In this document: positions 1-64,000 of the stretch, piece after piece
Layout of the letters: each line of letters begins with the position of its first letter
Position numbering within the stretch: the first letter of the stretch is position 1
Assembly: GCF_039654945.1 (NCBI RefSeq)
Contig: NW_027361678.1
Location: 5,704,001-5,768,000, forward strand
Length of the DNA: 64,000 bases
Direction of reading: 5' to 3'
Origin: Dendrobates tinctorius
Lineage: Eukaryota
Position numbers and translations under genes: made by a program
The notes under the pieces: model-generated
Seen by the model: only the letters and a program-made list of their open reading frames with translations
The model's database searches: none
Told to the model about the DNA's origin: nothing

Positions 1-1916
1 TTGGTCTCCAGAGGCTGTTTTGGCATTTCAGGAGCTGAAGCGGAGGTTCACTTCTGCTCCGGTTTTACGGCAACCTGATGTCTCACTTCCATTTCAGGTG
101 GAGGTAGATGCTTCGGAGATTGGTGCAGGAGCTGTTTTGTCCCAAAAAGATCCGATGACTTCTAAGATGAATCCCTGTGCCTTCTTTTCCAGAAAGTTCT
201 CCCCATCTGAACGCAACTATGATGTAGGGAATCGGGAATTGTTGGCCATGAAGTGGGTATTTGAGGAGTGGAGACATTGGTTGGAGGGAGCTAGACATCA
301 AGTTGTGGTGCTCACTGACCACAAGAATTTGATTTACCTGGAGTCGGCCAAACGCTTGAATCCTAGACAGGCTAGGTGGGACTTGTTTTTCACACGTTTT
401 GATTTTGTGGTCTCCTTTCTTCCGGGCACTAAGAATGTTAAGGCAGACGCCCTTTCTAGGAGATTCTTTGCTGATTCTCCTATTGCGACCAAACCTACTA
501 CCATCCTAGGTGAGGGGGTAGTTCTTTCTGCCATCTCGCCCGATTTGAGACGTGTCCTGGAAGAATTTCAGGAGGACAAACCTGAGCGTTGTCCTATGGG
601 AAAATTGTATGTTCCTGACCAGTGGAGGAAGAGAGTGATGTCTGAAGTTCATTGCTCCGCGTTGGCTGGTCATCCAGGTATTTTTGGTACCAGAGATTTG
701 GTGAGTCGGTCTTTTTGGTGGCCCGCCTTATCTCGTGATATCAGGGATTTTGTGCAGTCTTGTGGGACTTGTTCCCGGTCTAAACCCTGTTCTCGTTCTA
801 GTGGGTTGTTGATGCCCTTGCCGGTGCCCAAGAGGCCATGGACCCATATCTCAATGGATTTTATTTCTGATCTTCCTGTCTCTCAGAGAATGACTTATCT
901 GGGTGATTTGTGATAGATTTTCTAAGATGGTCCATCTTGTACCACTCCCAAAGCTGCCATCTTCCTCAGAGTTGGTGCCCTTGTTTTTACAACAGGTGGT
1001 TCGGTTGCATGGGATTCCTGAGAACATTGTGTCGGACAGAGGAGTCCTGTTTGTCTCCAGATTTTGGAAAACTTTTTGTTCCAAGCTGGGAATTCAGTTA
1101 TCCTTCTCCTCTGCGTTTCACCCACAGACCAATGGGCAGACTAAGAGAACAAACCAGACTTTGGAGTCCTATTTGAGATGTTTTATATCTGCTGATCAGG
1201 ATGATTGGGTCTCATTTTTGCCCTTGGCCGAATTCGCCCTAAATAATAGAGCTAGTTCTGCCACATTGATGTCGCCCTTTTTCTGTAACTTTGGGTTTCA
1301 TCCTCGATTTTCTTCAGGGCAAGTGGAATCTTCAGCCTGCCCAGGTGTTGACACTGTGGTAGAGAGAATGCAGCAGATTTGGGACCAAGTGGTGGATAAG
1401 TTGTCCCTCTCTCAAGAAAAGGCCCAGCGGTTTTCCAACCGGCATAGGACCATTGGTCCCTGGATTAAAGTGGGTGATATGGTTTGGTTGTCGTCAAAAA
1501 ATATCTCTATGAAGGTTGCGTCTCCAAAGTTCAAGGCAAGATTTATTGGACCTTACAGGATTTTGGAGATTCTTAACCCGGTTTCTTTTCAATTGGCTCT
1601 TCCAGTTACGTTTAAGATCCATAACGTGTTTCATAAGTTTCTGTTGAAGAGGTTTGTTGAGCCAGTGGTTCCTATGGCGGCACCTCCTGACCCTGTGTTG
1701 ATTGAAGGTAATGTGGAATATGAGGTAGAGAAAATACTGGATTCTCGTCTGGCTAGATGGAGACTCCAGTATTTGGTCAAGTGGAAGGGTTATGGCCAGG
1801 AGGACAATTCTTGGGTCTCTGCCTCTGACATTCATAGATAGCTTTTCACGGGGCCCATCCTGATCGGCCTGGTGGCGTGGATGAGGGTTCGGTGACCCCT
1901 CGTCAAGGGGGGGTAC
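1..1916 (+). mobile_element. pol: Ty3/Gypsy (Tf1/sushi chromovirus) family A, copy 1: decayed pol 3' part (RNase H, integrase, chromodomain) plus PPT
   Basis: ORFs 20-913 and 903-1841 (frameshifted): VDASEIGAGAVL and TDHKNL (RNase H), H-H-C-C zinc finger, ISMDFI/SDRG/TNGQT integrase core, [16 protein letters not shown] chromodomain. PPT AAGGGGGGGTAC lies immediately before the LTR. Confidence 0.95.
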
Positions 1917-2833
1917 TGTTGTGAACTCATTTTCTGGTTTACCTCTGGCTTCTGGTGAGGGTGGTGGAGCTGGCTGTGTTGACAGAGGAGTCGTGAGTTC
2001 TCCATCCGGGCTCCCTCTAGTGGTGACAGTAGGTAATGAAGCTGATCTAAACGGCAGAGACCTGCCACCTGAGGAGGAGGACTGTGAGTGGACATCAGGA
2101 GTCTCTGACTGGATTTAAGTCAGCCGACTCCCTAATTTTGGGCTGGTGATTTTCCTGCCCTGAGGTTCTGGTTTCCAGTTCTGTTCCTGCCTTCTCAAGC
2201 TAAGTGTGCTCTGCTATTTTTTCACATGAGATTTGGTCTGGTTTACTCAGTTTTTGTGGTCAGCCAGCTCCTGCTGGGGCTGTGTTGAATTTCCATTCTT
2301 CTTATGTCTCTGTTTATGCCAGTTTGCTTTTTGTCCCTGATCAGTTTGGTCTCTTTTTGCTCTGTCTTCAGAATATACCAGAGTGCTGATATAGGGAATT
2401 GAAGTCTAGCGACTTCAGGGTTTTTGTTATCAGAAAGTGTTGGACTTTTTTTGGCAGGGTTTTGTGCGTGATTGCAGACAGCATCTTTCCTTTCCTGTCC
2501 TTTCTAGTTAGTGTGGGCCCCATCATTTGCTCAGCCTATTTTTCTATCTGTGTTTGTGTTTTCATCTTGTCTCACCGACAATACATGTTTGGGGGCTCTT
2601 TATTGCTTTGGGGTCTGCTCTGGGGCAGTTTAGATTTCCCCTTTTCTTGCTTTAGGCTTATTTAGTTCTCCTGCTGTGACGAGGCATCTAGGATCTTCGT
2701 AGGCACGCTCCACGGCTACTGCTAGTTGTGTGGATAGGATCAGGGGTCTGCAATCCGCTTAGTTACCAACCTCTCTGGTTTTCTGAGGCTTAGCTTGTTT
2801 TTGTTTTTCCTCCTCGGTGACTCATTCATAACA
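1917..2833 (+). repeat. 3' LTR of Gypsy family A copy 1
   Basis: TGTTGTGAA...TTCATAACA termini, directly after the PPT; reverse complement of the LTRs at 7582, 12638 and 54003. Confidence 0.93.
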
Positions 2834-4143
2834 CCGCACCTTCCTGGTCGTGTGGAGGAAGATGACCAGGGAGTGTATATTTCCTCCATATCCTCGTCCC
2901 CTTCTCCTCCAGTAGTGGCAGCAGGGGTGCTGCCAGGGAGAAGGAACAAGTCGCAACCCTAACCACAAGCTGCCCCTCAGAGTCGGAGTCCTCATAGGAG
3001 GGGGCAGAGAGGAGTGGTTACCTCTGAGCCTTGTGAGGGTGTGAGTGTTAGGACACAGGGGGACGCCTCTGTAGTTGGTTCTGTGCAGGTCCGGACCTGG
3101 GTGTATACGTGTTTGTATGGGTGGCTGAGTTGCCCTTTGTTATACCCAGGCCTAGCTCATTCCCCAGGTCGGCGCTCTGGAGATTTGTGGTACCTCCGGA
3201 GTATACGTAATCACCTCCATCTGCCCTCTCTTGCCATGACCCGGAGTGTCAGATGATTGCTGAAGTGAACTATGGTGGAACAAGGCGTCCTCACTGTAGG
3301 TAGTCCAGTGAAGTACGGTGTTGAGGGTCCGGAGGCCCCTCATTGAGGGAGGGGTACTGTCACAGTCCAATTCTTGGATCTGTGTCAGATTCGGCATTCC
3401 CTCATTTGAACCTTTTTTTTTCCTTTCAGGCCTGGGAGCTTAATATGGGTTTTAGCCCCCATGTCCATAGGTGTTATTGCATGTCTGTTGGTTTCCCTGC
3501 TGATGTGACCACTCCCTTTTCCTATATAAGGTCACATGGTGTATCAACAGGTGTTGGTAATAGCAGGTCCTTTTTGGATTCCAACCACGGTGAAGTGAGC
3601 AGCTGGCTCTGAGGTGTTGAGCCACTGCTGAAACCTGTTGAAGTTAGCAGCTGGCTCTGATGTGTCGAGCCACTGCGGAAACTGGTGCTGAACTCTGCTG
3701 CCCGGTGTTTGCAGTAGAGAAAGATGGTGAAGGTAGCAGGTGGCTCTGAGGTGTCGAGCCACTGCTGAAAGCTGATCTGGTGCTGCACTCTGATGCCTAG
3801 TGACTGCAGCAGAGAAATATAAGTGTTTGGTGTTTTCCTCTTTTTCCTTCGTGTGTATTAGCGCAGCGGTGGGACCAGTGTCCGCACTATCCAGTTCCCT
3901 ATCTAGGGATAGGTGCAGGGATAGTGAGGGATTTGGGTATCCTGCTCGGCAACAGGTGAAGAGCCTGTATAAGAAACATTAGGAGTGTTCAGGGACACTG
4001 CCTCAGGGGAGTGCAGGAGGTCTCCACTTCTCCATTCCCTATTGCTGGGCCCACCGTTGCAACTGTTTCCACTGTGTTCCCCGTTTTTCTTGTTTCAGTT
4101 ACCGACCTGCGGGTCATGTCACACAGGACAGGTACACGTGACA
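2834..4143 (+). mobile_element. 3' end of a second, probably non-autonomous Gypsy element: degenerate internal sequence, PPT and LTR 3358-4143
   Basis: PPT GAGGGAGGGGTAC then TGTCAC...GTGACA LTR with TATATAA at ~3523 and internal ~50-bp repeats (3600-3770). Related to the solo LTR at 42587. Its right end cuts an L2 RT at the GVPQG motif. Confidence 0.8.
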
Positions 4144-4882
4144 ACTAAGCCTTGAGGAACACCAACAGACAGGGGACGAGGTGAGGAGGTGGTGTGGGAG
4201 AGGGAGACACTGAATGTTCAGTCTGTTAGATATGATGAGATCCAAGATAGGACCAAGCCTGTGATGCCCAGAGTTGAGAGAATCTGGAGCAGGAGGGAAT
4301 GGTCCACAGTGTAGAAGGCAGAAGATAAGTCCAGGAGGAGGACAGAGTGGTGTCACTTGCTCTTGACGGTTAGCAGGTCGTTGGTGACTTTAGTTAGGGC
4401 AGTTTCAGTTGAGTGATGCAGTTGGAAGCCTGATTGTAAGCGGTCAAAGAGGGAGCAGGAGGAGAGGTAGGAGGAGAGTTCAAGATGGACATGCTGTTCC
4501 AGTAGTTTTGAGGCATAAGGGAGAAGAGATATCGGGCGATAGCTGGACACAGAGGATGGGTCAAGGGAGGTCTTTTTGAGGATGGGTGTGATTGAGGCAT
4601 ATTTGAAGAATGAGGGGAACACACCATTTGTAAGTGAGAGGTTGAAGAGGTGTATCAGAGTAGGGATGAAGACTCTGGCGAGGTTAGGGATGAGGTGGGA
4701 CGGGAGCAGGTCAAGCGTGCAAGTGGTGAGGTGTGATCTTGAAAGGAAGGTGAAAAGCTGATCTGTCATGGTGGAGAAGTTGGTTTTTGAGGAACAGGGG
4801 TGAGCAGCTAAGAGGGGCATTGGGGGCTGTGGGACAAAGCTTTCTCTGATCGTATGATTTACGTTTCGGTTACTAAGGGCTC
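4144..4882 (-). mobile_element. L2 LINE fragment (RT region)
   Basis: ORF 4353-5027 contains YRPISLLPYASKLLE, QSGF and HSTETALTKVTNDLL; PLSVGVPQG at the left edge. Confidence 0.9.
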
Positions 4883-5481
4883 TGTCACGCACATTGTAGG
4901 ACAGACAAAGTCCAACACAAAGGGATAAGGGTAGGGGAACCAAACACTGGGGAAGGTGGAAATGGAGACCCCTGGACTGAGCTAATGTCAACCTGTTTGT
5001 CCTGCCGTCCCTATATAATTTCTGCACCTATTGTCGTGCAGGATAGCTACTCCCTATGTGACCCTGGCGATAAGCCCTCCAACGGGAAGGACAGGATAGA
5101 CACTAGTCAATCCCACTAACACTAAAGACAGCACGAATAAATGAAACAAGGGGGGCACCTAGCTTGAGTAGACTCAGAGAGAAACGTCGTAGCCCTCCAG
5201 ACTCCAAAAGGACGCTAGCAGACTGCTACAGCTCCAAGTCTCATCAGAGAATTGCAAATAGCAAATATCACCAGCAACTTCCAAAAGGAAGTTGGGTTAT
5301 AAACACCCATTTCCAGGTGTGGCCATTAGCACTGGAAGGAGGTGGCCACTAGTCTCCAAAGCAAACTACTGAGACTTTCTGCAGACAGATGCAGTGCAAC
5401 GGTCTGCAGCCTCTGACACATCCGTGTCAGGCTCGGACTGGCTGCTGGTCTCACAATGCATAGAAATGTGATGCGGTGACA
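4883..5481 (-). repeat. Solo LTR (Gypsy-type)
   Basis: TGTCAC...GTGACA termini; minus-strand TATAA followed by the GCTGGTGAT motif; TSD imperfect. Confidence 0.7.
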
Positions 5482-6376
5482 CTCTTGTTGGGAGAGCCGC
5501 GGCCAGTCCGTGCATTGCAGTTCGAGATATGACCAATTTGCACCGATGTCTACATGAGTCCTAAATTGGATTTTTTTTTCTTTTCAGTGCAACATAAATG
5601 ATTTTTGTTAGAAATGGATCGAACCAAAGATTTTCCAATATTAGAGCAGCGACTCTGGTTGGATAGAAGTCATAACGGTGACAGATGCTTTGCAGCGCTC
5701 CATCGGATCAGACAAGGTAAGCGGTGTCATGGGGAAGGCGGTTTGTCACTAGACCCAGTCCATTTCTTTAATCTCCCATCCCTCTAATCAGTTCATATGT
5801 ATCCATCAAAGCTCTCCTTTCGCTTCTAATTGAAAAAAAAAATAAAAAAAAAAATCAGTGCCATCAATAATCTGTACGCCATTCCGCTTTATCTACAAGG
5901 ATTTTTAAGGCTCGTTTTACATTTGTGCTTGAAGCAAACTTAACATATGTTGTACTACTAGAAAAAACCCTTAAACCTAATGTCCCCTTTAGTGGAGAAT
6001 AATGCATTAAATACGACTTTTAATACTAATGTCAGATTAATAGAGATATAATCCATTCTACAATTTCTCTTCTAACATTGGGAAGGATAACAGACCTTCT
6101 GGCTGTGTATTAGCACGTTGCAGGTTGAAGAGAGCCTTTTTTTTTCTTTTTCGTTAAATCGCAGGGGTCGTGAACCGACTGAATCTGTTTTAGTTTAGCT
6201 GAATTTAATCTCTTAAAATGGACTAATATTTATTTCACGGTGACAGCAGCAGAAGAACTAGTGAGAATAAGCATGATGGAAAGTGACAATGGCTTTACAT
6301 GCAAACGTAGAATTTATAAGGGACTCATCTGATGCTCGGGGAAGGAGCTTGTTACAGTGGGATGTTTGAGGTCAAG

Positions 6377-6470
6377 CTGTGTTGGACTGGAACACCTTGG
6401 GTCCACCAGAGAAAATCATTCTTGGGGCCCACTATGTAGCTACATAGAAATAAGTTCAAGACCACCAATT
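6377..6470. mobile_element. Partial hAT MITE, same family as 24995-25385, opposite orientation
   Basis: GGACTGGAACACCTTGGGTCCACCAGAGAAAATCATTCTTGGGGCCCAC matches the reverse complement of ~25330-25385. Confidence 0.7.
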
Positions 6471-8469
6471 GTGTGGTAAAACGCACAAATTTCAGGGTAT
6501 AATATAAGGTAGTACATGTCTTAATTATGTAGCAGTATATAGCTGTAATCCAGAATACCCACTGAACCCCTGAATCCTCATACATTCCTCACCCTCTGTT
6601 TTTTAATTGGTACGTCTGTACTCTGATTTTTCCCCTGACTTTAATTCCATGTATCATACTTCAAACTTACTGTATGCATATTGATATGCCCATGCTCCTC
6701 ACATCTAGTCTTATCCTTCCGTCTTATCCTGCCTCTTTCTTCAGCTTTGATGCTAGTCAAATGTCCTATTAACTGCAATCTGTTAATTGCTCCCTGCTGT
6801 GAGCCATCCTCCAGCCCCCTCCTCCTCCTCCTCCTTCTCTCACTCACCTGGCTTCATTTCATGGACATTTGAATGGTATAAGTTGAACAGAGCAGGTCAG
6901 ATATGACCTTGGTCAGATTTGACATCATTTGAAGTGACATCTTTAAAGTGTTACATCAGAAATATACCAGAAATAGTCCAGAAATCGGTCAGAAGGTAAG
7001 AATAACCACTGCTTTATTATTTTACTTGCCTTTCTTTTCTTACCCTGTTCTTTAACCATGCTCACATTTGCCCTCACCATTTTTGCTCCACTAATATTCA
7101 CTCTCCTCCGCCATCCTAAAACCCATGCACCCTCGAACCAAATAACTATCTCCCCCTCTCGCTCCCCCCACCTCGCTTCATCAGCAGACCTGCTCCTTAA
7201 CCTCAGACCTCTCCTACTAAAATACAATACAAGTCGGTCACACTTTTTCACCCACGTGCTTTCCCTTTCTTTGCTTATTCTCACTGCTGGCGACATATCC
7301 CCTAATCCTGGCCCCCCCCGCCTCATACATCCCACTAATCATCACCCCTATCTTTCTCACACTAAGATAAACTACCGCAATCCCTCACACTTAAAACCTG
7401 TGCCACTGACCCCCACCCTCCCGCACCCTCTCTCTGGAGCACTTTGGAATGCCCGCTCCATCTGCAACAAGCTCCACATGATCCAGCTTTACCTCCCGCA
7501 ACCTTTCCTTCCTGGCCCTCACTGAGACCTGGCTGACACCCCCTGACACGGCCTCCCCGGCCGCACTGAGTTATGGCGGCCTATTATGAATGGGTCACTG
7601 AGGAGAAAAAAGCAAAACAAGCTAAGTCACAGAAAACTAGAGAAGTTGGTAACTATGCAGATTGCAGATCCCTGATCTTACCACACAACTAGCAGTAGCC
7701 GTGGAGCGTGCCTACGATGTTCCTAGACGCCTCGTCACGGCCGGAGGACTAAATAAGCCTAAAGAAAGAAAAGGGAAAACTAACTGCCCCAGAGCAGACC
7801 CCAAAGGAATAGATAGCCCCCACACATGTATTGACAGTGAAACAAGATGAAGGCACAAACACAGGCAGGAAAATAGGCTTAGCAAATGATGGGGCCCAAA
7901 CTAACTAGACAGGAAAGGAAAGGAAGGACACTGTCTGCAACCTGCAAAAAAACCCTACAAAAATAAAGTCCAACACTTCTGATAGCAAAATTAACCCTGA
8001 AGTCACTAGACTTCTTCCACTATATCAGCACTCTGAAATATTCTGAGGCAGAGCAAAAAGAGACCGAACTAGTAAGGGACAAAAAGCCAATTGGCAAAAT
8101 ACTGATAAATAAGAGTGGAAATTCAGCACAGTCCCCAGCAGGGGCTGGCTGACCACACCAAAAAACTGAATAGACCAACAAAATCAAGTGTGAACATTAG
8201 CAAAAAAACTTAGCTTTAGATGACTGGAACAGAGCTGAAAACCAAGAGCTGACAAGCCAGAAGGAATCACCAGCAACTGAATAGGGCGTCGGCTGTCTTA
8301 AATCCAATCTGAGACTCCTGAGATCCAATCGTCATCCTGATTCTCAGGTGGCAGATCTCCACCGATCAAATCAGCCTCTCTACCTCCTGTTACCACCAGA
8401 GGGAGTCTGGAAGGAGAACTCGCAACTGGTGAACCAGAGAATGAACTCACAACAGTACCCCCCCTTGAG

Positions 8470-11400
8470 GAGGGGTCACCGAACCCTCATCCACGCCACC
8501 AGGCCGATCAGGATGGGCCCGGTGAAAAGCACGAACCAATCTATTGGCATGAATATCGGAGGCAGAGACCCAAGAATTATCCTCCTGACCATAACCTTTC
8601 CATTTGACCAAATACTGGAGTCTCCGTCTAACCAAACGAGAAATATTTTCTATACCTCATATTCCACATTGCCTTCAACCAACACAGGGTCAGGAGGTGC
8701 TGCTATAGGAACCACTGGCTCAACAAACCTCTTCAACAGAGATTTGTGAAATACGTTATGGATCTTAAATGTAGCTGGAAGAGCCAATCGAAACGAAACA
8801 GGATTAAGAATTTCCAAAATCTTATAAGGACCAATAAATCTTGGCTTAAAGAATATTCTTGGACGACAACCAAACCATATCACCCACTTTAAACCGGGGA
8901 CCAATGGTCCTATGCCGGTTGGAAAATCGCTGGGCCTTTTCCTGACAGAGTGACAACTTATCCACCACTTGGTCCCATATCTGCTGCATTCTCTTAACCA
9001 CAGTGTCCACACCTGGGCAGGACGAAGATTCCACTTGCCCTGAAGAGAATCGAGGATGAAGGATGGAAACCCAAAATTACAGAAAAAGGGTGACATCAAA
9101 GTGGCAGAACTAGCTCTATTGTTGAGTGCGAATTCGGCCAAGGGCAAAAATGAGACCCAATCATCCTGATCAGCAGATATAAAACATCTCAAATAAGACT
9201 CCAAGGTCTCGTTTGTTCTCTCAGTCTGTCCATTGGTCTGGGGATGAAACGCGGAGGAGAAGGATAACTGAATTCCCATATTGGAACAAAAGACTTTCCA
9301 GAATCTGGAAACAAACTGGACTCCTCTGTCGGACACAATATTCTCAGGAATCCCATGTAACCGAACCACCTGTTGTAAAAACAAGGGCACCAACTCAGCG
9401 GAAGGTGGCAACTTTGGGAGTAGTACAAGATGGACCATCTTCGAAAATCTAATCACAAATCACCCAGATAACAGTCATTCTCTGAGAGACAGGAAGATCA
9501 GAAATGAAATCCATTGAGATATGGGTCCATGGCCTCTTGGGCACCGGCAAGGGCATCAACAACCCACTAGAACGAGAACAGGGTTTAGACCGAGAACAAG
9601 TCCCACAGGACTGTACAAAATTCCTGACGTCACGAGATAAGGCAGGCCACCAAAAGGACCAACTCACCAAATCTCTGGTACCAAAAATACCTGGATGACC
9701 AGCCAATGCAGAGCAATGAATTTCAGACATCACTCTCTTTCTCCACTGGTCAGGAACATACAATTTTCCCATAGGGCAACGCTCAGGTTTATCCTCCTGA
9801 AATTTCTCCAGGGCGCGTCTCAAATCGGGCGAAATGGCAGAAAGAACTACCCCCTCACCTAGGATGGTAGTAGGCTTGGTCACACTAAGAGAATCGGCAA
9901 AGAAACTCCTAGAAAGGGCGTCTGCCTTAGCATTCTTAGTGCCCAGAAGAAAAGAGACCACAAAATTAAAACGCGTGAAAAACAAGGCCCATCCAGCCTG
10001 TCTAGGATTCAAGCGTTTGGCCGACTCCAGATAAATCAAATTATTGTGATCGGTGAGGACCACAACTTGATGTCTATCTCCCTCCAACCAATGTCTCCAC
10101 TCCTCAAATGCCCACTTCATGGCCAGCAATTCCCGATTCCCCACGTCATAGTTGCGTTCAGATGGGGAGAACTTTCAAGAAAAGAAGGCACAGGGATTCA
10201 TCTTAGAAGTCACAGGGTCATTTTGGGACAAAACAGCTCCTGCACCAATCTCAGAAGCATCTACCTCCACCTGAAATGGAAGTGAGACATCAGGTTGCCG
10301 TAAAACTGGAGCTGAAGTAAATCTCTGCTTAAGCTCCTGAAATGTTGAGATAGCCTCAGGACACCAATTCAGCACATCAGCGCCCTTCTTGGTCTGATCA
10401 GTCAGTGGTTTGACAATACCAGTAAAATTACCTATAAATTTACGATAGAAATTAGCAAAACCTAAAAACTTCTGGAGGGCCTTCAAAGAAGTAGGCTGAA
10501 CCCAATCATAAATGGCCTGTACCTTGGCCGGGTCCATTTCAATAGTCGATGGAGATAAGATAAATCCCAAAAAAGAAATCCTCTGTACACCAAAGAGGCA
10601 TTTCGATCCCTTAACAAACAGGGATTTCTCCCTCAAAATCCGGAACACAGTCCGGACGTGTTCCACATGAGAATCCCAATCACTAGAAAAGATCAAAATA
10701 TCATCAAGATAGATGATCAAAAACTTATCCACAAGGTCACGGAAAATATCATTCATAAAGGACTGGAAGACAGAAGGGGCATTAGTGAGCCCAAAAGGCA
10801 TCGCCAGGTACTCAAAATGTCCCTCCGGAGTATTAAACGCCGTCTTCCATTCATCCCCATGCTTGATGCGAATAAGATTATACGCCCCCCTGAGGTCAAG
10901 CTTAGTAAACCAGCAGGCACTCTTAACTCTGGAGAATAAATCAGACATCAGAGGTAACGGGTACTGATATTTAACCGTCATCTTGTTAAGGGAACTATAA
11001 TCAATACACGGTCTTAATGAACCATCTTTCTTGGCCACAGAAAAACCCCCAGCACCTAAGGATGACGAGGATGGTCTAATATGACCCTTCTCCAATGACT
11101 CCTTAATATAGGATCGCATAGCATCATGTTCGGGTACTGATAAGTTGAAAAGCCAACCCTTGGGAAATTTACACCCAGGCATCAACTCAATTGCACAGTC
11201 ATAACTCCTATGAGGAGGCAAAGACGCAGACTTGCTCTCACTAAATACATCAGAAAAATCGGCTAGATAATCAGGAATATCATGAGACTGAGGAGAGGTG
11301 GAGAAAACAGGAGCGTCCCTAAGAACACACTGACAACCCCAACTCACCACAGACCCAGATTTCCAATCCAAAACTGGATTATGAGTTTGCAACAAAGGAA

Positions 11401-11640
11401 AACCCAGAACAATAGTATCATGCAGATTATGCAGCACCAAAAATTTACAATTTTCTTGGTGGTCTGGGGCAACTCGCATTGTCACCTGGGTCCAAAACTG
11501 AGGTTTATTCTCCGCCAAAGGAGTAGCATCAATACCCCTCAAAGGAATATGCGTCCGCAGCGGCGTCATGGAAAAACCACAACGTTTAACAAAGTCCAAA
11601 TCCATCAGATTCAATGCTGCTCCTGAATCCACAAAAGCCT
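8470..11640 (-). pseudogene. pol: pol (PR-RT-RNase H-IN-chromodomain) of family A copy 2, frameshifted
   Basis: DSGA protease, LRPCIDY, MPFGLTNAP and YLDDILIF (RT), VDAS (RNase H), ISMDFI/SDRG (IN), YLVKWKGY. Confidence 0.95.
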
Positions 11641-12491
11641 TCGTGGAAAACGTGGATAAAGGAGCAGATCAGAGTAATTGCCAAAAGAAACTTAGGTTGT
11701 ATACTGCCCACAGCAAATGTGTGTGCAAAACGTTTCTCTCGTTTTGGGCAGACAGAAATAATATGAGAGGCGTCTCCACAGAAAAAACACAGCTTATTAC
11801 GCCTTCTAAACTCCTGATGTTGCGCCCTAGACAAAACCCCATCACATTGCATAGGTTCAGACGTTTGTTCAAAAGGTGGCAGCGCCTCCAGTGTAGTTTT
11901 CCGTTCACGTAAACGCCGATCAACTTGAATGGCTAATAACATAGAATCATCCAGGCCAGAGGGAACAGGAAATCCCATCATAACATCTTTTACGGTCTCT
12001 GATAAACCCTTCCGAAAGAGAGCTGCCAATGCACTATCATTCCATGTAGTAAGGACCGCCCACTTTCGGAATTTTTGACAGTATAACTCTGCAGAATCCT
12101 GACCCTGGTTTAATGCCAGCAGGGTTCTCTCAGCTTGATCAACAGCATTAGGTTCATCATACAACAACCCCAAGGCTTGAAAAAATGCATCCACATTAGT
12201 CAGAATAGGATTTTCAGGTGTCAGAGAAAAAGCCCAATCCTTGGGATCGCCGCGCAGCAAGTAGATGACAATTTTAACCTGCTGCACAGAGCTCCCCGAT
12301 GAGTTAGGCTTCAAGGCCAAAAATAATTTACAATTATTCTTAAAATTCAGGAATTTAGACCGATCCCCAGAAAACACATCAGGAATAGGGATCTTAGGTT
12401 CAGCAGCATGTGACTGAATGAGGTAGGTGGAAATTCCCTGCACTTCAGCAGCCAGCTGCTCCACACGATCAGACAATTGCTTAATCTCTAT
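11586..12491 (-). pseudogene. gag: gag (PEG10/RTL1-like capsid with CCHC zinc knuckle) of family A copy 2
   Basis: PKIPIPDVFSGDRSKF, LNQGQDSAELYCQKF, CFFCGDASHIISVC; the probable start ATG appears mutated to ATA at 12489-12491. Confidence 0.9.
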
Positions 12492-14115
12492 TAGGAAAAA
12501 GAAAAAAAATCCTCCTACGGCCCCAGAGAAAAAAGAAGAAAAAATATATAAAAAAAAAAAAAAAAGTGTCAATTTTTTTTTTAACAACTTTTTCCTGCTT
12601 TTGAGTACCCTAGAATCTACGGTATGGCTGGTGATTCTGTTATGAATGGGTCACCGAGGAGAAAAAAGCAAAACAAGCAAAGTCACAGAAGACCAGAGAG
12701 GTTGGTAACTATGCAGATTGCAGATCCCTGATCTTACCTCACAACTAGCAGTAGACGTGGAGCATGTCTACGATGTTCCTAGATGCCTCATCATGGCCGG
12801 AGGACTAAATAAGCCTAAAGCAAAAAAGGGAAAACTAACTGCCCCAGAGCAGACCCCAAAGGAATAGATAGCCCCCACACATATTGACGGTGAAACAAGA
12901 TGAAGGCCCAAACACAGGCAGGAAAATAGGCTTAGCAAATGATGGAGTCCAAACTAACTAGACAGGAAAGGAAAGGAAAGACACTGTCTGCAACCTACAA
13001 AAAAACCCTACAAAAATCAAGTCCAACACTTCTGATAGCAAAATTAACCCTGAAGTCACTAGACTTCTCCCACTATATCAGCACTCTGAAATATTCTGAG
13101 ACAGAGCAAAAAGAGACCGAACTAGTAAGGGACAAAAAGCCAATTGGCAAAATATTGATATATAAGAGTGGAAATTTAGCACAGCCCCCAGCAGGGGCTG
13201 GCTGACCACACCAAAAAACTGAATAGACCAACAAAATCAAGTGTGAACATTAGCAGAAAAACTTAGCTTTAGATGACTGGAACAGAGCTGAAAACCAAGA
13301 GCTGACAAGCCAGAAGGAATCACCAGCAACTGAATAGGGCGTCGGCTGTCTTAAATCCAATCTGAGACTCCTGAGATCCAATCGTCATCCTCATTCTCAG
13401 GAGGCAGATCTCCACCGATCAAATCAGCCTCTCTACCTCCTGTTACCACCAGAGGGAGTCTGGAAGGAGAACTCGCAACTGGTGAACCAGAGAATGAACT
13501 CACAACAGCGGCCTCCACTTTACCCATACTCCTCGCCCTGGCAACAGACATGGTGGAGGAGTGGGTTTCCTCCTTTCTAAAAACTGCTCCTTCAGCCCTT
13601 TCCAACCCCCACCCTTCCTTATCCTCCCTTCTTTCGAGATTCACTCTGTCCGTATCTACTCTCCCTCTAATCTCCAAATGGCTGTCATATACCGACCATC
13701 GGGCTCAGTCACTGCCTTCATCGACCAATTCTCCACCTGGCTCCTCCACTTTCTCTCAGCTGACATCCCCACCATAATCATGGGGGACTTCAACATCCCC
13801 ATTGACACCCACCAGCCATCAGCCTCCAAACTCCTTTCACTTACCTCATCCTTTGAACTTAATCAGTGGTCCTCCACAGCCACCCACATGGACATACATT
13901 AGACCTCATCTTCACCCGTCTCTGTTCCCTACCCAATCTCACAACCTCTCCCTTCCCCCTATCTGACCACCATCTACTCACCTTCTCATCCTCATCCTTC
14001 TCACCTGCCCCCCATGTCCAGCCACTAGCACATCCTCGCAGAAACCTCGCACACCTAGACACTCACAGACTCTCAGACTCTCTTCTACCTCTGTCCTCCA
14101 TATGTTCACTCCACA

Positions 14116-15835
14116 ACAGTCCTTTCTTGATGACTAATTTCTCCCATTGGCGTAGCATCAGCAACATATCCTGAGACGAAGTCTGTCTCTGGGCGTCGGT
14201 GGGTAGTCTGCCGGTGGTCACCCATCGGCGTATGAGCCCAGTTTCTTCATCTTGCTGCTGTTGGATCCATATGTCACGTGATTGCTCCAGCACACCCCTT
14301 GGGGGTCCTTCTTGCGTGGCAGCCGTGAGCACGGCGGCGGTGAGGGCATATGGTGTCTCTTCTCCTTCCAATTCGTCGTCTCGACTTTTCCCTGGCGTTG
14401 TGTGCCGGATCCTGGAGAGGGCATCCGCGTGCTCATTTTCTGCTCCTCTTTTGTAGATGATCTTGTAGTTGAACTTGGCCATCCAGGCCACCCATCGCTG
14501 CTCCAGAGCCCCCAATTTTGCATTTTCCAAGTGGGAAGCGGGTTGTTATCGGTCCGCACCACCACTTCGGAGCCCACCAGGTACTCTGCGAACCTCTCCG
14601 TCATGGCCCACACTACCGCGAGGAGCTCGAGCTTAAAGGAGCTGTAATTGTCAGGGTTTCGCTCGGAGTCATGAAGTGATCGGGGCTACCATAAGTGATC
14701 ACTCTCTCCCGGCCATCCTGAACTTGTGACAATACAGCCCCTAGCCCATGGAGGCTCCCATCGGTGTGTAGTATGAACGGTTGCGAGAAATCCGCATAAG
14801 CTAACACCGGGGAACCTGAGAGCACAGTCTTAAGGTCTTGGAAGGACTCTTCTTGCGGTTGTTGCCACTGGATTTTCTGTCCATTCGCCCCTGCAGGAGC
14901 CCCCTTTAGCAGGTCCTGCAGGGCTCGGGCCCGGCGTGCAAAACGAAGGTAGTATCCGGCCAGCCCCAGGAAGGCCCGCACGTCTCATCATTTCGGGGGT
15001 AGGCCATCCCTGGATGGCAGCAAACTTTTCCAGGGACGGTCTAACACCCTCGGCAGAGACGACATGCCCCAGATATTCAATCTGGGTGCGAAACAGGTGG
15101 CATTTCTGGGCTTCACCTTCAACCCATACTTCTGCAGCCAGCCGAGCACCTGCCCCAACCGCCGCAGGTGGTCCTTAAACGTGACGGCATAGATGATTAT
15201 GTCTTCCAGATATATCAGTGTGGCTTCAAAGTTGAGATCCCCCAGACACCGCTCCATCAGCCGCTGAAAGGTCCCCAGGGCATTGGCCAGCCCGAACGGC
15301 ATTCGATTGAACTCGAACAGCCCCATGGGAAGGATGAACGCTGTCTTAGCCCTGTCTTCTTCCGACATCGGCACCTGCCAATACCCGTTGGCCAGATCTA
15401 AAGTTGAAAAGTACTTTGCCTTCCCAAGGCGGACAGGAATTCTTCTATGCGAGGCAACGGGTATGAGTCTTTGATGGTACAGGCATTCAGCTTTCTATAG
15501 TCCACGCAGAACCGCAGGGTGCCATCCTTTATGTGGACCAACACGATGGGAGCCGCCCAGGGGCTCTGGCTCTCCCGTATAATCCCCTTCCGCTGCATTT
15601 GGGCCAGTAAAGTTTTTACCTGCTGGTATAGTTATGGAGGGATTTGTCTGTATCGTTCCCATATGGGGGCCGTTCCTGCCGTGGGAATTCCGTGCGTGAT
15701 GGCTGTGGTGCATCCAAAATCATCCTCTTGGCTAGCGAATACCCCGTGATACTGTCCTAGTAGTATTTCTACCTGGAGAAGTTGGGTGGTAGCCAGACCA
15801 GAGAGTTCAGCCTGCATTCTTTGGTGGGATATCCT
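14116..15835 (-). mobile_element. pol: Gypsy pol fragment (RT-RNase H) of a different family; no LTRs visible
   Basis: SPWAAPIVLV, LRFCVDYRKLN, MPFGLANA, YLEDII, HTDGSLHGLGAVL, ENAKLGALEQRW; many frameshifts. Confidence 0.9.
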
Positions 15836-16510
15836 TGTATTAGATCAAAGTTACGCCCACATACCTCCTCTTGGTGAACTCATATAGGGGTTGGTTGTAG
15901 AATGGGCTTGGTCTTTTAGAATTTTGAGATCCCCAAGAGGATATCTTCAACTCCTGACTGTAGATATTCTTGTCATGTCTCCTATTGTGACTTCACATTT
16001 CTGTAGAGATGAAGCATGGCATGCATAGAATCTTCAATCGGGTCTATATTAAGTTGGAAGGGTTAGAATGGCAATGTGAGTTAATGTGTTTTGTTCATCA
16101 CTTCGCTACAATGCCGAAAATATATCTTCCATAAACATTGGATCAATGCAAAGCCCAATATTCATCACTGACCACTGGCTCCAAAAAGTCTGCGACCCAT
16201 GCTTTGATCAAAGGAAACTCAATCCCATAAGTTCAATGCGAGGGTGATATGTTCCCTCTCTGCAGAGGTCTATATGGATTTTAATTTTTCTCTACTACAC
16301 TTCTTCTTTTAGAGGTGGCATGGGGGACTTACTTACACATCGTCTTCCAAACCCATCTTCCTGGCATCCCCCTGTCATAACAGCCCGTCAGCTTTGCCTT
16401 TTTCGCTACCCATCTTGTACTTATTGGAAAAATTGTACTCCTGTAGAGCCAAATTCCACCACAGTAGTTTATCATTGTCATCGACCACCTTATGCAGCAA
16501 GTTGAGAGGG
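15836..16510 (-). mobile_element. Old L1-type ORF2 C-terminal fragment
   Basis: Hand translation gives WVADFLEPVVSDEYW and KCEVTIGDM, resembling the L1 C-terminal W..DL....W and zinc-knuckle region; heavily decayed. Confidence 0.45.
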
Positions 16511-16519
16511 TTATGGTTG

Positions 16520-19500
16520 GTCACTATGGTGAAGTTGCACCAGTATAGGTAGGGCTGCAGCTTCCACAGGGCTCACACTTTGGTGAGACACTCCTTCTCA
16601 ACAGTGGCATAGGCTACGTCCCGGTGTAAGTGCTTGCGGCTGATGAACATCACTGGATGCTCCTCCCCTCATTTACCTGGCTGAGCACGGCACCTAGGCC
16701 AAATGCACTGGTATCTGTTGAATTATAAATGACCAGGTGAATTCCAGGGCTTGTAGAACTGGGGAACTGACAATGGCATCCTTCAGCGCTGTGAAGGACC
16801 GCTCACTGTCATCTGTCCAGTTGACTGCTTGCAGTAGCTTCTTTTTGGTGAAGTCTGTCAGAATCTTAGCAAAAGGTACTATAGTTAGGGATGAACTTTC
16901 TTTAGTACCCTGTCGTACCTAAGAAGGACATCACTTGCTTCTCAGTGTTGGGGGTAGACCAGGAGGTGATAGCATCAACCGTCTCTTGCTCTCCCTGGGT
17001 TTCAGAGTTCCAATGCCCACTCGGTGACAGTGATACTGCACCCCATCATGCCTTTCTGACATTTCCTGGCTTTTTAGTGAAACCAGTGCCCTGGATCTGC
17101 CTGAGCACCTGCTCCACATTCCCGGGTGTTCCTCCCCGGTGGAACTGAAAGACGGCAATGTTGTTAGGTAGGCAACAGCAAACTCATCTAATCCCTCGAG
17201 TAGCTGGTTGACCAATTGCTGAAAAGTGGCAGGAGCATTTCTCATGCCAAAAAGGGCATGAAGATGAATTCATACAGTCCAAATGGGGTAATAATAATAA
17301 TAATAATCTTTATTTATATAGCGCCAACATATTCCGCAGCGCTTTACAGTTTAACAGTTTCAAAACACAAGTCATAAGTAACAACGCTAACAATACAATA
17401 ATTAAAGCAAAATAAGACGAAATAAGACGACCCTGCTCGTGAGAGCGTACAATCTACAATGAGGTGAGGGAGATACAGAGTACAGGTGTGTATTTACAAT
17501 GATGTATTTACAATGAAGGTCCAGCCATCTTGCGGGAGTGAAGGATGGATGGAGATAGTGAATGGGCTACACACGCACACTTACACAGAGAATGACTTTG
17601 ATTAGTGAATGTGATAAGCCGCTCTGAACAGGTGTGTTTTGAGGGAGCACCTAAAACTATGCAAATTGTGGATAGTCCTGATTTCTTGGGGTAGAGCATT
17701 CCAGAGGATAGGAGCAGCACGGGAGAAGTCTTGGAGTTGGGAGTGGGAGGTACGGATTAGTGCAGAGGTTAGTCGAAAGTCGTTTGCAGAGCGCAGCGAT
17801 CGGCTAGGCCGATAGACAGAAATGAGAGAAGAGATGTAAGGGGGTGCCGCACTGTGGAGAGCTTTGTGGGTGAGAACAAGTACTTTGAATTGGATCCTAT
17901 AATGAATGGGCAGCCAATGTAAGGACTGGCGAAGAGCGGACGCGTCCGAGTACCGATTACCCAGATGGACGATCCTGGCTGCTGCATTAAGTATGGACTG
18001 GAGATGGGATAGTCGAGTGACGGGGAGGCCAATTAATAGAGCGTTGCAGTAATCCAGGCGAGAGTGGATCAATGCAACAGTGAGGGTTTTTGTTGTTTCC
18101 ATAGTGAGAAAAGGGCGGATTCTAGAGATGTTCTTTAGGTGTAAGCGGCAAGAGCGGGCAAGGGATTGTATATGGGATGTAAAGGAGAGATTGGTGTCAA
18201 ACATAACACCCAGACAGCGCACCTGCTGCCGGGGTGTTATTGTGGTACCACCCACGGAGAGGGAAATGTCAGATTTAGGGAGGTTAGTAGACGGCGGGAG
18301 CAGAAGAAGTTCAGTTTTGGAGAGGTTGAGTTTCAGATAGAGAGCGGACATGATATTGGAGACTGCGGACAGACAGTCACTGGCGTTCTGTAGTACAGCG
18401 GGGGTAAGGTCGGGGGAAGACGTGTATAGTTGTGTGTCATCAGCATAAAGATGGTACTGAAAGCCAAATCTGATGATGGTCTGTCCAATTGGGGCCGTGT
18501 AGAGAGAGAAAAGAAGGGGGCCAAGGACTGAGCCCTGAGGTACCCCGACAGCAAGAGGAAGAGGAGATGACGTGGAGCCAGAGAACAAAACACTGAAGGA
18601 GCGGTCAGAGAGATAGGAAGAGAACCAGGAGAGTGCAGTGTCCTTAATGCCTAGTGACTGGAGCCTAGAGAGTAGGAGATGGTGGTCAACAGTATCGAAA
18701 GCTGCAGATAGGTCAAGAAGAATGAGCAGAGAGTGGTCACCGTTACGTTTTGCTGTCAGAAGGTCATTGGTCACTTTGATGAGTGCAGTTTCAGTCGAAT
18801 GTAGGGGGCGGAAGCCGGACTGTGAAGGGTCTAGAAGGGAGTGAATGGAGAGGTAACGGGTAAGGCGGGAGTAAACTAGGCGTTCCAAAAGTTTAGAGAT
18901 GAAGGGGAGATTGGAGACTGGTCTGTAGTTGTTTGTGCAGGATGGGTCGAGAGCAGGTTTCTTTAGTAGTGGAGTAACGATGGCGTGTTTGAAGGAGGAT
19001 GGGAAAATGCCCGAGGAGAGGGAGAGATTAAAGATTGTAGTTAGGTGGGTTGTGACGACTGGAGAGAGAGACTGGAGGAGATGTGAGGGAATGGGGTCGG
19101 TAGTGCATGTAGTCGGACAAGAAGAAGAGAGGAGTCTGGAGACTTCTTCTTCTGTTATGGGATCAAATGTGGAGAGTGAGCCAGGGGAGATGTAGGAAGG
19201 GATGGGAGTCACAGCACTTGGTGGTTGGGAGCAGATTTCTTGACGGATATTATCTATTTTTTCTGTAAAGTGGGAGGCCAGGTCATCAGCACAAATGTCT
19301 GTGATAGGGGCTTGTGCTTTTGGCCTGAGGAGGGAGTGAAAAGTGTCAAAAAGTTTCTTGGGGTTGTTGGCTAGTGAGGAGATCAGGGTGGTGAAGTAGG
19401 TCTGTTTGGCAAGGTGAAGGGCAGCGTTATAGGTTCTTAACATAAATTTGAAGTGGATGAAGTCTTCTGGTGTGCGGGTTTTTCTCCATAGGCGTTCAGC

Positions 19501-21460
19501 ACTCCTGGAGCATCGCTGGAGAAGTTGAGTTTGCGATGTGAGCCAGGGCTCTTTTACTCTGTGTTTGGAGGTTCTGAGGGTGAGGGGAGCTACTTGGTCA
19601 AGGGTGCTTCTAAGAGTGTCATTGTAGTGATAAACAGCCAGATTAGGACAGGAAAGAGAGGAGATTGGGGACAGAGATGAGTGTAGGGAATCTGAAAGTG
19701 TCTGAGGGTTAATAGCTTGTAGATTTCTGACTGTGTGGTAGGTAGGAATGAGCTGGGGTGGGCGAGGATTTGTGAGCGTGAAGGAGAGAATGTTGTGGTC
19801 AGAGTGGAAGCGGTGAGTTGTTTAGGTGGGAGATTGAACAGAGCCGGCAGAAGACCAGATCAAGGGTGTTACCGTCCTTATGTGTCTCAGAGGTTGAAAG
19901 CTGTGAGAGGCCTAGAGAGGTGGTTAGTGATAGAAGCTGGGATGCAGATGTGGAATTAGGGCTGTTAATGGGGGATGTTGAAGTCTCCCAGGATGAGGGT
20001 TGGTGGTTCTGAGGAGATGAAGTGTGGCAGCCAGGCTGAAAAGTGGTCAAGGAAGAGGGTGGGTGAGCCTGGGGGCCGGTATATGACCGCTACCCTGAGG
20101 GAGAGGGGACGGAAGAGCCTGATGGTGTGGACCTCAAAAGAAGGGAATAAGAGTGATGGGACTGGGGGGGATGACCTGGAAAGTGCATTGTGGGGACAGG
20201 AGTATGCCAACTCCACCACCAGGTCTGTTTGTGGGTCTCGGGGAGTGAGAGAATTGTAAGCCACCTTAGGAAATGGCAGCAGGAGAGACAGTGTCAGAAT
20301 CCTGAATCCAGGTTTCAGTGAGGGCCAACAGATTAAGAGAGTTGTTCAGAAAGTAGTTGTGTAGGAAAGGAAGCTTGTTACAAGCAGACCATGGATTCCA
20401 GAGGGCACAATAAAAAAATTGAGATGAGGGAGTGCAAGTAATGTTAATCAGATTATTGTGGTTTCGATATGAGGTAGGGTAGGGGTCGAGGTTGGGGGAT
20501 GGTGGACCAGGGTTGGGGGAGATGTCCCCTGAAATCAGTAGGAGAAGGAAGATAAAGAGCCAATAGTTGTTGGAGTTGTAAGTAGTTTTTTTCTGCGATG
20601 TGTTTGGGCAAGATGGGCTGAGGTTTCTCAGGAAGGTGAGGAGTGTGTGGGAGCTGTACATGGGAGAGGGAAGTATAGAGGGGCTGATGTGTATGAGTCG
20701 TGATGGAGGGGGGATAGGGTGATGAATGTGGATGGCAAGGGAACACAGGAGGATAAAAATAAAGCACATGGTTAAAGGGGAAGGCAAGGTGTGGGTTACC
20801 TGACTCCTGCCCTGACTAACTGCCATGTATAACTGCCGTTTTGCTGGATGCTTATCTTCTGTGATGCTTTGCTTATGGGATGCTTGCGTGCTGTACCCCA
20901 CACTGCGTGCTTCCCCTTAGCAACTACTACATATATAGGTCACACTACAGGGTCAGGAGAGAGGGATTGTGGGAGATGGTTGGGTATAATTTGGCAGCTG
21001 GGGCCAGCACACCAGGGGATGGGTAATGAAGATGGACCTCTCCTGTGCTTCCTTGGACATAGGAATCTGCCAGTAACCTTGACTCAGTTCCATGATTGTC
21101 AAATATAAGGCACCGGCTAAGCGATCTGGCAGCTCATTGATACGTGGTATTGGGTACTCATCATGGGCTGTGATGGCATTTAGCTTTCTGTAGTTCACGC
21201 TCAGCCGGGTCATTTTTTCGGGACCAGGACTACAGGCGATGCTCACGCTCTTTTGGATCACTTCCAGGCATAACATTTCATCTATCACCCTTTTGATGTC
21301 CTTTGCACCTCTAGGGAGACACGGTATGCACGTTGGTGGACAGGGTGGTGACTCCCTGTGTCCAGCTGGTGGATGGCTAGCTTCCCTGGTATACAAGTGA
21401 AGATGGTCACGTAAGGCCGGAACACCTCCCGCAGCTGGGACCTCTGGTCCATGGATAGCT
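16520..21460 (-). mobile_element. pol: Gypsy RT-RNase H fragment (third family) interrupted by the L2 at 17293-21018
   Basis: NYRKLNAIT and GYWQIPMS..FIT (right part) continue as ITPFGLYEF and MRNAPATFQ (left part). Confidence 0.85.
17293..21018 (-). mobile_element. Near full-length L2 LINE with (TAA)n 3' tail; single EN-RT ORF from ~20769 to 17602 with a few lesions
   Basis: 613-aa RT ORF ([24 protein letters not shown]), APE motifs (LTETW, GDFN, TLDL), TAA-repeat tail at 17289-17307, flanking ATGGG(G)TAAT duplication. Confidence 0.95.
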
Positions 21461-22771
21461 GCAGGTTCCCTTTAAGCATTTGCTGTCAGATTTGCTTAAC
21501 ACTTGGCAGCGTATGTCAGCTGTCAGGTTCCCTTTAATCTCCCTGTATTGTCACCACTGTTTAAATGAAATATAACATAGTGCCCAATTAAAGCAGAAGA
21601 CTGTTTACAAAATGCATGGAAATGCCTGTGGTCATCCAGAAAGCCAATAGGAGAAGGTCCTAATCGCGAGACCTCCATCTATTTATTACTCCATTAACAG
21701 AGGTTGTCTCAATGTTTTATATCTGTAAAGTTGCAAAATGTTTGTAAATAGAAGCAACTTTTGCTATTTTCTTTGTATTAAAAATCCTTTCATTTCCCAA
21801 AAACGGAGGGATTTTTAATCTTTATAGTTTACTACTCTTCACCTCTGTTACTGGCCACAGCTGCTATCAGAGGTGGCCTGTCTCACAGTCAAGCAGAGTA
21901 GCACTTGCAAACTCTTTGCTATTGAGCAGGGGTACACAACTAGCAACCCGGAGGCCACATGGGACCCACGCTACCCTTCTGTGGGGCCTTCAACCATCTG
22001 CATAGTGTCTGGTCACATGTATTTTCCATGTCATGGAGTAGAACAGTGGTGCGTATTATCATGGGGATGGGTAATTATGAATGATGTGCCATTATGTCAT
22101 TTCTGATGCTGCCATATTTTGGCAGAATGGACAAGTTTTCATTCATCTAGCACAGAAAGGAGCAAATTACATGAAGAAGTGGCCATGCTTGAGTACTGCT
22201 TTATTCATATTGTATGTTATGGGAGAAAGGAAATGACTGTTTCGGCATCTGACAAATACTACAACGAAGAGAGGTGAATGCATAGTCTCTTCCTTTCTAG
22301 ACTGCAAACCAGTGAGAAGGATGCGTCTACCTTTCTGAAAAGTGAGAGCCCTAAAAATTGAACCAGCACCAATTAGATATTTACGTATAATACATCCTTT
22401 CAATATGCAGTAAATGTCTCAGAAGGAAATACTTTGGTAATATTGCCACACATGGGGTAAGTTCAATCTGATAATGTTGCCTTTGGACCCCAAAATGTTG
22501 TGTACCCCTGCCATAGATCAAGCATGCCCCACTTTGAAGCTGGCCGGATCTGGTGTGCCTCAGTTTCTCTGTGCTCCTCTGATGTTGAAGAGGCAGAGTT
22601 GGCTGTGCCTGCAGCATAGGAGACCAAGCAGGTTGTGACATCGGCTCAGCCATGCCACCAGTTTACACTATCAATCATAAGGACCACCCTATCTCCTGGC
22701 ACGTAGATAGTCGGGAGGCAGATTAACATTGATGCAGAGAATAATCCTTTAGTGCAAATATTGAAAATACT

Positions 22772-23164
22772 TGTTAGGCTCATCTGGTGAGGTGGATCCT
22801 CTAAGTCTCAGGTCCAGGTGGGCACATGGACCCCAGGCATTGATTCAGCAAGGCACATGGGAAGTGTGTATTTGGCACACTCAAGAATCTTAGGAGAAGC
22901 AGGATGAATGAAGTGGAACACAGGAGAGATGGAAGCAAGTCGAAGCACAGTATGCACAGAAGTTGGAACATGTCAAACATAGAGGTCTAGAGTCTCAATC
23001 CCCAAGACACAGGTGTATGTCTTAATGGGCCTTAAATGGGGTTAGGAAGAAGATGTCATTGATCCAACCGGGCAACTTGGAAAACTCAATGTGGAGAACA
23101 ACAGAGAGCAGTGGACCCAGAGGAAGGAAGCAGAGACTGGGATACCCAGGATAGGTGTGTAACA
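22772..23164. repeat. Solo LTR
   Basis: TGTTA...TAACA termini; 5-bp TSD ATACT/TTACT with one mismatch. Confidence 0.65.
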
Positions 23165-24387
23165 TTACTTTTATAATACGGACATGTTAATTATGGAATC
23201 TCATAATAAAAATTCTACATGGCTTCCAAGATAGAATTCTGCTTAGACTCACATTTTTAAGCAATCTCCAAGACTGATAAAGTATGAGCATCTATGCCAT
23301 ACATTGTGATCAGTTTTGTATTCATATGGACAGATGTAATACTTCTACTGCAATTTAGTTAGCAAAATGGACACATGGGATTTGCCTGATGTCATCCTGT
23401 TATAAAAGCAATCTTCTCCCAGCATGCTCTCCGTTCTACCTTCCTCTAAGGTGACAGCAAAACAGAAAACTCATTAACTGCCTGCATTATATCAACGATA
23501 AGAACTAAACTGTTGTGTTATGCATTCTAAGTTGGAGCAATTAATTCTCTCACTTACTTAAACTGATCAAGATTTAATTACCATCACTTTGTGCAATTAC
23601 TCCATAATTAAAGTAATTTGGATCATTCCACTTACTGACAGTGTCATTGAACAGCCATTTATAACACCAAAAGGAGAGATAATTAACTTACTACTGCTCA
23701 AGGCGCTGTATTAAACCAGAAAAGCTCACAGTAAGTTATTTCCAAATGTACATAACAATATGATAAGGACATTACATAAGATTCTGAATACCATGAAATG
23801 TGATCAAAATTGTCACAGAAAAGGGCAAAAATCCATTTAACAGACAAAAATATGAAAGGGTTTTGGTCAAACGTCTTTTAAGAGAAAAAACAAAAAAAAA
23901 ACCCTCTTTCAAAACACACTGCATGAGGACTTGAAATCCATCCCACGTATGACTTAATAATTGTGATTTAACTGAAGGAATAAAGTGCTTATTAGAACAG
24001 TATGAGGTCAATTATAAAGGCATAGTGCATTATTCACGTATGTGCCTTGTTTAGTTCTGTTGAGTACACTTTTGTGAAATTACCTCCCTCATTATTCTTC
24101 ACATTCTTGATCTTCTTATTATACTTCAAAACAACTAATTCTTTTGTTCTGGACAAAAACTATTGATTCTTTTTGTGGGCTAACACTTGCCTTTGACCTT
24201 CCAGTTTAGGAGCAAAAGTGTCAACCCTCTTGTTATGGGGCAAATGTACTTACTTCCTTCTTTGTCATTCAGCTATTACGTGTGTTGTCATTAACCAGAA
24301 CTCTTTTTTTTTCTTTATTGAATCACACTTTGCTACTTGTTACAGATCAAAACTATTGACCTTCTTCTCATGGCGTAAACTCTTATC

Positions 24388-24689
24388 CCGTTGAGCCTCC
24401 AGCCTTGGGCCAAGACCGTTGAGCCTCCAGCCTTGGGCCAAGACCGTTGAGCCTCCAGCCTTGGGCCAAGACCGCTGAGCCTCCAGCCTTGGGCCAAGAC
24501 CGCTGAGCCTCCAGCCTTGGGCCAAGACCGCTGAGCCTCCAGCCTTGGGCCAAGACCGCTGAGCCTCCAGCCTTGGGCCAAGACCGCTGAGCCTCCAGCC
24601 TTGGGCCAAGACCGCTGAGCCTCCAGCCTTGGGCCAAGACCGCTGAGCCTCCAGCCTTGGGCCAAGACCGCTGAGCCTCCAGCCTTGGG
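24388..24689. repeat. 28-bp minisatellite, ~10.8 copies (CCGCTGAGCCTCCAGCCTTGGGCCAAGA)
   Basis: Head-to-tail copies without spacers; the first three copies have T instead of C at position 4. Confidence 0.97.
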
Positions 24690-24994
24690 ACATTATCTTT
24701 GAAGTTGCTGATATAAATCTCTTCACCATCTTATTGAAGGGTGGAGAAAAACAGTGAAAGAACTATCAATTGTTTGAAATGAAGATCTTTTCTGTGATAA
24801 CAACCATAATATAAATGTCTGTTCATCCTACATAAATTGTTACTCGCTGGTTATGCCAAAAAATCATTTTATCACATCATTCTTTTCTTCATTTACATTT
24901 TTAAAAAATACATCTTTGATTTTTCCTCAATATGCATTTAAACTTTTGATAATCTGCGAAACCTGAACTGCTTAATTAACCTTACGTCAGCAGA

Positions 24995-25385
24995 CAGGGT
25001 CGGACTGGGGCACCGGGACACCGGAGAATCCTCCGGTGGCACACCCCTAGCCCCAGCTCCTAACACCCACAAAGGGGGCCCCCTGCATCTGCAGCCCCTT
25101 TATGAAGTGCACAGACAGTGTACAGCATTCCTTACAGTGAATAATGCTGTGCATGCTCTGAAGTCCTTGCTTGTATTTCCCAAACCCTCCTAGATCGTGA
25201 GGCGGTTCAGTAGACTGAGGATCACTGCAGATTGTAGGCTTGTCAGAAGACGTGAGTCTTCAGGTTCCTTTTGTTTGGCATTAACTCATTTTGCAACAGA
25301 ATTGGTATTATTTCTATATAACTGTACGGTGGGCCCCAAGAATGATTTTTCTCTGGTGGACCCAAGGTACTCCAGTCTGACGCTG
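24995..25385. mobile_element. hAT-type MITE (391 bp)
   Basis: TIRs CAGGGTCGGACTGG / CCAGTCTGACGCTG; perfect 8-bp TSD TCAGCAGA (24987-24994 and 25386-25393). Confidence 0.9.
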
Positions 25386-27886
25386 TCAGCAGAGGATTTG
25401 TGTTGTCCACAGTTTGGGGCTTCGTATGCCTCACTTGTTTTTAAGACTACGGTAGGCAAATAATCAGAGGAAAAGCAAAAGATAACCCAAAAACACATGG
25501 TAGTCCAGTGCTTGGATTAAAATTTCTTGTATCAAATGACTGTCGGGGGGTAAAGGCTCTGGCATGTCCAATTTCGGACTGCGATCCTTTTGTTCTGCTA
25601 GAGGAGTCTCTTACAGAGAAAATAGGAGCGCACAGCCTTACAAGTGCTGCCGTGTATGGAAGAGTTGGGTGAGACCGCTGCCGGCCAAACGATTGGCCAA
25701 CCCATCATTAGACTGTTGGCTATCTGAAGTATGTGTGGGGGGGTTCGAAGTAGCCCGTGTTCATGGTATATGTGCAACTAAAACCAACAGTAAGCTTCAA
25801 GCAGAAATCTGACTGTGTCACTTTACACTTCAGTACACCAAATACGGGTATATAGACTAGCATGAATGACCGCAAAGTCCTTCTGAATATTAGAAAATTC
25901 AGCAATTAACTCATATTGTAACATGTCCAAAAGGAACAGTTGCACGGCACATCACAGTGTCAAGCAATTAGGCCTTGAAAGTATTCTGGATGAGTGCCTA
26001 CATAGTGAAATAGTCCGTGTGCCCTCATTAATATGTTAATTAGGACGATGCAAGTGATTTTAGAACGGGGCTGATTAATAAAACTGAGATCACTCAATGC
26101 CTTATCATCTTTCAGTTGATTTCTTCAGCTCTGCTTATGGGGAACACGTATCGAAAGAAGCTTCAATGTTTATTTTCATTTTGATGCCTACTGTGTGCAT
26201 GCAGTGTTGCTTTTCCCTAATTATGCTAGGTATATTAGAGCTTTTGTTATTTTGTTTAGTGCATGACTTCCCCTAATTTATGGTAGTCTCTACACAATTA
26301 ATATTTTGACTGCTTGCCACCCATAGAATCTGCCTGAAACATTTGCAAACAAAAAAAGAGAATACCCGGCAAACCAAGAAAATTAATTTTTTTAATAGTC
26401 TTTTGCATGTGTATTTTTTTTAGCTTGTTTTAATTTTGTTTTTTTTGTTTTTTTGTTTAACCTCTTTACTCATTTTTTTTTTGCCTGACCTAATGTAGTT
26501 CCTATAGAAACCTTTTATGAATGGAAAGAAATTCGCAAATATAGTCTTCCAGAAAGTTTGCTCCTGTCCTTTATGGACTCTTGATTATTGGATGAAATGC
26601 AATAATGTATTACTCTTACAGAACATAAAAGAAACACTGTTAAAATATAAAATCGATAAAATAAAAAGTTTTCTGAAAAAAATAAAAAATAAAGCGAGAG
26701 AGAGAGAGAAAAAAAAGCACCGTCTGCTTTCCTGCTTTGCCATAGAATGGCATTTGTTAAAATGACCTTTTTGTTACACAGTCATAGTCAGCATTAATCC
26801 TATTACTCCATGATTTTTTTTTTATCAAGCCAAAGCAGCTGCCATTTCATCTTGCACTAAGTGAATTGAGGTGCTCAGTTGGTATACACACCACACTCTT
26901 AGATGTGTGAAACAGACAGTGATACTCAATACACATCACTAGCTGTTGTATTCTCCGGAGAGTAACCGGTCGCTTCAATATCTACATTAAGGCTGTCAAG
27001 ACGTATCAGCTCAGTGTCAGGGTCTATAATCCCAGCAACTTCTCCTAAGCATGAAAAACATGTTTGCTGGCAGCTTCTCTTAGAAAAAAAAATATTTAGA
27101 AGGAAAGAACTTTAGCTCTCTCTTCCAATGACGTACTAGACAATCGTTACCTTAAAATGTTATTTGTGTCATACTTATGATTATTTTATTGCTGTGCTTT
27201 TGAGTTTACTTTATTTTGATTCCTGGAAAACCTATGATGTGCGTTCGTCAAGGATGTCCTACCTACTTCTGCTTTTTGGTCTTGGTCCTCCAGGAATTCA
27301 TATATTCTGCTGTTTTTGGATCTTCAGGCTGTACAGAGTGTGGAATCCGTGTTTTTAGTGTTTGATGACTCTTTGTTGTATGGTAAAGAGATATTTTTGT
27401 TGTACTCCACCTACGACCTCTGTCAAATTATGGTTTCTTTCAAGGAGTGACTAATAGACCACCCGTCTGTACTATGGTGGACGTCTGGTTGCCCTGTAGG
27501 CTTCCGATGTGGCTTGGAGGCAATGGTGGATTGTAGTGTTGTACTGGGAGGAGTGGCTCAGTAAAAGTCAGTGTGAGAGTCTAAAGCTGGCCGAACGAGA
27601 GAGAGCTATTGGCCAAATGTTCGGCAGACAGACATTTCTCCCAACTCTCACATACTTGTAAACACATGGCTTGGCTGAGTGTTCATGTATTTCCCAGATG
27701 GAGATATAAAGCCACTGCTAGCTTCAAGCGAGTTGTGACTCTTGCACTTCTATGTTGGATTACCTTTAATAATGCTTTAATTAAGACATTCCTAAAAAAA
27801 AAAAACCTACTGGGTTTATGTGTTGATAGTGTATACTAACACAGATGGTTTTGCAATGGTTTTGATGTTTGATTTTTGGCTTAGAG

Positions 27887-27985
27887 CAGGGGTGGGGAAC
27901 CTTTTTTCTACTGGGGTCCATTAGGATATTTATACCATCATTCGTGGGCCATTAAAACAAATATCATTTTGAAATGTATTCTGCC
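27887..27985. mobile_element. Left end of a hAT (Charlie-like) MITE, truncated
   Basis: CAGGGGTGGGGAACC terminus; partner end not found. Confidence 0.55.
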
Positions 27986-27989
27986 ATAT

Positions 27990-29155
27990 ACTGTATTAAT
28001 GTCTCTGGTCCTCACTGCATGTTTGACTGACTCTTCTCCTAGGTATTTGACTAAGAAGTTTGTCTCTTCCCTGTGTTGTAGCCCCAAGTCTCTAGTGACA
28101 TTTTGGAAAGAATCTCTCCAAGCTCTGTAACCTTCAGCTTGGTCAGTGAATTTCATGAGTCCCTTGGCTACCAGTTCACGTCGTGTGAAGAACTTAGCAA
28201 ATTCTGTTGTGAACCGGTTGTCAGCAGATACTGGTAAAGGGTCACCCTGATAGTGGAGTGAGGTGCATTCGTACTTGTCAGTATCCTCTGGGTGGCACCA
28301 GCCGGTGTGGTATTGCTTCAGTCTGACGTGCGATGTGTCAGCAAGGTGATTTACGTTGGTTACCTGGTGAGGGGCAAGGTAGTCATTAGCAGAGTTGTTT
28401 TGCTCCATGTTTTCTTGTTTGTATCTGTCCTGGAGCTGAGCCTCATGATGACTCTCGCTTGAGATGTTGTGATCTTGTTTTGGTACCGGTTCAGGGTTAT
28501 AGTTTGGATCAGGAAGTTCATTAATGTACTGAGATGTGCGTTGTGGTGAATCTTGCAGTGTAAACTCCAAACTCGGCAGACTGTTTCATCTATGCAGCTC
28601 AGGGTTTTGCGCAGCTTCTAGCGATTCTGCCTCAGCGAGGGCAGCTTCCCTTTTTGCTGCTAGGCTTGCTAAGGTGGCATCCATGCATGCCTTCTCTAAC
28701 TGCGTCCTTCTCTCTTGGTCAACTAGACGTGCTTTCGCTAATTTAAGTTGCATCTCTTGGTCAGCAATGCTTACTCACATTTTGGCGGTCTCAGCATTTG
28801 CGCGGGCAATGGCGACCGCGCTGCTGATGGATGTTGTCTTTGAGGTGACGGAAGTAATAGATTTTGTCCTGTGTGATTTGTGGGACAAGGTGTCTTGGAG
28901 GAATGCTTGGCTGTGCAGAGATTGCTGTAGCTGTATTAAATCACTGTCACTGAATCCCACTAGCTGGATGTTTGCCTTTTAACTTAATCCACTAGCTGTA
29001 TGATTGCCGTTTCACTGTTCTGTCCTCACTAAATGAAGCAGACTCATATAGCTATACAGGTAGATAAACCACTATACCGGAGTCCAATAAGGAGACTGTG
29101 GTTGAGTCTGTGCTTTTATTGAACATGATAGCACACCTATACAGTTACATTCTGA
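27990..29155 (-). mobile_element. gag: BEL/Pao fragment: partial 5' LTR (from ~29016) and gag
   Basis: SSAVAIARANAETAK and FAKFFTRRELVAKGLMKFTDQAEGYRAWRDSF..LVKYLGEES, typical of BEL gag; LTR end ...AGAACA followed by GTGAAACGGC. Confidence 0.8.
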
Positions 29156-29159
29156 GGCA

Positions 29160-31016
29160 GAGCAGGGAGAATCGATCTCCCTACACTGCCGCGCAGCTGC
29201 TATGGGCCCCTGAGCAGGCGGTGGGGGCCCCTGTGCCAGCATTGTGCCCCCACCTGTCATCGCAGGGTCAACTATATCGGCATCCAGCCGATACAGCAGA
29301 CTGCACAGATGAGAGAAGGAGCGAGAGCGTCTGATGCAGACACTGACAGGGAGCGCGATGACTTCACTGCCCATTGCACGTTGTTAGGAGATGAGCAGGA
29401 GCTCAGATCAGTGCAGGAACCAGGAGGAAGAGAGGTGAGTATTTATATATTTTATGGGGTGCATTATTTTACAGACTGCCTATGGGGGGTGCTGCCTTAC
29501 CTAACAGTTTGCCTATGGGGGAGGTGCTGCCTTACCTTACAGTCTGCCTATGGGGGGTGCTGCCTTACCTAACAGTCTGCCTATGGGGAGGATGCTGCCT
29601 TACCTAACAGTCTGCCTATGGGGGGCGCTGCCTTACATTACAGTCTGCCTATTGGGGATGCTGCCTTAAATTGCAGTCTGCCCATGGGGGGTGCTGCCTT
29701 ACCTATCAGTCTGCCTATGGGGGGTGCTGCCTTACCTATCAGTCTGCCTATGGGGAGGATGCTGCCTTACCTAACAGTCTGCCTATGGGGGGGGGTGCTA
29801 CCTTACATTACAGTCTGCCTACGGGGGGTGCTACCTTACATTACAGTCAGCGTATGGGGGGTGCTGCCTTATATTGCAGTCTGCCCATGGGGGTGCTGCC
29901 TTTTATTGCAGTCTGCCTATGGGGGATGCTGCCTTACATTGCAGTCTGCCTATGGGGGATGCTGCCTTACATTACAGTCTGCCTATGGGGGGTTTTGTCT
30001 TACATTACAGTCTGCCTATGGGAGGGTACTGCCTTACATTAGTCTGTTTATGGGGGGCTGCATTATACTATAGAGTCTGCCTATGGGGGGGCTGCATTAT
30101 ACTGTAGAGTCTACCTATGGGGAGTGCATTATACTATACTGAGGACTATCTGGTGTATTATGCTACATTGAGGCTATATAGGGGGCCATCATACAGTGTG
30201 GAGATTACAGTGAGGGGGCCATCATACAGTGTTGGAGCCATCAAAAAGTTTGATGGATATCAAGGGGTCAGTATATGTATAGTGAGGGGGCATTATACTG
30301 TGTATAAGAGAGCATCATACTGTGTATAGGGGAGCTGTATGGGGGGGGGGGACTCTTGACATTATTAAATGTAAAGTGAGCACGTTTTGTTATAGGGAAA
30401 CTCGGGTAACTGTGACTGTCAAAGGGGCACACAGAGGGTATTATTACTTTCTAGAGGGCAAAATGTGGGCACTGTTTTATAGGGCACTTGCATCCGGCAT
30501 CACTATATTGTAGAGGGTTGCTTTAGAATTTAAAAGGCACAGAGAACCACACAGCAGGTGCAGTAGGGACACATACGGCAGCAGCGGGGTATCAGCAGGA
30601 TGAGGGGTTTGCGCAGGTTGGGGATACATGGTAATGGGGCTGGAATATGAGAAGTGAAACGTGTCTATCTTGTATTCTCTGTAGCCGAGTCCTGGCTGGA
30701 GAATTGTCATTGTCAGTCTGGGCCAGATGGAAAGGACAGGAAAAGTGAACGATTCCATCAGAAAGAAAGTCAGCGGTAAGTCGCTATCTGTAACTGTGCT
30801 GTAATCACTTATATGTTCTGTAAGACTGGTATCTACCACTGACCATATGGCCGTAATATCAATATTGGTCTTTATATAGAGATTATTTTCAGTAGCATCG
30901 CAGTCATCTGCTGAGTTTCTCCTACATCCACTATTAGGGTGCGTCACTGAGTTGTAATCAAGGTTCTCCGGTTAGGGGCCCCCCCCCCCCGAACCAAAAC
31001 CCTAGCTACGCCTCTG
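29160..31016. mobile_element. Non-autonomous hAT-like (Tip100/Zaphod-type end) element with internal minisatellite; left end lost
   Basis: Right end CTAGCTACGCCTCTG (reverse complement CAGAGGCGTAGCTAG); GGGCCCC subterminal motifs; AGGTGAGT at 29432. Confidence 0.6.
29470..30130. repeat. ~32-bp minisatellite (CAGTCTGCCTATGGGGGGTGCTGCCTTACATTA)
   Basis: About 20 tandem copies with variable G-runs. Confidence 0.95.
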
Positions 31017-32639
31017 ACAGTGGTTATTGTTGCATAATCTTAAACCTTCAAGTTTACAACACCAATAGCATTCCTTATTCCTGCGTAAACTTTTACCATC
31101 TAAAAGAATAATAATAAAAAAAATACATTGCATAGATTTCTGAATTTCCGATATTCAACCTTCCTATCCAATTCAACACACTCCAACAAATTTCATTCTT
31201 GATTAGCGTGCCGCTTTTGTAATGCAGATAGGAGCCATCTTGTCCCAGGATTACTGTTGAGAGATAACAAGCAATTTTCAGCTCCCATACATTTGATGGA
31301 ACAGACCTGTCTATGAAGACATTACGGCGCCTGCCATTCCACATTACTACCGTCCTCAGAGGCAGAAGATAAGTTATAGTTTATTTGCCAAGAACGTACG
31401 CTGTACAGTCCAACAAACACAGTCTCTTTTTTTTTTCTCTCTTTTCCTCTCCTTTTTGTACGGTTCCGTGATTTACGGGCGTGCGCTTTTTAAATCTTCA
31501 ACAATCAATTGCAATGTACAGGTCGGACTATTCAAATTACTTTTCCCCCCCAAAAAAAGAAAAAAGTACTTTAAAATGCATTAAGTTATTAATTGCCCGC
31601 TGGCACTTTAATCAAGGAGGAAAATTGACATAGCCAGAAGCTTGTATTTTTGTAGGAAAAAAAATTATTTGAAAGGAGGGGAAAGAAAAATACCCCTGCA
31701 TTTCATACTGCTTAATTTAAACTGAGAAAACTGAGGAAAAATCAAGCGCTCTGGAAAATTAATAAAACATTTCCCAGCCTGCAAACAGTGACTAATTGTA
31801 CAAGCAGGACTGACTAGAATTAATAACTCGCAATCTTCTATGTAGAGAACCCCCCACCAGCTCAATTTGCCGAGAGATTAAATGACTTCTAAGTTTGCCA
31901 TATTAAAAACGGAACATGAATAAAATGTTAGGGAAAGAACATTTATTATTTACTGTCTGTGATATGGATATAATTACCGCTAAACAACACATGATAACGT
32001 GACCGGGAATATTTAAGTTTTGCCTCTTGGCAATGGCACCTGTGAAATGCCCTCCTACGGTCGCGCATTAGCCGTGCGCAGACATCTGCTGGTACAGAGC
32101 AGACGTCTTATTATTTCATAAATTATAGTGTAATGAATGTTTCGCGACATAATCTGAATATCCTGTACTTGCCATACTTTTATTTTGAGATGATGAAGGC
32201 AAATTTGGTCTCCATGCAAAGTATAAGCAGCCATTTCACCGGTGAAACTTGAGCACACGGTCACAAGGGCGTAACGTGAGGGTGGAGTGGCCGTAGGGAC
32301 ACCAAATTTTATGGAGATACAAAATCTACCCCTTTTCTTGCTTCCACTGCTTCTTCTTGAAGCAGAGTCACATAATGGCCAGCGAGCTAGTTGATTAAAG
32401 AAGCCAGGGACTGTTTTAACATCTCATTTGGTGGAGCAGGTTCCTATACTTTTTCTAACTCTAGCTAGGATTAGGTGTAATAAAATAGTTGCCTAAAAAA
32501 AATAAAAGCACAAAAATATAATAAAGAGAAAAGCAATATAGACCATGGTATAGTTATTTGCACAATTTTATGCCAGATTTTAGCAAAAAAATATCTCAAG
32601 GGTCAAAGGGCTAATTAGAATTTTATCTTTTTTAAAAAA

Positions 32640-32646
<7 letters not shown>

Positions 32647-32715
<69 letters not shown>
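32647..32715. repeat. (TA)n microsatellite
   Basis: About 34 TA units. Confidence 0.98.
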
Positions 32716-32718
<3 letters not shown>

Positions 32719-32902
32719 CACGTGAGCGATAAGGGGTTCAGTACTGGACTGGTGAAAGCGACTCAAGGACCACTAACAGTCCATGGGATAGGAGGCACCT
32801 TGTTCCAGGTACTGCACCATTGTTTTCAGCACTGTGGCTATATTTACAATGGACCGATCAGCTAGAGACCTCGGGATAGAAAGACTCTTCAAATATTTGT
32901 AA

Positions 32903-34368
32903 CTAGATGGTGGCCCGATTCTATCGCATCGGGTATTCTAGAGTCTCTGTTAAAATAAAAAAGTTATATACTCACCTTCCGACGGCCCCCGGACTCTTTC
33001 TCTCCTCTCCACTCTACTGGCATCTTCCGGTTCCAGTAATGCTTTGCGCAAAACAACACTGATGACGTCGCGCTCTTGCCCTTCTCGCTAAGCATTACTG
33101 GAACCGGAAGATGCCGGGCGCGTGGTGAGAGGAGGGACAGAGTCCGGGGGCCGTCGAAAGGTGAGTATATAACTATTTTTTATTTTAACAGAGACTCTAA
33201 AATACCCGATGCGATAGGGTCGGGCCACCATCTAGAGTATTATACTCCTGTTACACCCAGAGCTGCTGTCACTGTTCTGCTGTTACCTAATGTATTGTAC
33301 TCCAGTTACAGCCAAAGCTGCAGTCACTGTTCTGCTGTTATCTAATGTATTGTACTCCATTTACTCCCAGAGCTGCAGTCACTGTTCTGCTTTTACCTAA
33401 TGTATTGTAGTCCAGTTATACCCAGAGCTGCAGTCACCATTCTGCTCTTACCTAATGTATTGTACTCAAGTTACACCCAGAGCTGCAGTCACTGTTCGGC
33501 TGTTACCTAATGTATTGTACTCCAGTTACTCCCAGATTTGCAGTCACTGTTCTCCTGTTACCTAATGTACTCCTGTTACACCCAGAGCTGCAGTCACTGG
33601 TCTGCTGTTACCTAATGTATTGTACTCCAGTTACACCCAGATCTGCAGTCACTGTTCTGATGTTACCTAATGTACTCCTGTTACACCCAGAGTTGCAGTC
33701 TCTGTCCTGCTGTTGCCTAATGTAGTGTACTCCAGTTACACCCAGATCTGCAGTCACTGTTATGCTGTTACCTAATGTATTGTACTCCAGTTACTCCTAG
33801 AGCTGCAGTCACTGTTCTGCTTTTACCTAATGTATTGTAGTCCCGTTACACCCAGAGCTGCAGTCACCATTCTGCTCTTACCTAATGTATTATACTCCTG
33901 TTACAGCCAGAGCTGCAGTCACTGTTCAGATCTTACCTAATGTATTGTACTCCAGCTACACCCAGAGCTGCAGTCACTTTTCTGCTCTTACCTAATGTAT
34001 TGTACGCAAGTTACACCCAGAGCTGCAGTCACTGTTCTACTGTTACCTAATTTATTGTACTCCAGTTACACCCAGATCTGCAGTCTATTCTGCTGTTACC
34101 TAATGTACTCCTGTTACACCCAGAGCTGCAGTCACTGTTCTGCTCTTACCTAATGTATTGTATATGTACAGGACTTCTCCTGTGTAATGAGCGATGCAGC
34201 AGTGATGCCTTTAACGGCTGTAATGTGCCTGTACAATAAGCGATGCGGCCGTGTTGCCGCGACGACTAAGCGACTGTCGCTGATTGGTCACAGCCTAACT
34301 GCCGTGACCAATCAGCGACGCAGGATTTTGGTTACAGACAGACATGATAAGACAATTATATATATAGA
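32903..34368 (-). mobile_element. Non-autonomous Helitron-like element
   Basis: On the minus strand it begins A|TCTATATATATAATTG and ends with hairpin CCCGATGCGATAGAATCGGG then CCACCATCTAG|T; sits between A and T with no TSD. Confidence 0.75.
33240..34162. repeat. ~55-bp minisatellite (TGTATTGTACTCCAGTTACACCCAGAGCTGCAGTCACTGTTCTGCTGTTACCTAA), ~17 copies
   Basis: Tandem copies, some with a 5-bp deletion variant. Confidence 0.95.
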
Positions 34369-34747
34369 TATCTTACTTTGCAGTCTAATAGCTCCTCATA
34401 ATGCACAATTCCATCTGCCTTGGAGGTGGTAGAGGCCCCCTTACCTCTTGGGCCCCTGTGCGGCTGCACAGGTTGCATCAATGATATATCTGCTGTAATG
34501 CAGCAGCTTTCACGAGAGGCAGTGACCCAGGTTAGTCCAACTTAAACGCATTTATTTTGGCAACTTACAAAAATAACGCAAATTTTATCGTCCATAAGAG
34601 TCCGTATCAAATCCGTTGCCGTTTGCGAATCACTCGCTTCGCCTTCTCTGGCCTGTGTTCAGTCTCACACAGTCCTGTCTTGCACAAAGCCTCCTGCTCT
34701 GATGGTTGCAAACAACACTCTGACCCACCCAAACGTTACCTGAAAGT

Positions 34748-35360
34748 TTAACCCCTTAGTGACAGAGCCAATTTTGATCTTAATAACTGGTCTAACTTTT
34801 ACAATTCTGACCACTGTCACTTTATGAGGTAATAACTCTGGAATACTTCAATGAATCTCACTGATTCTGAGACTGTTTTCTCGTGACATATTGTGCTTCA
34901 TGATAGTGATAAAATGTGTTTATTTGAGAAAAAAAGGAAATTTGGCCAAAATTTTGAAAATTTTGCAATTTTCCAACTTTGAATTTTCTTGCCCTTAAAT
35001 CACAGAGATATGGCACACAAAATAGCTGAAAAATAACATTTCCCACATGTCTACTTTACATCAGCACAATTTTGGAAATATATATTTTTTTGTTAGGACG
35101 TTATAAGGGTTAAAAGTTGAGCAGCAATTTCTAATTTTTCCAACAAAATTTGCAAAACCATTTCTTTAGGGACCACATCACATTTGAAGTTACTTTGAGG
35201 GGCCTATATGACAGAAAATACCCAAAAGTGACACCATTCTAAAACCTGCATCCCTCAAGGTGCGCAAAACCACATTCAAGAAGTTTATTAACCCTTCAGG
35301 AGCTTCCCGAGAACTGAAGCAATGTGGAGCAAAAAAATGAACATTTATCTTTTATTGTAA
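34748..35360. mobile_element. End of a piggyBac-like non-autonomous element, truncated
   Basis: TTAA|CCCCTTAGTGAC terminus followed by an AT-rich body with a further TTAACCCTT. Confidence 0.55.
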
Positions 35361-36772
35361 AAGATCTGATGACTACAAGCTGTTCAGTGAGTACATTATG
35401 GAGGGCATATATGTATACACAGTGGGTACGGAAAGTATTCAGACCCCTTTTACATTTTTCACTCTTTGTTTCATTGCAGCCATTTGGTAAATTCAAAAAA
35501 GTTCATTTTTTTCTCACTAATGTACACTCTGCACCCCATCTTGACTGAAAAAAAACAGAAATGTAGAAATTTTTGCAAATTTATTAACAAAGAAAAACTG
35601 AAATATCACATGTTCATAAATATTCAGATCCTTTGCTCAGTATTGAGTAGAAGCACCCTTTTGAGCTAGTTCAGCCTTGAGCCTTCTTGGGAATGATGCA
35701 ACAAGTTTTTCACACCTGGATTTGGGGATCCTCTGCCATTCTTACTTACAGATCCTCTCCAGTTCCGTCAGGTTGGATGGTAGACAGCCATTTTCAAGTT
35801 TCTCCAGAGATGCTCAATTGAGTTTAGGTCAGGGCTCTGGCCGGGCCAGTCAAGAATGGTCACAGAGTTGTTCCAAAGCCATTCCTTTGTTATTTTAGCT
35901 GTGTGCTTAGGGTCATTGTCGTGTTGGAAGGTGAACCTTCGGCCAAGTCTGAGGTCCAGCGCACTCTGGAAGAGGTTTTCAACCAGGATATCTCTGTACT
36001 TGGCTACATTCATGTTTCCTTCAATGGCAACCAGTTGTCCTGTCCCTGCAGCTGAAAAACACCCCCATAGCATGATGCTGCCACCACCATATTTCACTGT
36101 TGGAATTGTATTGGGCAGGTGATGAGCAGTGCCTGGTTTTCTCCACACATTCAGCTTAGAATTATCACCAAAAAGTTCTATCTTCGTCTCATCAGATCAG
36201 AGAATCTTATTTCTCATATTCTGGGAGTCCTTCATGTGTTTTTGGCAAACTCTATGCGGGCTTTCATATGTCTTGCACTGAGGAGAGGTTTCCATCGGGC
36301 CACTGTGCCATAAAGGCCAGACTGGTGGAAGGCTGCAGTGGTAGTTGACTTTATGGAACCGTCTCCCATCTCCCTACTGCATTTCTGGAGCTCAGCCACA
36401 GTGATCTTGGGGTTCTTTATTACTTCTCTCACCAAGGCTCTTCTCCCACGAATGCTCAGTTTGGCTGGACGGCCAGGTCTAGGAAGACTTCTGGTGGTCC
36501 CAAACTTCTTTCATCTAAGGATTATGGAGGCCACTGTGCTCTTAGGAACCTTGAGTAGTGCAGAAATTATTTTGTAACCTTGGCCAGATCTGTGCATTGC
36601 CACAATTCTGTCTCTGAGCTCCTTGGCCAGTTCCTTTGACCTCATGGTTCTCATTTGGTCTAACATGCACTGGGAGCTGTGAGGTCTTATATGTTAGGAG
36701 TGGCGAAATGCACTAAATAAATATAAATAAAGTGTGTTCGCCACTCGGGGTCCACCGTGCAGTAGGTGTTAA

Positions 36773-38095
36773 TGGGTCGCCCTCCCAGGGCTGTGGGGTA
36801 CTCGGTACCGGGCCGGTGTCAGGGGAGTGTGCCACAGCAGCGGTGACCCGGACCGTGGCCCTGGGCGCCCAAGTCAATGGCGGAATGTATATGTAGTTAA
36901 TGGAATGGAATAGTTCGTGACACCACCTGTGGTGCTCGGCAAGGGAGGTGTTAAGCCGACGCTGCAGACAGATCCTCTGGGACAGATGGTATGGTGCAGC
37001 AGTGATGGTATAGCCCTCCACAGGCAGGGCTGATGTCCCAGGGCAGTGTAGTTGCGATGGTTGTGGAAAGGCGCAGGCAGTGTAAGGAATGGTACCCAGA
37101 TGTAGCGGTGCTGAGCAGGTTGGCGCAAGAATGAATGGAGGACACCGAGGCTTGCAGTTCCAAAGCTTTACTCACAGTCTGCGGTACACAAGGGTGCCTG
37201 CCTCCGGGCCGTGTCCTCCGGGTCAGAGACTCAGCCAACCTCCAGGCCAGATGGGAAGCTCCACTCAAACACTCCGCCAACATGTACCTTTCCTGATCGA
37301 CTCCTCTATTGCGCCTTAAAGTGTGAAGATCTCCAGTACCGTGGTACCCTGGAGTTCCTCCTGTCAGATGTTCCCAAGAACTCTACTCGTATGGCAGACA
37401 GCTGTAGCCTACTTCGGGGACTCCCTTCTCCTGAGTCCCGGCTCTCTATCCGTGTTGCTGTTGTGCCCCAAGTCTTAGATGGGAGTAGTGCATTTACAGC
37501 CAATTACTCCACTGGTGTCTACTGCAGAACCATAAGTGTCCATACAACCTCGGGAACCGGGCCCCGGCCTTGCGCTGAGAACCTATAGGCAGGGCTCCTC
37601 TTCCAACCAACGTCTCCTCTCTGTTCTCCTTACTCCTTCGTTCCGTACTGATCTTTCTTTCTCTTATGGAAGCTTAGGTTGCAGTTCTACGTCTTTCTCT
37701 TGCCAGCTGGCTCAGATCACTGAGGCAGCTGCAGCACTCCTTCCTCCATCCCTTCTTCCAGGGATCCCCACTCCTCTCGAGTGGCTTCCTTCCTCACTGA
37801 CCTTCTGTCAGACTGAACTTGTAATCCTACACTTTCCCACTCTTTTATATATCTCAACTCCACCCACCTCCCAGCACATCCAGTGTTCCATGCAGGGAAC
37901 CACCAGTGGTGCTCTGCTACTCTCTAAGCACTGAGCCGCAATGTGGTTGTGCAGAACTACCCTGTTGTGTGGGGTGCAAGTGTTGGAGCGTGGAAAGGAG
38001 TTCCCACGTTACCTGGATGATGGTGGGGCACTACACCTTTAAAGAGAGAGGAAGGTGCAGTACCTCTGTGGCGACTGAGCCTCAGGGGCGCCACA
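36773..38095. repeat. Solo LTR nested in the 3' LTR of family D
   Basis: 1.32-kb block absent from the paired LTR (which reads GTGTTAAAACC); ends TG..CGCCC / GGGGCGCCACA. Confidence 0.8.
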
Positions 38096-39685
38096 TAAAA
38101 ACCACTGCTTGATGGTGGCAGAGCAATTTGGCGGTAGTGTGCACAGGGTTAGAAGTCACCCAAGTGCACCAGCAATCTCTGTTGAACTCACAGAGCTGAA
38201 AACACAAAAGGAAAATACAATAACGCTGAGCCTGTTACAGACACAGGGACTCAGCGACAGACAAGCGGTAACAGGTCACAGGAGTGCCCTAGCTGGCGGC
38301 ACTACTTCTGACTAGACCTACCGTAGTTGTGTCTGTACATAACGTTGCAACTGCGATCGCACAATACAGCTGCTATAGCAGCGCGGCATGTAGGGTGCCG
38401 CAGCGTAACACCGTAATAACGCAGGCGCAATGTTAGATGCTAACAGGTGTGCCTGTGGAGCAACAGCGCGCTGGCACTGGCGCTGGTACTGGTTAAACTC
38501 AATCCCTCACACAATCGTAATATCAAAGGAATGGGGTTTCAAATGAGTCATTCATCAGAACATGCATCCATCAACATACACACAGCAGCAAGTATGACTA
38601 TACTAGTGCATGGCGGAACCACCATGCGCGCTTTTTATAGCAAACGGGACCTTCCGGAAGTCTCCAGAACTCTGAGCTGGACCAATGGAATTAGGAGCAG
38701 GACACCTGAGCACCTGACTCCCAAACACCAATGTGAGATCGTCCCACGAGCATGCTCAGAAGACGGAAAGGACTTAGCCTCTGGAGAGAGTTGCTGCAAA
38801 GCACTCTCCTCTGCAGTCTCTTCTGTAGTAGAAAATGAGCAGGAGACTGCAGAATGTGAGGGTCTAGATTCCTGCATAGTAGGGGCAGAAATCTGACTCC
38901 TAACATTAGCCCCCCTCCTAGGGCCCCCTCCTCCCTGACCCTTCCGACCCACCAACCTATGCCTAACTGTGGCATATGCCTCAGACTCGTCCGAAGGCGA
39001 GCCTGGAGTCCTGGTAGGTGACACAGTAAATCGGGACACACGGAAGGCATCAGAGGAGGGAAGATCGCCAGGTTTCAGAAGGGACACCCGGGAGACGATG
39101 GGAGCGGAAGTTAAAGTGGAACGCGGCCGTGTCTCAGCTGCCGTCGCCACACTCCATCTGGGAAGGCTATCCCGAGCACATGAAGTGCATGCCCGAATAC
39201 ATTTTTTGATGTCCCGAGCCCTGTGCGGCCACCAATACGACCCAGCCAGAAGTTTTGTGGTCAGCATGTAGCCACGGTGGCCGTCTGCACCGGACGCATG
39301 TGCTCAGGCGAGAATCTTGGGCCTAAGATGAGGAGGAACAAAGGTCTCACCGACCGACGCAGGCTCTGACCATTGCGGAACGCTGTCATCCTGAAAGGCC
39401 GCGTGTAGACGGTGACAACCGCAAATGGAATCTTGCGCCGGGCGTGTCTCAAAAATCACGCGAGACACCTCCGTGTGCTCAGGGGATGAAACCTCTGGCT
39501 CGGGCAGCTCGAGAGGCTCGAAAAAATTGGGACCCGGAGTAACTCTCCGTTTAGAGTGAAGCACGCTCCATACCGCGCGCCGAAAAATGGAGGTCAATAC
39601 GGGTGGAAATAGAAATTAACTCTTCCAAACTGGTAGGAATCTCTCTAGTAGAGAGAGCATCCTTTACGTGCTCGGCTAAACCTCT

Positions 39686-40240
39686 TCAAAAAACAGGGAT
39701 AAGTGCCCTATCGGACCACTCCAGCTCGCACGCCAGTGTCTGAAAACGGACGGCGTACTGGCTAACCGAGAGGGATCCCTGAGTCAGAGCAAGCAGCTGC
39801 AGAGAGGTGTCGTGAGTGACCCGTGGACCGAGGAAAACCTGCTTGATGGCTGTTAGCAGGTGAGCTGCGGTCCGAATCTCGGGGTCACCATGCTCCCATA
39901 AAGGTGTAGCCCATTCCAACGCCTTGCCCGACAGTAGGGAAACAATAAATGCCACCTTGGCCCTTTCCGTAGGGAACTGCTCAGCCAGCAGCTCCAACTG
40001 GATAGAACACTGGCTTATGAAACCCCTACAGGAGGCGCCATCACCAAAAAATTTATCGGGCAATGGGAGGCGGGTAACTGTCGGTGCGGCGGAGGACATG
40101 GACATGCGACCAACCGCATCTGTAAGTGCCTTTAGAGCAGCTTCAGTGGACTGCGCAGCAGAGAGAGCTCTCTCAAGAGTGGCCATGCGGCCGTCTAGCT
40201 GGCGAATGCACTGTAGGAGTTGCTGCTGTTCTGCCATCAC
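39686..40240 (-). CDS. gag: gag-like ORF (PEG10/RTL1-type capsid N-terminal part), 184 aa
   Basis: RLPLPDKFFGDGASCRGFISQC, KVAFIVSLLSGKALEWATPLW, LTQGSLSVSQYAVRF; starts right after the PBS. Confidence 0.85.
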   Translation of the reverse strand: MMAEQQQLLQCIRQLDGRMATLERALSAAQSTEAALKALTDAVGRMSMSSAAPTVTRLPLPDKFFGDGASCRGFISQCSIQLELLAEQFPTERAKVAFIVSLLSGKALEWATPLWEHGDPEIRTAAHLLTAIKQVFLGPRVTHDTSLQLLALTQGSLSVSQYAVRFQTLACELEWSDRALIPVF

Positions 40241-41725
40241 TAGCCAGACCCTGGCGCTAGTATAATGTTAGGAGTGGCGGAATCCACTAAATAAAAAATA
40301 TAAATAAAGTGCATTCGCCACTCGGGGTCCACCGTGCAGTAGGTGTTAAAACCGCTGCTAGATGGTGGCAGAGCAATCTGGCGGTAGTGTGCACAGGGCT
40401 AGATATCACCCAAGTGCACCAGCAATCTCTGTTGAACTCACAGAGCTGAAAACACAAAAGGAAAATACAATAACACTGAGCCTGTTACAGACACAGGGAC
40501 TCAGCGACAGACAAGCGGTAACAGCTCACAGGAGTGCCCTAGCTGGCGGCACTACTTCTGACTAGACCTACCGTAGTTGTGTCTGTACATAGCGTTGCAA
40601 CTGCGAACGCACAATACAGCTGCTAGAGCAGCGCGGCATGTAGGGTGCTGCAGAGTAACACCACAATAACGCAGGCGCGATGTTAGATGCTAGCAGGTGT
40701 GCCTGTGGAGCAATAGCGCACTGGTACTGGTTAAACTTAATCCCTCACACAATCGTAATATCAAAGGAATGGGGTTTCAAATGAGTCATTCACCAGAACA
40801 TACACACAGCAGCAAGTATGACTATACTAGTGCATGGCGGAACCGCCATGCATGCTTTTTATAGCAAACAGGACCTTCCGGAAGTCTCCAGAACTCTGAG
40901 CTGGACCAATGGAATTAGGAGCAGGACCTGAGCACCTGACTCCCAAATACCAATGTGAGATCGTTCCAGGAGCATGCTCAGAAGATGGAAATAAGGACTT
41001 AGCCTCTGAAGAGAGTTGCTGCAAAGCAATCTCCTCTGCAGTCTCTTCTGTAGTAGAAAATGAGCAGGAGACTGCAGAATGTGAGGGTCTAGATTCCTGC
41101 CTAGTAGGGGCAGAAATCTGACTCATAACATTATATAGACAGGTGTGTGCCTTTCCAAATCAAGTCCTATCAGTTTAATTAAACACAGCTGGACTCCAAT
41201 GAAGGAGTAAAATCATCTCAAGGAGGATCACAAAGAAATGAACAGCATGTGAACTAAATAGGAGTGTCTGAGCAAAGGGTCTGAATACTTATGACCATGT
41301 GATATTTCGATTTTTCTTTTTTAATAAATGTGCAAATAATAAATAAATGCAGTATTGGAGCTGTGATGATAGACAAAAGAAAATTAAGACAGCAGTACTC
41401 TGGATGCACACATCCAGCATGCATTTCTGGGAGAGATGGTCCCACCAGACAAAAGTTTGAAACTTTGCAAACTACGTGTTTGGGGACCTGAAAATCAATA
41501 AAGGAGTAAAGATTGCAGACTGAAACTTTGTTCAGTTTTATTAATCAAAGGTGACCACAAGCAGATGTAAAAAAAAAACCAGGTTCTATTATTTGCATAT
41601 TATATGCTGAACTCATGAAGTATTTGTGTGTTCTGTGTTGAATTCCTCAATCTTTAGTCAATATCTGCAAATGAAAGACCTGGAGATGGGAATGGGGGTC
41701 TGTATTGCCAAGTTTTCAACACTAG

Positions 41726-41924
41726 GGGCAGAGACACACTGGCGTATTTTTCGTCCAGAGAATCGCATGGTAAAACTCGCACTGGCTGTCTGCTCTCCTG
41801 ACCTGAGCTTGACAGTTGCATAGTAATCCTTCACGCTGTCATGCTCAGGTCAGGAGAGGTGTCGGCCAGTCCGTTCAGTGCGATGCGATTATCGCAGGAG
41901 AAATTCGGCAGTGTGACTCCAGCC
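41726..41924. mobile_element. PIF/Harbinger-type MITE
   Basis: TIRs GGGCAGAGACACACTG / CAGTGTGACTCCAGCC, flanked by TAG/TAA; internal inverted repeats. Confidence 0.7.
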
Positions 41925-42586
41925 TAAGGTTCAGATACGGCTTTAAAGAAGGCTACTACTTGCAATATAACGTAATTTTATTTCAAAGTACAAAATTAAA
42001 GGAATAGTATGATTGCGTACACTTTTGTATATTTTAACATACAAAGGTTAAGTACATATAAAGATTAAATACATGTAATGATTAAGTACATATAAAGATT
42101 AACTACATATACTCACATCATCACCAAAGGCTTTTAAACATCATCCGTCTGGAATATCAGAGAAGTGACACCAAGACAGAGAACCCCTGGGAAATTGAAG
42201 ACACTGCATGGGCGTCCCCACTTATGCAGGTATCACAACATTGTACACGTGTACAAGATACCCAAGTTTCTGCTTCTATCCAAGTCATGTTTCTCTGGCC
42301 TTTTATAGTGATTTACACTGTTTAATTCTGGTTTCGCCTTACCCCTCCAGTGGCCAGCTTTCAAGATAAGATGAAACAGAGATACCAGTCAACATCAGAC
42401 GATGGGCCATAAATCCTTAGAATATAAAAGCCCACAAGGGTTAGATAAAACCACCACAGACTGAGGTTAAATAAACCATATTTTATAAAAAAAACTAACA
42501 GAGAAACATAAAGCTATTTGTGAGTTGAAAGCTTTCAGACAATAAGTAAATATTTCTCAACAGTGTGTCACAATGAGCATTGTCTG

Positions 42587-43225
42587 TGTCACGGGTCAGT
42601 ATGGGGAAAACAGGAGACGTGGAACTTGGGCCCCTGAACTGCCCCTCAGGCTAAGGGGGTGCCCTGACTCTCCTTAACTTGGGGGTACACTTGACGGTAG
42701 TGAGGCCCAAGTCCCCGACCTGTCCCTATCTCCTGTTTAGCCCTGAGCTAAACTCTAAACCCCCTCCCCAGGAGGTGAGACAGGCAATAAAGTGAACTGC
42801 ACCAATAACACGAAAGGGAAGATAAAACAGACACCACGGGGTTAAAACAAAACTTAGCTTTATCTGCTGCCAATGCTCCCAGCAGCAGAGTAAGGCACCC
42901 GATCAGCATCCAGCAGCAACACCACTGCTCCAGATAAGCTGAACCCCCTCTGCACCAGGTAGATCCAGTCTTCACCAAGGTTGGTTAGCAAATGACCAGT
43001 ATTACCAACAGTGATCTTCAGCACCAGGTGGCCTTATAAAGGGAAGAGGGAGTGGCACCCACCAGCAGCCACCGGGGGGAAAAACCCATCAGCAGACCAA
43101 GTACAGTTGTAGTAACACCAGCAGCCACCGGGGGCAAAACTGACATTAACCCCCGATGGCCTGAAAGAGAAAAAGTTTATAAAAGAGAATCCAGAATCTG
43201 ACAGATCCAAAAATGGATCGTGACA
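42587..43225 (-). repeat. Solo LTR related to the LTR at 3358-4143
   Basis: TGTCACG...CGTGACA termini, perfect 5-bp TSD GTCTG. Confidence 0.9.
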
Positions 43226-43778
43226 GTCTGTCTGTAAATGTATGACCAACAATGTTGCTCTGTAATGGTCAGAATGCATTCAGTATGGACTTAAAATATA
43301 AATTTTTATATTCACACTACAGGGTCCAGCTGCATCTACTAGCTGGTTATTGATAGGATGTTTCCTTGCTATCAACTACTCGTCAATGAACACAATACAC
43401 AAGTTAGAAAACGGTTTTCTTTTTAGCTCCATGGTTTGTATGTGGGGTTAGATATTTTAGAAGATCTGTATTTCCTCTGAGGAACATTGTTGGTTTGTGA
43501 GATCATTGCGGAATAGGTGGGAATGGATGACCAGACCAGAGTGACGCTGAGGACATAACATTACTTTACACATCCTGCTCTGTCTGTTACCCTTTTCAAA
43601 GAAATGATACATTCTGCCATTACATAGAGAGGGAATTCTGTGCTGACAGGTTTTTTTTGCCACTTGCCAAGTTGCCATTAATATGTAACACTATTTTACA
43701 TGGTGTAAGTGCCTCTGCCTCTCTGTATGGCAATGTTATTTTTGTTCCTGCACCTCTCCTTTCCTAATGTATAAACAC

Positions 43779-44119
43779 TAGTGATGAGCGAACATGCTCG
43801 GATAAGGTGTTATCGGAGCATGCTCGGGTGCTAACTGGGTGTCTTCTGTGTGGTCGAATATGTCCGAGTTCCCGCACCTGCATGTCTCGCGGCTGTTAGA
43901 CGCAACACATGCACGGATTGCCTAACAAACAGGCGATACCTAAATGTGTTGAAGCCGTCAAACAAACAGGCGGATCCCTGCATGTGTTGCAGCTGTCTAA
44001 CAGCTAGGAGACATGCAGGCGAGGGGACATGAACATTTTTTCAAGCACGCTGAAGACACTCTGTGAACACCCGAGCATGCTTAGATAACACCTTATCTGA
44101 GCACGTTCGCTCATCACTA
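43779..44119. mobile_element. Palindromic hAT MITE
   Basis: TIRs TAGTGATGAGCGAAC / GTTCGCTCATCACTA with long mirrored arms; TSD degenerate. Confidence 0.8.
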
Positions 44120-44140
44120 ATATCTTCCTCTTCCTCGTAT

Positions 44141-44222
44141 TTAAAGGGAACCTGCCATGTTGAAAGTAAAATCTGATCTACAGGCCGGATGTTATAGAGG
44201 AGGAAGTGATTAGATTGATATA
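44141..44222. mobile_element. T2/Kolobok-type MITE left end, interrupted by a Tc1 at a TA
   Basis: TTAA|AGGGAACCTG terminus; similar ends (CAGGTTCCCTTTAA) at ~21462-21537. Confidence 0.55.
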
Positions 44223-45260
44223 CAGTACTGTGCAAAAAATTTAGGCAGATGTAGAAAAAAATTCTGCAAGATAAGAATGCTTTCATAAATAGAAGTGACA
44301 ATAGTTCATTATCAATTAACAAATTGCAAAGTGAATGAACAAAAGAGAAATGTAATTCACATCAGTATTTGGAGTGGCCACCCTCTATCTTCAAAACAAC
44401 ATCAGTTCTTCTAGGTACTTGCACACACTTTTTGAAGGAACTCAGCACCGAGGTTGCTCCAAACATTTTGAAGAACTAACCCCTGATTTTCTGTGGATGT
44501 CACTTCTTTCTATTTATGTAATCCCAGACAAAATGGATGATGTGAGATCAGGGCTCTGTGAGACCGTACCATCCCTTCCAGGACATCCTTGTTCTTCTTT
44601 GCATTGAAGATTTTTACTTTTTAATTAATTAATAGTTCTTAATGACATGGCTGTATGTTTAGGGTCGTTGTCCTGCTGCAGAATAAATTTGGAGCCAGTC
44701 ACATGCCTCCCTGATTGCATTACATGATGGATAAGTATCTGACTGTATTTCTCATCATTGCAGACACCATTAATCCTGACCTAATACTCAACTGCATTTT
44801 GGTCAAATTCAAATACTGCCCCAAATTTGCAAGGACCCTCCAGTATGCTTCATTGTTGCCTTTCATTATCGTGCCTTCTTCCCAGCCGTTCGGCGAACTA
44901 TCTGCATTTTGTTACAGCCAAATATTTCCAATTTCGACTTTTCATTCCCGAGCCCCTGCTGCCATTCTTCTGCACCCCAGTTACCATGATTTCATGCATA
45001 GTTGAGTCACTTGGCCTTGTTTCGATGTAGAAGGTATGGCATTTGGCCTCAATTCTTCCATGAAAACCACTTCTGGCCAGATTTCACTTAACAGTAGACA
45101 GGTGTAGTTGAGTGCCTCTGGTGTCTGCCAGTTCTTAGCTGATGGCACTGCTGCACATCTTCCAATTAAAAAGGGAAATAACATGTTGTGTCTTTCATCT
45201 GATGTACTGAGTTTCCTTTGTTGACCACTGAATCTAGGATCCTCAATGTTGCCTATTTCT
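44223..45260 (-). mobile_element. Decayed Tc1 fragment
   Basis: TA|CAGTACTGTGCAAAA end; QQDNDPKH-like codons at ~44660; truncated by the BEL LTR. Confidence 0.7.
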
Positions 45261-45271
45261 TGTTGTCCTCC

Positions 45272-47272
45272 TGTTGTCCTCCTGTGGTGAGAAAAAGAGG
45301 CAGATACTTATCCATCATACAATACCATCAGTTAGGTGTCTGATTGGCTCCAAATTCTGCAGCAGGACAGTGACTATTCTGCATCCAAGGCTAAACTGCA
45401 AGTGTTGGGTGCTTAGCCTGCCTTTCTATGGCATCTGTTTCCATTACTCACATTTAGTGATGTCCGCACATAGGAAAACTCGACTGGAAAGGAGAACGTT
45501 TCAAGAGTCCAGTAGAAGGTTTATTTTCAGCTGAATTCTTGTATAATGCACATTTACAGTAGGTAAAAAGAAACTTTCCTTATACAGAACTGTATGACAC
45601 TTGTCTCCAAGATGGCGATAGACTCAAACATGGGGAAGAAAGGAGGGGTTACAGAAATCAGAGTCACATGCAGGGGGAGGAGACAACCTCTAAAAGGGAC
45701 AGATCTATACACAGCAATGACAGCAACAATATAATAAAATGCAATACTGTCTGTATAATTCTAAATCATGGGACATGACACTCCCCGTCTGAAATCTTTA
45801 GATTTCACGATGATCCAACTTGACACGAAGTGTTACGATGATGTTCAACGACATCCTAGGAACCTGGAAGACAAAAAAGAAAACACAACATGCAAAAATA
45901 AACTGTAACAGTTGTAAGTCCAATTCTTGGTTGATGACGTGAAGTCCACAACGGTTGTTTAGTCCAAGTCCATAGGAGAACCTATTTTCAGATTGGGGAA
46001 GCCGCAACATGCAAACACTTCTACCAACCCAAACAATCCAAAGATGAAAGTTCAAGTTCTTTACAGCTAAGGGTGTATGACGGTATGCTGTCCGTCGTGA
46101 GCTGTGTCCAGTAGAAATATCTTGCATGTCCTCCTTTGGTAGAAGCAGTACAAGTTTGGTTACTGGGCGAAGGAAAACTCGTGATGAACCACCTTTAGTT
46201 ACCTAGACTTCCACCTTCCGAGTCTTTCCATCATCACTGGGCATAGCCTTGGTGATAAGACCCATTGGCAAGTCATTGCAATGAGCTTCTTTGTCTTTTA
46301 GGAGGACAAGGTCTCCTTTTTGGAGGTTAGGTTTTGCAGTCTGCCATTTGTGACGGCCCTGGAGCAGATGCAGGTATTCGGTCTTCCAACGGTGCAAAAA
46401 GACATTGGACAGGTGTTGTACCTGCTTCCACTGACGTCTATACATGTCGTTATGATTGAAATTTTCTGGAGGAATTGCTGTGGCTCCAATTTTCTGTGTA
46501 AGAAGATTTGCTGGTGTAGATATCATTGGGGCGTCAGGGTCCGACGACACTGGTACCAGCGGTCAGGCATTTATTATAGCAGACACTTTTGCAATTTCTA
46601 GTGCCAGTACGGCAGCGCAAAGTTCAAGCCTTGGTACGGAATGTGCGGGTTTTGGAGTTAGTTTGGCCTTGCCCAGGATGAAGCCACAATGTACCCTGTT
46701 GCTGGATTCATAGTCTTTCAGATAGGCCACTGCAGCTATAGCCTCTGTAGATGCATCAGAGAAAATGTGGACCTCTCTTCGGTAGGCAGTTGAAAGAGAC
46801 ATTAAGAAATAAGAAATAACAACGTGGGACTTGAAGATGTTCAAAGATTTTTAAAGATTTCTTCCATGTTTCCCACCTTTGTCGTACCTGGGATGGTAGC
46901 AGAGTGTCCCAATCTGTGTTCTCAATGGTTAACTGTCTCAACAATATCTTGCCTTGGATAGTGATGGGTGCTATAAATCTGTTCACCACGGATAAGACTC
47001 ATTGGTGAAAGGCTTATCACAGGCCGATACCTGGAATGTGAAAGTGTCCTGTTTAATGTCCCACAGCAGACCAAGACTACCCTGGAATGTGAACGTGTCC
47101 TGTTTAATGTCCCACAGCAGACCAAGACTACGTTGTATGGAAAGGACATCAGAACCCAGATCAAGGTCCGTCAGGCTTGTTGCATGGTCTTCAGATAGGA
47201 ATGCTTTCATTACCTCCTGATTGTTGGAGATAATCTTGTGGAGTCTGAGGTTTGCTGCAGACAGCATTTCCT
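45272..47272 (-). mobile_element. pol: BEL/Pao 3' part: pol remnants with an internal deletion, PPT and 3' LTR (~45272-45780)
   Basis: LRLHKIISN, HIFSDAS..AAVAYL, PRLELCAA, RRQWKQVQHL..FLHRWKTEYL; PPT CAGACGGGGAG then TGTCATGTCCC. Confidence 0.88.
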
Positions 47273-47274
47273 GT

Positions 47275-50200
47275 GTTTAGTTCGAGGTCCAGGCCCCCGA
47301 CTCGCAGGTCCACTTTGATGGCAATCCGAAGTTCTGCTGAGGGTTCATCAATCAGTGCCAGCTACATTTTGAACTTCTTCCTCACCACTTCCCGTTGGAC
47401 TGAGCAAAGGTGGCATTCCTTATGTCGCACCTTGGAGGCGAGGCCTTGGTGTGGTTGAACCCATTATGGGAGAGATAGGACCCAATCATCTCCAATTTGC
47501 CTGCATTCTTGGAGGCTTTTCGCAAAGTATTCAATGAACCCAGGCGAACTACCTATTCAGTTTCCGCTCTTCTCAGTTTACGTCAGTCCAATTCATCTGT
47601 GTGGTATGTTTCCACACTCTGGCGTCTGAACTCGGATGGATTAACAAAGCTTTGGTGGCGACATTCTTGGAGGGGCTTTCTGGAGAAATTAAGGATGAGC
47701 TAGCTAGTCGAGACCTACCAACTACCCTCGACGACCTGATCTCCCTTTCAATCCGTATAGACCTTCGTTTCTGAGAGCGTGCCTGTGAGATGGCACGTGA
47801 AAGAGGATCGCGGCACCTGGCTCCGTCTTTTCAAAGACCGCTTGATCCCTCACCCTCTGCTGTCGAGGTCTCACCTGAACCCATGCAGGTCGACCGCTTT
47901 GCCCTTGCCAGTCAGCAACAGAGGGATAGCCACGCTAAAATCCAGTGCCTGTATTGTAGAGATATGGGTAACTACATTTGAACCTGTCTGGTGAAGCCGG
48001 ACAAACTCCAGCATCTAGGGTGGGTAGGAAAGGCCTCCCTAGACGGTAAAGACATCTCTCTACCCAGGACCCTTACTGTGGTCATAACAACCGGTGAATC
48101 TCAGTTTATTGAGTCTGCATACTTGGATTCCGGGGCAGCAGGAAATTTTATCCTCCAGGCTGTAGTGGATCGGTTCCAAATCCCAGTTCGTTTGCTCCAA
48201 AACCCTCTGGCAATAACATCCATAGGCTACTGAGCCGCTTTAGGTCCATATTGGGATGCTTCATACTGTGAAGATAGTCTTCTATGTTCTTTCCCACATG
48301 TCTCATACATTTCTTTTAGGCCTACCATGGCTAGGACAGCGCAAACCTGTATTGGACTGGAGAACTGGAGAGTTGCTCCGCTGGGGACATTCCTGTCATG
48401 AGAAGTGTCTGGCTCCAGTACATCCGGCTAAGGCCCCATCTTTTCCAGCATTGCTGCCCATTTTGCCGTCTGCCTATTGGTCCTTTGCAGATGTATTTGA
48501 CTTGATTCCCGGATCTTCACCCCCTCGAGGCTGAATTTACCCTCTGTCCCCAGCTGAGACTCAAGCTATGTCGGACTACATTCAAGAGAATTTGGCCAGG
48601 GGGTTCACTCAGAAGTCCTCCTTCCCTGCCGGGGCCGGGATTTTCTTTAAAAAGAAAGACGGATCACTCTCACTCGGACCCTGTATAGATTATCGGGGTC
48701 TCAACCAGATCACAGTGAAAAATAAATACCCTATCCCACTGATCCCAGAGTTACTTGACTGATTAAGAGGTGCCAGGATCTTCACTAAATTGGATTTAAG
48801 AGGTACCTACAATCTAATCCGCATTTGCCAGGGAGACAAATGAAAGACGACTTTCAACACCAGGGTCGGACATTATGAATACTGAGTGATGCCCTTCGGT
48901 CTCAGTAATGCATCTGCAGTTTATCAAGAGTTCGTCAATTATATCTTCTGGGACCTGCTTTATTCCTTTGTTGTTTTGTTTCTGGACGATATATTGATAT
49001 TTTTTTATATTTTTTCCGGATCTGGCCTCTCACAGCAGTTCGGCAAGTTCTTCAGCGTCTTAGGGAGAATTGACTCTATGCCAAGTATGAGAAGTGAGTT
49101 TTTGAACAGCCCGCCCTTCCCTTCTTGGGATATATTATCTCAGATACCAGACTCAGGATGGATCCTGAGAAAGTCTCTTCCATCCTTAAATAGCTGCTGC
49201 CCACTGGAGTCAAAGCAATACAGAGATTCCTTGGCTTTGCTAGCTATTATCGACAATTCATACCTCACTTCTCCACGCTGACCACTCTAATCTCTGCTAT
49301 AACCCGAAAAGGAGCCGATACAAGGAACTGGTCCTCCGAGGCTGAGGAAGCCTTCCTCTCTCTTAAACGGTCCTTCTCTAATGCTTCCGTTCTGCATTGT
49401 CGAGATTTGAACAAACATTTCTTCCTAGAGGTGGACGCATTCTCGTTAGAGGATGGAGCTGTGCTCATTCAGGAATCTTCTTCGGGTCGCGTGTCCTGCG
49501 GTTTCTTCTCTAAGGCCTTCTCCGCTCCAGAGCGTAACTATGTTAGTTACTCACCATTAAGATGGCTTTGAAGGAGTGGTGATACCTGCTGGAGGGCGCA
49601 GTCTATTCATTGATCATCTACACAGACCATAAGAACCTGGTGGACCTCCAGTCCGCCCAGATAATTAATCCACGCCAAGCCAGGTGGTCTTTGTTTTTTG
49701 CCCGTTTTAACTTTTTATTGCATTTCAGGTCCGGTGACAAGAATTTCAGAGTTCATGCCCTCGCTTGCTCATTTCTGTCCGGGGACAAGAGGAGGATGCT
49801 CAATTCATCATCAAACTATCCAAGATGGCTCTAGATAAGTGTAGGAGTTCACGTCCTATTGTTTATGATTTCGTGGATCGATCGGATATGAGGTCATTAG
49901 ATGAGATATTTCAGGGCGGAGTAGCACCCACAGGTGCCTGGTTCTTTTATGAACAACTAAGAAGTTTTATAACTACTATATCCAAACAAAATGATATCAG
50001 GAGACCTTTAACTCCCTTCGAGGAGCTCTGTGTCACGGGGGACCCTCCGGCCCACACGGTTTCCTTGCTGTACAATCTTTTTCAAAAAAATCAGACTCCA
50101 ACACATGACTTCACATTATTTTTCTCAAAGTGGGAGCATGACTTGTGGAGATCCCTATCTCAAGAGGAGAGGGGCAGGGTGCTTCTATTTACATTTAGAA

Positions 50201-52626
50201 CATCGTTACACTCGGTATCACAGGAGAGGAGCTATAAGATTTTAACAAGGTGGTACCGGTGTCCCTCTATGGTGCATTCTATGTTTCCGGTGATTCCGGA
50301 CACATGTTGGAGATGCTTACAGGATAAAGGAACATATGTTCACATATGGTGGGACTGCCCGCCTATAAATAAGTTGTGGTTGTTGATTTTTGATCTCTAC
50401 AACAGGCTATCAATATGTCAAATTCAACCTACAGTGGAACTTGCACTTTTATCTTTATGTGATATGTCGATTTCCAGGTTTAAGAAGAATCTCGTCAGGC
50501 ACTTTCTCATGGCTACTCGGAATCTGATCCCCCGGTTTTGGAAGCAAGAGAAATACCCTTCTTGCTCTGAATTTGTTGCAGAACTCAATGATATTTATAG
50601 AATGGAGTATTTGCTGATTCAAACCACAGGGAACCCTGACAGACTATATAACACTTGGGCCTCCTGGCTAGCATTCAGGGAAATCCCGGAATTAGATATC
50701 TGGCTATCGGGACCTTGATTCATAAATAGGATAGCATCAGAAATATTCTGTACACTTTAGATCTTGTTCGCTTGGTTTGACCTGTTTGTCTTTTGCTTAA
50801 AATGGCCTTCACCAACTTATTATCTCCTCCGTATGGGACGGAGGACACAAAAGTGCTCGAGGGGGGGGGGATCTTGATTACTTGACCCTCTACTTATAAC
50901 TTTCTCCTTACCTCTACTTCTCCCCTTTTTTTCCTCTCCTCCTCTCTTCCTTCCTCTCTTTCCTTTTTCTTTTCTTCCCTCTGACTTTTTAATTTTTTTT
51001 CCTGTTATTTTAATGTTGTTCATCATACCTCTATTTTAATTTTCATGAAAATACACAATACAGAGGTTGTTTTGTGTATGACAATTTTCTGGACTGAATG
51101 GTATTAATAGTTGTTATTCCAATTAGAAGACAATATCGGTGTTAAGTACGCAACAATGGAATTAATATGCCATTTGTTTTCCATTCAAGAACCAGACATG
51201 ATATTGTTGAAAGCAATGTTTTATTTTAATATTAATTCAATAAACATGATTTACACAAAACTATCCAAGATGGTTACTGTCGCTCCAGTCAGCCTGTCAC
51301 GAATTCCCCCAGGAAAAACCCTTGTGGCTGAATCCAAGAAGGGGTGAGTTTTGTCATGGGGGCCACTCATCCAAGGTGGCTGGTCACGTGGGACAAAGGA
51401 AGACACTATAATTGATCTCTCGCTACTACTGGTGGCCATCCATAAGGAGGGAGATCTATGCTTACGTGGCTGCCTCTCCAATTTGTGCCCGCAATAAGGT
51501 CCCCAGATGACTTCCTACCAGTTCGCTCCTGCCATTACCCGTACCATCTGGTCCATGGCAGCACATAGCAATGGACTTCATTACAGTTTTTCCAGTACCC
51601 GAGGGCTGTACCGTCATCTGAGTAGTCGTGGATCGTTTCTCCAAAATGGCACATTTTACCTCCTCTGCTCTTCCCTCCGCTCCTGAACTGGCTGACAGCT
51701 TCATCAAACATATTTTCCGCCTGCACGAATTTCCTCATCACATTGTGTCCGATCGAGGTTCGCAGTTCACTTCCAGATTCTGGCGAGCTCTCTGTAAACA
51801 TCTGGATATCGTCTTGGATTCCTCCTCGGCCTCTCACCCTCAGTCCAATGGGCAAGTGGAACGTGTCAACCAGGTCCTGGGCAACTACCTGCAACACTTT
51901 GTCAATGCCCACCACAATGATTGGGTGAAATAATTTCCCTGGGCTGAGTTCTCGTACAACAATCACCTTGGTATAGCCTCGGGAGAGTCTCCTATCTACA
52001 TTATGTTCGGTCGGCAACCCGAGGTTCCCCTCCCAGTGATGGTTCTTTTTAATATCCCTGCGGCAGATGTGCTCTCCAAGAATTTTGTAAAGTTGTGGGA
52101 GGACACCAAAGCCACTTTAGTAACATCCTCCACCCATATGAAGAGACATGCAGACAAAAGGCGCCGGGATCCTCCGTGTTTCCACCCTCGCAACAACGTA
52201 TGGCTCTCATCCAGGTACAGTACGTCCGGCTGAAGTATCTTCTTACAAGTTGGGTCCTCGTTTTATTGGTCCTTTCGAAGTGCTGAAGCAGATCAACGAG
52301 GTCTCCTATGAACTCAAGTTGCCTCCGTCAGTACGGATTTCGAATCCTTTCCATTTATCTCTGCTGACGCTGGTCATCCTGAGTCCCTTCTTCAAGGGTC
52401 GCAGTACCACACCCATGCCAACTGTCTTGGATGATGTTTTTGAAGTGGAAAACATCTTGGCCATGAAGAAGGTGAGAGGCAAGACCTTCTTCCTTGTTGA
52501 CTGGAAGAGATTTGGTCCTGATGAGAGGTCCTGGAAAGCTTATGCCTAAGGAAAACATCCAAGCTCCGATTCTCCTCCGGAACTTCTTCAATGGCCTGAA
52601 GATGAGGAGGTGTAAAGGGGGGTTGC
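47275..52626 (+). mobile_element. Decayed Gypsy chromovirus internal region (gag, PR, RT, RH, IN, chromodomain) carrying an L1 insertion
   Basis: [49 protein letters not shown]; PPT AAAGGGGGGTTGC. Confidence 0.9.
49829..51257 (+). mobile_element. 5'-truncated L1 LINE (ORF2 C-terminus plus 3' UTR)
   Basis: Open frame to 50718 with YKILTRWY and CWRC..GTYVHIWWDC; AATAAA at 51239; 16-bp TSD AAACTATCCAAGATGG (49813-49828 and 51258-51273). Confidence 0.93.
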
Positions 52627-52799
52627 TGTTAGCACCACGCCAGAGCCCTGCTCTGACAGGCAGGGTCTTTGGCATGTCACTTCACTCACCTGTGCTGCGG
52701 CCAGTTCTTCCCTTCCCCATGCTCTGCATGCTTCCAGCAGAGTTTCCAGCCGGACTTCTAGCCATGTCATTTGGACACGCACGCCCTTCCACCCTCATA

Positions 52800-53919
52800 A
52801 AGGGCCACTCCTTTGTTGCCCTGGCGGTGTGCTTGGGATCGTTATCATGCTGAAAGACCCATCCACGTTTCATCTTCAATGCCCTTGATGATGGAAGGAG
52901 GTTTGCACTCAAAATCTCACGATACATGGCCCCATTAATTCTTTCATGTACATGGAACAGTTGTCTTTGTCCCTATGCAGAGAAATAGCCCCAAAGCATA
53001 ACGTTGCCACACCCATGCTTCACAGTAGGTATGGTGTTCTTTGGATGCAACAGCATTCTGTCTCCTCCAAACATGACGAGTTTTGCTTCTACCAAACAGT
53101 TGTACTTTAGCTTCATCAGAACATATGACATTCTCACAGTGCTTTTCTGGATAATCCAAATGCTCTCTAGCAAACTTCAGACGCGCCTGGACATGTACTG
53201 GCTTAAACAGGGGGGCATGTGGCACTGCAGGATCTGAGTCCCTGGCGGCGTAGTGTGTTGCTGATGGTAGCCTTCATTACGGTGGTCCTAGCTCTATGCA
53301 GGTCATTCACTAGGTCCCCCGTGTGGTTCTGGGATTTTTGCTCACCGTTCTTGTAATCATTTTGACCCCATGGGGTGAGATCTTGCGTGGAACACCAGAT
53401 GGAGGGAGAGTATCAGTGGTTTTGTATGTCTTCCATTTTCTTATTATTGCTCCCACAGTTGATTTCATCACACCAAGCTGCTTGCGTATTGCAGATTCAG
53501 TCTTCCAAGGATGGTGCAGGGCTACAATTTTGTTTCTGGTGTGTTTCAACAGCTCTTTTGTCTTCACCATAGTGGAGTTTGGAGTGTGACTGTTCGAGGT
53601 TGTGGACACAATGTCTTTTATACTGATAACAAGTTAAGACCGGTGCAATTACTACAGGACAGAGTTACTTCTTAAAGAAGTTACGGGTCTGTGAGAGCCA
53701 GAAATCTTGCATGTTTTTAGGTGCCCAAATACTTATTTTCCACCATAATTTGAAAAATAAACCTTGCCAAATCCAGACAAGGTTATTTTCTGGATTTGTT
53801 TTCTCATTTTGACTCTCATAGTTGTGGTCTACCTATGATGTCAATTATAGGCCTCTCATCTTTTTAAGTGGATGAACTTGCACAATTGGTGAATGACTAA
53901 ATACTTTTTTTTCCCACTG
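52800..53919 (-). mobile_element. Tc1 transposon (one end deleted)
   Basis: [35 protein letters not shown]; TIR ...AATACTTTTTTTTCCCACTG|TA. Confidence 0.9.
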
Positions 53920-55389
53920 TATATTGCTTCCTCCCCACTGGGGAGGTGCCTGAGCAACCTTTCTGTTTAGCAGTCCATGTTGGGTAAGGTTGCATACCAG
54001 TCTGTTATGATTGGGTCACCGAGGAGGAAAGCAAGACCAGGCTAAGCCACAGAAAACCAGAGAGGTTGGTAACTAAGCGGATTGCAGACCCCTGATCCTA
54101 TCCACACAACTAGCAGTAGCTGTGGAGCGTACCTACGATGATCCTAGATGCCTCGACACAGCCGGAGAACTAAATAAGCGTAAAAAAAAAGAAAGGGGAA
54201 ATCTAAACTGCCCCAGAGCAAACATATATTGTCGGTGAGACAAGATGAAAACACAAACGCAGGTAGGAAAATAGACTGAGCAAACGATGGAGCCCACACT
54301 AACTAGACAGGACAGGAAAGGAAAGACTCTGTGTGCAATCACGCAAAAACCCTGCAAAAAATGCCCAACACATCTGATAGAAAAATACTGAAGTCACTAG
54401 ACTTCGCCCATTATATCAGCACTCTGGTATATTCTGAAAGCAGAGCAAAAAGAGGCCAATCTAATAAGGGACATAAACAAACTGGCACAAGCAGTAACAT
54501 AAGGATGGAAATTCAGCACAGCCCCAGCCGGAGCTGGCTGAACACACAAAACTGAAATAGACAAAACCAGATCAAATGTGAACAATAGCAAAAGAACACT
54601 TAGTTGAGCATGCAGGGACTGAGCTGGAAACTAAGACCTTAGGAGGCAGGAAAAAATCAGCAGGGATAGAGGGAGTCGGCTGTCTTAAATCCAGTCAGAA
54701 ACTCCATATCTCCAGTCATCCTCCTCATTATCAGGTGGCAGGCCTCAGTTAATTGGATCAGCTCCATTACTTCCAGTAACCACTAGAGGGAGCCCGGAAA
54801 GAGAACTCGCGACTAGAGTTGAGCGATACCGTCCGATACTTCAAAGTATCGTATCGGATGGTATCGGCCGATCTTTAAAAAAAGTATCGGTATCGCCGAT
54901 TCCGATACCGGAAGTCCCATTCAAGTCTATGGGACTTCCGGTATCGGAATAAGAAAAACCCTTTCCTGCCCTTGTACAGCCTCTCTGGGGTCTGTACGGG
55001 CCTTTTCGGGGGGCTGTGCCGGCCTGCCAGGCTGTCTGTGCAGGCTCCGGTGGTCTGTGCCGGCCTGCCGGTGGTCTGTGCAGGCTCCGGGGGGCTGTGC
55101 CGGCCTGCCGGGGGGCTGTGCCGGCCTGCCGGGGGGCTGTGCAGGCTCCGGGGGGCTGTGCCGGCCTGCCGGGGGGCTGTGCCGGCCTGCCGGGGGGCTG
55201 TGCCGGCCTGCCGGTGGTCTGTGCAGGCTCCGGGGGTCTGTGCAGGCATCGTCCGATGGGACTACAAGTCCCATCGGGCGATGCCTGCTACCATGACAGT
55301 GATTGACACATTAGCCAATGATGGGACAGTAGTAGTCCCATCATCCGGCTAATGTGTTAAATGTAAAAAAAAAAAAAAAAAAAAAAAAT

Positions 55390-56270
55390 TACATGCTACA
55401 TACATACAACATGCATACTACATACATGCTACATTCATACTACATACTACATACATGCTACATTCATACTACATAAATACTACATGCAACATACATACTA
55501 CATATATACTACATGCATGCTACATACATACTGCATGCTACATACATACCACATATATACTACATACATACTACATGCATGCTACATGCATGCTACATGC
55601 TACATACATAACACATATATACTACATGCATGCTACATACATACTACATGCTACATACTACATATATACTACATGCATGCTACATACTACATGCTACATA
55701 CATACTACATATATACTACATGCATGCTACATACATACTGCATGCTACATGCATGCTACATACATACTACATACATACTACATGCTACATACATACTACA
55801 TATATACTACATACATACTACATACATACTACATGCATGCTACATGCATGCTACATACATACCACATACATAACACATATATACTACATGCATGCTACAT
55901 ACATACTACATGCTACATACATACCATATACATACTACATGCATGCTACATACATACTACATGCATGCTACATACATACTACATGCTACATACATACTAC
56001 ATATATACTACATGCATGCTACATACATACTACATGCTACATACATACTACATATATACTACATGCATGCTACATACTACATACTACATATATACTACAT
56101 GCATGCTACATACATACTACATGCTACATACATACCACATACATACTACATATATACTACATGCATGCTACATACATACTGCATGCTACATGCATGCTAC
56201 ATACATACTACATACATACTACATGCTACATACATACCACATATATACTACATACATACAATACATTCAT
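55390..56270. repeat. Complex TACA/CATG satellite (left arm of the foldback)
   Basis: Mixed CATACATACTA and CATGCTA units. Confidence 0.95.
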
Positions 56271-56934
56271 ACAATACATACATAGACATACAGTACATAT
56301 AACATAGAGTAACATACTTACCAATACTTGTCACATTGTTCCCCGAAGCCATTGTCTTTTCCGGAATAAATATTAACATAACAAACCACAAAAATACTCA
56401 CCCACGATCCGAAGCAGTCCACGAGTGTGTCCCACGACGATCTTGGGTAGAGAACTGCAGCATCAGCTGTTGCTGCCGTTCTCTACGGGCTGCAGGAATC
56501 CAATGACGGAAGGTAGGTATCCTTCCGCACTGTATTCCTCCGCCACTTAAAAAAAAAAAAAGTCCCTAGTCTCACTTTATGCCATTGCTGTGTGGGAAAT
56601 TCCCACACAGCAATGGCATAAAGTGAGACTAGGGACTTTTTTTTTTTTAAGTGGCGGAGGAATACAGTGCGGAAGGATACCTACCTTCCGTCATTGGATT
56701 CCTGCAGCCCGTAGAGAACGGCAGCATCATCTGATGCTGCAGTTCTCTACCCAAGATCGTCGTGGGACACACTCGTGGACTGCTTCGGATCGTGGGTGAG
56801 TATTTTTGTGGTTTGTTATGTTAATATTTATTCCGGAAAAGACAATGGCTTCGGGGAACAATGTGACAAGTATTGGTAAGTATGTTACTCTATGTTATAT
56901 GTACTGTATGTCTATGTATGTATTGTATGAATGT

Positions 56935-57951
56935 ATTGTATGTATGTAGTATATATGTGGTATGTATGTAGCATGTAGTATGTATGTAGTATGTATGTAG
57001 CATGCATGTAGCATGTAGTATGTATGTAGCATGCATGTAGTATATATGTAGTATGTATGTAGCATGCATGTAGTATATATGTAGCATGTATGTAGTATGT
57101 ATGTGGTATGTATGTAGCATGTAGTATGTATGTAGCATGCATGTAGTATATATGTAGTATGTATGTAGCATGTAGTATGTATGTAGTATGTATGTAGTAT
57201 GTATGTGGTATGTATGTAGCATGTAGTATGTATGTAGCATGCATGTAGTATATATGTAGTATGTATGTAGCATGTAGTATGTATGTAGTATGTATGTAGT
57301 ATGTATGTAGTATGTATGTAGCATGCAGTATGTATGTAGCATGTATGTAGTATGTATGTAGTATATATGTAGTATGTATGCAGCATGTAGTATGTATGTA
57401 GCATGCATGTAGTATATATGTAGTATGTATGTAGCATGCATGTAGTATGTATGTAGTATGTATGTAGTATGTATGTAGCATGCAGTATGTATGTAGCATG
57501 TATGTAGTATGTATGTAGTATATATGTAGTATGTATGTAGCATGCATGTAGTATGTATGTAGCATGTAGTATGTATGTAGCATGCATGTAGTATGTATGT
57601 AGCATGTATGTAGTATGTATGTAGCATGTATGTAGTATGTATGTAGCATGTAGTATGTATGTAGCATGCATGTAGTATGTATGTAGTATGTATGTAGCAT
57701 GCATGTAGTATGTATGTAGTATGTATGTAGTATGTATGTAGCATGCAGTATGTATGTAGCATGTATGTAGTATGTATGTAGTATATATGTAGTATGTATG
57801 TAGCATGCATGTAGTATGTATGTAGCATGTAGTATGTATGTAGCATGCATGTAGTATGTATGTAGCATGTATGTAGTATGTATGTAGCATGTATGTAGTA
57901 TGTATGTAGCATGTAGTATGTATGTAGCATGCATGTAGTATGTATGTAGTA
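56935..57951. repeat. Complex TGTA satellite (right arm, inverted)
   Basis: Reverse complement of the left-arm units, with a different copy number. Confidence 0.95.
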
Positions 57952-58895
57952 TTTTTTTTTTTTTAACATTTAACACATTAGCCGGATGATGGGACTACTA
58001 CTGTCCCATCATTGGCTAATGTGTCAATCACTGTCATGGTAGCAGGCATCGCCCGATGGGACTTGTAGTCCCATCGGACGATGCTTGCACAGACCCCCGG
58101 ACATCAGCACAGCCCCCCGGCAGGCCGGTACAGACCCCCACAGGGTGCACAGACCACCGGCAGGCCGGCACAGCCCCCCGGCAGGCCGGTACAGACCCCG
58201 GGCAGTCCACACAGCCCCCCGGCAGGCCGGCACAGCCCGCCGGCAGAGACCCCCGGAAGGCCCGAAATGACGGCGCATCATGATGCGCACACACCGCGCA
58301 TCATGATGACGTCAGGCCGTCAATCAACTGAACTTCCGATTCCGATGCCGAATTCCGATATTGAAAAAATATCGGAAGTCGGTATCGGAATTCCGATACA
58401 GCAAGTATCGGCCGATACCCGATACTTGCGGTATCGGAATGCTCAACACTACTCGCGACCCCTCTGTCAATATAACCAGCTCCACTACCTTCACTAGTAA
58501 CCAGAGGTAGGCCATAAAGCGAATTCACAACACCAGTCCCTGCTGCACTCTGGTGCAGATCCTGCCTGCTGCACACTGGTGCAGATCCTGTCTGCTGCGC
58601 TCCAGTGCAGATCATGCCTGCTGCGCTCTGATGTAGACTTTGCTGCACTCTGATATGAACTCTGCCTACTGCACTCTGATACAAACTCTTCCTGCTGCTC
58701 CATCCAGTTGGTCCTCTGTGTCCAACTGCTGCGTGTCCGTTGGTCTGTCCTGGAGTGGCACCTGGCGTTCATTGGGAACCAAGTCTAACCTCACCATCAG
58801 AGGCTCTAATGAACAGTCAGGTGCTCACTTAGTCATGCCCCTCCAGGCTCTCCGCGGTTTGTGGCACAGTGGTTCCACAAACCACCTCTGTGACA

Positions 58896-60160
58896 CATAG
58901 CTAGTAATGGTCATGGGAATGGAAGCATAACTAGTAATGGTCAAATGGTCATGGCAATGGGAGCATATCTAGTAATAGTCATAGGAATGGGAGCATAACT
59001 AGTAATGGTCATGGGAATGGAAGCATAACTAGTAATGGTCAAATGGTCATGGCAATGGGAGCATATCTAGTAATAGTCATAGGAATGGGAGCATAACTAG
59101 TAATGGTCATGGGAATGGAAGCATAACTAGTAATGGTCAAATGGTCATGGCAATGGGAGCATATCTAGTAATAGTCATAGGAATGGGAGCATAACTAGTA
59201 ATGGTCATTGGAATGAGAGCATATCCAGTAATGTTCATAGGAATGGGATCATAGCTAGTAATGGTCATGGGAATGGGAGCATAGTTAGTAATGATCATGG
59301 GAATGAGAGCATAGCTAGTAATGGGAATGAGAGAATAACTAGTAATGGTCATGGAAATGAAAGCATAGCTAGTAATGGTCATGGGAATGGGAGCACAGCT
59401 AGTAATCATCATGGGAATAGTAGCATATCTAGTAATGGTCACGGGAATGAGGCATAGCTAGCAATGATCATGAGAATGGGAGCATAGCTAGTAATGGTCA
59501 GGGGAATGGGAGCATAGCTAGTAATGGTCATGAGAATAGGAGCATAGCTAGTAATGGTCATGGGAATAGGAGCATAACTAGTAATGGTCATGGGAATAGG
59601 AGCATAGCTAGTAATGGTCATGACAATGGGAGCATAGCTAGTAATAGTCATGGGAATGGGAGCACAGATAATGGTCATGGGAATGGGAGCATATCGAGTC
59701 ATGGGGATGGGACCATAGCTAGTAATGGTCATGGGGATGGGAGCATAGCTAGTAATGGTCATGGCAATGGGAGCATATCTAGTAATGCTCTTGGGAATGG
59801 GAGCACAGCTAGTTATGGTCATGGGAATGGTAGCATACCTAGTATTGGTCATGGCAATGGGAGCATATCTAGTAATGGTCATGGGAATGGGAGCATAGCT
59901 AGTAATTTTCATGGAAATAGGAGCATAGCTAGAAATGGTCATGGGAATGGTGGGCATGGTAATGGGGCATAGCTAGTAATTGCACTGGAATGAGAGCATA
60001 GCTAGTAATGGGCATGATAATGGGAGCATAGCTAGTAATGGTCATGGGAATGAGAGCATAGCTAGTAATGGTCATGGGAATAGGAGCATAGCTAGTAATG
60101 GTCATCGGAATTGGAGCATAGCTAGTAATGGTCATGGAAATTAGGGCATAACTAGTAACA
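58896..60160. repeat. 30-bp minisatellite (GCATAGCTAGTAATGGTCATGGGAATGGGA), ~42 copies
   Basis: Tandem copies; a 98-bp higher-order unit at the left end. Confidence 0.97.
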
Positions 60161-60325
60161 CTCCAAGTTTAAAAGGACTTAAGTCGATATATGATATAAA
60201 AGGGGAAATACAACCAAGCCTTCAGGAAAATTCAATCAATAATAATATAGCAAACCTGAGGCTAAAAAATGGATTTTTCAAATGATGCAATTTTATTGTA
60301 ATACATGAATGTCAGTCACACAGAA

Positions 60326-60362
60326 ACCCAACGTTTCGGCCAAACCGGCCTTTATCAAGGGT
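60326..60362 (-). ncRNA. Minimal hammerhead ribozyme motif of Penelope-like element type (U3-A8 variant)
   Basis: Minus strand ACCC-TTGATAA-A-GGCC-GGTTT-GGCC-GAAACGTT-GGGT, with AATAAA ~30 nt downstream. Confidence 0.65.
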
Positions 60363-60570
60363 GTTATCTAAATAAAACATAACAATACACAAAATTAACT
60401 ATTGTTCTGAAAAAATTTTTTTACAAAGTATTGACTGACACAGTATATGACAAATCAGACTATATGCATTACAGAAAGACATATTCACAGCAATGAATAA
60501 TATACTAAACAAAGTAGGTTTCATGAATCCACCATCATAAAAAAATCCCGATATTGAGTTTATACTGTAA

Positions 60571-60647
60571 GGCTGTGTGCCCACGTAGCGATTTTTAAGC
60601 GTTTTTGCCGCGATTTTCGGCGCAAAAACGTTTAAAAATTGTGTACA
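60571..60647. mobile_element. Harbinger-type MITE left arm, interrupted by the L1
   Basis: TAA|GGCTGTGTGCCCACG end followed by GCGTTTTT motifs. Confidence 0.5.
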
Positions 60648-60819
60648 GGGGGCGGGGCCTAGCTCTTCATGTGAGAAGTCGGGTGGCTGTGCTTCTCTGC
60701 CACCATTTGCCTCAATTATCCTGCACAGAGCCCGAACCAGCTAATTCCTTTACCAGGATCAGATGTCTGAAGGTCCCAGGAGTCAGGGGTGAGCTTCTGC
60801 CAGACTCAGAGAGACAGAC

Positions 60820-61891
60820 ATGGGCCGCAAAAGGCAGAAAGATGTCGGAGCCTGCAGCAGTGCCTCAGTCCAAGATGGTGCTGAGAGAGAGGAGGAGGCG
60901 GGAAGAAGAAACACAGCCTTTGCACAGAGGCTGGAAGTCTCAGCCCGGCTGAACAGGTATGTGAAGGGCATAGAGACAGATGAAGAAGGAAATGGAGGGC
61001 GTGAGAAGCACAGAGATGAGGAGGAAGACGATGAGGAGATGCCTGTGCTGAATGCAGAGCTGGAGCAGGAGGAAGAGGGGGATGGTGACACTGTGCAGTT
61101 AGCTGAAAGTGCAGATGTAGCAGAGCCCACCCTGCGGGATGTATTCCAAGCTGTCTTATACTGCAAGACTGCCTTAACTGCTCTAACAAAGCAAGTGAAT
61201 TGCTTGAAAGAAGAAATGGGAGGCATAAAAACATCTATGCAGAAAGTTACAGCCAGATTAACTGAGGTGGAGGACAGAGTTGGTGTAATAGAAGATCACT
61301 TAACCTAAGTGCAAAAGACACAACAACAGCACACTCAGAGGATCACGGTAGTAGCCAATAAAAATGATGACCTGGAAAACCGGTCACGTAGGAACAATTT
61401 GCGCATTGTGGGCATCCCTGAGAGAGCTGAGGGTGCTGACCCCACAGCCTTTATTGAAACTTGGCTGCTGGACAAGTTTGGTGCTGATAACTTGTCGAGA
61501 GTGTTTGCGGTGGAGCGTGCCCATCGCGTACCCATGAGACCCCCAGTGCCGGGAGATGGACCTCGCACGATGCTAGCCAGAATCCTGAATTGCAGAGACA
61601 GGGACACTATCTTACGAAAGGCTGCAAAGTTGACATCTTAACCTGGAGGGCAAACGAATCGAAATATACCCGGATTACTCAGCCGAGGTGCAAAAGTTGC
61701 GACTGCGGTATGGCGAAGTGAAGAAACAGCTCCGCTCTTTGCATTTGAAATACTCTACAATTTATCCTGCTAAATTAAGAGTGGAAGCTTTTGGAAAGGT
61801 CATTTTTTTCCCGTCACCGGTTGAGGCTGCTTCGTGGTTGGAGCGCAACCGGAGCAAATTGAGAGAAGATAATGGCAATATGTCCACATGA
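60820..61891 (+). pseudogene. L1 ORF1p (coiled coil, RRM, CTD); stop at 61306 and frameshift near 61640
   Basis: DLENRSRRNNLRIVGIPE, VERAHRV, YPAKLRV. Confidence 0.92.
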
Positions 61892-62325
61892 CCCTGCTAG
61901 ACTGATCACTGGACAGGGTTGTGGCGCTGCTTTACTCTGCGAAATAGGAGCGCAGAGGAGGGGGAGAACTCCCCACTGGGATCTACGTATTATGGTTAAT
62001 TGTTTGACTAATGGTTCGGGACTATGCATACTGTTGACAATATGGCGGAGAGGCTGCCAATGATGGAGGAGGACACGACGCATGTTGAAGTGCGGAATAC
62101 TGAGAAGTTGCTCAGGTTCTTTGAGCTCCCACTCTCACGTTGGGGAGAGAGTGACAACTGCAAAAGGGGAAGGGTAGGGGGAGGGGAAGCGGAGAGGGAT
62201 GGGGGGAGGTGGGTGGGGCGGATTTGTAGGGAGATGGGGGTTTTCATGCTGTTTGACCGGGTATGATTGGGACCACAATGTAATGATGTTACTTGATGAT
62301 GATGGATTGTTCTTTCTAATGCACA

Positions 62326-64000
62326 ATGAGTAACCGTACTGTTCGGATGTTAAGTTGGAATGTACGTGGTATATCTGATAAGGTTAAGAGGGCGGCTGTT
62401 CTGAATCATATCAAATCCTGTGAACCTATGATCGCGTGCTTGCAGGAGACACATCTCGCTAGAGACACTATGCACTGGTTGTCAAGAGCCTGGATGCTAA
62501 AGACATATCATTCTACTTATTCCTCGTACTCCAGGGGGGTGTCAGTCCTAATACACAAAAACACACATTATAAAGAGCTGGAAGTGCATGTAGACAGTGA
62601 AGGGCAGTATGTATGGATTGCTTGCAGATTGTTCGGACACAAAATGATTTTAGTGGCTTTATATATCCCTCCACCTTACTCTAAAAAGAAACTACAAGCA
62701 GTACTGGAACTGACGGGCAGATGGGGGAGACTCCATTGTTGATTATGGGAGATGTTAACAACACTATGAATGATTATTGGGATAAAGTACGACCGGCAGG
62801 TACGGAAGCTGGACAGGACAGGATGACTGCCCTTGGCAAGTATGTAGGGGAACTTGGGCTGGTAGATCTGTGGAGAGTACGAAATGAGGGTAAGAGGACT
62901 TTTTCATGTCACTCGGCAACACATGGAACACTGTCGAGGATAGACCTGGCTTTGGGGGATAACGCTATGGACGGGATGGTGGGGGAGGTGGAATATCTAC
63001 AGAGGACTCTCTCGGATCATGGTCCTATGGTGGTCACGCTTCTGGGGAGATCTGCTCAGGGTCAGAGGGGAGGTTGGCGTCTTCACCCGACGTGGCTTAA
63101 AGTGGTGGACATGGGTGGCATAACCAAAGAGCTAGAGCACTTCTTCCAAATGAACGAAGGGAGTACTGAGGCCACAACGGTATGGGATGCCATGAAGGCG
63201 TTTACGAGGGGACTTTTTATAAGTGAGATTGCGAGGTGTAAGACCAAAACTAAATTGGCAGATCAACAAATAAAGGATGACCTGACAAGAGCGGAGGCAG
63301 ACATGATTTTGGCGCCAACGAGTGAAGCTCACAATAGACTAAAATTGGCTCAGGAGGCAGTTGATAAACTGCACATGATGCAAGCTGAGAGGAAAAGGGC
63401 ATTTCAGCAAGCTCAATTCTTTGAAGAAGGAGAAAGAGTAGGTCACTTGTTGGCGGTGATATCTGCGGCACAAAGGGAGTCTTCCAGGGTGTATAAACTG
63501 AGAGATCAAACAGGGGTGACTCTGACAGACACAAAGGACATACTGGAGGTCTTCAAGGCATATTACATGGCACTGTACACTTCGAGAGCACGGGACACAG
63601 AGGGGGATGTGGAGAAATTTTTGGAAGGCATTTCACTACCTAAATTGTCTGAGGAAGATAGGTTGAGGTTGGAAGAACCTGTGTGTCTGGAGGAGGTGGA
63701 ATGTGTAATACTGTCTATGCCCAATAACAAATCACCGGGAGCTGATGGTCTACCTGGGGAGGTGTACAGGGAGTTAGTGGAACTTCTGGCTCCGAAATTG
63801 AAATCTGTGCTTGATGAGGCTTTAGTGACGGGGGCACTGCCGACATCAATGGAGGAAGCGGTGATAGTAGTTCTGCCGAAGGAGGGAAAAGATCCCATGG
63901 ATGCGGAGTCGTACAGGCCCATTTCGTTGTTGACAACGGATGTCAAAATACTCGCTAAGATCCTGGCCACCCGGCTCACTGGGGTTGCGCATACCATTAT
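62326..64000 (+). pseudogene. L1 ORF2p (APE endonuclease and start of RT); frameshift near 62720
   Basis: SWNVRG, CLQETHL, RGVSVL, GDVN, SRIDL, SDHGP, KSPGADG, YRPISLLTTDVKILAK. Confidence 0.93.

Follow-up and report, generated by a model that had tools for sequence, protein, structure and literature searches.

The window analysed here, a 64-kb stretch of the genome of Dendrobates tinctorius, harbours a hAT-type element of 3,638 bp at positions 54814-58451, which was delimited by sequence inspection and by comparison of its two ends. The element interrupts a Gypsy-type solo LTR, and about 90% of its length is occupied by a palindrome of 3.2 kb that is centred on one base, the A at position 56599. 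The features of the element, of its host LTR and of a related LTR with an unoccupied target site are compiled in Table 1.

Table 1. Positions of the element, its modules and its insertion site in the window
Feature	Position	Strand	Basis or remark
Related Gypsy LTR with unoccupied target site	1917-2833	-	single CTCACGAC around 1990-1997
Left target duplication of the host LTR, CCAGTC	53997-54002	.	6-mer repeated at 58533-58538
Host Gypsy-type solo LTR (TG..CA ends), split by the hAT element	54003-58532	-	alignment to LTRs in the window
Left copy of the 8-bp target duplication CTCGCGAC	54806-54813	.	direct reading
Left terminal inverted repeat TAGAGTTGAGC	54814-54824	+	end comparison and pattern search
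Left subterminal region, no mirror at the right end; 6 CCGATAC/GTATCGG, local hairpin	54814-55006	+	CpG o/e 1.37
GC-rich 21-bp tandem array, left arm, 11.8 copies; symmetry begins here	55007-55247	+	repeat finding and arm alignment
Unique mirrored segment, left arm, with two local hairpins	55245-55366	+	self-alignment
Poly(A) run, 24 nt, left arm	55365-55388	+	direct reading
TACA-type 11-bp-unit satellite, left arm, 903 bp	55390-56292	+	repeat finding; unit census unlike right arm
Unique core, left arm; near-perfect mirror from 56158	56290-56598	+	arm alignment
Symmetry centre, single A in GGGAA-A-TTCCC	56599	.	arm alignment; single-hairpin fold
Unique core, right arm	56600-56907	+	arm alignment
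Satellite, right arm, 1,048 bp, TGTA orientation	56906-57953	+	repeat finding and unit census
Poly(T) run, 13 nt, right arm	57952-57964	+	direct reading
Unique mirrored segment, right arm	57966-58084	+	self-alignment
GC-rich 21-bp tandem array, right arm, 6.8 copies	58087-58246	+	repeat finding and self-alignment
Right subterminal region, no mirror at the left end; 6 CCGATAC/GTATCGG, GCGCATCATGATGCGC palindrome	58247-58451	+	CpG o/e 1.65
Right terminal inverted repeat TAGTGTTGAGC (read on the - strand)	58441-58451	-	end comparison and pattern search
Right copy of the target duplication CTCGCGAC	58452-58459	.	direct reading

Insertion site, ends and coding capacity

When the insertion is left out, the host LTR aligns end to end and with 77-82% identity with the LTRs at 1917-2833, 7581-8455 and 12637-13508, and the element lying between the latter two encodes gag, RT, RNaseH and integrase in Ty3/Gypsy order according to Pfam. 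No internal Gypsy sequence adjoins the host copy at 54003-58532, which carries its own 6-bp duplication CCAGTC, and the location inside a Gypsy solo LTR given in the preliminary description is thereby upheld. The corresponding empty site was found in the LTR at 1917-2833, where the left flank of the insertion stops at 1990 and the right flank begins at 1997, the overlap being one copy of the 8-mer CTCACGAC. Due to the target duplication and to this empty site with continuous flanks in a related LTR of the same window, the stretch 54814-58451 is identified as a transposon insertion.

The target duplication CTCGCGAC is exact over 8 bp (54806-54813 and 58452-58459), and the left end TAGAGTTGAGC at 54814 matches the right end TAGTGTTGAGC, taken as the reverse complement of 58441-58451, at 10 of 11 positions. 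The pattern TAGWGTTGAGC occurs at two places in the 64 kb, both of them element tips, at an expectation of 0.10; within the window, neither self-alignment nor the search with this pattern revealed further copies or ends of the element. Both the TAG(A/T)GTTGAGC termini and the exact 8-bp duplication had been pointed out before and were found as described. Duplications of 8 bp are also known from some other superfamilies (P, Merlin, Zisupton). Short hAT terminal inverted repeats have the consensus YARNG, and the tips of the element (TAGAG... and TAGTG...) are of this type. The hAT element Hermes has been reported to prefer targets of the form nTnnnnAn (PMC6900584), and CTCGCGAC, whose second base is T and whose seventh is A, conforms to this pattern; for a single site this is a weak agreement, which arises by chance in about 1 of 12 cases.

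The left end over its outer ~190 bp and the right end over its outer ~205 bp align poorly with each other and have only the 11-bp end and short motifs in common. CCGATAC sites are concentrated in these regions, as 12 of the 15 sites in the 64 kb are located in the two terminal stretches of ~200 bp (6 + 6), none in the interior of the element and 3 in the other 60 kb. These clusters are putative transposase binding sites. Together with the 8-bp duplication of the form nTnnnnAn and the short TAG-type ends, they support the earlier assignment of the ends to hAT. The CpG o/e ratio is 1.4-1.7 in the element ends versus 0.44 in the window, and the CpG-rich ends suggest that the insertion is young.

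In the open reading frames of the element (at least 100 aa searched), no Pfam domain above the cut-off was present; hexapeptide-repeat matches remained below the cut-off and are artefacts of the translation of the periodic satellite. Among the open reading frames of the window with at least 170 aa, no hAT transposase but only Gypsy and LINE proteins were detected with Pfam. A Rfam scan of positions 54500-58800 yielded no RNA family and no hammerhead, and matches of the perfect hairpin to miRNA precursors were sub-threshold and belonged to unrelated models. The element is gene-less and without coding capacity.

Palindrome architecture and abundance of the core

The mirror symmetry spans about 55090 to about 58240 around position 56599 and begins within the GC-rich 21-bp arrays. 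The symmetry that had been proposed to run through the element therefore holds from these arrays inward, but not at the tips, where the outer ~190 and ~205 bp are unmirrored. From the outside to the centre, each arm is composed of a GC-rich 21-bp array, a unique segment of 120 bp, a homopolymer run, about 1 kb of satellite with 11-bp units and a unique core of 310 bp, and all layers named in the preliminary description (21-bp block, segment of ~125 bp, poly(A)/poly(T), TACA satellite, core) were recovered on both sides. Over about 441 nt, the arms at 56158-56598 and 56600-57039 are distinguished by 3 substitutions and by 1 nt in the length of a homopolymer run (A13/T12), and the central 49+1+49 nt form a perfect mirror; core arms of more than 400 bp with few mismatches and a 1-nt loop (GGGAA-A-TTCCC), as previously claimed, are thus confirmed by the arm alignment. 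The core is predicted to fold as one DNA hairpin with -551 kcal/mol, compared with -100 for shuffled sequences.

The unique core is 99.0% identical between the left and the right arm, and the unique segment at 55245-55366 is 100% identical over 119 nt with the reverse complement of 57966-58084. The tandem arrays differ between the arms in copy number, period (51 vs 62/84 bp) and unit census; comparison of the satellites with themselves by megablast returned no matches. Satellite copy number had been said to differ and the unique parts to be nearly identical, and the values obtained (903 vs 1,048 bp, and 99-100%) agree with both statements.

Contigs of sequencing runs were placed on the 631-bp core of the element. 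At least half of the sampled words of the stretch occur in 14 runs of the source organism, and the 20 runs with any of these words come from eight studies and include other organisms. In run X1, 2,395 contigs were placed on the core, 1,159 of them at 99% or above, 764 at 95-99% and 472 at 90-95%; a further 417 were obtained in X5, which belongs to an independent study, and 34 in X15. Run X17 of another organism had no contigs on the core, which is not proof of absence. Exact-word scans of metagenome contigs for the centre and for a word of the core gave no match; frog DNA is not expected in that collection. In two independent DNA studies of the source organism, the core is thus present in hundreds to thousands of contig variants. 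With regard to abundance, the 2,395 + 417 + 34 contigs of X1, X5 and X15 bear out the mobile family that had been postulated. As these variants come from independent studies, the element, of which one window copy and short contigs are at hand, is a member of a very abundant family in D. tinctorius and neither an assembly artefact nor a one-off.

Interpretation and origin of the palindrome

The stretch 54814-58451 is very probably a non-autonomous hAT-type transposon with palindromic cargo, which is moved in trans and belongs to an abundant family; its terminal repeat is short, with 11 bp and one mismatch, and this is a point against such a reading. We infer that mobilisation in trans relies on a transposase encoded elsewhere in the genome. 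This enzyme would have cut and pasted the element into the Gypsy solo LTR, recognising the 11-bp ends and the CCGATAC clusters in the ~200 bp beside each end, and its staggered 8-bp cut would have produced CTCGCGAC on both sides. On this reading, the palindrome is inherited cargo of the family and originated at a place other than the 54814-58451 locus. Effects on DNA structure, RNA or silencing, among them the cruciform extrusion and kb-long hairpin RNA proposed in the preliminary description, would be hypothetical consequences of this architecture.

A false palindrome, generated in the assembly by a fold-back chimeric long read in which template and complement were joined as one molecule, is extremely unlikely. 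Chimeric long reads are known to give rise to long palindromes without a spacer, and none of the listed contigs on the 631-bp core extends across the centre by 31 nt in both directions; a k=31 graph is expected to behave in this way at a palindrome, but the contigs thereby give no locus-specific support for the centre. A chimeric read, however, would mirror the flanks and give identical ends, whereas the ends of the element differ, its target duplication is proper and an empty site matches it; moreover, X1, X5 and X15 all have contigs over the centre bin 56593-56614, and the arms are unlike in array length and unit make-up. It is also highly improbable that a one-off internal inverted duplication at this locus gave a palindrome to a hAT element that was ordinary in other respects and had none before. 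A single copy is readable in full, and one X15 contig proceeds from the centre and 8 nt beyond it directly into satellite, from which it follows that copies without a second core arm exist. Against a one-off event stand the thousands of contig variants over core and centre in independent samples, and the low-depth joints in contigs, at which 33-187 bp around the centre are missing, have the appearance of deletions from a palindromic master and not of its ancestors. Two inverted copies of an element would yield the mirror layout as well, and hAT elements form such composites in maize, but a composite of two head-to-head elements, either double-Ds-like or a macrotransposon moved by its outer ends, is likewise highly improbable, because the end sequence is present at the two outer tips only, with no inner ends at or near the centre, the centre lies within unique core with a 1-nt spacer, the interior is devoid of CCGATAC motifs and the outer ends are unlike each other, as are the left and right end of one element.

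That the arms are actively kept alike, by intra-element gene conversion or by snap-back copying in each round of gap repair, and are not merely of recent origin, is a tentative possibility somewhat short of even. In its favour, the unique segments are 99-100% alike and the arrays between them differ in copy number, period and unit census, so that the unique parts remained alike through many array changes. However, tandem arrays change far faster than unique sequence, and the contrast therefore needs no conversion; since the CpG-rich ends suggest a young insertion, the arm identity of this copy could be explained by youth alone. A pair of variants in mirrored positions, 56361 C>A and 56836 G>T, was considered as a sign of arm co-variation and rejected as uninformative, since a contig that carries one change can be placed equally well on either arm.

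The most likely route to the palindrome would be snap-back or fold-back priming of a nascent strand at GTGGGAA-A-TTCCCAC in the course of excision-gap repair, after which the snap-back strand would have re-joined through the inverted GC-rich arrays. If the palindrome arose in this way, the core of the oldest copies would end at GTGGGAAATTCCCAC, followed by other sequence. It is unlikely that the 1-base centre is a relic of hAT chemistry and that the palindrome is renewed by transposition itself. Such an origin builds on the finding that, when a hAT transposase excises its element, the flanking DNA is left with hairpin ends that are covalently closed (PMC6900584, PMC4763223). The excision hairpin of a nested hAT might have been copied rather than opened and thus have given rise to the palindrome, and snap-back copying in later gap repair might re-make the second arm from the first in each round. 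In Hermes, the first nick is said to lie 1 nt into the flank, which would leave a hairpin tip of exactly one unpaired base, and the eight bases that end at the centre of the frog palindrome, GTGGGAA(A/T), fit the hAT target rule nTnnnnAn. If this were true, upkeep of a giant perfect palindrome would be coupled to transposition in thousands of copies, and the family could continually supply long hairpin RNA directed against hAT elements.

Significance and comparison with known systems

Few known sequences are as unstable as long palindromes with almost no spacer. Despite this instability, the preferred reading of a transposon with inherited palindromic cargo implies that such a sequence was spread to very many sites of a vertebrate genome by cut-and-paste transposition, and a palindromic build of this kind is apparently undescribed for hAT. 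The family offers natural replicates for studying the tolerance, deletion or correction of long palindromes in vertebrate germ lines, the question whether elements of this kind supply long hairpin RNA to small-RNA silencing, and the way in which transposons breed and scatter satellite arrays. It is also a hazard for annotation, since short-read assemblies break at it and its copies may be taken for artefacts of chimeric reads.

With non-autonomous hATs, such as maize Ds-type derivatives and hAT MITEs, the frog element has in common the 8-bp nTnnnnAn duplication, short TAG-type ends, unlike subterminal regions packed with a short motif, the lack of a transposase and a high copy number. In contrast to these elements, about 90% of it is a palindrome with a 1-nt centre, it contains kilobase satellite arrays and, at 3.6 kb, it far exceeds MITE size: it is non-coding and high-copy as MITEs are, but its 3,638 bp lie above their limit of about 800 bp. 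A further difference is that it contains no sequence traceable to a transposase gene.

Foldback elements (Drosophila FB, Galileo, Tetris, Arabidopsis FARE) resemble the frog element in consisting mostly of inverted repeat, in their modules, which include tandem repeats of variable copy number, and in the occurrence of non-coding copies; the arms of Tetris carry satellite-forming repeats, a further likeness (PMC4079207). The frog element, too, consists for the most part of inverted repeats that contain tandem repeats, but these long inverted repeats are not terminal, as the outer 190-205 bp align poorly. In the described foldbacks the inverted repeats reach the tips around a middle domain, whereas the frog element has hAT-type tips that are unlike beyond 11 bp, an 8-bp duplication and a middle domain of one base. 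Described foldbacks have been assigned to Mutator and P (PMC5499845, PMC4079207). The frog element falls outside the lineages of Drosophila FB, Galileo and Tetris, which have Mutator- or P-type ends and duplications of 9 bp (FB), 7 bp (Galileo) and 8-10 bp (Tetris). From the earlier designation as a foldback element, the shape is therefore retained, while a long terminal inverted repeat is replaced by internal cargo between unlike hAT ends and the superfamily features of Drosophila FB are lacking. The foldback architecture, so far placed in Mutator and P, would thereby be extended to hAT, which supports the view that this architecture evolved repeatedly.

A long palindrome built on a short native inverted repeat is likewise found in fold-back-primed inverted duplications at double-strand breaks of yeast and human, and fold-back priming is a mechanism by which palindromic cargo could arise (PMC10622511, PMC7467729, PMC3907307). 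These duplications are chromosome-scale, and their spacer usually comprises several bases or more, whereas the frog palindrome lies wholly inside a mobile element and was subsequently multiplied into a family.

Termini, target duplication and host LTR

The element at 54814-58451 (3,638 bp, 42% G+C) starts with TAGAGTTGAGC on the left and, read on the other strand, with TAGTGTTGAGC on the right, and is directly abutted at both ends by the 8-mer CTCGCGAC, which bears out the short inverted ends and the exact 8-bp duplication reported in the preliminary description. No further occurrence of the end pattern was found in the 64-kb window, where 0.10 would be expected by chance. Both ends start with TAG, as is common among hAT element ends. 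In the duplication, position 2 is T and position 7 is A, in agreement with nTnnnnAn, the target preference cited for Hermes, a hAT element (PMC6900584). The motif CCGATAC occurs 15 times in the window, and 12 of these occurrences lie within the two terminal stretches of ~200 bp, six per end and on both strands, while the window motif search returned none in the 3.2-kb interior of the element. Transposase binding sites of hAT elements are usually arranged in this way, and the clusters represent putative sites of this kind. No Pfam domain above cut-off was obtained for the ORFs of the element, the long ones being satellite read without stops, and no hAT transposase was present among the window ORFs of at least 170 aa. 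The nTnnnnAn duplication, the TAG ends, the CCGATAC clusters and the missing transposase mark the element, on sequence grounds, as a non-autonomous hAT-type transposon with a giant palindrome as cargo.

Further copies of the LTR that flanks the element lie in the window at 1917-2833 (opposite strand), 7581-8455 and 12637-13508. The first of these copies is continuous across the insertion point, with one CTCACGAC, and is a paralogous empty site. The element is a clean hAT-type insertion and carries no gene. The host LTR (54003-58532) has TG and CA as its terminal dinucleotides and is flanked by a 6-bp duplication of its own, CCAGTC; since no Gypsy interior was found beside it, it is a solo LTR, as had been proposed. 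The other two copies, at 7581-8455 and 12637-13508, are the LTRs of the full-length Gypsy element of the window; they are 875 bp long with 96.2% identity, and the order of gag, reverse transcriptase, RNase H and integrase between them, in frames split into four ORFs, identifies this element as Ty3/Gypsy. The truncated element encodes RNase H, integrase and a chromodomain, and its 3′ LTR carries the empty site. The 26-bp repeat directly adjoins the target duplication of the solo LTR, and the array of 30-bp units, with higher-order periods of 60 and 90 bp, starts 360 bp downstream of this LTR. The LINE-like ORF adjoins an L2 stretch (20503-21018).

Further repeats and coding features of the window
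Feature	Position	Strand	Remarks
3′ part of a second, related Gypsy element	20-2833	+	truncated by window start
Full-length Ty3/Gypsy element	7581-13508	-	GCGGCC on either side
613-aa ORF with reverse-transcriptase domain, LINE-like	17602-19443	-	
26-bp tandem repeat CCTGCTGCACTCTGGTGCAGATCCTG	58539-58698		~6 copies, two blocks
Tandem array of 30-bp unit, 1.26 kb	58896-60158		~40 copies, 80-85% alike

Anatomy of the palindrome

When the left half was globally aligned with the reverse-complemented right half, the symmetry centred on a single A (56599). The palindrome is perfect over 49+1+49 nt around it, and the inner arms are near-perfect out to 56158 and 57039, with 3 substitutions in ~441 nt and an A13/T12 run differing in length by 1 nt. 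Further outwards lie satellite arms of ~1 kb with an 11-bp unit of TACA type (903 bp left versus 1,048 bp right), which align only at ~80% with many gaps, followed by a homopolymer (A24 left versus T13 right), a unique segment with 100% identity over 119 nt and a GC-rich 21-bp array (11.8 copies left versus 6.8 right). Symmetry ends outside this array, and only the 11-bp tip and short motifs are common to the outermost ~190 bp on the left and ~205 bp on the right. The foldback anatomy described earlier was recovered in all its listed items except the terminal inverted repeat, the long repeat being internal and the outer stretches unmirrored.

The 882-nt core folds alone into one DNA hairpin (-551 kcal/mol versus -100 for shuffled sequence), and the Rfam search returned only sub-threshold matches of the perfect hairpin to miRNA models. 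Each core arm contains a 40-nt local hairpin (56447-56486 and 56711-56750; GTAGAGAAC...GTTCTCTAC), whose loop-proximal part holds two of the three inner-arm substitutions (56467, 56470); at 56470 about a third of the family depth has the other letter. The right-arm core at 56772-56900 shows, on the plus strand, the splice-donor-like motifs GTGAGTA (~56778) and GTAAGTA (~56878). A leader exon and intron belonging to an autonomous element might be the source of the unique core. The GC-rich 21-bp units (55007-55247) carry regularly spaced G6 runs, which lie on the plus strand for the left arm and on the minus strand for the right arm and could form G-quadruplexes.

An assembly artefact caused by a fold-back chimeric read is excluded on structure alone: such a read would mirror flanks and ends as well, whereas the element has unlike ends and a direct duplication, and its flanks match the empty site. 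A head-to-head pair of elements is likewise excluded, since neither inner ends nor CCGATAC motifs were found near the centre.

Family, age and possible origin

At least half of the sampled words of the stretch were present in 14 public runs, all of one organism, and any part of it in twenty rows from eight studies, other organisms among them. Contigs were compared with the 631-bp unique core. The DNA run X1 had 2,395 contigs on the core (1,159 at ≥99%, 764 at 95-99% and 472 at 90-95%), X5, from an independent study, had 417, X15, by a guess possibly RNA, had 34 with several at 100%, and X17, from another organism, had none. In X1 and X5 all 29 bins of the core were covered, including the centre bin. 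The element belongs to an abundant family, and the earlier proposal of a mobile, hAT-bounded palindromic family is supported by the clean insertion with its duplication and the wealth of core contigs in these two runs. Cruciforms, hairpin RNA and arm conversion, also put forward there, are hypothetical properties of the element. None of the contigs listed spans the centre with 31 nt on each side, and none is expected, since a k=31 graph past the centre runs back through the same words. Rare joints bypass 33-187 bp around the centre at a depth of 10-109, compared to several hundred thousand in the sequence around them, and one X15 contig runs from 8 nt past the centre directly into satellite. 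Both appear to be deletion copies, lacking central or one-sided sequence, which is the known fate of long palindromes.

The ends of the element retain CpG at 1.4-1.7 of expectation, compared to 0.44 in the window and 0.30-0.41 in the LTRs measured, and therefore the insertion is probably young relative to CpG decay. If so, the fact that the unique segments of the two arms are 99-100% identical in this copy does not in itself require conversion. The two satellite arrays differ in length, best period (51 versus 62/84 bp) and unit census (CTACATACATA 17 versus 42 times), so that the unique parts stayed alike across many array changes, which fits either fast array turnover or homogenisation.

Following the hAT mechanism, a transposase encoded elsewhere would bind the subterminal motifs, excise the element and reinsert it, cutting the target with an 8-bp stagger. 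At the centre stands a short native inverted repeat, GTGGGAA-A-TTCCCAC, where a nascent strand may have snapped back during excision-gap repair and copied the left arm in reverse; homology for rejoining the right end could then have come from the inverted GC-rich arrays. This would account for symmetry that starts inside the arrays and for unlike tips. Fold-back priming of this kind has been described in the formation of inverted duplications in yeast and human (PMC10622511, PMC7467729, PMC3907307). A more speculative source of the centre than snap-back may be a flank hairpin made by a transposase.

Comparison with known foldback transposons

In the dyeing poison frog genome paper hAT elements account for 3.9% of the assembly, and the words foldback, palindrome and MITE are absent from its main text (PMC11152451). 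A search of literature from which most subscription journals were excluded returned no description of such a palindromic hAT family. The present copy provides confirmation and anatomical detail and no new mechanism, and its unusual architecture constitutes a natural experiment on palindrome stability. Foldback transposons have been placed in the Mutator and P superfamilies, and independent evolution of their architecture in different lineages is possible (PMC5499845, PMC4079207). The most fitting classification of the present element is that of a non-autonomous hAT element which has foldback architecture but lacks a middle domain. It resembles the foldbacks FB, Galileo, Tetris and FARE in its modular inverted arms, its variable tandem repeats and, like most of their copies, its lack of genes, but differs on two points: the long repeats do not reach the tips, and both the ends and the duplication are of hAT type.
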